Positions 1-64,000 of a stretch of DNA of 64,000 bases are shown piece after piece (position 1 is the first letter of the stretch; the number at the start of each line of letters is the position of its first letter). The DNA is taken from positions 74,968,308 through 75,032,307 of the forward strand of contig JARDVH010000059.1 of the NCBI GenBank assembly GCA_030324005.1, written 5' to 3'. Made by a program: the position numbers and the translations under genes. Below the pieces are notes generated by a model. That model was not told the origin of the DNA. It was given only the letters and a program-made list of their open reading frames with translations, and ran no database searches. The DNA comes from Negaprion brevirostris. Lineage: Eukaryota.

Positions 1-934
1 ACCATTTCCCCCAAAGATGTAATGTTTACTCTATATGGTGGTGGAGATGCTGTTTGATCCTACTGGATTGTTCAGTGCATCTCAATAAGATTCACTGAAT
101 GCAAATTGTATTTCTGTGATCTTGTACAGTAGTTTTAAAAATATTGCATGGGATCGGGCACTGCCTACAAAACTAACCACACCTCCAGATAAATGAATCA
201 TTATTGGGAGATTCTGCTCATTGTGCTCCCTTGCAGATCTTCAAGGTGGTTTTAAAATTCAGCTGGATCTCTTAGACATAAGGACACCAATGAGTTCACT
301 TAAAGATTTTGAATGCATTTTTAAGAATGAAATTACAAAATGTTATATCCCAATATAACTCAAATGGTTTTACACATTTTAAAATGTCATTTTCAGTCAT
401 TTAAAACTGGGTTACTGAAAGATTGCAGCTACAAGTAAAGTTTGTATTTTTTGTGATCAGCTGATGTTCAGCTTTATTGATCAAACCTCCATGTGTTAAA
501 ACATTCATATATCTCATGCCATGAGGGATAAGGTATTGCTGATATAGATAACCACTTGTATTATTGAGATTCACTTGAAAACTCATCTGGTCTTTCTAAC
601 TGAAGAATTCCTGGTATGGATACACATTGCCTTGAAGTGGAATCAGGACTGAAAGCAAAAAATGGAGGNNNNNNNNNNNNNNNNNNNNNNNNNNNNNNNN
701 NNNNNNNNNNNNNNNNNNNNNNNNNNNNNNNNNNNNNNNNNNNNNNNNNNNNNNNNNNNNNNNNNNNNNNNNNNNNNNNNNNNNNNNNNNNNNNNNNNNN
801 NNNNNNNNNNNNNNNNNCAGTCACTGGGAGTTTATCTCATGTCTAAATCTGATTGATCTAATCAATAGAAATCAGTTTCCATTAACTCCATTATTTGTGT
901 TGTGCCATGTCAAGAGAGCATACAATGAACTAGA

Positions 935-1233
935 TTTTAAGTTTATTTATAGTGTCATAAATAGGCTTACATTAATACTGTAACGAAATTACCATGAAAA
1001 TCCCTTAGTCGCCACACTCAAACCTGTTCGGGTACACTGAGGGAGAATTTTAGAATGGCCAATGCATCTGACCAGCATGTCTTTTGGATTGTGGGAGGAA
1101 CCTGGAGCACCCAGATGAAACCCACAGACGTGGGGAGAATGTGCAGACTCTGTACACAGTGACCCAAGCTGGGAATTGAACCCAGGTCCCTGGCGCTGTG
1201 AGGTAGCAGTGCTAACCACTATGGCACTGTGCC
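935..1233 (-). mobile_element. HE1-type tRNA-derived SINE (tail type B)
   Basis: tRNA-like head with A/B boxes, shared central domain, tail gattttca..gtaagcct..aataaactt. Confidence 0.85.
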
Positions 1234-3169
1234 TACTCCAGACCATGTGTGAGCGTAAGTATATAGGTTCATTGATTGGCCTGTCTCAGCCTTGGCTAGA
1301 CTCCAGGAATGACGGTCCTTTCTTTATTGCTCTAGGTGATTCTTGCATTCCTGTGCACCCCTTGAACCAACTAAATACTTTCAGAAGTGTCATCATTATT
1401 GTAAAGCAGGAAACATGGTGCCCAGCTTTGATAGAGCTCCCTAACTAGGACCATCCACCCACCCTATCCCTGTAACTCCACACTGTAATAAGATCAATAA
1501 GCAGATAATCTGCCTTTGGCAATGTTGACAGCAGGGGGGTGGGATGCAAAGAATGATTTGCCTCACACCAAGGGGGACTTGAAAATAATAAGTCTTTTGT
1601 GTCCATCTGAGGGCCGATGGCACCCTGGTTTAAATAGCTCATTGGAAAATCAAAGGCTTAGGGAGTTGGGTCTAACAGTTGAAATGTCTAGGGTAAAAAG
1701 GGCAGAAAAGAACCAAGAATGTAACAGGAGTACATCAAACTAGCAGAGAACCATGCTGACATCATGTATATTATAGTGCTGTGCTTCTATTGGAGCTGCC
1801 ACCAGCAACAGCAGTGAGATAATAAATGAACATGAGTATACTATTTACAAAAAAGCAATAATCAATAAATTAAACAAAGTGACAAGGGTGACAGCCCCTG
1901 GTGGGGCACTGCAACTAAAGCAAAATGTCAAAGGAAATTTAACCAACCAAACCAAAGTACCATTCCCAGGAGTTGCTGATGCACCCCAGCCACTGCCTTA
2001 TCCATTGGCCGCAGAAGGCCAGAAGCATGCACTGGACATTGCCTACTCCCTCTCCAAGACCACTAGGCTGTGGATGTAGCCACTGTAGAGGGGCAAACAG
2101 TTGGGTTGAACAACCCCCTCTACTGCCTGTTGCCTGGATCTGTTAATGGTCAACTTGGCCAAGCCCAAGAGCAGGCAGTTCAAGGAGGTTCTTTTCCCTC
2201 CTCACTTCCCCTCCAGAGCAGGTGTGAACGTGAGCACATAGGTTCATTGGCTGGCCTGTCTCATCCTTGGCTAGATTCCTGTAATGGTAGGACTGAAAAA
2301 CTCCAGCTAAAGGATGAAAACTTGTCAAGACAAATGGGGTGGCTTTGAATGGGTCAGAGAAAGATGATGTTTAAATTGTGCATTTGGCCAGCTACCCAAC
2401 ACATCCTTGCCTCCATTCACGCTCACTGGAGGTGAGAATTGGCAGCATGCTGTGGAAAATGGCACCAGGTCAGGGGAATTAACATCCCACCTAAGTGTCA
2501 TTTCCAGGACTCATCAACATTCCCCGACATCAGACAGATGTCCCACCAAAGCCAGAACCGGTGACTATCAGGAGAGGGCCTCCAGTGACAGGCTGGGGGC
2601 CATTGAAACCTACTCTCAAATAGCCAATCTCAGAACTTCTGGGATGAGAAGGCCACTGCTGCAGCCTCCAGCATTTCTAAGCTGGGTGCTCCCTCTGTGC
2701 ACTGATGACCCTGACAGCCATGGCCATTCTTTATCTGTAATTTTTATCATGCTTTAGGCAGAGCCTCATTTTTCAGGTGCCCTGATGATAATTGGATGGT
2801 GAATATTGAGTGGCCTGTTTACTGGCCACCTTCCAGGAAATTCCAGTTGTTAATATGTCTAAACTGGAGAGGATTGGGACAAAAAGTGGTCCTTAGTCCC
2901 CACCCCTCAAATTTTCAAAGGCCACAAGATTCCATCCAATGAATCCATTCCAATGACTAGCAGACTACAAGACTACAGTCACAAACCATTTAATCTACTA
3001 GATAGTGCTTCACCCACAGACACTGAACAAACAAGTGGCAAACTCAACATTTTTCTATGTGTTGCTTAATTCTGAGAATGGAAAAGTTCCAGATTTGCTT
3101 GTTTAAGTTTTTCATTAAATTTTCAAAAGTGGCAAAGAAATTAGATTAATTTAAGTAAAAAAGGAGGAG

Positions 3170-3790
3170 TGACATGGCACAATAGTTAGCAATGCTGCCT
3201 CACAGCTCCAGGGACCCAGGTTCAATTCCAGCCTTGGGTGACTGTGGAATTTGCATATTCTCCTCGTGTCTGTGTGTGGTTCCCTCAGATGCTCCAATTT
3301 CCTCCCACAATGCAAAGATGTGCAGGTTAGGAGTATTAATGGGTTAAATATGCAGGGTCAGAGAGTCAGTGCAGATGCAATGGGCTAAATGGCCTCCCTC
3401 TGTATCTAAGGGATCCTATGGTTCTATGACCAAAGGCAATATCTTNNNNNNNNNNNNNNNNNNNNNNNNNNNNNNNNNNNNNNNNNNNNNNNNNNNNNNN
3501 NNNNNNNNNNNNNNNNNNNNNNNNNNNNNNNNNNNNNNNNNNNNNCTAATGCATGGGTGTTTCTCCCAGGTGCTCCAATTTCCTCCCACATCCCAAGATG
3601 TGCAAGTTAGGTGAATTGGCCATGCTAAATTGCCCCTTGGTGTCCCAAGATGTGTTGATTTGGGGGATTAATGGGGTAAATAGGTGGGATTACAGGGATA
3701 GGGAAGGGAAGTGGGCTCGGGGTAGATGCTCTGTCGGAGAATTGGTGCAGGTTTGATGAGCCGAATGGCCTCCTTTTGCACTGTAGGAAT
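3170..3790 (+). mobile_element. Two HE1-type SINE copies separated by a gap (tail type A)
   Basis: tggcacaatagttagcaatgctgcctcacag head; CR1-like tail. Confidence 0.8.
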
Positions 3791-4833
3791 TCAATTGAAG
3801 GGATAGAATCCCCACTGAAGTTCTTTTAATCTTACACAAAGGTTACAGCTGGAGATCTGGAGAACTCCCCCCCTCACAGAAATTCCAAGTGATTATTTTT
3901 AATACAAACTACATAAGCAGAGGATGTAGCCAATGTTTAAGATCTTAATTGTACCTTAAGCCAGACTGCTTTCAAACAGAGGTTAATTACACACTCAACA
4001 GAAAATGTCTCTAGATCCTATAACTCAGCCTTTCAAGGTCAGGAAATGGCTGTCACTAAATCAGACTGTACAACATCTCTGCTCTGCTTAATTTCCAGCA
4101 GTTTCCTGCAGTCTGGAGCAGGATTAGCATCTCTGACTGGATAAGTGACTGTTTAACTACTTAAAGAAATGCAGTGAGCGTTTCAGCACAGGCCTAAGTG
4201 GCCAGCTTTCTTACAGGCAAGGAAGAAAATCCTACAGAATGAACTCAGCCAGTGGAAAATTGCACAAGTGACACTCTGCCTGTTTCCATTAAAATTAAAA
4301 AGACCGCGTTCCATAAACCTTCCCTTCACATTGTTTCCATATTATTCTGCATACATGCATCTGCAATAAGATTTTATGGGCTATTTTGGCAACATATTTT
4401 AGACTATAAAGAGAAAATTAACATGAAGACACAATTTATTGGGATATAAAACTTCATTTTTTCCAAAACATTACACAGAGAACATGAGCCAGTGATTGAA
4501 CGGAACACATTACCCATGGCCATACAATAAAAAGACTGATATATATAGCAGCCAATTCATGCTTATTGGCAGATGCATTTGGTGCTAAGAACAAACAAAG
4601 TAAAAAAACTTTGCTAGAATGATCATAAGAAAAGAAAAACTTGCATTGATATAGCACCTCATTACCTCAGGATGCACCAAAATGCTTTGCAGCCACCAAT
4701 GTACCTTTTTGAAGTATATACTGCTGTTCTATAGGAAATGTGGCAGCCAATTTAAGCACAGAAGGCTCCCACAAACATTAATGTGGTAATAATCAGATAA
4801 CCTATTTTAATAATGTCAGTTGAGGGAGTAATA

Positions 4834-6151
4834 GGGATTTAAAAATAGGGATATTCTGTTGCAATTGTATAGGGCATTGGTGAGGCCATATCTGGAGTAT
4901 TGCATGCAGTTTTGGTGAGGAAGGATGTCCTATCTGTAGAGGAAGTACAGCAACGGTTTACCAGGCTGATTCCTGGGATGGCAAGTCTGTCACATGAGGA
5001 GAGATTAAGTCAGTGTGTATTATATTCATGGAGCTTAGAAATGAGACAGGATCCCATAGAAACTTATAAAATTCTAACAGGGTAGTTCAGAAAGAATGGG
5101 GGCAATTGTCCCAAAAGTGCTGAATTGGTGGGAAAACTGTTCTAGAGATCACAACTATTTCTTCAGTGCAAATTCAGACCTGAATCTTCCCACTCTGTGC
5201 ACTGCAGAGGTCCCAATCGGAAATCTTATTAAAAACCTTGGCGGGCAGGCAGCGCAGGACAGGNNNCACCCCGGCAGACCACCCCCCACCCCCACCAGCC
5301 TGCCCCGATTGCTGGCCTCCCTCCAGCTTTGATCAACCCAATCTGCAGAGTGGCAGCAGGACCCCCTACCCCCACTGATCACCCCTAGGCCTCACCCACA
5401 ATAGGTCCTGCCCCCTTGGCACTGCCAGGGTGCCCATGCCCAGGGAACATCACCCCCTCACTGCCCAAGCCCCTGGAGGGCCCCGATTGCCCCTGCTTCA
5501 TTCCAGCAGGGTCTTCTTTTCGTTTCCCCAAACATGGGGAGCTACTTCAAACCCCACCGGAATGAAGTTCCTGACAGGGTGGAAGATTCAGTCAGGCCTG
5601 GCAAGTTCCTGATAATCGCACATAAAATGTATTTTAAAAGATCACTCACCTACCTTCCTGCCAGTTTCCAGCACGCTCTGGACTCCGACTGTTTTCCGAC
5701 TTTGGGAGATGCACATGCATTCCCAGGGCATGTGCAAATCCCAGAAAAAGGCTGACAACGTATATCTTGCAGCCCAACCCGCCAGAAAAGTTGTGGGTCA
5801 CCATGGGAGAATCACCCCCAATGTTCCCAATGGTGGGGGAGACCACCCTAGGAGTCATAGATTGAGGATAAGGGGTAAACCTTGTAGAACTGAGAGGAGG
5901 AGAAGTCCCTTCACCCAGAGGATGGCAAATGTGTGAAGTTCACTATCATAGAATGTAGCGGAGGCCAAAACATTGTCTGATTTCAAGAAAACAGATATAG
6001 CTCTTGGGGCTGAAGGGATCAAGGGATATGGGAGGTAGGGGGGGAAAAAAAAAATCAGGATATTGAATTCAGTGATCATCCATGATCAAGATAAGTAGCA
6101 GAATGAGCGCTAAGAGTTGAATGGCCTGCTCCTGCTTCTAGTTTCTATGTT
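4834..6151 (+). mobile_element. CR1-clade LINE 3' fragment (interrupted by the MITE at 5098-5819)
   Basis: LYRALVRPYLEYC, EEVQQRFTRLIPG, IETYKILTG motifs; (TTCTA)-type tail; flanked by TAATA at 4829-4833 and 6152-6156. Confidence 0.85.
5098..5819. mobile_element. Harbinger-type non-autonomous element (MITE) inserted in a CR1 fragment
   Basis: TIRs GGGGGCAATTGTCCCA / TGGGAGAATCACCCCC; 3-bp TSD AAT at 5095-5097 and 5820-5822. Confidence 0.8.
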
Positions 6152-6163
6152 TAATATTGACCA

Positions 6164-6919
6164 GGGGTTGGATTTTACACACTCATCCCAGCCCACACTG
6201 GTATATTTAAAGGTGGTGGGGACCTAGTAAAATAAAGTCAGAGGCCTTCCCACTATTTTCCCACCAAGCCTTTGCCCACTGTAATATGGGAAAAAGGTAA
6301 AGATATCAGGCTGCCCACCCACCCTCAGGCCTAAGAGACTCATTCCACCTCTTTAAATATAGGAGGAGACAGCCAGGCAACTGTTGGGCAAGAAGGGGAG
6401 GGTAGCATCTTTGGGGTGACCCCTGTTTCCAGAGGAACCCCTTCCCCAGATTGTGACCCTTGACATCTCAAACAAAGTCCCTCAACCACCCTGCCCCAAC
6501 ACTGGGTTTAACAGCCAGGTCCACCCGGAGAACCAGACCTATCTTCATACCTGGGCTCCATCAAATTTCTGCCCTGGGGACTGCCTAAATTCTCAGCCAT
6601 GGCCACCGCTGGGACTAGAGCTGCCAGCCAAACAGATTGACTCAAGCTCCCTGGGGCAGGCATTCCTCCTNNNNNNNNNNNNNNNNNNNNNNNNNNNNNN
6701 NNNNNNNNNNNNNNNNNNNNNNNNNNNNNNNNNNNNNNNNNNNNNNNNNNNNNNNNNNNNNNNNNNNNNNCCCTGGGGCAGGCATTCCTCCTAGTCTAGG
6801 AAACAATTCCTAGTTTCACTGCTAGTCCCTCTGAAACAATTAAGGCTGCTCTTAATGTTACTGCAGTGCAACCAGGTTTCAGGTAGGTGGTCTGACGATT
6901 GACTGTAAAATCCAGCCCC
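6164..6919. mobile_element. Harbinger-type MITE
   Basis: TIRs GGGGTTGGATTTTACA / TGTAAAATCCAGCCCC. Confidence 0.75.
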
Positions 6920-7097
6920 CAAGACACTGGGAGAAACTCCCACCTCCCTCACTCAGTGCTGTATAATCTTTGATGTGTGTTTGAGAGAGTGGACTTGGTT
7001 TAACGTCTTATCTGAAAGCTGATTACAAACAGAAAGTGTTTCTTCTTCTCCAAGACTAAAACACTAAACTATTGAATGTAAGGATGTCAGCTTTTTC

Positions 7098-7425
7098 ATA
7101 ATCATAGAATTATAGACTCCCTACAGTGCAGGAGGCAGCCATTTGGCCCATTGAATCTGCACTGACCACAATCCCACTCAGGCACTATTCCCTGTAACCC
7201 CATATATTTACCCTGCTAGTCCCCCTAACACTAGGGTCAATTTATCATGGTCAATCAACATAACCAGCACATCTTTGGATTATGGGAGGAGACCAGAGCA
7301 CCCAGAGGAAACCCACACAAAGATGGGGAGAACATGCAGACACAGGCAGTGACCCAAGGCCAGAATTGAACCCAGGTCCCTGGTGCAGTGAGGCAGTAGT
7401 GCTAACCGCTGTACTAGTGCACCAT
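7098..7425 (-). mobile_element. HE1-type SINE (tail type A)
   Basis: Same head and central domain; tail ctgtagggagtctataattctatg. Confidence 0.85.
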
Positions 7426-7559
7426 GACATTAAGCAATAGAAAGATATCAGTAACTCCAACACACTGTGCTCCAAGGCTTTTGATTCAACTATCTTGGGT
7501 GATGGTGCAATTGGATTTCCTCTAGGTATTGAATTGGATAAAATTGTGAAATCATACAC

Positions 7560-8830
7560 AAACACTGCACTGACAATTTTACTACCAAAAGCACACATCA
7601 TCCCAGGTGGAATTTGGTCACTGTTCCTTCACAATCTATAAGAGAAACTCTACTAATGGTAAAAAACACATTCTCTCCATCTGCATCTCAAAAAAGGCCA
7701 GATAACCTCATGATTATCTATGCTCCAACCCTATGTCACACTACAGAGCTGAAAGACCAGCTCTGCTAGGAGCTTGCCATTATCAGCAAAATCCCTAATT
7801 TAGAACATCTTTGCCTCCTGAAGGATTTCCTGCCTCAGACATCATGGCCTGGGAAAGATAAATGAGAACAGACAGAAACTAATTGAGATTTGCTGCTGCC
7901 ATGAGCTTTTGTAACTAACCCCTTTTTTCAAAGCAAACCATACCACAATGTGTCCTGGAGATGTGCAGAATCAGGGCATTGACATCAACTGGATCTGATC
8001 ATCATCAGATGTGACTTTCTGAGCAGCATCCTCAACACACACAGCTACCACCTGTCTCATCAGGAGTAACTCTTCAAATGCAAACAATAAAAAATAGAAC
8101 AAACTGACTCCAACTTCTAAGTCAAAGAAAAGATTTAATAAAGAAACATCATTACTCCAAATTTGGGACTTCAACCTGCACCATGTTCTTATTTATAGTG
8201 AGTCAGTTGGTCAGCTGACTATTACATCATTCTGTAATTGGTTCCAAGGTTTACTGGGTCAGCTGACCCTTACATCTTGTTACCATTGGTCACATTGCAT
8301 CCAATACCAAGTTGTTACTGATTTCATTCTAACACCACAGTGCTGACTGTAATATTGATCACTTCCTACAGTGCACCATAGTGAGGATGCAATCCTCAAA
8401 GATTTTTCATTCAAAACAGAAATGCTGTCCTCATGTCAATGTCAGCCTTTTTGCCTATCCAGGTAACAAGGCAATAGTTGCTCACTCAATTTAACAGAGT
8501 TCTCTCCATTACAGCATGCAGAGGTGAAATGGATCATACTTTGAGACACCATCTACAACATTGCACTCTTAGTATATGGGAAACAAGAGCAATAAAATTC
8601 TGATGGGTTCAAGGTGAACATCATTTTGATGAAACCTGTCATTGAAGCCAAGTGATTTGCTCTCATTGAATTCAAGTGAGATCAGAGCAAGAAGACTCTG
8701 GATGTACTAAGAGCCACTTGAAATAAAGTCCAACAAACTGCTAGGTGGTGTGTCAATGATGACTGGTTACAACCTTTCCAGACTATCCAGATGTGCTTTG
8801 ACACATATGAAGGGATCAAAAAGATAACAG
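7560..8830 (+). mobile_element. RTE-clade LINE fragment (endonuclease region), interrupted by a solo LTR
   Basis: IIYAPTL, VTNPFFQSKPYHNVSWR, HQLDLII, and SYH|SADC split by the insertion. Confidence 0.75.
8053..8334. mobile_element. Solo LTR
   Basis: TG...CA ends with CCAC duplicated at 8048-8051 and 8335-8338; removing it restores the RTE SYHSAD motif. Confidence 0.65.
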
Positions 8831-9402
8831 ACTGCAATAAGCAGATGGAGAGATGGGTGAGTGTAAATTTTATCCATTAACCCCAAACAATCCCGACATC
8901 AGTCAAAAACTTGAGGTCAGGGACATTTATATAAAGTGTTCAGAATCCCACAGCAGTAGCCACACAAATAGACCACGTGTCAGAGAAAGTAATCTCCAAG
9001 GTGGAGTGACTACTTCAAGTAGACATACATTAGCAAGCATTAGAGAGAAGTCATGAACAATAAACTCAACTCGATGGTGTAGAGAGTACAGAGTTTCTGC
9101 AATGGTGGAAGGGACCATCATGTCCTACTGGTCAGCCATCACTCACTCAAGTCAGTGCCTTTCTAGTAAGCTGTTAACTGGCCCTTTAGGGTCCATCTGC
9201 TTCAGTGGGTGCTCAGAGCTGAGAGGCTGTGCTCAATTAAAGATAATCCATTTTATCTGGGAAACAACCNNNNNNNNNNNNNNNNNNNNNNNNNNNNNNN
9301 NNNNNNNNNNNNNNNNNNNNNNNNNNNNNNNNNNNNNNNNNNNNNNNNNNNNNNNNNNNNNNNNNNNNNNNNNNNNNNNNNNNNNNNNNNNNNNNNNNNN
9401 NN

Positions 9403-10740
9403 GGGGGCGAGTGCAGCTGAAAAATCCCATCCTGCAATTGGAAGCTGGAATGTCAGGACCATATGCACTGGGTTGATAACTGATTTAAAGCTGGTTGATT
9501 ATGCATGCAAGACAGTTGTGATGGACATGGAAGTTGATAAGCTGAGCACTGACTTGGCTTCCTTACAAGAGCCCAGGCTCACCAAGAGCTGATCACTGAA
9601 ATAGCATTACTCATTCATCTGACAGAGGAAGAATTCTGAGGAAACAACAATTCTGAGTAATGTGTAGGCTTTGCTGCTCTCAGGTCATCTACACTAGCTG
9701 AGTACTTCCATAGCAGGACTGACCGAAAGCTGTTCACTCTGGCTCACCCGAGTGCAAGACAAAGGTACGCCAAGTCCTCATCAAACAGTAAATCTGTCTA
9801 TCCTGACGATGCTGTATTAACATTCCATACTGAGTAACACCTTCAACAGCGAAAGGACAGACTCTCTCAGCCCTGTAAAGAGTTTGGTTTGACCATCAGC
9901 ATCACGAAGAAAAATGTCATGGTCTAGGCTGTGGCCATAAAGCCAAGTACCAGCATTGACAATGTGACACTGGAGGTTGTTGATAGCTTCAATAGCTAGG
10001 CTCTACAATCACCAGCAATCTGTCACTTGAAGCTGAAATCAATACACACATTTCAAAAATGGCAGTTGTTATATCCAAGCTGAGGAAGAGGGGAGTGTGG
10101 AAAAACAGCAACCTGACTGAGAATGCTAAACTGTGATTCGACCAAGCATGAGACCTCAGCACACTAAGTGAGTGCTGGATAACATACGCTAGACAAGATA
10201 AAAGCTGAACAGTTTTCACTTTTACTGGCACATCACTGGCACCTCCCTTAGCATGACAAGGTCACCAACTCAGAGAGTCTGATGTATGCACCCCATCAGC
10301 ACCCACACATTGCTAAGCCAATAATTTTGCACTATCTTGGCCACATTCATCACAAGGATAATGGTTGTTTACCGAAAGACCCTCTGTAGGGGTGAATTGG
10401 CCCCTGGTCACAACCTCCTGGCTGGCCCTGCCTCCACCATAAGGGTATCTGCAACTGAGATATGAAGATGGTTGACATTGACACTGGGAGACAGTCACTT
10501 ACAATTGTGACTCCTGGAGACTGATGTTTGGGCATTGGAAAATGCCAGCAGAAACAAAAATTCGACTGACAGAGAAAAGAGCCCAGAGAAAACAGAGGCC
10601 AGCAAGTTGTGTACCTTCTCAACCCACTGGCTTCCTCTGCAACAAATGCAGCAGAGACTGCGACGCCAGGGTGGGGCTGCTGAGACACAGAGTTAACCAC
10701 CACAGCACAAGTCATCACCTTACAAGTTGGAAGACTACCA
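9403..10740 (+). mobile_element. RTE-clade LINE fragments (endonuclease N-terminus, RT C-terminus, zinc knuckle)
   Basis: IGSWNVRT, LASLQEPRL, YPDDAVL..CKEFGLTISITKKNVM, FLCNKCSRDCDARVGLLRH. Confidence 0.85.
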
Positions 10741-11706
10741 AAAACAAAAATCAGCTCAGAGGAAACAGAGGCAAAGTTGCCTGGAATTCTGATGATATCT
10801 TGCCAGTCTTACCTGGCACAAATGGAGGGAGTGAGTGCAAGGAGAATAGGCCCCAACTGACTGAGGAAGTCTTAGCATATTCCTGAACCAGGCTCCACCA
10901 AATTGGTAATGATCCTTCTTAAAACAGTGGATTGAAATATCAAACAAGTGTGTTAAGTTTTAATCCTCTAATATCACCACTTTTTCTTTTCTCTTAATTA
11001 TGCTAACTTGTGCTTGTGACAAAAAAGCAGGTTTGAATTGAGTATCAAGGCTTCCTTTCTATCAAAACAGGTTCTATTTCTTCACACTGTAACTGGTACA
11101 GCGTGTAACAAGACTACTAATTATCCATTCACCACATAGACCAAGCCTGTCATGTCTTCTGTCCCGAAAGACAGTAAAGACCACAACATCAGGTTCAGGT
11201 TAAATGCAGAATCCATCAATTATTTTCAAGATAATTAGATAGTGGCTTGAAAAGAGTTGATAAGCCAAATGATGGGCTGAAACCTCTGTGCTGGAGCATC
11301 CAATGATTTTCTGAAAGGCAGCAGCATGTGGCAAGATAGGGAGCAGAAAATATAAACTACCTCCAAACAAAAAGGGACCGTATGAAATCTTTGTACATCA
11401 TTTCAACAACATTCATTTGCATTTATATAGCATCTTTGTGAGTTGGGGGAGTTTTTGAGGTATAAACTCTTTTAATCAAAATATGCAAGTTCTAAAATCT
11501 GAATTCCTAACACTAGAGTCCTCGGTTGTGCTTGACCTAACAAGGTTAAGAATAACTAGTACTGATGAATCAAGTAGACTTTATTAAACAAGATTTTACA
11601 TTTACTTAGCAAAAAAACAGTGAAGACAACATGGAAGGTTATTTATCCCTCAAGGCCCTAAGCAGTACAAACAATACCTTTATTCTTCTTTCCCTGAAGT
11701 GATGTT

Positions 11707-12040
11707 ATCATAGAACTCCTTCAGTACAGAAGGAGGCCATTTGGCCCATCAAGTCTCTCTGATAGAACACCTTACCCAGGCTACCCTTCTGCCCTATCCC
11801 TGTAAAACCCCACGCATTTACCCCACTAATCCGCCTAATCCACATATCTTGGAACACTAAGAGACAACTTAGTATGGCCAATCCACCTAACCTAGATATC
11901 TTTAGATTGTGGGAGGAAACTGGAACACCCTGAGGAAATCCCTGCATAAACACAGGGAGAACATGCAACCTCCACACAGTCACCCAAGGCTGGAATGAAA
12001 CCCAGGCCACTGGCGCTGTGAGACAGCAGTGCTAACCATT
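11707..12040 (-). mobile_element. HE1-type SINE (tail type A)
   Basis: Same family consensus. Confidence 0.85.
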
Positions 12041-12511
12041 ATATGTTGAACAGTGTTGCAGAAGAGAGGCCCATGGTGAAATTGTACCAATAAGGGCCTC
12101 AATTTTCCAACATTTATCTGTACTTCTCATCCTTTATTTGTAACTAATCCAAATAAATCCCTCTTATTGGCTTAGGATGAGGGACATCTGGTATCACCTC
12201 ACATCTGTAATTAGAGTATTATAGACTGAAGATAAATGCACATCCTTTGTTCCCTGGGCCCAAGGAGGTACATTTCATTGTGTACAAATCTTTGTACATG
12301 CAAATCTATTGTACAAAAAATATTCCATCCTCTTATCCATTATACAATGCATCGTAATCATTCACATCAGCATATTTAACACATTCCCACAAATACCGAG
12401 AGAATTAAGAACAAATATTAATAATACTTCCTACTATAATATCAACGATGAAATGCCTTTTTAAAAGCCTACCCGACAGATATGACTAATCAATTAAACG
12501 TAACAATTCAT

Positions 12512-15392
12512 GGGCCAAGATGTTACATTCTGGGATTGGACATACACTCAGCCCTAATGAACATAATATACTTCACAATGACTTTGGGCACGCTTCCTGA
12601 TGTCATGACGCATTTGTGGAATTTTGAGGTTACTGGGCCTGAATCATATGTGCACCTGCCAAAAATTAAAGGACCAGTTATATCCATTAACAAGCCAATA
12701 GACAGTGATCTAACACTGCCCATGTGACTTTTAACTCATTGCACAGGCAAGAAACGTGGGCAGACATCACATTTTTATCGTTTCTTCATCCAAGGGCAGG
12801 ATGAAAGGCCCTCGGAGTTACAGCCCATCTTCTATCATTGTGAGTTTGCCACTGTGTGAGTAGAGTTGTCCCTGACTTTCTTTGAATTTCAGCAGCTTGC
12901 CTGCCTTTCAACATTTCAGGACTTCATTCTTTCTGGAAGGTTATGCTGAGAATTGGAGCACAGTGGTCCCCCATTTACAAGGTACTGCTCCTCTCCATTT
13001 GATCTAATGAGGATAGCATATTCTGCTGGTGGAACCTCCTCAGAAGGGAAACAGAGGGGCAAGAGGGAGAGTGGGTCAGGTGAGCACAGGCAGTGTCCCA
13101 GGGAGAGACTTTTAAGAGGAGAGTTGGTGTAAGACCAATAGGGAAGCCAAGGCAGGAGAGTCCATCAGAGACATCACTACACAGCAGTTAGAATGCACAG
13201 GCATCTAATCAACTAACTCCAAATGTCTGATGTTCAACGCTGCAAGAGGCTCCACCTCTCCAGGGATACAGTGACAGCAACATGCCGCCCAATTGGTTCA
13301 GAAATCGCCTCCACCTGCGTGGGCAGACACCCCATGCAAGTGACTTTGGAGATTCATAATAGTCCTCAACTTCGAGCATCCAGTCCTTTTCAGAGCTCAT
13401 TGGGCAATGTGTATGGTATGTCTCAATCAGGAGATTTAGGTAACAGAAAAGATTTTCACTCAATGAATGTCCACAGGACACAGAACAGATGGAGGAATAC
13501 AAAACCCCTACATCCTTACCAAGCACGAAAGTGATGTACTGGAGCTAGAGTGCCATTGGCCAGCTCATTCCTCTGGCCATGGTGCTTGTTGCTGTGGAGT
13601 TCACATAATGCTTACAACTTGCAGCATTCCCAGGTACCAGGCTGTCTGTAAATCCTGCCCAATTGGATAGATGGTTCCTGGGTGACAAGGGCTTTCCCTT
13701 GAAGAGATGTCTGAGATGATCCCAATCTGTCACCAAGAACTGGAGCAGAAGAGAGGTACAACAGGAGTCATATCTCCACAAGGGAGGTGGTGGAGAGGAC
13801 AGTGGGCTGTTGTATATGCTTGGACTGATCAAGGGGATCATTGCAATCATTGCCCACAGAGACTACAGGCAGTTTGTTGGCCAGCCTGAGGTGTGTTTGC
13901 AACTCCCTGTTCACCATTGATGGGCAGGCATCTAGCAGAGAGGTGAGGTGTCTTATTCATCTCTCAATTATTATAGTCACTATGCATTCTCTGTGGACTG
14001 AGGAGACAATGGAGAGATACTTCATAATGCTATCTGCATTGGAGCTTCAATGGCTACACTGTCTGTGACAGTTCAATTTCAGATGAGAGGACCGCATTAT
14101 GTTTCCAGTACCCATCTGCCATGCACACATCTGTGGCCTCACTCTTACTTTCATCTGAGACCCATGCCTCACCACGGCCAGAGGAGTGAGCTGGTTGATG
14201 GCACTCTAACCCCAGTACATCGCTTTCGTGCTTGGTAAGGATGTAGAGATTTGGTATTCCTCCATCTGTTCTTTGTCCTTCCACAGGATTATGGCTTTTC
14301 TTCTCCTGACAGGGAACTATAGAGAGCTTCATTAATGCTCGTTCTCCCTGAAGACCCATTCTAGCTACCCCAACCCCACCACCTGGGCATTAAGTGGCAC
14401 ATTTCACCCTGCAATGCACTGGGGCCAATTGTGCTAACATCCCAGCCTTGACAGGGCAGGCTTTAGTTACAGTTGACACACACTCACACACTTAAACCTG
14501 TGAACATCCTGAGGAACAATCTGAACACACTTCTCCACACAGGTTCAGCCCATCTCTGCACTTACCTTTGCTGATTGCAGATGATCTTTGAACCTTTCGC
14601 AACACTGAAGGCACATGTGGCACTTCATGCCACACCCACTGACCTGGGCGGTGACCTCTGTCCAGGCTTTTTTGTCAGGAAAGGTGGCCTTTTCTTGCCA
14701 TCCCTGGGTATTAAGATTCGCCATCTGGCACTGACCTCCTTACCCTATAGTTCCAGGCACTCATCTGATAAACAGGCGTGCCCCCCAGACTTGCCCTCCC
14801 ACCTTTCATGGCCACCAGGTGCTGAGGCTACTGCCAGACAAACGGAAATTTCTTAAAGAACAAAACAACAAAGAACAAATACTGCACAGGAACAGGCCCT
14901 TCGGCCCTCCAAGCCTGCACCGATCATGTGTTCCCAACTAGACCATCTGCTTGTATCCCTCTATCCCCAGTTTGTTCATGTGGCTATCTAAATAATCTAT
15001 CTATCTATCTATCTTACTATGGTCGCAGACAGCTGCCTCAGCCTCCCCAACCCCGGCACCCTCCAGGGAACTGCCTCGTCAGATTTTTAACCCCCCCTAC
15101 CCACCAGGTCCCCATTGGACACAATGCCCAACATGTTCCCACCATCTGAATTAATCAAGGGTAAGTGCAGAGATAGCATAGACCAGTTGGAGAGGTGTAA
15201 TCAGTGTCTGTTCCTCAGGACATTCAGAGATCTAAGAATATGGATGTCAACTGTCACTGAAGCAACAGTTGCACTTCAGAGTGGGTGGGTCTTACATGGC
15301 CACCCAGCAAAATATCACATGAACAACGTGGCCTTGGCTGGGAGTGGGTTTGACATTCACTTCCGGCGTATCCCAAGAGTTAAATTCAGGCC
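12512..15392. mobile_element. Decayed PIF/Harbinger DNA transposon: transposase on + (~13200-14000) and Myb/SANT-like ORF on - (~14560-14800)
   Basis: Plus-strand HARBI1-like motifs NRKDFHSMNV (13442) and WFLGDKGFPLKR (13671). Minus-strand LSDECLEL..EVSAR..KKAWTEVTAQVS..QCCERFKDHLQSAK followed by a GTAAGT donor. GGGC../..GCC-type ends are degenerate, so the boundaries are approximate. Confidence 0.8.
14856..15015 (-). mobile_element. CR1 3' end plus (CTAT)n microsatellite inserted in the Harbinger element
   Basis: aagaacaaa tail, cacaggaacaggcccttcggccc signature, CTAT repeats at 14997-15013. Confidence 0.7.
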
Positions 15393-15699
15393 ACGGTTTT
15401 GTTCGAACATAAAGATGGCAGCCTGAGTTGTAATTGCTGAATTTAAACCTTTTTTGAGTCTCCAAAGCTGACAAAGAAGCCCGCAATTACACAGTGTAAT
15501 TAAAACAAATACAATTCCTTGAACCCAGACATTTTGGTACCTTTAAGGAATTAAGTCATAACACAAGTTCCTTACAAACAGCTGCCTTAACTGTTAATTA
15601 TCCCACAAGTAGAAATTCAAACAGAACTATTTAAAATATGGCCAAGATAAAAATCCATAAATGTTATTTCAAACCAATATAAAACCCTGAAAATTAGTG

Positions 15700-17400
15700 G
15701 TATCAAAATCTTAATCCTTTGTCATGGAAAAACACTCCAAGGTATTTCACAACAGTGTGATCTGAAAACAGAACAATGCAAATATAGGGATGTGAGGGGA
15801 GCTGTCTGAAACATTTGTCAAATACATGGACTTTTAAGAAAAGTTTTGGGAAGGAAAGAAATGTGAAGAGACAGCAGGATATAGGGGTTGAATTTCTCAG
15901 TGTGGATCTCGGTAACCGGCCTTTGGTAGGGTGAAGTCAGGGACAATGTGCAAGAGACCAGATTTAGAAGAATGGAAAGTATTTTTGGAGGATTGAGAGG
16001 TGCAGCTTCCAGGCAGATAAACAGGGGGGCAGAGTGCCCACCAGACTTGCCCTCCTGTCTTTCGTGGCCACCTGATGCCAAAAGTTGAGATAAGGGATCT
16101 ATCTACCATTAAGGATGAGCATTTAAAATTTGAGATGTCAGAGAGCCGGGAACTAGCACAGATCAGCAAGGACAGGGGAGATGGGTGAGCCAGACTAGGG
16201 GGAAAGGGTAGGATACAGAGAGTCGAGCTTGAATCTCAATTTTCCAGAGAATGGACTGTGTTTGCTGGCCAGGACANNNNNNNNNNAGTCAGGCTGTGAC
16301 AATGGCTGAGGTTAAGAACTCAGCAGCAAATAGGCTGAGGTAGAACAGCGATGGTTGACTTTAAGGAGATGGAAATAGTCTTTGTAATGATAAGAATATG
16401 AGTTCAGAAGCTGAGCTTAGTCGAGTGGAAGGCTAAAATTGCAAACAATCTGGTTTAGCTTGAAGCAATAGCTGGAGAGGTGGATTGAGCAGAGTTTGCA
16501 TTGGGGGCTAAAGTTAATGGACTTGGTCTTCAGAATGGAATGAATAGTGAATCCATTCTGAAGAATGTGATTCATCAAGATTGATGAATAGCCAACCTAA
16601 CGACACAGATTCAGTTAAGGGGTAATCTGAGGTGGGGGAGAGTTAGAGCTGGGTTCCAAAAGGATAAAAATGTTGCAAAGAGGCAGCAAGTAGATGAGGA
16701 AGAGGAATTGATCTTTGGGTGATTCTAAAGTGANNNNNNNNNNNNNNNNNNNNNNNNNNNNNNNNNNNNNNNNNNNNNNNNNNNNNNNNNNNNNNNNNNN
16801 NNNNNNNNNNNNNNNNNNNNNNNNNNNNNNNNNGAGAGCGACCAGATTGAAACAGAATCGTTAGCTATGATTCAAAATGGAACCAGCCTATTGTAGTCCC
16901 ACTAAACTGTGCAGTAAGGAGAGGCACTGGAAAGAACAGTGTAGTGAAATGCATCAAAGATTGCAGAGAGATCAAGGACAACATAAAGGAGTAATGCAAC
17001 ATGGCAAACTTCATACGGATGTCATTTCAAACTTTCATTGAAACACCTCTGGGGCATGAACAGAAACCTAACTGGAGACATGTCAAAATGGGCAAGAATT
17101 TGGGAGGTGAATAAGTGCTCAAGAGCTTTGGAAAATGAGGCAGCTGGTGCAGAGATTTGCAGGTTCATTTTTCTTGAGAAGATAATGGCAATGGTTTTGA
17201 AAGGGAGAAGAGAGAATTTTTTTTTCTGTATCCGATAGCACAGGGGCCAGGAAGTGAAGTTGGGTGGTCAGTGGTTTAGATGAAATACAGATGAATTGCA
17301 TTGAGGAGATGAACTCAGAAAGGCCATGAGGAGAGATCAAAGAGAAATGACAGAAAAAGGTGATTAAGGGAGTCTTGGGATTGCTTAGTAGGCAAATGAA
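15700..17400 (-). mobile_element. Old L2-like LINE, heavily decayed
   Basis: Purine-rich + strand with antisense L2 hallmarks (gagcatttaaaatttgag, gttgcaaagaggcagcaagtagatgaggaagagg). Confidence 0.5.
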
Positions 17401-17699
17401 TGAGAAAAACATTGAAATAGAAGTCTCTGTCTCATAGATCCATGAGCATTTGTTGTGTATGAAAATCAGTTTTTCCTCATTTCTTTGCTCCTCTCTTCCT
17501 GCAGTTGATCACCCATATTCAGAGCTGTGCTTACAGTCAAACACATTGAGGCACAGGGTCCCACCAGTAGGACAGCCCCTTGCTGGCTGGTGGCTGTGTG
17601 GCCACCAATCAGAGCGTGATAACTCTGCATTTGCTGATAGACTTATTTGTATTTCTTGAGCCTATCGGTAAGCAATACAGTTTCTGATTGGTCGAGTCC

Positions 17700-17908
17700 C
17701 CTCAGAATGTGCGACTCAATTAGAATCATATTTTACTCAATCCCCAAAGAAAATCCTGGGATTTGGATCACGATGTGCACCAGCAACAGATGGGAAGGTG
17801 TGGATGCTGCAACCTGTCAAAAGATTTTAAAAAGACAATTCCAACAATTCAGGCAGCAAAAATTTGTGGCCCATCCATTGCCAATGCTGTGCCTGGTTTC
17901 CATGCCCC
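17700..17908 (+). mobile_element. Possible AcademX-type (XPG/PIN nuclease) DNA transposon fragment
   Basis: Frameshifted DSIRIIFYS..KVWM..KKTIPTIQAAKICGPSIANAVPGFHA resembles the EADTRIILH..IPIH..LG..ALPGFHALTGCD consensus; cut off where the CDV3 retrocopy begins. Confidence 0.4.
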
Positions 17909-18032
17909 TGTCCAGCTTGCTCTGAGCAGCTCTGACCGGCTCCCAGTCCCTCCTTCACCACTGTGTCTCTCTGAACCACTGAGCCAAGATGGCGGTGAGC
18001 GTTTGGCTTCAGCTGACGACTCCCAACCCAGC

Positions 18033-19173
18033 ATGGCCGAACGGATGACAAGAGTCTCAATGATTTCTTCACCAAAAGGAACGAGAAGAATAAGACACAC
18101 AAAATCAAAATAACCAAGGTGGTGCCTCCTGCTGAGCTGGCCAAAGCCGCAGTGTCGATTGAGACCCTCGCTCCACATCCAGTCACGCCCATCACCAGTG
18201 CCGCCGCCATCTCCCTCACATTGATAGCAGGGGCTCCAGTCAAAGTCTCACCTGTATCAGTCCCCAGAGAAAGTGAAGAAGGAGCAGATGGCAAAGGGTG
18301 AATGTCGGGATCCCCAACAGGAGCGGGCCAGGGAGGATGAAGAATGGAAGGAGTTTGACTTGAGCAAAAGGAAGCTGACTTTGAGCAATTCATTGAACAG
18401 TGAGTCAGTCTGGACTGAAAGTCACGGCCATCCCAGATCGGTGACTCAGGGACAGGGTGGTGCAGGAGGGACAGGGAACCGGTCAGAGTCACCCAAAAGG
18501 TGATTAACGTGGCTTGAGAATCCGTGTCTTACAAATCAGTGATGAAAGAGAGGAAGAAGACGATGAGAAGAATTAAAGAGGATGGAAGTGAGAATATCAT
18601 GTCTAGAGAAGGTGACATAAGAACATAAGAAATAGGAGCAGGAGTAGGCAATCTAGCCCCTCGAGCCTTCCCCGCCATTCAATAAGATCATGGCTGATCT
18701 GAAGTGGATAGTTCCACTTTCCCGCTTTCTCCCCATAACCCTTAATTCCCTTGTCTGTCAAAAACCTAACTACCCGTGATTTAAATATATGTAGCGAGGT
18801 AGCCTCCACCACTTCAACGGGCACAGAATTCCAGAGATTCACCACCCTTTGAGTGACAAGACAGTCAGGCCTGGGAACAGAGTAATTCTAGCACCAACAC
18901 ATGTCGCTGACATTGTAGAAACCTCAGAATCAAAACTAGTTGCCATTTATGGACTTCCCGCAGCTGCATCATGTAATGTGAGAGGGACCACCAGAGATTT
19001 ACAATGGTTCACATTTTTATCCCTACAAGCTTCTGCAAAGCGTGTAGAAACCAGAAAAGACAAAGAAATGGAAAAGACCATTGATATGGTGAAATACAAC
19101 AACAGATCCAGAAAGGATAAATCAGTCCATTCAGCTGGAACTTGTTAGCCAGTTTGCTCTTGGGGAGCAGTAA
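18033..19173 (+). pseudogene. cdv3: CDV3 homolog processed pseudogene (frameshifted, two insertions)
   Basis: With frameshifts it reads MAE-DDKSLNDFFTKRNEK, EDEEWKEF-EQKEADF, GLRIRVLQISDEREEEDDEK, GPPEIYN, FLSLQASAKRVETRKDKEMEKTIDMVK, QLELVSQFALGEQ-stop. This is colinear with vertebrate CDV3 as I recall it (MAETEERSLDNFFAKRDKK, DEDEWKELEQKEVDYSGLRVQ, FPSLQSTAKHVESRKDKEMEKSFEVV). No introns. Confidence 0.9.
18618..18852 (-). mobile_element. CR1-clade LINE 3' end inserted in the CDV3 retrocopy
   Basis: Minus-strand VVNLWNSVPVEVVEA..FK..RFL; (CTTATGTT)n tail; GTGACA at both flanks (18612-18617, 18853-18858). Confidence 0.85.
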
Positions 19174-21034
19174 ATGTTGGTGCATATTTTACAGACTGGT
19201 GCTCTGTATTCCATCTCAGGTAGCTAATCTACATAGAGCCCATCTGTCTTCACTCCACAATACCAGAGAGATATTTAATTGACCTGATATAGACTTCTCT
19301 GGGCAAATGAGGCATCTGCAAGGCACCATGGGAATTTGAAGCTTGAAGCACGATGACTGTTGTCATATGTTCTGGACTGGATCTGATAAAGATCATGAAT
19401 GAAGTGTCAGTCACTCATGGAGCAACGTTTTTGGATAAAGGTTAAAAAAGCAGCCATTAAGTGGCCCATTTGTTTATAGTCCTGCTTCCTATTTGAATGT
19501 TGAGCCTTTCAAAGTTGACGAGCTCCCAGACCAGCCAATGGCTGCTTTTATCAACCAATGCTAGTTTATGAAGGAAGAGGTGGGCAGGATCCCAATCAGA
19601 GAGGTCAGCATCCGAGGGACCCTCTTCATCCCACCAAGTAGGACCTGATTTTAACATCAACTTTATTTTGAGTTTTCCTNNNNNNNNNNNNNNNNNNNNN
19701 NNNNNNNNNNNNNNNNNNNNNNNNNNNNNNNNNNNNNNNNNNNNNNNNNNNNNNNNNNNNNNNNNNNNNNNNNNNNNNNNNNNNNNNNNNNNNNNNNNNN
19801 NNNNNNNNNNNNNNNNNNNNNNNNNNNNNNNNNNNNNNNNNNNNNNNNNNNNNNNNNTAATGATATCTAAACACAAGGCTGGCCCTAGACTGGATACAAA
19901 ATGCTCGGACACAATAATTCTAAACGATATCTTATTGCTCGTCACGCCATTCGATCAGCCAGGGAAACCAGTAAGATCACGGGCCTAGTTTCTTACCTCT
20001 CGTGATCTTACCATGATGGCCTCAGCAGTGGTACCTGAGGCCATTGAGGCACTGTCCCTTAGGTACCCTGGCATTGTCAGCCTGACTCTCTGGTAATGCC
20101 TACTGTGCACCATGGCAGTGCCCAATGGGCAAGGGGCAGCGCCAAGAGGCAGGGCCAATGGGAAGGCGATGGGGCCTAAGGGGAGGGGCGGAGCCTGAAG
20201 GGGAGGCAGAGCATGGGAGCTGTGCACTTTGCATCAGGGATTGCTAGGGTGGTGATCAACTGGGGGGATGGAGGTCAACCAGTTGAGGGGGAAGGGGGAT
20301 GCTACGAATGGGGTGGGCAAGGGAGTGACAATCTTCCAATGCACGCACTAGCAGTCCGCAGCCGGCTTCCTGACGTGAAGAGATTCCGTCCACTCCCCCT
20401 TCTGATGAGAATCACATTTTGCTTCTTTTCTTTTCCAAGTGTCATAAGATTTAATGTTTTCTATCGCTCAAAAAATGGGTCGGAATCTCTTGTTTTCACG
20501 TTCATTTGACACTTGGATTTTTTTGATAAGATCATTCCCTGTGTCTTTGCACAAATGGACTCTTTACTGTAACAAGCATCTTCTCAAAATTAAAGTTTTT
20601 CCTTTCGGGAGGATTATGTAAATAATTATATTTGACATGGGAAGCAACAGAATTTGAGTTTAAAGATTTCACATTTTTAACAGAATATGAAATGGATTTT
20701 AACTGTTTTCAAAAATCTGATTTTTTTTTGCACATTACATCATAGCCTGGCTTGAGTTTACACACATGAACGAGCATTTACCAACACAAGTTACTTTTTA
20801 CAAAGCTTTTCAAACTACTTACAAATGTCTAGGTCGTCACATTTCGCAATATTAACTGGAAGCATGAAGTACTGATCTGAGTAGAAAATTCCCATTAATT
20901 TTTAAGAAGTGAATATTAAGACCAATAACTATCTAGCATTTGAAATACAAATGTCATTGGGGACAGGCTGTGAGGTCACTGGAAAGCCCCGAAATGAAGG
21001 TGAGTGTGGGGCCCACAGAGTGTGAATTCATCAT

Positions 21035-21345
21035 GAGCAGCTCAGTGACACAGTGGTTAGCACTGCTGTCTCACAATACCAGGAATCTGGGTTCGATTCC
21101 CAGCTTGGGTCACTGTCTGTGTGGAGTTTGCACATTCTCCCAGTTTTTGCATGGGTTTCCTCCAGGTGCTCTGGTTTCCAAAGATGTGCAGGTTGGGGGG
21201 ATGACCGTGCTAAATTGCCCCTTAGTGCCAGGGGGACTAGCTAGGGTAAATGAATGGGGTTATGGGGATAGGGCCTGGGTGGGATTGTGGTTGTTGCAGA
21301 CTTGATGGGCCAAGCAGCCTCCTTCTGCACTGTGGGACTCTATGC
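21035..21345 (+). mobile_element. HE1-type SINE (tail type A)
   Basis: Same family consensus. Confidence 0.85.
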
Positions 21346-23349
21346 TTCACAGCTCATATTCCATTACAGTGGCAGCACTGGCCTCCATCCAGTCGTTCAT
21401 ACGCACAGCTACTCATTGTACACAAGTACCGATTGTTTGACAATATAAATCAACATGGACGTTCTGACTGCTATCCTATCCTTTTCCCACACTCAAACAC
21501 ACACACCTTCCCACAGTGATCAAATGCCTGGATCTCTGCCACTTCCTCCACAATGTAACCTGACCCCTGGCACTTCAGCCAAGATCAGTTAACTTTACAG
21601 AGACCAGAGGGATCAAACCTTGGACTTCCCTCATCTAAATAGCTCAATGTGAAACTAACAGCACAATTATCCATTGAGGGAGGTATCAGGCAATGGGGAA
21701 GTTTATTCTTTTCATTTTTAACTTAGGTTCTAACATTTAATTTGTGTAGATCTAAACATTTGTTAAGGCTTACAAAAATAATGCTGAGAGTTCTACCCTG
21801 CTCCATATGGTAAAGATTGAAGACAATACATTCAGAAGTGGACTAAACTTCCTGTTACAATCTTAAACTGTTTACATGAACCAGGCATTCACAAGTTCCC
21901 ACACCCATGTCACTTCCTTTAAATTGTATTTCCATTTTACATTCTCTGCTTAATTGTGTTGCATCTTTTTTTAAACCTAGTTCCAAGGAACGGACCCCCT
22001 ATTCACTTACAAAACTCCTTGTTTCAGTAATGACCTAATGGAAGGAGCTATAGTAAACAGCAAACGGAATTACAAAGGTCACCTAATCCCTAATCCCATC
22101 AATTGTTCCAGCTCAGCAACCTTGCTCTTAGAATTCAAGCAGAGGTGTTTACAACAGCTTGTGTAAACAGTTTATCTTTCACATTTCTCCTGCTGTTCTG
22201 TTGAGAAAAGTGGACCGTCTAATATCTTACTCACTGGTATGTGTGTATAAGTGATTGCAATAGCCTACTCAGCGGCAGAGGGTGCCACAAGCAAATCTGA
22301 TGCTGTCGGGTCTCACGTTAACTCACACACTTTCCAACAGAGGTTACTGAACAACAATCAGGAGCAGAAATCTTGACCAATTTGATTGTTGCCAATACTC
22401 AAGTTGATTGTGGTGCTATCATTAATGTCGGAAGCAAGATTAGTTAGCTCAACACAGATCAAACATTGGAACCTTTCTAGTCTGCCTGCCTCAACTGCAT
22501 ACTGGGTAGTAACCCACTGCTGCATGAGGGCATGTTCCGTGTACAGACGTGGCTCCCACGTTTTTCTGATTCTCAACACATCTGGCAACGGAAGTTTCCT
22601 GTGGGAAAAGGGGGATGCTGCACCAACTGTCAGCTTTCAGTGGCCTGTCAATCAAGAATGGAACCAAGCTAGCAGGACTGTGTCATGTAGCAGATTTCCT
22701 GCTGCTTTCATGTCCTGAGAATGGATCCTACTGGCCACAGGCAAAATACTAGAGTCTAATAAAAGGAGCAATGGAAATCAGGCCCACGGGGATTGTGTGA
22801 TGGATGGCATGGTACGCTCCAGACAACTGGTGCCTGAACATTTTAAATGGGATCCCTTACAAAAGAGGCAATTTTAACGTTTTCAGCACTATTTGATTGG
22901 TCACTTTCTGGCTTAACCAATATGAAGTCACCCAATGCACTTATCCCTCAAACTGGTTACCAGCATGCGTCCATTTAACTTTTCTAAATTAGCTAACCTC
23001 ACACTTGCTTGCAGAAACTCCAGGCATCTTAGGATCTTCTCACAACAGTGCATCATACTTCAAGCTCCACTATAGTTCGAGTAGCAAAGTGGGAACACAA
23101 AGATTGAGGGTCCTAACCCTTTCCTAGCTGTGAGCTGTAAGCTGAAGTTGATTGATTCTACTGCTCTAAACAGCATTATTAACAAAACATTCAGATCATC
23201 ACACCTCTCCCACTCAGCCATTATAGACAAGACATTTTACTCATATTATCCAAAAGCATTGGCACTGGTTGGTGTAGTGGGCTCTATCGGGTGAAAGAAA
23301 ATCTAATCGCAGTGTAAGTTTTTTTCCTTAGGTAGGATTCAATCCCATT

Positions 23350-24980
23350 AACAGGTCCAGGCAGCAGGTGACCTAGGGGTTATCTGACCCAACTTCTTGC
23401 CCTTCTACTGTGGTTATATTCGCAGCTGGGTGTACCTGGAGAGGGTGCATGCAGTTGTCCAAGGGCACCATCAAAGCCTTCTTTGCCCTTTGAGCACCAC
23501 AGGGACTGGGATGTATCATCAACCCCATTAACCAAACTTTGATTCAATGTTTAAAGTTTCCTCTCTGCTTTCTTTTTTGTTTTGAGTGATTACCTTCCTT
23601 TTTGGAGGGTTGCTCTTTTTGCTTTGTCCCTCAGTTTGTTTATTTTAGTTTAAAAAAGAATGTAGGATGCAAATGTGTACAGCTAAGAGCTGACTCAGAG
23701 CTCCTGCATTCGCAGTGTGAATTATCTGCACCACAGTAAATTCGTGGCAGAACATCAACAAGCCAAATCTTCCAACCTATTTCACAATGGATGACAAAAC
23801 TATCAGCTTTGGGCCTGGAATTTCTGGACTTACATTCCCCGCAGGAGTCTTTGCTCCTTAGTAGTGCAGGTATATGGTTTCAGCTTTTTGAAGTTTGAAG
23901 CTTTAAAGTCAAAGGGTTACTGTTCACTTTAATGGGTTACTTGGAATGTAAACATGTAACAAACTTGCCCATTATTCTCTGATTAGGTTTTCCCAATTGT
24001 TTTTCCAGCTGCATTCATTGCAACAGGCCAAATAGGCTCAGCCTACAAGATATTCATAAAAGGATGTTATTGCATCACAAAACTGCAAAGGCTTATTTGT
24101 TTTATTTAATGCACACCAGCAGGAGATCTTTCTCCCCCACATGAATTTGCCAAGGCCTTGGTGTGAACTTTAGAGCTTAGGACATCCAAGGCGCCACCAC
24201 CAGAGTTCTGTCCAATGCTGAACAGATGTTTACTGCAAATTGGGTGGATGTGCACTGCAGGTCTATCCTCTCATCCTGCCCTTTATTGTCTCTACTCGCC
24301 TTTCCCTTTGTGTCTTTTCTGAATGCACAGGGTATTGTAGGAAACTGGGCATGGATGGCCCCAGTAAAAGATTGCACAAAGTTTCCTCTGTTCACCATGC
24401 TTACCTATGGAACAGTTCACACTCTGTATCTCTTGCCACAAATGACAAAATGAATGCAGGGCTTGCTCCCACATCCCTTGTTCTTGAATGTTGGACTGAG
24501 CTCCAACTCGTGGGACCAATACTTTCTGAAAGAAGTATTCAGACTTACTTTGCAATGATGTTTGAGGGTATGAATGATAAATACTTTTGGTTGACATTGT
24601 GCTCTGTTTTGCTCTGTTTGACTACTCCTGCTGCTTCCCACCCTTCTCCCTCTGTAACTATTTGCAGCCAGATTCCTAGAGATCCATGTATCATTTGTGA
24701 TGCTTTTGCAATTCTGAGACTTTCCCCTTTTTGGAAAGTCTGATTCCGCTGCTTAAATCTCCTGCAGTAAGTGAAACACTGCAGCAGTCTTGTTTTCCCT
24801 TCCATCACTCTGACAGATCCCACTAGAGAGTGGCAAAAATGCAGGGTGCCCTTTCGAACATGCAGCTGAGAGATTACAGATGTTGAGATTGTATTCCCTC
24901 TGCTTCATTTCATTCAATAGCCCATCCAGCTGCCGTCCCACTTATGGCATTCTTTCTTTCCTGAACTTTAAAATGGTTTT
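23350..24980 (-). mobile_element. Decayed Gypsy-type internal region (gag/pol remnants)
   Basis: Minus-strand RFKQRNQ..GES, a CGKR..NC zinc-knuckle-like stretch, and MGKFV..FKKLK RT-connection-like motifs; very degraded. Confidence 0.45.
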
Positions 24981-24988
24981 ATGACACA

Positions 24989-27117
24989 CGTAGGTTGTGT
25001 GTTCAGGTGTATGTTGAGATGACCTGTACACAGGATATAATTTGTCAATAGTATGGAAGTTCTCCACACAATCCGTAGCCACACACTCAGCATGTAAGAG
25101 CTGCTAACCAACTCTAAATAAATTATTAATGTTGGTAGTCCTTTGTCACCTTTCCCATGCAACCTAGGAACTTTATATGGTGTCAGGATTTGGCCCAGAT
25201 TGCACAAGGACTTCGCTGCGTCAACCTGTTCATCTTCAACAAAAACATTGTCCACACCTGGAAGAAGTATGATAAAGAAAGGTGCATCGACTGTTATGCC
25301 AGTCTCTCCCACAAGTCAAAGAAAGTACAAACATACACACTGTTGAAATTATAAGGCCTATCTGAACCCTTCATCTCCCAAGGGGAAGAAGGCCAAGAGA
25401 ACGCTGAAGCACTATTAAATAAATTCAAATAGATACACACACCAGTAAAAAACATCATCTTGGACAGACTTGTTTTAACATCACTAACCAGAAACACAAT
25501 GAGCCGGTATAATCATAGGACTTGACTTTGAAAATTCTGGCTTTTGTTTGGTACTTTCACCGATGAATTCCTAAGGGACTGCATAGTGTGTGGAAAACAC
25601 AGCAATGCTATATATGCCAGCAGTTTCTACAAGAAGAAAAAGGCATTATATTAGAATCTGCTATTAGTGCTTGCATGCTACATGAGCAATTGGAGAGAAG
25701 GATGAACTGAGCAGAAAACAGAAGTTTCCCTGATAGAGAACACACCTTGCCCAAGCTGCAGCAGCTAGCATCCATAAACAAATAAGCATTTAACAAACAT
25801 TGTAATAGCTGTGGCAGATAGAATCACTTTGCCAAGTGTTGCAGATCCAAGCCACAGCAATTTACAGTGGAACAGTGGTTAACACTGCTGCTTCACAGTG
25901 CCAGAGGTTCGGGTTCGATTTCTGACTTGGGTCACTATCTGTGTGAAGTTTGTACTTTCTCCCTATGTCTGTGTGTGTTTCCTCTGGGCGCTCCTGTTTC
26001 CTCCCACAGTCCAAAAGACGTGCTGGTTAGGTGCATTGGCCATGCTAAACTCTCCCTCAGTGTTCCGAACAGTTGCCGGGGTGTAGCGACTACAGAATTT
26101 TCACACTGACTTAATTGCAGTGTTAATGTAAGTCTACTTGCAACACTAATAAATGAACTTAAAACTTAACTTGTCACTACCACATGCCACGTTGCAGCCC
26201 TACCAAGGTTCAGAACGCAAACAGAGTGAATGAGCTGGAGACAACTCAAATCAACCAGAGCACTGAGCCTCTCAAAACATTCTACTGCAAAAATGCTGAC
26301 TTTATCACAGGGAAAGGTGAAATATTTGCAATGTTAAATGTTGCCCACAATTGACACAAGAGCAAAATGTAAAGTTCTGCCAAAGCCAATTCTACGAGAA
26401 ATTGATCCCTTTGTGGCATTAGATTTCACCAAAAAGGTAAATCTTATCACATATGGTGGGAAAACCATTCACACGGAAGGTGTAACCACCCTACACCGCA
26501 TTCAGGGCAAGTTCCACTTCCACACAGTTGACCAAGGTGTAAAACTGCTGTTGAGTCTCCAATCCAGCATTGGCTGGAGCTAATCCAACTGAGCCAGATG
26601 GACCCACTCTGCAGCACCAAACCCCAGAGATACCATCCACCCAGTGGACAACAACCCAGGTTCATCTCCACCGCAGCCAACTGGCACAATTACACACTCA
26701 GCGTGCCTGAAGAGACCTAACTCCAAGCTCAAAGACTATGTACTGACTCAGTGTGTAAATGGGCTGTTTTCTTTGAAAATCAAGGGCAGAAGCATTTGAG
26801 GACTTTGCGCCAGATTTGGTGGTCCAGGTCTGTGCTCTATGCGTTGTAAATAGTTAATATTCTGTTATCGCCATCCAACATTGTCATACACATGAGAGTA
26901 CAGGTTGCCACAACAAAAATGGGGGAGATGTGGACTGTGTGTTCATGTGCATGTTGTGATGACCTGTACACACCTGTGACGTGTCAGTAGTATGGGAGTT
27001 CTCCCCAGCATGGGCACACACTCAGCATGTAACAGCTGCTGAAGAACTGCTAAGTACACCATTTATATCTGTTAGACCTTTGTCATCAGTTCTGTGCAAC
27101 CCAACAACTTTGCAACA
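24989..27117 (+). mobile_element. Internally deleted Gypsy-type LTR retrotransposon with both LTRs (24989-25177, 26929-27117)
   Basis: Diverged ~190-bp direct repeats; PBS-like TGGTGTCAGGA at 25178; PPT AAAAATGGGGGAGA before the 3' LTR; protease remnant IDTRAKCKVLP..LITYGGKTI (26350); approximate TSD CACA/CACG. Confidence 0.8.
25863..26168 (+). mobile_element. HE1-type SINE (tail type B) inserted in the Gypsy element
   Basis: Same family consensus; aacttaa repeat tail. Confidence 0.85.
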
Positions 27118-27486
27118 CACGTCCCTGGAAATTGCTGCAGATTTTTGAAACCTACAGTAACATCCTATTTCCCAACCCCAACAGGCAAACTCCCAGGAAT
27201 GTTTGTGCATCAGCATGACCTCAGAAACGAACAAGAGTTCAGTGTTAATGTTTGTGCCCCAACAGAAAATCCAAGCGATTAGTTTCCCATGAAAATGTAG
27301 GTTCACTGCCTGTGTTTGTAGGTGGTGGGAAATGGCTACTTTTCCTCTGGTGGGGTGACCTCACATGCCTGTCTGTCATTCCGACCAAAATTGCTCCCAC
27401 TCTCCCTCATGAAAACAAAAATAGAGCAGCATTCCCACAGGAGAATCCGTTGCCCAAATTTTTAGTACCTGACCAAAGTGAATCAA

Positions 27487-27782
27487 AGTTCATTTATTAA
27501 GTGTCACAAGAAGCCTTATATTAACATTGCAATGAAGTTACTGTGAAAATCCTCAGGTCGTCACACTCCAGCACCTGTTCAGGTACACTGAGGGAGAATT
27601 TAGCGTGGCCAATTCACCTAACATTCTTCAACTGTGGGAGAAAACCAGAGCACCCAGATGAAACCCAGGCAGACACGGGGAGAATGTGCAAACTCCACAC
27701 AGACAGTGACCTAAATCAGGAATTGAACACAGGTGCCTGGCACTGTGAGGCAGCGTGCTAACCACTTTGCACTGTGCCGCGC
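27487..27782 (-). mobile_element. HE1-type SINE (tail type B)
   Basis: Same family consensus. Confidence 0.85.
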
Positions 27783-28549
27783 TAGGTCTGCACAATCCTT
27801 AAAATCAGTTAGACCAAAATACATTAATTAAAACTTCACAGAAATAATTGAAACCAGCAATTTATCCTGCTTCATATCATTGCTTCCACATCAATACTTG
27901 CTGGACAAACCTGAACACTGAATATACAGAGGGATTTTGCTGAGTTAGTGCAGCTGCAGCATAAGGATTTGGGAAATAGAATGAAATGTTGCAATTTCTA
28001 CCACCCCCTCCACCCCCCACCCAACTCCTGACCCCCAGCGCCCACCCAGCACTCCACATTACAATATTGAAATAACGCTCCTACTTCTTTCCTGGGTTTA
28101 GCAATGATTAATATGTGATCCACACTAAAATGTTAGGGTTGCATCGTTTTACCCCATATGTAGTGGAATTTCATAAATTGTCCTTTGTGCTCCAGATTCC
28201 TTGCTGATCTGTGCAGTGTAACTGCATGGCTATAACTGTATACCTGTATAACAGCATCTCTCTGGTATACCATGATGTGCACTTTAGACACAACAATAAT
28301 GTCTACGTCATGTCAATTTTAAAAGGGACAATCTTGTTATTTATCTTCAGTTCTGCCTGGTGTAATTTATCTGTTAATCAAAGTATAAAATGGACGTATG
28401 GAATAATTTTTTCTGATCATGTTGTTTATGTCTAAGGAACCCTCCTTTAAAATGCTTGTTCCAACAAATGATTTCAAAATGTCATAAGATCTTACATTTT
28501 TGGAATTGTTGAGGACAAAAAGATGCTCACACTTATTGGATAGAGTCAG

Positions 28550-29420
28550 GAAGTTACAAATGGCTGCCAGACAGGATGCTCACTCTAACACTCTGGGGTC
28601 ACAGCATGGAAGCCCTGGCAGATGACAGAGTGAATGGAGTTCCAAGACACAGTTACTTCTCCGTGTGTTAACACCTCTGTCCTTCCACTCTGCACCTTCA
28701 CCTTTCAAACATGCAAACAACGTGGGGGAGGAAACACCACTGTCTCTATGTTACACAGCCAACACTGAAAAGGAGATGACCCTGAGAAGCATTTGAACGG
28801 CCAGCTTTCCACACATACAGATAACAGGCTGGGTGGCACATCATTGATGTCAGAAGTGAGAGGAAAATGGCCAGACACTGTGGTGACATTTTACCAAATT
28901 ACACAAACCATGGTCCCTGAGCATGACATCCACAATAAGTGGAGGAAGGAACCATAGTGTGTTCACCTGAGTGACTGCAACACAGCTCTTAATAAAAAGG
29001 AGGCAAACACAGGGGGTGACCTGGAATGAGACACGTTCTATTTACAGGTGTGGACAATATATACATCTTGTGAACACCCATGTCACCATTGTGATCCTAA
29101 CATTTCTTGCCTTCGCTGACCCACTGCTACATCCTGGTGCTTTCCCAATATCCACAGCGGAGATGGAGGTTGCCTGCTGATTGCTTGGCACTAATCACCA
29201 CTGCCACTATCAAGCTAGAGAGGTGTGATCGCTGGTCTTTCTGCAGCCAGAACGGCAGTCAAGGATATCAGAGTGGGCCTCCAAGACATCCAAAATATGT
29301 TTGAAGGTCACGTCAGTGAATCTGGACGTTATATTTCTTTTGGCTTTCAGGGTGACGTCTTCGCTGGATCAATTCTGGGCTGCAAACATTGACAACTGTG
29401 CACACGGCTGTCATTTAAGT
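28550..29420 (-). mobile_element. Second Harbinger-type Myb/SANT ORF remnant
   Basis: Minus-strand SRFTDVTFKHILDVLEAHSDIL resembles the Harbinger Myb N-terminal consensus; heavily decayed. Confidence 0.45.
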
Positions 29421-29424
29421 AAAA

Positions 29425-29721
29425 GTTAAAGTTTATTTATTAGTCACAAGAAGGCTTACATTAACAGTGCAATGAAGTTACTGTGAAAATCCCTAGTCAT
29501 CATACTCTGGTGCCTGTTCAGGCACACTGAGGGAGAATTTAGCACAGCCTGTTCATCTAACCAACACGTCTTTCGGACTGTGGGAGGAAACTGGAACACC
29601 TGGAGGAAACCCATGCAGACAGAGGGACAACATGCAGACTCCACACAGACACAGTGACCCAAGCCAGGAATCAAACCTGGGTCCCTGGCGCTGTGGGGCA
29701 GCAATGCAAACCACTGTGCTA
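29425..29721 (-). mobile_element. HE1-type SINE (tail type B)
   Basis: Same family consensus. Confidence 0.85.
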
Positions 29722-32504
29722 TCAGAGTGAAGAGGTGGTGAGGTAATGGCATGGCCGGTGAACCAGAGGCTATCCACCAGTGAGACAGCCTGTTTCCCGT
29801 GCCTGCAAAATTTATGAAGTGGGAAATGGAGGATATGGAGCAAAAAAAAACACCATTGTAACCAACAAGTAAAGGCTGGTTTTCACACCTGCTACCACAC
29901 TCAGTGCAATTCCAGGAAGATTTCACCCTCTCTGCCTCTCTTTCCACAGATTCTGCCAGACCTTCTGAGAACTTGCAGCATTTTCTGTTTTTGTATACTC
30001 ATGGACCTCCTGTTTCACTGATATTCTTCCAAATGAAACATGAAAACTATCTGAGGTGGAGTGACAGCTACGGGCATTTTAAAGAAAGGTTTCAATGAGG
30101 CCCAAGGAGGAATTTAGGGCCAGCTTCTGGCCTCCTGGTTGGCATTGCACTGTTACCATCACCCAACAATAGGCCAGAGCTAATTCCAACCCTTTGATTA
30201 TGCACTGGACAGTTATCTTCATGGTTGGGTGTTTTCTTGTGAGAACTATTTCACATCTTTCTTTCCTCATATGAAAATGCACCGAAAGATGGAAACAGAC
30301 TAGTTGATCCATTAAACCTCTTCTATTCTAACAGTGAAACCTTCATGCAGCATTGACATTCACAGCCACTCAATCTCCTCGGACAGGCAAAAAAATCAGA
30401 ACCAACTTGAAACTAATTTCTGAAAAACACTCCCAAAGGTAATCAAAAATCTCCAAGGGAGAGTGGTGAGTGAGTGATATGACTGGTCCCAGTTAACTCA
30501 CTTATTTTCTATAATCCGAGATCACTTCCACTTGCAGTGACCCATCCAATTTCCTTTTGAAGACAAGCATCAAACACACATACTTCATATACTGACAACA
30601 TAATCCAGATGTCACCAATTGTCTGGGAAAACAACTTCTTGACACGCAATCTAACTTTACGTTTTCAAAACTTGCACTGAGGTCCCTTTGTCACCCTTAC
30701 TCTATAAAACTCAAATCATGTATTCATTTTAACGTTATCTAGTTAGTTCATTATTTCAAAGATGTCAGTCATAAGTCGAAAATTTTCTAATATTAAGACT
30801 GTCTAAGACTGCCCTGAACAAAGGCCTCACCCACTTCACAAGGCCTCCTTGGAATCTTTCCCAGAGCCCCTATATCCTCCACCAAGTGAGGGAATCTAAA
30901 CTGGACACAGAAGTCTAGAAGTGGCCAGAGCAAGAACTGTGCAAGGTAAAGGTTATACTTCTGAATTTGTCTTTAAATTTCTGGGCGGGCTTGGAAAGTA
31001 CTTTCTCTCTTATTAGCAAAGCCTAAACTTCAGGGTGATACAATTGAGATCTTTAAATTAGTTAAGACATTGGATCCTGCCCAAATGGATGTGTGATTTG
31101 AGCTAAACAGACTGGTGACCAGCAGAGAGTCTTTGCTTGCTCCTAAAGCCAATTCGAATTTAATCCAGTTCTTGGTTTCCACAAGAAAAACATACCAGAT
31201 CCAGGCTGACAAGAAAAGGCATCACACCCGATCTTAGGCTTGATCTGATCCTTGATCTTAGCTAAAAGGCAAAGAAGTGATGTAATTGGGGACTTGTGGT
31301 CGCTTTACCATAAACAAGACCATTAACTGATATATCCTCCTCTTAATTTTTGTTGCAGTCCTGAACTGGAAATATCATACTTCTCATGCTGATTACAGTC
31401 ATATTATGCTAAAGCTACAATTTTCTCATGAGATAGATTTAAATACATAGAACCTTTGTTTTCTGTGTACAGTAAATTGTCTTTGTTCACTTCTGATGCC
31501 ATGTCATACAACTAGGCTTGATGTTTGTCTTGGTTGTAAACAGATTGATGCCTAGAATAACTTTGCAATTGCTAGAGTAAGCAATAAACATTCCAGCCTT
31601 AGCCACATGACCTTTTGTAACTAATTCTCTTTGAGTTGAGTTGTATTCCCATCACTTGATCACCCATTTGATTGGTTGGTCAATGTTTGGCCATATGGTT
31701 GCGATATTAGGGGACTGCTGGCAACTGTGTAACTAGATGTCAAAGTGAAAGACATTGCAGAAAGTCATCAGGAACCTCACATAGCCTGTGCGTCTCCTTT
31801 CAATGCCAAGTTGAAAGAGATGACTATCTTGTATTTACTGTACAACCTAGCTCTTGAGAATTATTAATACGTGATTGGAGAGCAGCTTACCATCTTTTAA
31901 ACAAATGTTAGAATCAAAACAATATCAGCTAAGTTTCTGAATGACTGGACGATTGTAGCTTCCCACGTGTAGCAGGAAAAGCATTTAATCAATTGCTAGT
32001 CTACAACAGTGCAGGATATCCTCTTTGTCTTTGATAGTTTCCTAACGTCAGTGGATAAAAGTTAACTGTAAAATGTTTCCAAAGGACTGTTCCAGGGATT
32101 ACGGCTCAAATGAGTTGTAGGAGACTAAATGTTTTGGTTCATACACTGATGACCTTCCTTGTTTCAGGCAACCCACTGTGTGTGGCTTTAAAAGACATGG
32201 GAGCCAATTCTGGTTTTTGGCAAAAACCGAGCAGATTTTTAAAACAAACATTACATGGAATTTGGGTTTCACTAGCAAGGCCAACATTTGTTGCCTCATC
32301 CCTAATTGTCCTTGGAATGGTGAGTAATGGGCACCAGGCTGCCCACTGGCAATGTCACCCTCTCATCAACAAGACACCCAGTCAAATTTCGTGTTCAAAC
32401 TTCATCCATACTCAGTGAACAGCTCACCAATCTGAGATGGGTTTCCGAATGATCTGGTTACTCCTCCAGAGAAACATGCTGGAAGAAATTTAATTAAATT
32501 ACAA

Positions 32505-33050
32505 GATTAGGGATGTGGAAGGAGATGCAGAGGGTTAAAAGGTTGAGGGGTGGGGATGAGGAAAAGGGATGCGGGTGGGAAGGGGAAGGGGAAGGGAGAA
32601 GAAAATGGGGGAAGGGGAAGGAGAAAAGTGATGGGAATTTGGAATGGTCTTTTATATGGGGAGAAGGATGGAGCTGGAGAAGAAGGAAGCAGAAGCAAAT
32701 GTGAAGGGGTGGGGAAGGAAGGGAAAGGAGATTGGGGGGAGAGAAAGTGGGGGANNNNNNNNNNNNNNNNNNNNNNNNNNNNNNNNNNNNNNNNNNNNNN
32801 NNNNNNNNNNNNNNNNNNNNNNNNNNNNNNNNNNNNNNNNNNNNNNNNNNNNNNAGAAAGGAGGATGTGGGGGAATGATACTGGGTGTTTAGGGGTGGGT
32901 GTAGGGGGGAAAGGAGGAGTGGTGAGGATGGAGAGGGTGGTGGGGAGGGGAAAGGCAAGGAAGGGGGGAGGATCAGGGCAGAAAACTGAGGACATGGTGG
33001 GGTTGCACTCAGTAAATGGGATGAGGGTGTTTCAAATTGGTAGATTGGGA
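32505..33050. repeat. Purine-rich (G/A) low-complexity tract spanning a gap
   Basis: Strong G/A strand bias with many GGG runs. Confidence 0.8.
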
Positions 33051-33299
33051 TGAAGTGCCCATAACACTATAAAGGAATGAACAAAATGGCAACAAGTGAC
33101 AGCATTGTTAACATTGGCAAGACATAATGCCAGAAGTGAGTGTCCAGGAACAAGGTGGATAACTATGAAGAGAGACTGCAGGCAAAAGGATTAATGGTGG
33201 TTCCACAACAGAGGAAGAGAATATGCCAACAACTTTGAGTGGGCCACGAGGCCTCAGGCAGAAACAAAGCCAACGAGCAATGGGAAACTTTGTGGGCTC

Positions 33300-33810
33300 A
33301 AAATCACCCCCTAAATCGCCGGAGGAGTGTAAAGCAGATTTACAAGGATGATTCCAGAACTGAGAGATTACAGCAATTAGAAAAGATTCAACAGGTTGGG
33401 GCTTTATTCCTCAAAATAGAGAAAATTTGGAGTGGGCCTGATAGATAACTTTAAAATCCTAAATGGATTGAATTGCAGAGAGAATGCTTCCATTTATGAC
33501 AGAATCTGAAACCGGGGTCCATAAATACATTAGTTATTAATAAATCCAATAGTGAAACAAGGAAAAATTCTTTTACTCAATGTGTGATTAGAATGTGAAA
33601 CTTGCTAGAACAATAATTGGTCACAGGAAAATAAACTTAAATGATTTAAAAAGGAAAACAAGGTCAGTATACAAGAGAAAAGGGAAGAGAAAGATAAGTT
33701 GAAAGACTGAGATGAGGTTTGAGGAAACTTTTGTGGAGTGCAAATACCAGCATAGGCTAATTGAGCTGAATGGCCTGCTTGTATGTTGTATATTCCAAGT
33801 AATTCTCTAT
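33300..33810 (+). mobile_element. CR1 LINE 3' fragment
   Basis: QIYKDDSRT-type region, nFFTQCVIRM motif, ctgaatggcctg tail. Confidence 0.6.
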
Positions 33811-33827
33811 AAATTCTTGTTGTACAT

Positions 33828-34127
33828 AGTCCCTCGTGTTAGTACACATCTCTCCACAGTCCCTGGTGTCAGTATACATCTCTCCACAGTCCCTGGTGTT
33901 AGTACACATCTCTCCACAGTCCCTGGTGTCAGTACACATCTCTCCACAGTCCCTGGTGTCAGTATACATCTCTCCACAGTCCCTGGTGTCAGTATACATC
34001 TCTCCACAGTCCCTCGTGTCAGTATACATCTCTCCACAGTCCCTCGTGTCAGTACACATCTCTCCACAGTCCCTGGTGTCAGTACACATCTCTCCACAGT
34101 CCCTGGTGTCAGTACACATCTCTCCAC
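33828..34127. repeat. Minisatellite, 10 x 30 bp (AGTCCCTGGTGTCAGTACACATCTCTCCAC)
   Basis: Ten near-perfect units, with variation at only three positions. Confidence 0.97.
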
Positions 34128-35650
34128 TGCCATCGATTGCAAATCACTGCTTCACGCTGGATGTAAATAATCAATTTGGCCAGCAGAGGGCACATGCTAC
34201 CTTGCCCTGTGAACGCATTTCCAAGTATAAAACCCAAACACTGAAATGAAGCTTCCAGGAACCTGGAGTGAAAGCAGAAAACACTCCTGATGCAATGCAG
34301 ACCAGTGAGCATCTGTGAGAGAATAAACATGATTATTTGTGGTGGGAATTGAAGATGGTGACTTTGGTCTTCCCAATATTTAGTTGGAGTAAATTTCTGA
34401 TCACCAAATCCTGGATGTGGGACAGTCAGTCTGATCATTTGGAAATGGTGAAGAGGTTTGGAGTGATATCAAATGATAGCACTTGAAATGGATTTCCAAA
34501 GAAACTACTCCCTCCACGATACCATGGCTCATATTTAGAAAAGCTTCACTTCCATCCCCCATTCTCCTCTAGCTTTTCTTGTACAGAAGCTTATCAAGGA
34601 TGTACAGTATGAATCAGTCCATGCTAGTGTTTATGCTCCTCCAATCTTTCCTTTCCTAAACCTACCATTCTAACTGTCTATTCCTTTATCCCACAAAGGC
34701 TTGTCTAACTTCCCCTTAAATGTATCTATAATAATCGCTTCAGTCTCTCCCAGTCGCAACAGCTTCCACTCTTTGGGTAAAGAATTTCCTTAGGATTTTC
34801 AAATTGATTTTCTTGAAGACTATCTGATTTTTCTCATGGAATATGAGCATTTCTAGAGAGGCCAGCACTGGTGCTCTTTCCTAATTTCTGTTGAGGTAGC
34901 CTCTAGTTATGCCCCACCTACAAGCATAAACCAGAAGTAGGCCTTTTGGCCCATCATTCAATGAGATCATGACTGATCTGATATAATCTTCAACACCATC
35001 ACACCATCACCAAAAAAACCTACGTGCATCTCCATAACTAGGCCTATGTCTGCTGCACCTCAGCTAATCTGCTGCTGTAATCCTCATCCTCACCATTGTC
35101 ACCTCTGGACTTGGCTATTCCAATGCATTCCTTATCGGCCTCCTTTATTCCACCCTCCAAGAACTTGAACTTATCCAAAGCTCACTTCCTATATCTTGAT
35201 TCACATCACATCCCATTTAGTTATAACTCCTCTGCTCGATGACCTACATTGTTTCAGGTTTGGCAACACTTCAATTATAATTTTCTCATCCTGTTTTTAA
35301 ATCCCTCCAAGCCCTTGCCCTTTCCTATTCTATTACCTCCTCCAGTCCCCCGAGACATCAGTGCTGCTTTAATACTGGCCTCTGGAGCATCAATGATCTT
35401 AATCACTCTTCTATTGGTGCCAATGACCTAAACTTGGAATTCAATTAATGGCATCTGGGCAGGGGGAGGGGGCAGCTGGGCTGGAGGGTGGTGATGACGC
35501 TGGGACCATCCAGGCATCTAGGCCAGGAGGGGGAATGCGCCTTGAATATTAAGTCATTCATGACCACCAACTGAAATACAACTAGCTGCTGTTGTTGAAA
35601 TTTCTGTGCTCCTCAAATTCTGCTGTCTTGCATGTCTCTGATTCAAGTAA

Positions 35651-35888
35651 CACATTAAAGAAGCCATCCCCTACAGACAAGCTCTCCGTGTACACAGGAT
35701 CTGCTCAGATGAGGAGGATCGCAACAAGCACCTACAGACGCTGAAAGATGCCCTCATAAAAACAGGATATGGCGCTCAACTTGTCGATCAACAGTTCCAA
35801 CACACCACAGCAAAAAACCGCACTGAGCTCTTCAGGAGACAAACATGGGACACGGCAGACAGAGTACCCTTCGTTGTCCAGTATTTCC
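35651..35888 (+). mobile_element. Penelope-like element ORF fragment (RT thumb/linker)
   Basis: Uninterrupted frame HIKEAIPYRQALRVHRICSDEEDRNKHLQTLKDALIKTGY..DRVPFVVQYF. Confidence 0.8.
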
Positions 35889-36949
35889 TCATGCAAATCT
35901 TTGGTCTGAACAATGACTTGAGTAACTTTAAGCATGAATTATGACCTCATTTTTAAATCAGTTTTAATTTCATATTTGACCATTAATTTCCTGCTGACTT
36001 TAGCTATTTTAACCATATTGTGTATTTAATCTCATCATGTTTCTGTTGCTGGCTAAGATGATCTACTCCAAGATTCCACTTATAATTCTTTTCCATGTTT
36101 GACTTATTTTTATATTTATGCCCTCCATTTTTCTGATATTATTATTTTGGTCCACCTTCTATTCTTCTATTCTGAAGGAGAATCCACACCGGAAAAAGAC
36201 TTTGGGCCCGATTTTACCATCGCGTCGTGCCTGTTTTCAGGCATGAAAGCTTGATAAAGTTGGGCGTGAGGCGGTTAGCGCCCTCGTCTGTACAGATTCC
36301 TACTTTACCAAGGCCTAAAAATGGCTGCAATCTGAACTGTGCCTGAAACGGGCACAATGGCAATTTAAATGTATTTGCATGCATTTAACTTAAATTAATG
36401 GGCTGCCCGCCCAACTTTACCAGTGTTTCTCCCTTTACCATCGTGTTCGCCTGTCCAGATTCAGCACGAAACAGACATGCTCAGCAAAGATCTGTTTTGG
36501 GCACTCTAGCTTCTGAAGATGTAAGTTCAGAGCTTCCAATGACCCTAACTCAGATCAGTGGTCGGGGGGGAGGAAGGAGGCCAGAAGGTTCCCTGATGTG
36601 GGAGGGGACGGGGCTTGAGGGTCAGTTCGCCCTCTGGTGGGGGGAGATGGAGGGCCAGATTGCTGTCTGTTGCACGGGAAGAGGGAGGTGGGTCAGATAT
36701 ATCNNNNNNNNNNNNNNNNNNNNNNNNNNNNNNNNNNNNNNNNNNNNNNNNNNNNNNNNNNNNNNNNNNNNNNNNNNNNNNNNNNNNNNNNNNNNNNNNN
36801 NNNTGGAGCGGGGGAGTGGGTGCTTGGATGCTGCGGGGCCGTTGGGGGGCGGAGGGGCTCGAGCGGGCCGGGCTGCCGTTACAGGGAACACAGCCTCGAG
36901 CCAGCACGCGGCAGTTAACGGTCGGGTGGAGGTGGGTCACTTGGTGAAC

Positions 36950-37725
36950 ATGTGGCGCTGGGCGCTGGCGGCGACGCTGCTGCTGCTGTCAGGGGAGTCA
37001 GGCGGAGTGTGGAGGTAGGCGACCAGACAAAGAGAGTGAGTGAGTCAACCCAGCCAGTAAACACCCCATTCCTGATATCTGTATTCAAAACATGTCTTAG
37101 GAAAGGGGTTTGCGCAACCAACATCCTAAAGAGTGTGTTCCAAAAAGGATGCGCTATTTTCAGTTAGCACAAAATTCCAGAGTTGTGAACAATATCTGAG
37201 GGAAACCAATTGATTCCTCACCCTGGATAATATACAGAGCAAGGGATTTATTTGTTTTCATATGATTACTGAATAAATTCCCACAGGGAATGCAGTTCTT
37301 TTACTGAATCCATACCCTTATCCTGTTAATAATGAGACATAAATGATAAAAGCCAAACTGTGTTAAATTCGTATTTGCCTTCAATGTTATTTTTAGTAGG
37401 TTTCTTCTGCTAGGTCCTATCAAAGTATGGTTCTTTAGTCTTTCAGCTGTAACTTTGGAGTGACTCTGCCCCTATGTATTTTTAACAACGTGCTTTAATA
37501 TACTGTATTGGCCAATATCAGTATTGTTATTATAGGACAGTTCTGCAAAATGGCAAACAATAATACAACCTGGTTTCGTCCATGGACTCTCAATCTTCAG
37601 GATTTGCCTTCAAGGAGGTGGACTTCTGACTCCTGAGGACTTAGAAGGAAGATGCTGCACCTTTACACTATTTGTCTGCCTTGGGCTGTATATGCATCTC
37701 TATCCTTCTAGTTGTTCTTCATCCC
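36950..37725 (+). pseudogene. Decayed intronless SID-1 transmembrane family (SIDT-like) sequence, N-terminal ectodomain to TM1
   Basis: Signal-peptide-like MWRWALAATLLLLSG, then colinear frameshifted motifs KSVFQK-DALF (37129), QSKGFICF (37235), MQFFY and PVNNET (37290-37339), KPNCVKFVF, VSSARSYQSMVL, CP, NNV, IGQYQ, LFVCLGLYMHLY-LLVVL (37668-37719). They resemble remembered SIDT2 motifs KNVSQKDAEF, IQFFY..PVNTT, CPVYDLDNNVAFIGMYQ and MLFCLGIFLSFYLLTVLL. Confidence 0.6.
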
Positions 37726-38216
37726 ATCAAGCTGACATCACCAGTATGAGATAAGCTGTTTCCAATCTCTTACTTGTGCCATGATTAAAACCGTTTATTT
37801 CCACCTCCATATCATCCCTGTGCACACTGACCTACATTAACTCTCAGTCGAGCAATGTCTTGATTATAAAATTCTGCTCTTTGTTTTCAAATCCCTCAAT
37901 GTCCCAGTCGTTCCCTAGCTCTATAATCTGCTCCATCCCCACAATCCTCTGAATGTGTGCAATGATCTGGCTGAGCCTTCAATTGCTTCTGCTCTAAGTA
38001 ATGGCACACCTTCCAACATCTTTCTGCCTCACCCTCCTTTGAAATACTTTTTAAAATCTGCCCCTTTAACCAAATCTTTGGTCATCTGACCTGATACTTT
38101 GTTCTATAATGCTCCTGTGAATTGCTTTGAGATGTTTTAATATTATAAAGACGCTGTATAAATTGTTTCCAATATATCCTAAATCTGCAATCTCCATTCC
38201 TAGCTTACAAATCTAG

Positions 38217-38535
38217 GGGCGGCACAGTAGTAACTGTGCTGCCTCACAGTGCTAGGGACCCAGATTCAATTCCTAGTTTGGGTCACTGTATGTGCGGAGT
38301 CTGCACGTTCTCCCCGTGCCTGTGTGGGTTTCCTCCAGGTGCTCCGATTTCCTGCCACAGACAAAGATGTGCTGGTTTGGTGGATTGGCCATGCTAAATT
38401 GTCTCTTAGTGACAGGGGAACTAGCTAAGGTAAATGCATAGAGCTACAGGGATAGGGCCTGGGTGGGATTGTGGTCGGTGCAGACTCCATGGACTGAATG
38501 GCCTCCTTCTGCACTGTAGGATTCTATGATTCTAT
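38217..38535 (+). mobile_element. HE1-type SINE (tail type A)
   Basis: Full-length copy ending ctgtaggattctatgattctat. Confidence 0.88.
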
Positions 38536-38784
38536 TATCACAAAGCTATTTCTGTGATCTTGCCATGCACAAATTAGTTGCTGTGTCTTTGACATTGGAA
38601 CAGTAATTATAATTGAAGGCTTTTTTCTGTTGGCAAAATGCTTTGGTGCTGCTTCAGGTTGTGAAAAATTTTTTTTATTCTATTGCAGGATGTTAGCAAT
38701 GGAATCCCCACCAAAATGTTGATAGTGGGGATTACAGTGATAGTAATTCTATTGAATGTCATGATGAGATGGTTAGATTCTAAT

Positions 38785-39093
38785 TGAATCATAGAATCCC
38801 TAAAGTGCAGAAGGAGACCATTCGGCAGAATCCCATCTGGACTCTCCCAGCAACCCCACATACTTACCCCACTAATCCTCTTACCAATGCATCGCAGGAC
38901 ACTAAGGGTCAATTTAGCATGGCCAATGTACCTAACCCACCCATCTTTGGACTGTGGGAGGAAACAGGAGCACCTGGAGGAAACCCACATAGACACAGAG
39001 AGAACATGCAAACTCCACACAGACAGTGACCCAAGGTGGGAATCAACCTATTGTCCCTGGAGCTGTGAGGCAGCAGTGCTAACCACTGTGCCT
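38785..39093 (-). mobile_element. HE1-type SINE (tail type A)
   Basis: Same family consensus, inverted relative to the 38217 copy. Confidence 0.85.
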
Positions 39094-39109
39094 CCTATAT
39101 TTCATTTCT

Positions 39110-40230
39110 TTGCACAAATGTTCCTTGCCACTTATGAATATTGCCCGGTTCTTGCTACATACGGGCATGAACTGCTTCAGTATTTGAAGATTTGCGAATG
39201 GTACTGAACAATTGTGCAATCATCAGTGAACATCCCACTCTAACCTTATAATGGAGACAAGGTCATTGATAAAGCAGCGAAAGATGATTGGGCATAGGAC
39301 ACTACCTTGAGGAACTCCTCGAGTGATGTAATGGGACTGAGATGATTGATCCCCAATCACGACAACCATCTCCCTTTGTGCTAGTTGTTTATTACTCTAA
39401 CCAGTGGAAGGTTTCCTGCCCCCTCAACCAATTTTAGGTGACTCTAGTTTTGATAGGATTCCTGATGCCATACTCTCAAATGCTGCCATGGTGTCAAGGG
39501 CAGTCACTCTCGCTGCGCTTTTGTCCATGTTTGGACTAAGGCTGTAATGAGGTCAGTAGCTGAGTGGCCTTGGTGGAACCTAAACTGCAATCATCAAGAG
39601 CAGATTATGACTTTGTAAGTGCCACTTGATAACTCTGTTGAGAATGTTTTCCATCATTTTACTGATGATCAAGAATAAACTGATGGAACTGGGTTGGATT
39701 TGCCCTTCTGTTTGGACAGGACAAGCTGGAGCAGTTTTCCATATTGCCAGGTAGATGCCAGTGTTGTAGCTGTACTGGAACAGCTTGGCTACAGGACCGG
39801 CAAGTTCTGGAACACAAGTTTTCAGAACAATTGTCAGAATATTGTCAGGTCCCATAGTCCGAGAGTATCTAGTGCCTTCAACCATTTCTTAATATCACGT
39901 GGAGTGAATCAAATTGACTGAAGACTGGCAATTGTGTTGCTGGGACCTTCAGGAGAAAGCCAGCAAGCATCATCCACCTGGTACTTCTGGTTAAAGGTAG
40001 TTGTAAATGCTTCTGCTTTGTCTTTTGCACTGAGGTGCTGGACTCACCCATCATTGAGGTGGGGATAGTTGTGAAACGTCCATCTCCAATGAGTTGCTTA
40101 ATCATCCACCACCATTTACAACTGGCTTTTGGCAGGGTTACAGAACTTAGATCTGAACCATTGGTAGTGGAAAGCTTAACCCTGTTTATCACATGCTGCT
40201 TATGCTGTTTGGCGTGAAAGTAGTCCAGAC
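39110..40230 (-). mobile_element. CR1-type LINE RT fragment
   Basis: MGPDNILTIVLKTCVPELAGPVAKLFQYSYNTG..ISLFLIISKMME. Confidence 0.8.
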
Positions 40231-40632
40231 TGATTCCAATAGTTCATGTCAGGGTCATAAGTTTTAAGTGTGGTAGTTTCTACTCTGGATAAGTGCAGGT
40301 ATTAGATGTGGTAAGGGCTCCAGTCAGGGATGTAGACTGAGCTAGGACTGTAATCTGGGGAGACAATCCAACCAGGATTTCAGACAGGTTTCTGGCCTGT
40401 GGGTTGGGATGGATTTGATCAAGGTGCAAGTCTCAAACATCTTTAGCTGCTTTATTAATGAACTTCTCTCCACTGTAAAGTTAGAGTTGGGGATGTTCAC
40501 TGATGATCGCACAATGTTCGGTACCATTCACAAATCTTCAGATACTGAAGCAGTCTATGTAGCAAGAGCTGGGCAACATTCAGCTTTGGGCTGATAAGTG
40601 GCAAGTAACATTTGTGCAAAGAAATGAAATAC

Positions 40633-40920
40633 AGGCGGCACTGTGGATAGCACTGCTATCTCACAGCTTCAAGGGCAATGGTTCAATTCTCAGCTTGAGT
40701 CGCTGTCTGTGTGGAGAATGCATGCTCTCCCTGTGTCTGTGTGGGTTTCCTCCAGGTGCACTGGTTTCCTCCCACAGTCCAAAGTTGTACAGGTTAGGTG
40801 CATTGGCCATACCAAGTTGCCCTTTAGTCTCCTGGGATGCATGGGTAAGAGGGATTAGTGGGGTAAATATGTGGGGTTGCGGCGATGGGGCCTGGATGGG
40901 ATTGTTGTCAGTGCAGCCTC
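40633..40920 (+). mobile_element. HE1-type SINE inserted in a CR1 fragment
   Basis: Same family consensus; the flank gcaaagaaatgaaataca is repeated as gcagaatgaaataca after the element. Confidence 0.8.
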
Positions 40921-41469
40921 AACAGGCAGCTGCAGAATGAAATACAAGTTATGCGGCTTTCAGGCTGCTTCCCACGGACCCACATCCCATCTACTCTCTT
41001 TCCCCTTGCACAAGTGAACATTGGCAGTCAGCAGTGTTTGGCCAATGAGGTTTCTGTTAAAACACTCTAAAAACACATCCATTCCAATTCCCTAGAAACT
41101 CCACAATGCCAATGCCTCCCCTATCCCTCCACAGCCCTTTGGTCTTTGTCTCATCCCCAGCCCTTTGCTCGGCTCTGCCAATGACTCTCCTCTCCCTTAC
41201 ACTAATCCCAAACTTCCATCTCTAATTACTTCTCTGCAGCTTTGTTCTAATCATTTGTTCTTTATTCTTCATTCTTCAGCTTTCATTGTTGCCTCTACAA
41301 TGTTTTTATCTCACTTTCACCTCCATTTCTTTGATTTGTTCCATATCCTTATATTTCCTCCAGCTGTCATAGTGAGTTACACCACTTATATAAGTTCCAA
41401 AAGTCCATAGTTCACCTGTCTGTGTGAAGGATGGATTTTTCTTCATCTCTCCACCCCCCCACCTCCCCA

Positions 41470-41962
41470 TCCCCCAATCCCCACGAGGAATTCCATTGCA
41501 CAGAGATTGTGGATGCACTGGTAGCAATCTTCCAAGAATCTTTTGATTCGGGGAAAGTCCTAGGAGTGGAAATCTGCCATTGTAACACCCTTACTCAAAG
41601 AGGGAGGGACACAAAAGGAAACTGTTAAGAGTCCATTATAAAGGATCTAGTGGCAGAGCACTTAGAAACACATTTTATTATCAAGTAGCACTAGCATGCC
41701 TTCTTGAAGGGGAAACCATACCATGCAAATTTATTAGAGTTCTTTGAGATCATAACAAACAGAATAGATAAAGGGGAACCAGTAGATGCTTGGGCTTCTA
41801 CAAAGGGTTCAATAAGATACCACACAAAAGTCTACACAATAAGAGCTTATAGAGTTGGGGATAGTGTATTAGCATGGATAGAGGATAAACTAACTGATAA
41901 AAGACAGATGGTTGGGAAAAGAGGGGCATTTTCAGGATGCCAACTTGTAACTAGTGGAGTGC
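41470..41962 (+). mobile_element. CR1 LINE RT fragment
   Basis: EIVDALVAIFQES, NLLEFFEIITNRIDKGEPVD, LAWIEDKLTDKRQMV, VTSGV. Confidence 0.8.
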
Positions 41963-42454
41963 TATAGAAGTAAGGGAGCTTCCACTTTCAAATGGAAGTG
42001 CAACCAAGGTCAAGAGTCCATCTCCAGCAAGTGCAGAAGTCCCACCTAGAGAGAGATGCTCTTCTATTGGAAAACCCAAGGTAATATCTAGACAGACTTT
42101 TAACCATGTGAAAGGACAGAATTCTCTGTCATGAGTCAGCAGCTGTAAGAAACCCATATTTGAATCAAAGAGTTGTATGTTCTCAGTAACCATCAAATGT
42201 TAATTTATGCAAACTAATTTGTATCAACCCTGCCACTGATATGAAAATACTTCTCAGCGCCAGGGAAATAAAAAAGTTCACTTTTTTGGAAATAAATGGA
42301 TGCAATTTCTTCCTGTAGAGCCAAAAGATCTTTGCTAATGAAAAACAAAGAGAATCATAAACTAATCCCTTGTCTTCATGTTTGTAAACTTGTTGTTGCA
42401 TTGACATCAAACTTGTCAGCATTACAATTAAACCAGCTGATGATCTACCATTAA

Positions 42455-43684
42455 ATAATAAGTTTGCAAACTTTATTACTGTACGTGACTGTACAGAAAT
42501 GGTACACTCACAGAAATGGTTCTCAGAAAAGACACACAAACATGGAATTATACTTAATTGCACTTGTAGTTTATTATTTCTCTTGTTTAGTAAAATCAAG
42601 ACAAACCAGCACACAGTAACCAAACACTGCACTTTGCTATTACCTTTGAAAAATGAACAGCTTCAGCACTGGAAAATTCTTTAGCATCTAACGCTCACTG
42701 AAACAAAGCTGGAAATCTGATTTGTCATCGCTCCATTCAGCAACATAAAATATAAAATATCACTGAAAAAATTAATATTTACATTACTTAAAACATTTTT
42801 TAAAAACTCAAGAAACCAGTGTATTCATCTTTATCAAGTTGACCTTCTTGTGATATTTATATTTTTTGTTGGATTTAATGGCATATAATGCTGACTTTGT
42901 AGCTAGGTATGTACAGAACAGAGGGACACATGAAATAAATAGATGTCTGATGCCACTGGTGATTTTAAAAACTCTGCAACATTTGAAGGGTAGTAAGTTA
43001 ATATTTTCAAGCAATATTTAACCAAACAAATAAGCAAGATGTGGAAAATTAAACCCCCTAGCCTCAGGCTGTGCTCGATGTCACACACACACGCACACAT
43101 GCGTCTTTGTAATGGAAAAATTTTACGGCGGCTGAACACAACCTGCCACAATTTAAACATACCACTGCCTACTCCATCTTGTAACAAAGAATAAGAATTT
43201 AACTCATTTAAACAAATAAATTTAATCCAATTTTATATTAGGCTTTTTTTAACAAAATGAATAACTTTATACTCAAAGCTTCAAGGAAACTGATAAAATT
43301 ATGTCTGAAATGATTTCTAGAACTTTAAAACAAATTGGCTTAAACAAGCTTACTGCTTGTTTAGACTGATCTCATTACTAACTTGAACTGCTAGAACTTT
43401 TTGTTTGAATGTAGACTACTTCAGGAATGAAAAGGTCAGAATGCTCACATAAGAATATACTGAATATTATTTATAATACTATGAGCTAAAGAGGCTATCT
43501 ATGTAGCCAGATTCACAGGATTTCAGATTGACATGCAGTTGTACACTATCTGCCTGCAGTGAACTGAAGTATATCCTCAACATTCCATGGCAATTATGTT
43601 GGTAACAGCTCAGCTCAGCTGAGTTTAAACTAAAAATTCAGCATTTCTGCCAGCTTAAGGAATGGAAATCCTGTTGAAGAGTCT
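42455..43684 (-). other. hey1: hey1 3' UTR (approximate) with candidate poly(A) signals
   Basis: AT-rich block with no recognisable transposon, downstream of the stop. Minus-strand AATAAA at 42575-42570 and 42477-42472; Pumilio-type TGTACATA at 42915-42908. The end point is inferred. Confidence 0.6.
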
Positions 43685-44262
43685 TTAGAAAGCACCGATC
43701 TCTGTCCCCCAGGGTCTGTAGGGCTTGCCAATGCTGTTCGTCGGAGTCTGAGCTGATGAACTGAATGTGCTGGGAGGAATCAAGGGGAAAGTGCTGAAAG
43801 ACAGAGGGAATGCAGACAAGGATGACATTGAAAACAAAGGTGGGGACAGTTTGGTGGAGGAGGTGACCACTGGGATGACTGGACCAACACTGCAATTAGG
43901 AGCCACTCTGAGTGGAGAGGTATCTGTGTGCGAGGACGTGCCGATTCTGTTCTGAGGCTCTGTTGAAGCAGTATTACTATTGTTATTATGGGCAGCCTGC
44001 GGCAGTAACAACGGGTGCAAATGATGATGTGGGTGCTGACTGAAGCCAGAGCCCCAGGCAAGGTGTCCAATGCTAGGGGGTGCAGTACTTGCAGCTTCCC
44101 TCTGAGATGCATAGTTATTGAGGTGAGAGACCAAACGCACACGAAGTGGATCAGAGTTCTCCAGGCCTTCAATTATACTCAAGTACCGAGCCACTTCAGC
44201 CAAACATTCTCGAAATCCCAGGCTACGGTAGTCCATAGCTAGTGCCTGAGCATCAAAATAAC
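43685..44262 (-). CDS. hey1: hey1 coding exon 5 (578 nt; Orange domain, YRPW and TEIGAF motifs)
   Basis: TATAG|GTTATTTT acceptor, [19 protein letters not shown]...[16 protein letters not shown] stop at 43687-43685. Confidence 0.97.
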
Positions 44263-46027
44263 CTATAACATCGGATAAAATTAAAATAAATTCATTTTAG
44301 AAGTCACACACTGTAGCAATTGCACTGTCTCATCAGGAGATCTTTCAAGTTCTGCTTTATAAAAGTAGCATTCATATAAAAGCAATCTCCTTAAGTGTAC
44401 AACAACAACTTGCATTTATGTAGTGCCTTTAGTGTAGTAAAATGTTCACAGTACAGTAACTGGAAAAAAAAGTGGCACTGAGCCACAAAAGGAGATATCA
44501 AGATGGCTTCAAACTGACCTTAAAGGGGAGTTGGAGAGATAGTTTCATCAAAATACATCTCTTACTCTATGTGAGACTTATTAATCTTTGGTCAACTAAA
44601 TAAAATTAAACTTAAAACATTCTCATGTTCTTATTTTCTTAATTCAAAATACCTCTCATCATAGTACCCAATGGAAGTGCCTGGCTGCATTTTATAAAAT
44701 ATAAATGTAATTAAATGTACACAACTATACAGTTGTGAAAAAACAAACTGAGGAATCTTTGACAAATGATTGTGCTGAAATAAGGTTTAGGAAGTTGTGG
44801 TTCTCTGAACTTCTGTACATCTGAAATGCCAAGCCAGAGCAAACTTAGGAATTAACCATTTGTTTCAATTTCCAGTAAAAGCCCAACTCATAATTGGGAG
44901 TCTAACACTCTTCAAGTATTTCCAAACTTCTGCAAAGTATATATTAACCACTGCCACTGTCTAACCTCTCCTAGAAATGCCCAAAAAAGTTACCTTTGCC
45001 ACCGGCCGCATGCAGCATCTTCAAGTGATCAACGGTCATTTGCAAAATCTCAGCCTTTTCTAGTTTGGCGGATCCCTGTCAACAGTAACAAGGGACTATA
45101 ATTAAAGACCTGTCAATGTTCTGTACGACACACACAGTGGTTTATTTAAAGTATAGGTAATTTTCTTGGGACTTAGTTTTACTTGACTCTAAAAAAAATT
45201 TAAATTATTCTTAACAAAGCAAGCTGGAGGATTTTTATGTGTTGGAAGTTACTTGTGAATCGAGGAGTAAAACTAATTTCGCATACTTGTTTCTCATAAG
45301 CACTCGGGACCAGCCTTCGCAGTTCTGACAAGCTGTTGTTAATACGATCCCGGCGGCGTTTTTCTATGATCTGTTTTAAACAAAATAGATGTACTTTTTA
45401 AAAAAAGATTCAGCCGGACAAAACGCTCTGACTACAAACAACAACAAAAGCCATCTTATTTCTCAGGGTGTGAAACTTACCCCTCGCCTCCTTTTCCTAG
45501 CCAGGAGCTGAGAGGATGTACTGGGGGACAAGGAGCCGGTGGCTGTGCTGGAGTTCCTGAAATCCAATCCAATAAAACCCGGGATCAGCATTCGAGCAAA
45601 GTTTGTTTTGAAACGTTTATCGGAAATTTACAAACGGGGGTTCTTCTCTTCTAAGCAACAACCCCAAATTGCAGAAACGAATGTTAAATACCCCAAACTA
45701 CAGCCTCAGAAATGAATGTGTTGCAGCAAAACTTTCCTGATTATTTTTAATGCATTGCTCTGAGTTTCATCACATCTATCCACATTTCAGGAAAACCCCT
45801 GGTATTTAATATTTTAGTAAGAAGTCTCACCACACCAGGTTAAAGTCCAACAGGTTTAGCCTGGTGTTGTGAGACTTCTTACTGTGTTTACTCCAGTCCA
45901 ACGCCACATTTAATATTTTGCTCGTGTTTGGACGTTACCCATTTTCATCGGCGCTTTCTTTCTCGATCACTTCGATCGTCTCGTCCAGCTCGCTGTCCGA
46001 CGAGCTGTAGTCGTGAGTTCTCTTCAT
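43685..46027 (-). CDS. hey1: Hairy/enhancer-of-split related with YRPW motif 1 (bHLH-Orange repressor); spliced CDS join(46027-45939,45556-45481,45370-45287,45075-44994,44262-43685) = 909 nt, 302 aa
   Basis: N-terminus [20 protein letters not shown], b[59 protein letters not shown], Orange domain [20 protein letters not shown]-terminal [13 protein letters not shown]. All four introns are GT..AG and the reading frame is continuous. Confidence 0.97.
44994..45075 (-). CDS. hey1: hey1 coding exon 4 (82 nt)
   Basis: GACAG|GGA acceptor, encodes [27 protein letters not shown], donor AAAG|GTAACT. Confidence 0.96.
45287..45370 (-). CDS. hey1: hey1 coding exon 3 (84 nt)
   Basis: AACAG|ATC acceptor, encodes [28 protein letters not shown], donor CAA|GTATGC. 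Confidence 0.96.
45481..45556 (-). CDS. hey1: hey1 coding exon 2 (76 nt)
   Basis: TTTCAG|GAACTCC acceptor, encodes [25 protein letters not shown], donor GGG|GTAAGT. Confidence 0.95.
45816..45907. mobile_element. Penelope-pLTR-derived hairpin insertion in hey1 intron 1
   Basis: 29-bp inverted arms (27/29 match) around a 10-nt loop; 12-bp TSD ATTTAATATTTT at 45804-45815 and 45908-45919; same sequence family as 51060-51143 and 60054-60130. Confidence 0.8.
45939..46027 (-). CDS. hey1: hey1 coding exon 1 (89 nt)
   Basis: ATG at 46027-46025; ends GAAAATGG|GTAACG donor. Confidence 0.95.
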
Positions 46028-46520
46028 GCTGGCTTCAGTTGTGTGCGCGCTATGACATGAATAGGGGTGCGGGCAGATGCACTCCGCTACGCTGCCTGCG
46101 GGACACTGCTTCGCCTTTCCCACGGTCCCTGCACTTACTGAGCTGTCAGAGCGCCGCCAGCGCCGCTGATTGACAGCTCGCGCGGCCCATTGGCCCTGCT
46201 GCTCCGGAGAGCGGGGGAGCCCCGGCCCCGCCCAGCGCCCGATTGACAGCTGCGCCCCTCCAGTCAGGAAGCCGCCATTCCGGATGGCTGCGCCGCCATT
46301 GGTCTCCGATGGGGCCAGTTCCCGCTCACAGCGGCCAATCAGGTGGCGCTCTCCCCCTCCCCCGCGCGCCGTCAGGCACGCGCAGGCGGTGGGAAGCGTG
46401 GGAAAGTTGTGGCGGCGGCCGGGCGCGCGGATGGAAGTAGCAATTGGCTCGGGGCGACTGTGGGTCTGCGGCGGAGCGTGTGAACAGTAACATTAGCCGC
46501 TCAGAGCCACGCCAAGCTCA
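46028..46520 (-). promoter_or_regulatory. hey1 CpG-island promoter / 5' UTR
   Basis: Very GC- and CpG-rich against a CpG-depleted background. RBPJ sites GTGGGAA (46389-46395) and CGTGGGAAA (46397-46405); CCAAT boxes at 46189, 46298, 46335, 46443; TGATTGACAG at 46167-46176; GC boxes. Confidence 0.88.
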
Positions 46521-47164
46521 CTGCTGCTCCATTTATACCGCTCCCCCCCACCCACACACACAGCCCCTCCCAATGCCACCTCCACTCATTACACTCTGTC
46601 TCCATCCACACAGACCTCGAGGTGACTCAGACACCGCAACACATTCATAATGCAAGCAGCCGCTTGCCAAACCGACCTCTGTCCCCATTTGCAGGTCTCT
46701 TTATANNNNNNNNNNNNNNNNNNNNNNNNNNNNNNNNNNNNNNNNNNNNNNNNNNNNNNNNNNNNNNNNNNNNNNNNNNNNNNNNNNNNNNNNNNNNNNN
46801 NNNNNGTCCCCATTTGCAGGTCTATTGATATACAGTGGGAACGGGTGCAATGCGACACTTTATTGCATATGTGAAGAACTGATTCAAACAGACAGATAAC
46901 AAAACCGCGCAACTCGAAACCACACCAAACAGGTGCTCGAGCCCGAAAGGGTACCAGGCTCAGGGTGAGAGGAATTATTTTCCAGACCTCCCTCCCACCC
47001 TTATTTAGTGCAAATCCACACCAGCACAACGTGGTTAAAAGTGTAATCATTTCAAATTGAGTAACTGCAAATCAAAATGCAATAGATGCTGGAAATCTGA
47101 AATATAAACCAAGAAACAAATGCTGGAAAAACTCAACAGGTCTGTGGAGAGAAAGAGGCACAGA

Positions 47165-47292
47165 GGGCGCGATCTAAGCCGTCCACGCCACGCTCCTGCT
47201 GCAGCGAAGTTGGAGTATGGTGGCCAGCTAAATCTCCGTTTACAGCCGTGGGATGGGAAAATCCCGACGTAAACGGTGGTAAGAATCCGGCC
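47165..47292. mobile_element. Short MITE inserted into a Penelope-derived fossil (47080-47330)
   Basis: GGGCGCGATCT../..AGAATCCGGCC ends with AGAG on both flanks; the host sequence rejoins as cacagagttgatatttcaggtcaatgac. Confidence 0.55.
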
Positions 47293-47669
47293 AGAGTTGA
47301 TATTTCAGGTCAATGACTGTTCATCAAAAACAAACAAATAACTACTTGATTCAAAAGGTCAATTTCTGCATTTGGCAATTGAGGTTGCCAAGTCATTGGC
47401 ATATCAGATGCACCATGGGTCATTAAAACACAGACACAACCCATCAAAGCAGCAATGGTGAATTTACATTTCACAGCATTTCTAATCCGGGCAATGTCAC
47501 CATAGGCGTGGAACAGAGATTTTGGCACTTCACTGGGAAAAGGGAAAGAAATTGTTCATGGAATATGGGTTGTTCACACACACAAGTCACTGATTCTGAG
47601 CATCAATGTTCTCAGGCATGTAGCCTTAGTAGAACAAAATAAAATAATCAAAAGTAGACGAAGACACAG

Positions 47670-47960
47670 TTGCATAATAGTGTTGTAGCTGGACTAGTAA
47701 TGCTCTAGGAACCTGGATTCAAATTTCACCACGGCAGACAGTGAAATTTGAATTCAGTAAAAACCATGAAACCATTTGTAAAAACCCACCTGGTTTCGGA
47801 AATCCGTCATCTTTACCTGGTCCGGCCACAGTGTGACTCCAGCTCCACAGCGCAGCAATATTGTTGATTCTTAAGTGGCCTCCGAACAAGGACAATTCGG
47901 GATGGGCAACAAATGCAGACCCGCGGTGTCCACATTCCATGAACGAATAAAGAAAAAGTA
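47670..47960 (+). mobile_element. Second tRNA-derived SINE family (related copies near 53450-53690, 54280-54690, 58055-58330)
   Basis: ggactagtaa..ggattcaaatttcaccacggcag head; tail gatgggcaacaaatgc..cacattccatgaacgaat. Confidence 0.65.
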
Positions 47961-50946
47961 AAATGCATGTAAAAAAAAGCATGACAAATAGACAATTTAT
48001 TTTGTTAAAATACAGGCACTGTCAGTCCTTCAACAACCTTCTACACAAACCAAGATATTAAGTCTTGGTGGTTATTACTGTAAGATCATTAAAATCATGC
48101 CAATACACGTTGAGCATAAACACTCACAAATCAACACTTCCAAGGGTCACTGCACCGTCATCATGAACGGTTCTAGGCTTGACACGTCTGTGATGCGCTC
48201 ACAGTCAAATATACGGTAGACTGGGGTCTCCCACATCGGTGCTTGCCAGCTCATGTTTTTCCAGTAATTCACTTTAATGGCAGAAAATTACAGACTGGAA
48301 AATGCTCAAGTGGAGCATCTAGCCTTACTGTCTAGGTTCACACATGGAGAATGATGATTTGGGTAAACTGTCAGAGAGTTGAACATGACCATGCCAATTT
48401 CAGGGGGAATATCTTTTTTTGTCTATCCTCATAAAAGTGACATTGTCACTACTTTGACCATTTCTATTCTGCAACAAACTCCTGCAATATGGCAAACACT
48501 TCTGTCATCTAGCAGGAGGCAGCAGGAGGCGAGTGCTATAACCGCTTTGCGTCACCACTAATGGCTACCAGAGAAAAACCACAGAGACAATTTCCCACTA
48601 CGTGTCCGAAAAGAAATTTTAAAGAATATGAAAAAAATATTGTTTGCATCTCTGTACTCAGTGGGTCGAGGCATGGGTAGTCTTTTAGGAAAAATAAATC
48701 ATTAACGTGTGAGCATTGCAATTTAGGTAAAATCTAAATATTGCAAATCAACAGTTAAATAAGTCCACCGGTACTAATATGTTAGGAGTAAGGCTAGCAG
48801 CTCCCAGACAAATGTATGATTATCTGGCTTCACCTTAGAACGAAGGCTGTTGTGTTATTGTATTAGAATAACAGATTTTATCAGAAAGAACAAGTAAACA
48901 TTGCCTTTTTTACATGCCAAACAAAAGCTTAACTACCAAATAATTGGTAGCCTTCAAAAATAAATATATTTTTAAAAGCAGGATTTTCATTCACTTAATC
49001 TTGGCAAGTCAATACAATATCTGAACTTCACTACTTCAGCGTGGTTGTTAACTCTTGAATTTTATTCGCTGAGATAACTAATGCAACTACCAAAAATTGT
49101 TCTCCCAAATAGCCTGCAAAGTTTTTTTTTTAATTATTAGAGTGCATGTTTGCTAATTGTGCTGAATAGAAGGACAAGGGCAGCAGATGCATGGAAACAC
49201 CACCATCAGTCTGACTTGGAACTATATGCCGTTATTTCACTTATCACTGGGTCAAAATCCTGGAACTCGCTTTCTAACAGCACCATGGGTGTACCCAAGC
49301 CACAGCTGGTCAAGAAGGTGGCTCACCATTATCTCCTCAAGGGCAATAAGGGATGGAGAATGCTGGCCAAGCCAGTGACATCCACATCCCAAGAAACAAT
49401 TTTTTAAAATGTCATCACATTGTTCCTTTGAATCCTTTTGCAATATTCCGATGATAATCATTCCATCATTAATGGAAAGCTATTTCCTAAAATTCTGCTG
49501 TACACCATCTCTGGAAAAATCCACTGATGACATTTCAATAATATTCACAATATTGCCTTTACTCATAAGAAATAATAGGTTGTTGCAAGAAGAAATTCAG
49601 GTTAACTGAAAGGAGTTCATACAACTCCCAGAAGTCAGCCAGTAACCCAGACCATCGCTACTGGGAAACCAAGAACCAAGTTAATAGTTGTGATTTTTCA
49701 CAAGGCTGAACAACATTGCTTGTTCAACCAATATCACAGCTTAAGTTTTCCAATCAGGTCATCTGTTTGCCAGATTTAGGTGGCAGCTCATTTCCTACAA
49801 ATTGTTTGTCTTTTATCTTTCCTTTTGCTTGTCCAGTAGCCTTAAATATGCTTGTCTAACTTCTCATTTATTTGCCTAACCGTATGTGTAACTGGTAATC
49901 TTTAGGAAGCCGTTTTAATTTCTGAATCAATAGAACAGTCTATTCAACCATAATTCATATCTTGCCCACTGCACATTTTAAAAAAACATTCTACCATAGT
50001 GGATGATGAATTAAGTCTTACACAAACAAGTCATTTTGCATGGTTCCTTTCTTGGTATGGAACCTCAGAAGATGTATCCAAGAGTCAGAGATTAGCTTTC
50101 ATCAAGGGGGTTGGTAATTACATGGTGATAAAATACTGCAAGGGAAGAAGAGGGACTAAAGCAAGTCACAAAAATAGATCCCAGTGGTGACTGCAATATT
50201 ATCATTCTACTAAAGTTTGGATATGGAATTGGCATGTAACAGGACTATTTGGATCATCAGAAATTGCACTTATTTTAAGCTGAGAATTTTGTCATTGGAT
50301 CACTTTTATCTCTGGATAAAGCTTCGCTCTATGGCAACAATCAGAATTTCAGTACATCAGCATTTTCTGAAAAATAATATTTCCTTCTCCCCTCAATACC
50401 ACTGACAAGTGTCTTGCTAATTGATCAGACCAGCCTCTCCCCTCAATAATTTAGACTTGGGTTTTTTTTCCAATAACCATCACTCCACAGGTCTCTGCCA
50501 CCAGTGCAAGGGATCATCACATCTACAAACTGTAAGCAGGAATTCATTGCCTCGCAAGAATTCTTGTTCATGGTATGCAGCAGCTGGACTAGTATCAAGC
50601 AGCATTGATAGCAAAGGGAAGGGTAAAGTGCAATGGATAGCAATGAACAAGTAAAGAAAGGAGGAAGCAATGACAATGAAGAGAAGGCAAAGGGGAAAAT
50701 GATTATGAAGAGGAGAAGGAAATGCAAAATGGATGACAAAAAAGGAACAACAAGGAAGAAATGAAAGGGGCAAGGAAAGACCAGATGCTGGAAGCAGTGC
50801 TTCCTGGTGGGTTAATGTCCAAAAGGTTTATTTGGAAACCCGGGCAATTGGGACTAGGTTTGGGGTTTAAAAGAAAGCAGTGTGGACAAGTTGGGCCGAA
50901 GGGTTTGTTTCCATGCTATAAACCTCTGTGACTCCATGACTCTATG

Positions 50947-51143
50947 ATTCGCATTCCAACCGTTATCTTGTAATTGAGTTTGTGTCTATATGTGCCCTAT
51001 TTGTGAAACAAATCCTGCACTTACCTGATGAAGGAGTATCACTCCAAAAGCTTGTGCTGCTAAATAAACTTGTTGGACTTTAACCTGGTGTTGTGAGACT
51101 ACTTACTGTGCTTACCCCAGTCCAACGCTGGCATCTCCACATC
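50947..51143 (+). mobile_element. Penelope-type pseudo-LTR with degenerate minimal hammerhead motif
   Basis: TAC-CTGATGA-aGGAGTatcACTCC-AAAAGCTTGTG at 51022-51056, followed by aataaacttgttggactttaacctggtgttgtgag. Confidence 0.65.
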
Positions 51144-51411
51144 TTGGTGGTAGAAGGAAATGGTCAGTGGCATAACGCTGCGGAGCACTGCTCCAGCACT
51201 TCTTATTTAAAGCAGACTTGTCCAACTTAATGCAGCCCATCTTGGACATTCAAGAGAATTATATTTAAATATAGCTGCTCATCCAACAACAGGTTGATTT
51301 CTCCCTGCATTTAAAATATATTTCTGCGTTTGCAATTAATACAGAGAGAAACCAGTCTGTGATTGCATGAGCAGCAAAGAGTGGGAAGGTAAGTATTGAA
51401 GGTTACTTCCA

Positions 51412-51560
51412 AGGTCCAGGAAAGGCAGCTGGGGCAAGCAGGTCCAGGAAAGGCAGCTGGGGCAAGCAGGTCCAGGAAAGGCAGTTGGGACAGTGGGGTC
51501 CAGCCAAGGCAGCTGGGGCAGTTGGGTCTAGGCAAGGCAGCTGGAGCAGTAGGGCCCAGC
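51412..51560. repeat. Degenerating tandem repeat, ~28-bp unit (AGGTCCAGGAAAGGCAGCTGGGGCAAGC)
   Basis: Two perfect units followed by 3-4 progressively diverged units. Confidence 0.85.
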
Positions 51561-52179
51561 AGCATGTGAGTTACTGGAGAGTGTGCTTGAGAAAAAGGTG
51601 AAGGGGTGCAAAAAGAACGAGTGTGAGTCATTGGGAGAGCAAGTGTGAAGGGTTGGGGAGGGTGAGTGCGAAGAAATTGGGGAGAGTGAGTGCGAGGAAG
51701 TGGGGGACAGAGTGTGCATGGGGTGGGGGAAGAGACAGTGTACGGGGGGGAGGGGACAGAGAGGAAGAAGAGTAGTTCGCAATTCCTCGGCTGTGAGGCC
51801 CTGAGGACGTAAAATGTAGTATCATGTTTTTATAAACTGCTGACAGCTTTACGTGGTATTTACAGCATAGAAACAGGCCATTTGGCCAATCTCATCTAAA
51901 TTGGTGTTTATAATCCTTTCTCCCATTCTTCTTGATCATACTATCAGGGTAATCTTCAGTTTCTTTCTTCCTCGTGTTTATCAAGTTCATTGAAAGTATC
52001 TGTAATCGGATGATGCTTACAGAAGGAAGCCATTCAGCACAAGAGTGGAATTTACCCAAAAGCTCACAGAGTTTCAGGTTCAGACAAAACTGGTGTGTTT
52101 CTCTCCACATAAACAGCTGAGTTTTCACTCCAGATTTTCTGGCACTCTTGCAACTAAGATACCACTATTGAGTGTACTC

Positions 52180-54260
52180 TAAGGGCCACTAACTAGTGGA
52201 AAAGATATAGAGGAAATCACAATTAACTTATAGAGAATTTCAAAATCTATAATGATAATGGGGGACTTCAATTATTCTAGTACAGAGTGGGATAATAACG
52301 CAGTACAGAGAAGGGAAAAGTTTCTGAAGTGTATTCTAGAGAATTTTCCTAGATCTGTATAGTTCTGGTCCAATTATGATGGAGGCATTGCTGGATCTTG
52401 TTCATGGAATGGGGTAAACCAAATGTCAGTAGGGGAGTATTTAGGGGAGTGTGATGATAGTATCATAAGTTTTAGTTAGCTAAAGGAAAGGATGGGGAGA
52501 AATCCAAAATAAAAATAACTAACTGGGGAGAACCAAGTTGAGTGAGGTGAGAATTGACCTGACCGAGGTAAATTGAAATCAAGATTGGCAGGCAAAATTG
52601 TAACAAACCAATTCACTGCATATCAAAGAGTGAAGGCTCAATCCAGCCAAATTTCTGGTTAATGGTAACGCTCAGAATGTTGATGATGGGAGATTCAGCA
52701 ACGGCAATACCAATTGAACGTCAAGGGAAGATAATTAGTTTTCCTTGTTGGAAATTATCATTGTCTGTGCCATGAATTGTCACTTACCAATTCAAAGCTG
52801 ACTATTGTTCAAGACTTACTGCACTCAGGCAGTACAGTTTCTGAGGAATCGTGAATGGTGCTGGACACTGTACAATGATTAGCAAACATCCCCACTTCTG
52901 ACCCCATGATGGAGAAAAGGTCATTGATGAAAGAGCTGAAGATAGTTGGGTCAAGGACATTACCCTAAGGAACTACTGCAGTAATGTTTTGGAACTGAGA
53001 TGATTAACTTCCAACAACCACAACCATCTTCTTTTGTGCCAGATATGACTCCAACCATTGTAGAATTTTCCACTTGGCTCCCATTGACGTGAATTTCACT
53101 AAGGCTCCTTGGGAGTCTTGATGCCAAAGGCAAGGAGAATTTCAAAAAGTGCTGACAATGTGAATTTTGGAAGTGTTGCCAACTGTGAGAAGGATAATGA
53201 TAGAATTCAAGTGGACAGAGGTAGGCTGATGGCACGTGCAAACATGTAACAGAAGAAATTTAGTGCACTGAAATGGGAAGTGATACATTTTGCTAGGAAG
53301 AATGAGGATAGGCAATATAAAATAAAGGAAACAATTCTAAAAGGGTGCAAGGGCAGAGTGAGGGACGAGGGATATATGTGCACAAATTATTAAAGATAGC
53401 AGGATAAGTGGAAAAAATATTTAATGAGGCAAATAGAACGCTGGGCAGTTGCTGCTAGTTAAATTAAATTAAATGAATAAATTTGGAATTGAAAACTTGT
53501 TGAAATAATGGCGATCATGAAATGATCAGATTCCTGTAAAATCCACCCGATTCACTAACATCCTTGAGAGAAGGAAATCTGCTGTTCATCCCAAACTCGC
53601 ACCAATGTGGGATGGCTCTTATCTACTCTCTTAGAGATGGGCAAAAACTTTCGGCCTTGCCAATAATGTTCACACCCCACGAAAGAATAAAATTAAATAC
53701 AGGAAAATGGCTTTATAAGTGGGGCATGGAATACAAAAACAAGAAGGTTATGGTGAACATTTATAAAACATGGGATTGGCCTTAGCTAGAATTTTGCATC
53801 CAGGAATAATATGCAGGGATGGAGAGGGTGTGGAAAAGTCTACAAGAATGGTTCCAGGGATGCAGACTTCATTCACAGGGTTTAATTGGAAAAGTTGGAA
53901 ATATTCTCCTTACAGAAGGAAAGGAGATTTGATTGAGTTGTTCAAAGTCATATGGGATCTGGACATGGTAGACAAAGAGAAATTGTTCCCATTGGCAGAA
54001 GAATCTAGAATCAGAGGACAAAAGGTGGCTTGAGAAATAAACATTTTTATGCTGCAAGTGGTTAGGATCTAGAATGCAGTGCCAGAGCGTGTGAAGGAGG
54101 TAGTTTCAATTGTGGCTTTCAAAAAGGGAATTTGATAACTATGTGAAGAGAAGCAATTGCAGGAAAGAGCAGATGAATGAGACCAGATATGTCATTTTTG
54201 AAGATAACCGGTGTGGAAATGAATGGCCTCCTGCTGTGCTGCAACCATCTCATGATTCAA
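52180..54260. mobile_element. Cluster of CR1 LINE fragments in both orientations, with SINE inserts
   Basis: IMGDFNY endonuclease motif (52255), antisense RT piece (52620-53100), GDLIELFKVI and 3' tail (53920-54260). Confidence 0.7.
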
Positions 54261-55179
54261 AATGCCATTATATTGTTTTTATTCTTTAATGGGATGTGGG
54301 CATTGATTATAAAACCAGTATTTGTAGCACATTCTGAACTGCTGTTGTCTGATGGCTTGCTAAGCCATTTCAGAAGGTTAAGAGTAAACACATTGCTGTG
54401 GGTCTGGAGTCACAAGTAGGCCAAACTGGGTGAGGATGGCAGATTTCCTTTCTAAAGGACATTAGTGAACTTGATGGGTTTTTAGGATCATAAATGATAG
54501 TTTAATGGTCACATTACTAAGACAAGCCTTCAGTTCCAGATAAATTCATGAATTCAATTTATTAATTATTTGAATTTAAATTCCACCAGCTAACATAGTA
54601 GGATTTGAACCTCTGTCCCCAAAACCATTAACCTGGCCCTGCAGAATAACAATCCAAAGACATTACCATTACCCCACCAGCTTCCTTGAGATTCTTGATG
54701 GAAGGTTATGGACTTTCCCTCTATTTTGACAGATGAATGTTTAGCAGGGAGACCAATTGTTCACCCTTTGGGTTGGTGTCATCTTAAATGTAGTATTAAA
54801 CCAAATCTCAATTTGCAAATTTGATTACAAATAATCAACATGATGTCAATGTTGGAGGGGTAGGTGAAGATATTGGCTTTGCAGCATCTTCTCTTGTCCT
54901 ATAGGGACTGGACTCTTCTCCTCAAATTTTGAGATTGCATGATGACAGAGACTTCTCCACTTGGATTTGTCCAGGGATGTTCTTCTCATGCAGTGTCCAA
55001 CTTTCAGTTCTCAGTTTGGCTTTCTTGTCATCTGTGTGCCTGAGTTTGAGATGCCCTGTGGTGTGAATTCCTGTGTTTGGTTCGCTGTAGTGGACAGTGA
55101 AAATATCCAAGCAGCAGCAATTAACTATTTAAGATTGTCCAGATCATTCTGTTTCATTTAAGTCTACCAGGCAGTGGTC

Positions 55180-55992
55180 TGCACCCAGCATTCTCAAGGC
55201 CCTATGGGAAAAGGAAATGGTGAATCCTGTCCAATGGTTCCCTAGCAGACAGTCAAAGTCATTTGGCAGAACACCTCATCACCAGAACTTTCAAACAAGC
55301 ACCAAGACCTAGCTTGCCTTGCAGTGAGAAAGGCCCTCCTTGTCAGACCCTTTCTACACGCTTAGAGTCTCACCCCATCTGCATATTGCCCTCGAGGTGG
55401 CTGTGGTTGGGAAGAGATCACTGTCTGCCTCCATGTGGAATGTACCTTTGCAAAGAAGGTCTAGAGAGAGGTGAGATGGATTTTGCTGAGGTTCATGAGC
55501 AGCTCCATGATGCAAGACTCTGTGCTCCAGGGATGCGCCCTGAGACTTCAGCTGTGGCTGGAGGTTCATCAACTCAGTGAAAGACATTCTTTGGTCTTCC
55601 CGAAACCTGTGGGTCTTCCAGTGTAAGAAGTTATACCTGACTAAGTGCAGCAGACTGGCACATTTCAAAGCCAAGACTATTTGCAAAGGGACACACTAAA
55701 GATTAGGGCAGCCACTGTTGAGGTGCAATGAGGGAAAGTTGCTATCCAAGATCTTCCAGCCACAGTGATCTGAGGAGAAAGGAATGGCATAGGAGCCCCT
55801 TGGGTAGTCTGACTTGCATTGCATGTATATGGTAAATATTATATGTATCTCAACAGTATTGAAGTTTCTCAGAGTGCAGCATGATCCACGTCGAAAATCT
55901 GAATATTATTGCACTGTGCATGATGGCTATTTTGAAATGTTCATAATGTTCTTTCAGATATTTTGCAAATAAAGTATATTTTTGCCAAAAAG
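55180..55992 (+). mobile_element. Tx1/L1-clade LINE 3' fragment
   Basis: C-terminal CCHC-like region (ICP..GCG.EE..HL..EC.FA), INSVKDILWSSRNL, 3' end AATAAAGTATATTTTT plus short A tail. Confidence 0.65.
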
Positions 55993-58900
55993 GCCTTGTC
56001 AAGACAGTTGTTACGTCAAGTACGGATATTAGGTGAAAAGGAACTTGCTACAATATACATTCTGGCAAACATGTATGTGATATAACTCACAAAGTGAAGG
56101 TTCACAAATATCAGGGACCCACCCTTTAAAATCCTAACATATGGAGCAGGTGAAAGTCCAACACCTACAGAGGCCAAGTTTGATTATCTTATGTCTGCAA
56201 GAAACTAATTGCACAAGTATCTGTTGTATAACAATAACAGTTATCATACCATTGAAGTCTGAGTAAGAAACTTCCAATTGGACAACACACCCGAGCCTGA
56301 ATCATGAAGAATAATTTAACTGCGCTTAAAAGATTTCCTAACAAAGTGAGTAAGTGTGATCAGGTAAAGACTCAATGTCAATACACTCTGAGCAAATAGC
56401 TGGGAAACACTCACTGCCTGGGATTCGACAGGAAGGATGGGTCACCTGAATAAAGCACAAGGCAAGAACTCGATCAATGTCATTTGAAGAGTGAGGTGGG
56501 GAGGGAGAAGAGAAACCAGGTAAGGTTGAATTGAAAGGATACAACGAAAGTGAAATTTCATATCCGAATGTAAGGAGAGATTTTGGTTCCCACCATAAAA
56601 ATTAGTTCCCATTCTCTCCTGCTCGGAAACTGCTGGTTCTACTTGCTGCAAAGTGAGGCAAAAATCATAACTCAAACAATGCCTGACTTGGATTATCCAA
56701 TAACTGAGCTTGAATAAAGAGAGATAAAGAATTCCAGCCTTTTAAAGGACAGAGATCATAGCGTTTCGGCAGTCTATAGTAATAAGATTTTATGACGTAT
56801 AAAGTGTTCAACTCCGAATCGATGTGAAACAGTATCAAGCTGCAGCTTGACTGGGTTTAACTGTGCCATTATTGTGCAGTGTACCGTGGCACCTTGTTCC
56901 CATTCCTTGCGTGTGTTTTTGTAAGACTTTATTGTTAAAAATGTTATTTTGCAAGAAAAAGACTTTTTCCTGATACACCAGGGAACCTTATAGCAGTTGT
57001 TAAAAGATCAAACAGTCGTCAAAATTCACCTGACTAACATCCTTGCGAAACTCGACCAATTAAAAAGCAACCGATAATCATTTAAAAGGGGGCTAATTTT
57101 TTGCCCAAGATCATTCTGAATCCTCTTGTACTACAGTGCCTGCTTTCTCCCCTTTGAAGATTGCAGACATTGACAGCTTCTACATCTGCAATGAATGTGT
57201 TTAATCCTCTCCAGTGAGTATCCATTACTGCCCACAATCCCGTGATCCCTGCCGGATAAAGTGTCCACTTCATGCTGAACAATGGGCTGAGGTCGAGTCA
57301 TTTTGGTTTGTCATGGAGACAGGAGATCGTAAATATAAGAAAAGCTGCTCGCCTGGACAGCATGGGGCATCTGGTTGCGAGATGTCGCAGGGGCCGTTGT
57401 TATTGTCTCATTTTGCAAGAGTCGCATGACCTGCTCGACCTGCACTCCCCAAACATATTTTCTGTCAAAACACAGCGGAGACTCAACAAACAGAAAGCCC
57501 TTTCTTATTTAATGGAGTGAAAATGGCTNNNNNNNNNNNNNNNNNNNNNNNNNNNNNNNNNNNNNNNNNNNNNNNNNNNNNNNNNNNNNNNNNNNNNNNN
57601 NNNNNNNNNNNNNNNNNNNNNNNNNNNNGACTCGATGGTCAACTGCTTCTGATCACCATCACAAATGGGGCTTTAGTCTTTCTCAGGGTGACAGGCCTGG
57701 AGCTGGGTTTTTTGCTTTGTTGTTTTCCTGTGTGTGTATTTTTGTTTGTGTTTGGCTTGAGACAGGAGGAGATCTCCGGCTTTCCCACGCTTGGCCTTGC
57801 AACTCCTTGCTTTTTTTTTGTTATCATTCACATCACTTCTTGTAATGAACTCAGGCTCTTATCTGCCCAGGATACGGGTGTCCTCACAGAATTAGATTAG
57901 CAATCCTGTTAAAGTCATTCAAAACTGAAATGGGGAGAAGTCAGTCTGCTATACAAAATGATTGAAAGCTCTGTTTTCCCTCCTCCGCCTCCGCTACAAC
58001 CACCACACATTCCTGCTCAAGCCAGTCCATGCCAAAGTGGCACTCTTCAAATAAAATATTCTTGGGATGTGGGTGAAGCTGGATAGGCAGCATTTACTGC
58101 CCATCCCTAGCTGCTCTGAGCCCACTACAAAGTCTAAAGTCAAACAGACTGTGCAGGGGCAACAGATTTCATTCTCTGAAAGACATTACTGAACTAGTGG
58201 GGTTTTTTAGGATAGTCCAGCAGCTTTCACGGTCATTTTCTCTTTGGTGCCGGTCCACAAATTACCAGATTTCTTTTAGCTCAATTTCACAAACTTGTCC
58301 TAGTGGGTATTGAATTTAGTATTATAATCACGAGATTACTTTGTGAAGATTCTCATTCAAGAATGTAACAAAAAGTTTTTTTTAATAGTAATCCTAATTT
58401 ATTGCAGACCTAGATCACCATGGTATCTGTAATTGGAACTGCAGGAACTGTTTCAGCAGTTTTTAATAATAACTTCTCTAGGATTTGTAGTCTCAAAGAA
58501 ACAGATTTAAAAAGGATACATACTGTCAAAAACACACCAAAGAACATCTGATCTATTTCCACTGTTCACGTTTTACAATTATTCGACCTGATATTGTTTG
58601 AAATAACATTAACAATTTACACTCAGATCTATAGAAATTGGTCAGATCTGTAGATTATGACAAATAAGGACTAGTACAATAAAGGCTACAATCAGGAAAT
58701 GTAAAATGAATTGGACAAAATGAGTAAAGGGCTAAGCAATGGCAAATTAAATTTAATAAAGTACTGCAGATAATGGAAAAAAATGGACAATAATCTTCAT
58801 GAATAGTGTCTTCTGATTCACATTTGTTCAAAATAAACACACTCTAGACTCAAAAATGCTGGAGCCTCACTGAGTGCATTTCTTGCAGATTTCCATGTGA

Positions 58901-60053
58901 CTGGTGCATTGATAGACTGATGCCTTATTACTCAGACTGCAGTGTATCAGTGAATGTGATACCCCAGAATATATATTCACATAACAATTAGTTCTGGCTT
59001 TTAACAAATAACATAATGGAACTGTAAAATAACCAAGGAAGAAACTGAAAGAGATTTGTGAGTTACAGTAGACTTGGCACTTAACATGCAGAGCAGCAAT
59101 CAGTAAAGCTAACAGACGGCTGAGCTAGACAGTCAAAATCATAATTACACATCTGAGGAAAACATGCCCAAATACTTTGTACGATGGTCAGGTCACACTT
59201 TGTGTTCTTTGTGTAGTAGATCTGTAGATGGTTCTGTAAATAGCAATGACACAGATCCTGATTGTCACATGCTAATAATCTGTGATCTTTTAACGGTATA
59301 AAAGACATTGAAAAAGTAGACCTAGAAGACTACTTCAAACTAAAACAATATTCTAGCACAATGAGTAAAACAAAGAAAAACAAATTTGGGGCATTTNNNN
59401 NNNNNNNNNNNNNNNNNNNNNNNNNNNNNNNNNNNNNNNNNNNNNNNNNNNNNNNNNNNNNNNNNNNNNNNNNNNNNNNNNNNNNNNNNNNNNNNNNNNN
59501 NNNNNNNNNNNNNNNNNNNNNNNNNNNNNNNNNNNNNNNNNNNNNNNNNNNNNNNNNNNNNNNNNNNNNNNNNNNNNNNNNNNNNNNNNNNNNNNNNNNN
59601 NNNNNNNNNNNNNNNNNNNNNNNNNNNNNNNNNNNNNNNNNNNNNNNNNNNNNNNNNNNNNNNNNNNNNNNNNNNNNNNNNNNNNNNNNNNNNNNNNNNN
59701 NNNNNNNNNNNNNNNNNNNNNNNNNNNNNNNNNNNNNNNNNNNNNNNNNNNNNNNNNNNNNNNNNNNNNNNNNNNNNNNNNNNNNNNNNNNNNNNNNNNN
59801 NNNNNNNNNNNNNNNNNNNNNNNNNNNNNNNNNNNNNNNNNNNNNNNNNNNNNNNNNNNNNNNNNNNNNNNNNNNNNNNNNNNNNNNNNNNNNNNNNNNN
59901 NNNNNNNNNNNNNNNNNNNNNNNNNNNNNNNNNNNNNNNNNNNNNNNNNNNNNNNNNNNNNNNNNNNNNNNNNNNNNNNNNNNNNNNNNNNNNNNNNNNN
60001 NNNNNNNNNNNNNNNNNNNNNNNNNNNNNNNNNNNNNNNNNNNNNNNNNNNNN

Positions 60054-60133
60054 ACAACACCAGGTTAAAGTCCAACAGGTTTATTTGGTAGCACAAGCCA
60101 CTAGCTTTCAGAGCACTGCCCCTTCATCAGCTG
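60054..60133 (-). mobile_element. Penelope-type pseudo-LTR with minimal hammerhead core
   Basis: Minus strand CTGATGA-aGGGGCagtGCTCT-GAAAGCTAGTG; truncated by an assembly gap. Confidence 0.65.
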
Positions 60134-60302
60134 AATGGGAGTTCCAACAAAACCCATGGAATTCAGGAAAAACATTAAATACAAAATACATAAAACTTTG
60201 GCAATGAAGCCACAATAAACTTGTTGCTGGGGAAGACAATACTTCTTATAGATGGAATCCTGTGAGGTTTTGCACATGACAGCTCAGGCTTAGAATTTTT
60301 TT

Positions 60303-60595
60303 AACGTTTATTTATTAGTGTCACAAGTAGGCTTACATTGACACTACATTGAAGTTACTGTGAAAACCTTCTAGTCACCACACTCAGGTGCTTGTTCGGT
60401 CCACTGAGGGAGAATTTAGCATGGCCAATGCACCTAATCAGTATGTCTTATGGTCTGTGGGATGAAACTGGAGCACCCGGAGGAAACCCACACAGACACG
60501 GGGGCAACGTGCAAACTCCACACAGACAGTGACCCAAGCCATGAATTGAACCCAAGTCCCTGGCAGTGCTAACTACTGTGGCTACCATGCCACCC
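60303..60595 (-). mobile_element. HE1-type SINE (tail type B)
   Basis: Same family consensus. Confidence 0.85.
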
Positions 60596-61159
60596 TGTAC
60601 CATACTATTACATACAATAACTTCATAACATTCTCACTGTGACACCTGTTAACAGGTGCAGTTCTGTCAGATGCTGTAGCTTTCTATTCAAGTGGCATGT
60701 TAGTACCGAGGAATGAGCTGCCACATTTCAGCCTGACTAAACACAAATGCATGTGTTACACCTCAGAACAACTGGGCAGTTAGCCACAAACAGAGTTTGA
60801 TATCAGTCATAGTCAACTGATACTAAGCTAAATTATCTCACACTGGGTTTCAAACCCTCACAACAACTAAAGGGCAGAAGGATGGCGGAGGAGGTGAATA
60901 GTGGTAGAAAAATAGGAGGGTGTGTTTTAAAGCTAGATGCAACAGTTTGTGGAAGGTTACTCATCATATTCTATTTTGACTTGAGAATGTTTCTAATGAG
61001 CCTCTTGTGTGGCACCTTATCAAGTGCCTTCTGAAAAGCTACTGACACTCCTATCAGCTATCTAAACATGGGGTTTTACAACCTTGCTCAGGCAAAGTCA
61101 TGTGCTCAATTTATATGTATCAATATAAAATTCAAAGTGTAATTAATCCATTTAGTTTG

Positions 61160-62420
61160 GTATTAAGACTCCATGTTTGACAATGAGCTGGGATTGTGGA
61201 TTTTCCGAGCCAAACAAATTTGGGCTGGAGAAGCTCCCAGCACACTAGAAGAGGACTGTGAGGTTTCCGTTTTGCTTCAAACTCACTCTTAAAGAAAAGG
61301 CCATTTGTATACGTGTGGATTTCAACAGGTATTACTGAACATCTGGGAGAGTACAGCTGTGGCTAAGTCATTCAGTCTGTGGAGTGACTGGAGATGTTTT
61401 TCGCTGCTCATAATATCCTCAAAGATTCTGATAATCCAGCTGTTAATCAGGCAGTGTGGGAAAGGAAATATTTTCAACAGGAGCAGGCTCTGTAGTGTAT
61501 GAAATACTCAGAAATTTGCTGCTGTTTGTATAAACCTGAGCAGCGGTCCGGTGCCAAGCCTTTGGAGATTGCTGCAAGCAATCAGTTAAGCAGTGAGGAC
61601 AGTGAACAGATTATTGTGGATTTGCAAAAGCTGCGCTTTTGTAATTTTGGTGAATTTCAAAAGAGGACAGACTTATGTACAGCTTAAAAAGTGGACGCAT
61701 TCGCACTAATTTGCCGACACGTCCAAAGTTAACTGTCAACATAGCTTGCCAAACACAGCAATGCCCCTAGAAATCACGGAGCCTGACTCAAGAGAAGTTA
61801 TAGTTAACAACCTTCAGTCGTCTGCTGCTGCACCTGAGCAAGCAGAAGGCCCAGATGACAGCAGTTAGTAGTAGCAGTGATACAAAGTCTTCTTACTGGG
61901 GCTTAGTTAAGAATTGGACGCAGAGTTGTCCATTTCTGAAGGCAGAGTGTTACAGCTGCAAGAGAAAGGGTCATCTTGTTAAGGGACTTTGAAAGAATAT
62001 AAATGGGAAGAAACATTGGCTAAAGGAAATGGCAATCACTGGATATAATGGTTGAACAGCACAAGGTCAGTTGAGATCCATACAACCTGAAGCACAAGGA
62101 TATCTAGCGGAAATTCACTGAGCATCATAGTTCAAGTAGCATCGAATGGAGTCCCAGTAAACATGGAGGTCAACATGGGGCATTAGTTAATGTGATTTCT
62201 GAATCATTTTACTGTGAAAAGCTGAGTTGACCAAAACTGGAGAAATCATACATAGAATCAAAGATATGGAGCAGTCACATACAGAGAGCACTGTGCAAAA
62301 TTGCCCATCATTATAATGAAAGCTGATAACCAGGCTTGTTAGGAAGGAACTGTTAATAAGTCCAAGTTAAATTGGAACCTGCTCTCTCACGTAGAAGTAA
62401 AATTCACAATGCAAGACAGC
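61160..62420 (+). mobile_element. Gypsy-type gag-protease remnant
   Basis: LQKL..CNFG gag motif, GVPVNMEV protease start, LLGRN motif near 62335. Confidence 0.55.
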
Positions 62421-63280
62421 AAAGTCAGTAAGTGCTGATCTAACCAGCCTCAGGTTGAAAGAACTACCCTCTAATCCTTCCACCAATTACTTTATTTCTA
62501 TTCCCTTGGTTATTGACCTCTTTGCTAAGGAAACCAGGTCTTTCCTATCCATTTTGTCTAGATCCTTCAAATTTTATACATCTAAATTTTATACATCTTA
62601 GATTTAATCTACTCTCAGCCTTCTCTTTCAAAACTTTCCTCACAGTTAAAATTAAGAGTTTGCATGGGAAGGTGCGGATGAGGGGAGAAGAAAGGGAGTG
62701 TGGAAGCACCCCTCAGGAGTCAGTTTCTGGGTGGATGGCCAGATGTGGAAAGAGAGCCCTGAGGGAGATGACACCCGAGGCGGAAGCAAGGTGGTCTGCC
62801 AGGCTTGTCCATGCCCCTAAACTGCTCTTGCCTCCCTCAAAATTGAGTCCAAGTAGACAGTGGCCCATTAGTGACTAACAATTGGTCATTTAAGAGGCTC
62901 AATCAGAAAAAGGCTGGATGGGCTGCCTGAGGCCTCAACTACCCTCTGTAAAAGTGTGGACAAGTCCAAGCAGGCGGATAAATGACAGGAAGACCACCCA
63001 GGAAATTTTACAGGTCCCCAAAGCTATGAACCCACCAGTAGAGGGACCATAAAATTCATCCCTAAGAGCGATTTACAGACAGGAGGAGGTCATTTGGCTT
63101 ATAGAACCTATGCTAACTCTCTGTGGAGCCATCCAGTCAGTCCTATTCTCCCGCTTTATCGCATAACTCTACAAGTTTATTTCCTTCGATTGGCAAACTA
63201 ATTTCTTTTTGAAATCTCTGCTTCCACCACCCTCATTGGCAGCAACAAAGAAGCAAGGCTTTACACATTTCATAAGTTTA

Positions 63281-63362
63281 CCCTGAGGATGGGATTCAAA
63301 CCCACCTGTGCTGAGTACAATGGATTAGCTGTCCAGCACCTTAACCTCTCAGTCACTTCATT
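63281..63362 (-). pseudogene. tRNA-Ser(GCT) pseudogene
   Basis: The 82-nt minus strand aatgaagtgactgagaggttaaggtgctggacagctaatccattgtactcagcacaggtgggtttgaatcccatcctcaggg is colinear with vertebrate tRNA-Ser-GCT. The acceptor stem is broken, U33 is lost and CpG sites have decayed. Confidence 0.85.
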
Positions 63363-64000
63363 GCTGTGTTCTCTGGTCTATGTTGAGTTTTATGATTTCA
63401 CTCGGGCAGCATTGGGAAGAAATTATAAATGGCCTTTGATGTCCATAGCTTGTGGCTGCCATAAAATAAGTCCTGTTCTAAATGGATCTGCAAGGTTGGA
63501 ATGTGGTTGAGCTCAATTGTAGTGCTCCCACAGCCAAATAGCCTGTGAACATGCACAGTCCTGTTACACATGAAGACTTGACAATCTGTCAAGGAATCAG
63601 GGGACTGCAAGTAGCTGGAGAATCATAATCCCGCAGAAGTCATCTTCAAAGTTATAGGGTAAGCAAAATTATTATGATTGCATAAACACTCCCTGCACCC
63701 GCCCCCCCCCGCCCCGCTTCAAGCCTACCGCCTCAACCACGCACCTCCCCCACCCCACCTCCATCCACACCTGTATACATTGCAAGGCGCGGAAGCTGTA
63801 TTCAGACTTCTAAATGAAATTTGGATGATACCCATAATTTTCATGTTCACTTCATGCACTTTCAATAGTTCCAGCTGCTGCCGATTTAATGTGAGCATGA
63901 CCCATGTTCATCTGAATAGTGTGAATTGTAGGATCAGCCAGGTTCCAGCCATGGGTTCCAATTGTTCCATTGCCTGCCAAATTTAACCACAGGGTCATAA

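Follow-up and report, generated by a model that had tools for sequence, protein, structure and literature searches.

Vertebrate genomes contain thousands of orphan CpG islands, and a CpG island is generally taken to be a stretch of at least 200 nucleotides with a GC content of at least 0.5 and an observed/expected CpG ratio (o/e) of at least 0.6. In the available part of PMC3583005, non-methylated islands are described as common in intergenic DNA, often at enhancers, non-coding starts or unannotated transcripts, and predicted CpG islands of cold-blooded vertebrates as agreeing poorly with measured methylation. Orphan CpG islands tend toward basal transcription, and some retrocopies have one as their promoter (excerpts of PMC5927659). 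Methylation at CG in elephant shark DNA is about 70%, apart from regulatory exceptions (excerpt of PMC5437953). HEY proteins prefer CACGYG, bind mainly in CpG islands and repress HEY1, according to the accessible portion of PMC3355086.

We analysed a CpG-rich patch (the leader, 36804-37025) and the AT-rich, single-copy body that follows it (37026-37780) within 64,000 nucleotides of DNA from Negaprion brevirostris, referred to throughout as the window. Like the orphan CpG islands described in the excerpts of PMC3583005 and PMC5927659, the patch is CpG-rich and GC-rich, lies over 5 kb away from any recognised coding gene, has a developmental regulator nearby and retains its CpGs across species. 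Unlike them, it is visible over 222 nucleotides only, a gap hiding its 5' side, is known here from sequence alone, and is conserved no better than its flank. The retrocopies with an orphan CpG island as promoter, as excerpted from PMC5927659, resemble the locus in that a CpG patch directly precedes DNA that looks intronless and has a donor-like site, and differ from it in that no parent gene was found and no poly(A) tail was seen here. With the SID-1/SIDT1/SIDT2 family (PF13965), of which a sequence-only reading of this DNA had proposed a retrocopy or dead third lineage, the stretch shares short look-alike motifs and a hydrophobic start only; it differs in having no significant profile, pairwise or DNA match, inconsistent motif spacing and no detected membrane domain. 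Our literature search found no paper treating SIDT1, SIDT2 and shark together.

With a probability of roughly 55%, we read the patch, 6.7 kb downstream of hey1, as a germline-unmethylated orphan CpG island and the AT-rich DNA after it as likely non-coding, with no SIDT ancestry detected there. As it stands the locus is of small importance, adding one candidate for a distal element of shark hey1. The useful outcome is negative, in that the proposed third SIDT lineage is without statistical support.

The patch and its neighbourhood

The recognised neighbour is a Hey-family bHLH-Orange gene on the minus strand (43685-46027), with matches to the Hairy_orange (E 4e-13) and HLH (E 1.4e-8) domains. 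Its product starts MKRTH and ends WGTEIGAF, and the gene is presumably hey1, the paralogue named in the sequence-only reading. The patch lies 6.7 kb beyond the hey1 stop codon, and leader, body and hey1 stand on one contig (36804-46705), the next gap beginning at 46706. Immediately upstream of the leader is an assembly gap of 100 N at 36704-36803, which had earlier been said to reach 36823. The leader itself is as CpG-rich as the sequence-only reading had described it, with 20 CpG in 222 nucleotides, a GC content of 0.70, an o/e of 0.85 and a GC skew of +0.37, values that place it within the CpG-island range given above; its visible part falls short of the stricter length of 500 nucleotides. 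The body has a GC content of 0.39, 5 CpG and an o/e of 0.18, and the o/e averaged over the whole window is 0.25. When the 64-kb window was scanned in segments of 222 nucleotides, at least 15 CpG were reached only in the patch and in the hey1 promoter region.

Motifs in the patch were compared with expectation. A GC box and an E-box were present at chance level (P 0.69 and 0.36, respectively). A HEY-type box, CACGCG, lies at 36905, and related organisms B, F and G carry GTCACGTG at 36936-36943, with CACGTG at 36938, six bases upstream of the ATG described below; the lineage of the window is without GTCACGTG, lost through one change at 36941. A single HEY-type box turns up in 36% of shuffles, and these boxes may serve as a lead only. 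An RBPJ-type site at 37278 was rejected as a signal, as the window holds 16 such sites. As would be expected of a Notch target, the CpG island of the hey1 promoter (46117-46404) holds one CACGCG box and two RBPJ-type sites reading CGTGGGAA.

Towards the 3' end of the patch, an ATG at 36950 opens a plus-strand frame of 22 codons (36950-37018), a signal-peptide-like run of GCG/CTG triplets that reads MWRWALAATLLLLSGESGGVWR and closes with TAG at 37016-18. Both this frame and the possible donor AG/GTAGGC, with its GT at 37015, had been pointed out before and are present; use of the donor in splicing is putative. Two further donor-like GTGAGT lie at 37036 and 37040; the plus-strand donor-like sites fall at the GC-to-AT step (37013-37045). 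A signal-peptide heuristic was passed in 2 of 2000 dinucleotide shuffles of the leader, and this rarity favours a real exon over an island alone; the heuristic was post hoc, being defined after the sequence was seen, and fires at nine ATGs across both strands of the whole window. The ESM Atlas gave no lead for an 82-residue ORF at 36919-37164 (best score 0.78, low recognition), and none of the 124 plus-strand ORFs of at least 46 residues between 37018 and 63983 reached the Pfam cut-off, a screen that short exons would escape.

The stretch in related organisms

The stretch is present in 20 sequencing runs from 11 studies, none of them on record as RNA and thus without bearing on expression, and four runs were aligned at 80% likeness. 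Each aligned run yielded a single contig. That of organism B covers the whole stretch with 25 substitutions, that of F covers 36892-37780 with 82, that of G covers 36822-37780 with 71, and organism E contributes a 246-nucleotide piece only; in run X14 coverage was limited to 37273-37516. Leader and body share one contig in B, F and G, which rules out a mis-join at the gap, raised earlier as a way in which the CpG-rich piece could be spurious. The junction between leader and body is real and old. A second contig at 80% likeness was found in none of three whole-genome runs, a result that excludes young copies or close paralogues only.

The patch is common to organisms that are 8-10% diverged. 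In the comparison with organism F, changes fall on 13 of 134 leader sites and on 21 of 196 sites of the body next to it (p 0.85); the leader is therefore no more conserved than the body. Among the changes listed for F, transitions fall on 2 of the 24 CpG positions of 36892-37025, a rate equal to that at other C or G positions, 13 of 144. With a 5-fold excess of change at CpG, about 9 changed CpG positions would be expected (P 0.001), and with a 3-fold excess about 6 (P 0.04), in what is a comparison of one organism and 24 sites. This lack of CpG hypermutability in F, set beside the roughly 70% CG methylation of elephant shark DNA (excerpt of PMC5437953), suggests low germline methylation of the leader. 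The earlier proposal that the 5' end stays unmethylated thus gains modestly from CpG retention and from the absence of hypermutability in F, and loses by the 30 loose letters just upstream in F, where by eye CpGs have decayed at about 3 of 6 positions, and by the poor match of predicted to measured islands in cold-blooded vertebrates noted above. Over 36892-37780 (runs X16 and X18), the two relatives are biased in opposite directions: C>T/G>A changes number 38 in F and 17 in G, and A>G/T>C changes 9 and 25, which may point to GC drift or methylation specific to each lineage here. The general C>T/G>A excess of F is a further point against the island reading.

The 22-codon frame was followed in organism F by hand. 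Its ATG, stop and hydrophobic core are kept, with six residue changes, one silent change and one 3-nucleotide deletion, and 8 of the 66 sites from ATG to donor differ. Among the changes listed, the sole indel in the ATG-to-donor segment is of 3 nucleotides and falls inside the triplet run, and those in the body are of 4, 2, 1, 2 and 4 nucleotides and frameshifting.

If the patch is an orphan CpG island, protection from methylation would keep its CpGs from decay, and the remaining sequence would drift at the rate of its neighbour. By analogy with other such islands, it may offer open chromatin and act as a weak promoter or a distal hey1 element; lying 6.7 kb past the hey1 stop, it would have hey1 as its likely target, if any. 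The signal-peptide look would then be a by-product of the GCG/CTG triplet runs, and the SIDT motifs would be chance matches.

Tests for SIDT ancestry

Reference proteins were collected in three steps. A degenerate pattern for a SID-1 family motif retrieved 121 metagenome loci, one of which holds a full-length ORF (PF13965, E 3e-220) that also matches SIDT1 and SIDT2 chains in the PDB. This ORF as query gave 120 proteins, mostly named SIDT1 or SIDT2, and frog SIDT1 as query gave the best 150 of 2606 cluster representatives. The resulting set comprised 270 distinct SID-1/SIDT proteins, none of them labelled shark, which limits sensitivity.

Protein-level searches gave no match above controls. 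The six read-through frames of the stretch had no Pfam hit, PF13965 included, and tblastn of 121 proteins against 36800-42400 gave best E values of 0.88 (minus strand) and 1.6, the latter over residues 672-700, outside the ectodomain. Our own SIDT family HMM found no domain under E 0.9 in the window. Frameshift-aware profile alignment, the check suggested in the sequence-only reading, stayed within composition-matched shuffle controls, its score being equalled or exceeded by 34-112 of 300 shuffles for the full-length protein and by 22-152 of 300 for the ectodomain. A permissive ectodomain path at 37033-37521 has the correct length, with a score reached by 22 of 300 shuffles. Single-protein z-scores above 3 against 40 plain shuffles (14 and 30 of the 270 proteins, some with z 4-6) were rejected, because they came from mutually incompatible protein regions and because reversed SIDT proteins scored better than forward ones, with means of 43.5 versus 39.0 and 52.6 versus 44.1 and maxima of 57 versus 55 and 70 versus 65. 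Hydrophobic composition is thus the likely source of these scores.

The case for SIDT had been built on about eight colinear motifs, of which no list was given. Chains of at least eight colinear 6-residue SIDT-like motifs with free spacing occur in 109-111 of 113 window tiles, and the claimed chain does not stand out from chance; short motif chains taken from a protein turn up in almost any kilobase of this genome. The stretch's own chains have 11-12 motifs, and the reversed protein equals or beats them for three of four references. A near-diagonal chain of ten motifs to one SIDT2 (P0160) was equalled in 1 of 100 shuffles and in a single one of the 113 tiles, which may itself overlap the stretch; for the other three references, 13, 38 and 34 of 100 shuffles were as good. 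Only one of the eight chain tests (P0160) was above controls. That chain, whose register makes no use of the ATG, would align the ATG region with SIDT2 near residue 50, which contradicts the signal-peptide model proposed with the motifs. The look-alikes that could be picked out (SKKDALF, NSRVVN, FPQGM, LCPYV, NNVL, IGQYQ and FVCLG) lie, in this order, on diagonals of +35, +31, -68, -34, -35, -32 and -57 codons against a SIDT2, a scatter that needs large compensating insertions and deletions. Changes at 37185 and 37187 common to B, F and G weaken NSRVVN, and an insertion at 37420 common to B, E and G breaks a further look-alike, YQSM.

For comparison at the DNA level, we built decay-aware profiles from 42 SIDT1-type and 80 SIDT2-type ectodomains, with six held-out proteins excluded. 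In some settings their scores exceeded all 500 plain shuffles; these were rejected, as they vanish when leader and body are shuffled separately (observed score reached by 81-354 of 500), and the high plain-shuffle scores are due to the GC step at the leader/body boundary. The reversed profile scores like the forward one, and in most settings the top control tile is the hey1 CpG island. On the body alone, 36 and 27 of 500 shuffles equalled the score of a teleost-dominated SIDT2 profile, whose log-odds were negative; the numbers were 104 and 87 for a four-sequence amniote-type SIDT2 profile, whose counts span 79-144 of 500, and 445 and 447 for the SIDT1 profile. On plus-strand tiles across 37051-44850, the profile of the conserved SIDT membrane domain (430 columns) never rose above -0.1 bit.

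Detection power was estimated from simulated retrocopies at 0.4, 0.5 and 0.6 substitutions per site. At the protein level (48 runs) 85-96%, 50-83% and 27-44% were detected, and with the best DNA setting (36 runs) 100%, 89% and 53%; power for the whole membrane domain was 100% at 0.4 and 21% at 0.6, and for 150 residues of it 38% at 0.4. Only a fossil at about 0.5 substitutions per site or more could thus have escaped. At the shark mutation rate of 7e-10 per base per generation given in the available part of PMC10587355, such decay corresponds by our arithmetic to about 7e8 generations, although long-term rates may exceed this one. The SIDT proposal is also inconsistent with itself, since a body eroded beyond detection would need 0.5 or more substitutions per site, roughly, and the leader drifts equally fast. 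A start and 22 codons would hardly be kept intact by neglect through so much change.

Alternative readings and neighbouring repeats

Two further readings accept the patch as it is and assign it another role or none. It is rather unlikely, in our estimate, that the patch is functionless, being either the G-rich tail of a repeat-like element to the left of the gap (36204-36703) or a GC-drifted spot, its CpGs persisting without a regulatory role. G skew is found on either side of the gap (+0.48 and +0.37), GGAGGTGGGTCA is common to both sides, the contigs of B and F stop 51 and 68 letters left of the aligned part, and conservation of the leader is no higher than that of the body. However, alignment of the two G-rich parts stays at shuffle level (55 of 500), the 12-mer common to both sides is broken in B, F and G, the single contig per run at 80% likeness argues against the leader as a multi-copy repeat, and organisms 8-10% diverged have the leader in common. 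Less probable again is a role in an unannotated plus-strand gene that encodes a secreted protein or a peptide of 21-22 residues: the patch would supply its promoter and its first exon, from ATG 36950 to donor 37014, and the AT-rich body would be its first intron or 3' untranslated part. An exon would fit a signal-peptide-like ATG that few shuffles reproduce, the donor-like sites exactly at the GC step, the in-frame indel between ATG and donor beside frameshifting ones in the body (among the changes listed), the start, stop and hydrophobic core retained in F, and the positive GC skew, which is consistent with plus-strand transcription. Against these stand the 8 of 66 changed sites in F, no fewer than in the body, and the six residue changes to one silent; slippage in a triplet run yields an indel of 3 nucleotides anyway, the heuristic is post hoc with nine firing places, and no downstream plus-strand ORF reached the Pfam cut-off, though short exons are missed. 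More doubtful still is the specific form of this idea in which a shark-lineage gene runs head-on to the 3' end of hey1, interfering with it or controlled by it, the CACGCG at 36905 and the CACGTG at 36938 of B, F and G being HEY-type boxes; were the first-exon reading true, the locus would hold a lineage-specific gene convergent on a Notch effector.

The remaining readings concern the body. That it is a very old SIDT retrocopy or a dead third SIDT gene, decayed by at least 0.5 substitutions per site, we hold to be very improbable, although if true it would be a record of a lost vertebrate SID-1 paralogue. The P0160 chain, the ectodomain path of the right length and the teleost SIDT2 profile point toward it, and power of just 27-53% at 0.6 substitutions per site, with references lacking any protein labelled shark SIDT, leaves it some room. 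The other three references, the register of P0160, the better scores of reversed proteins, the block-shuffle null, the amniote-type profile and the undetected membrane domain point away from it, as do the generations required and a neighbouring LINE remnant that is still recognisable. We give least credence to a decayed retrocopy of some other gene, with the GC-rich 5' end derived from the first exon of the parent. The sharp GC step that follows the signal-peptide-like start here is also what one would see in a retrocopy of a CpG-island gene. In opposition, no Pfam match was obtained in six frames, the PDB searched with three frames gave three chance matches (E 0.94-2.4), and in a protein database none of the 1869 and 774 word-sharing candidates for two read-through frames scored, a search that is weak for frameshifted input. 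At 80% likeness the three whole-genome runs gave no further contig, and no poly(A) tail was seen before the LINE remnant at 37799; of the marks of a processed pseudogene, neither a parent nor an A-tail was thus found. Rfam, searched over 35500-43700, returned no match up to E 1. Our preferred reading remains that of an orphan CpG island with likely non-coding DNA behind it.

The repeat-like element at 36204-36703 is CpG-rich and consists of a fold-back 5' part and a G-rich 3' part that reaches into the gap; 36198-36470 folds at z -3.7, with inverted arms at 36245-66 and 36408-29. It may belong to a shark repeat family. No matching right-hand terminal repeat was found past the gap and no second copy in the window. 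A terminal inverted repeat pairing 36204 with 38052 was rejected, as its right arm falls in what is presumably a LINE 3' end. The decayed LINE 3' remnant at 37799-37983 (plus strand), which we assume to be L2-like, aligns to a copy at 35211-35394 with 122 of 178 aligned bases identical (68.5%), a score reached by 0 of 200 shuffles, and possibly extends weakly left to about 37700. The whole body as LINE was rejected, since left of 37790 the alignment is at or near chance (7, 108 and 166 of 200 shuffles).

Several minor observations were made in passing. A decayed LINE 3' remnant lies on each side of the locus, at 34950-35400 and 37799-37983, both pointing the same way. Short stathmin motifs had no exact match in the window. 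On the plus strand at 58848-58988 there is a weak match to the Plexin PSI domain (E 2e-4, 16 residues) that lies below the cut-off and is probably chance. A tandem array with a 30-nucleotide unit, seen as repeated 10-residue ORFs, occupies 33757-34170. On many of the metagenome contigs, intronless genes encode SID-1-like proteins some 400 residues long, apparently without the ectodomain, for example at loci L030, L049, L003, L029, L040 and L053, the contig of L040 being 624 kb long.
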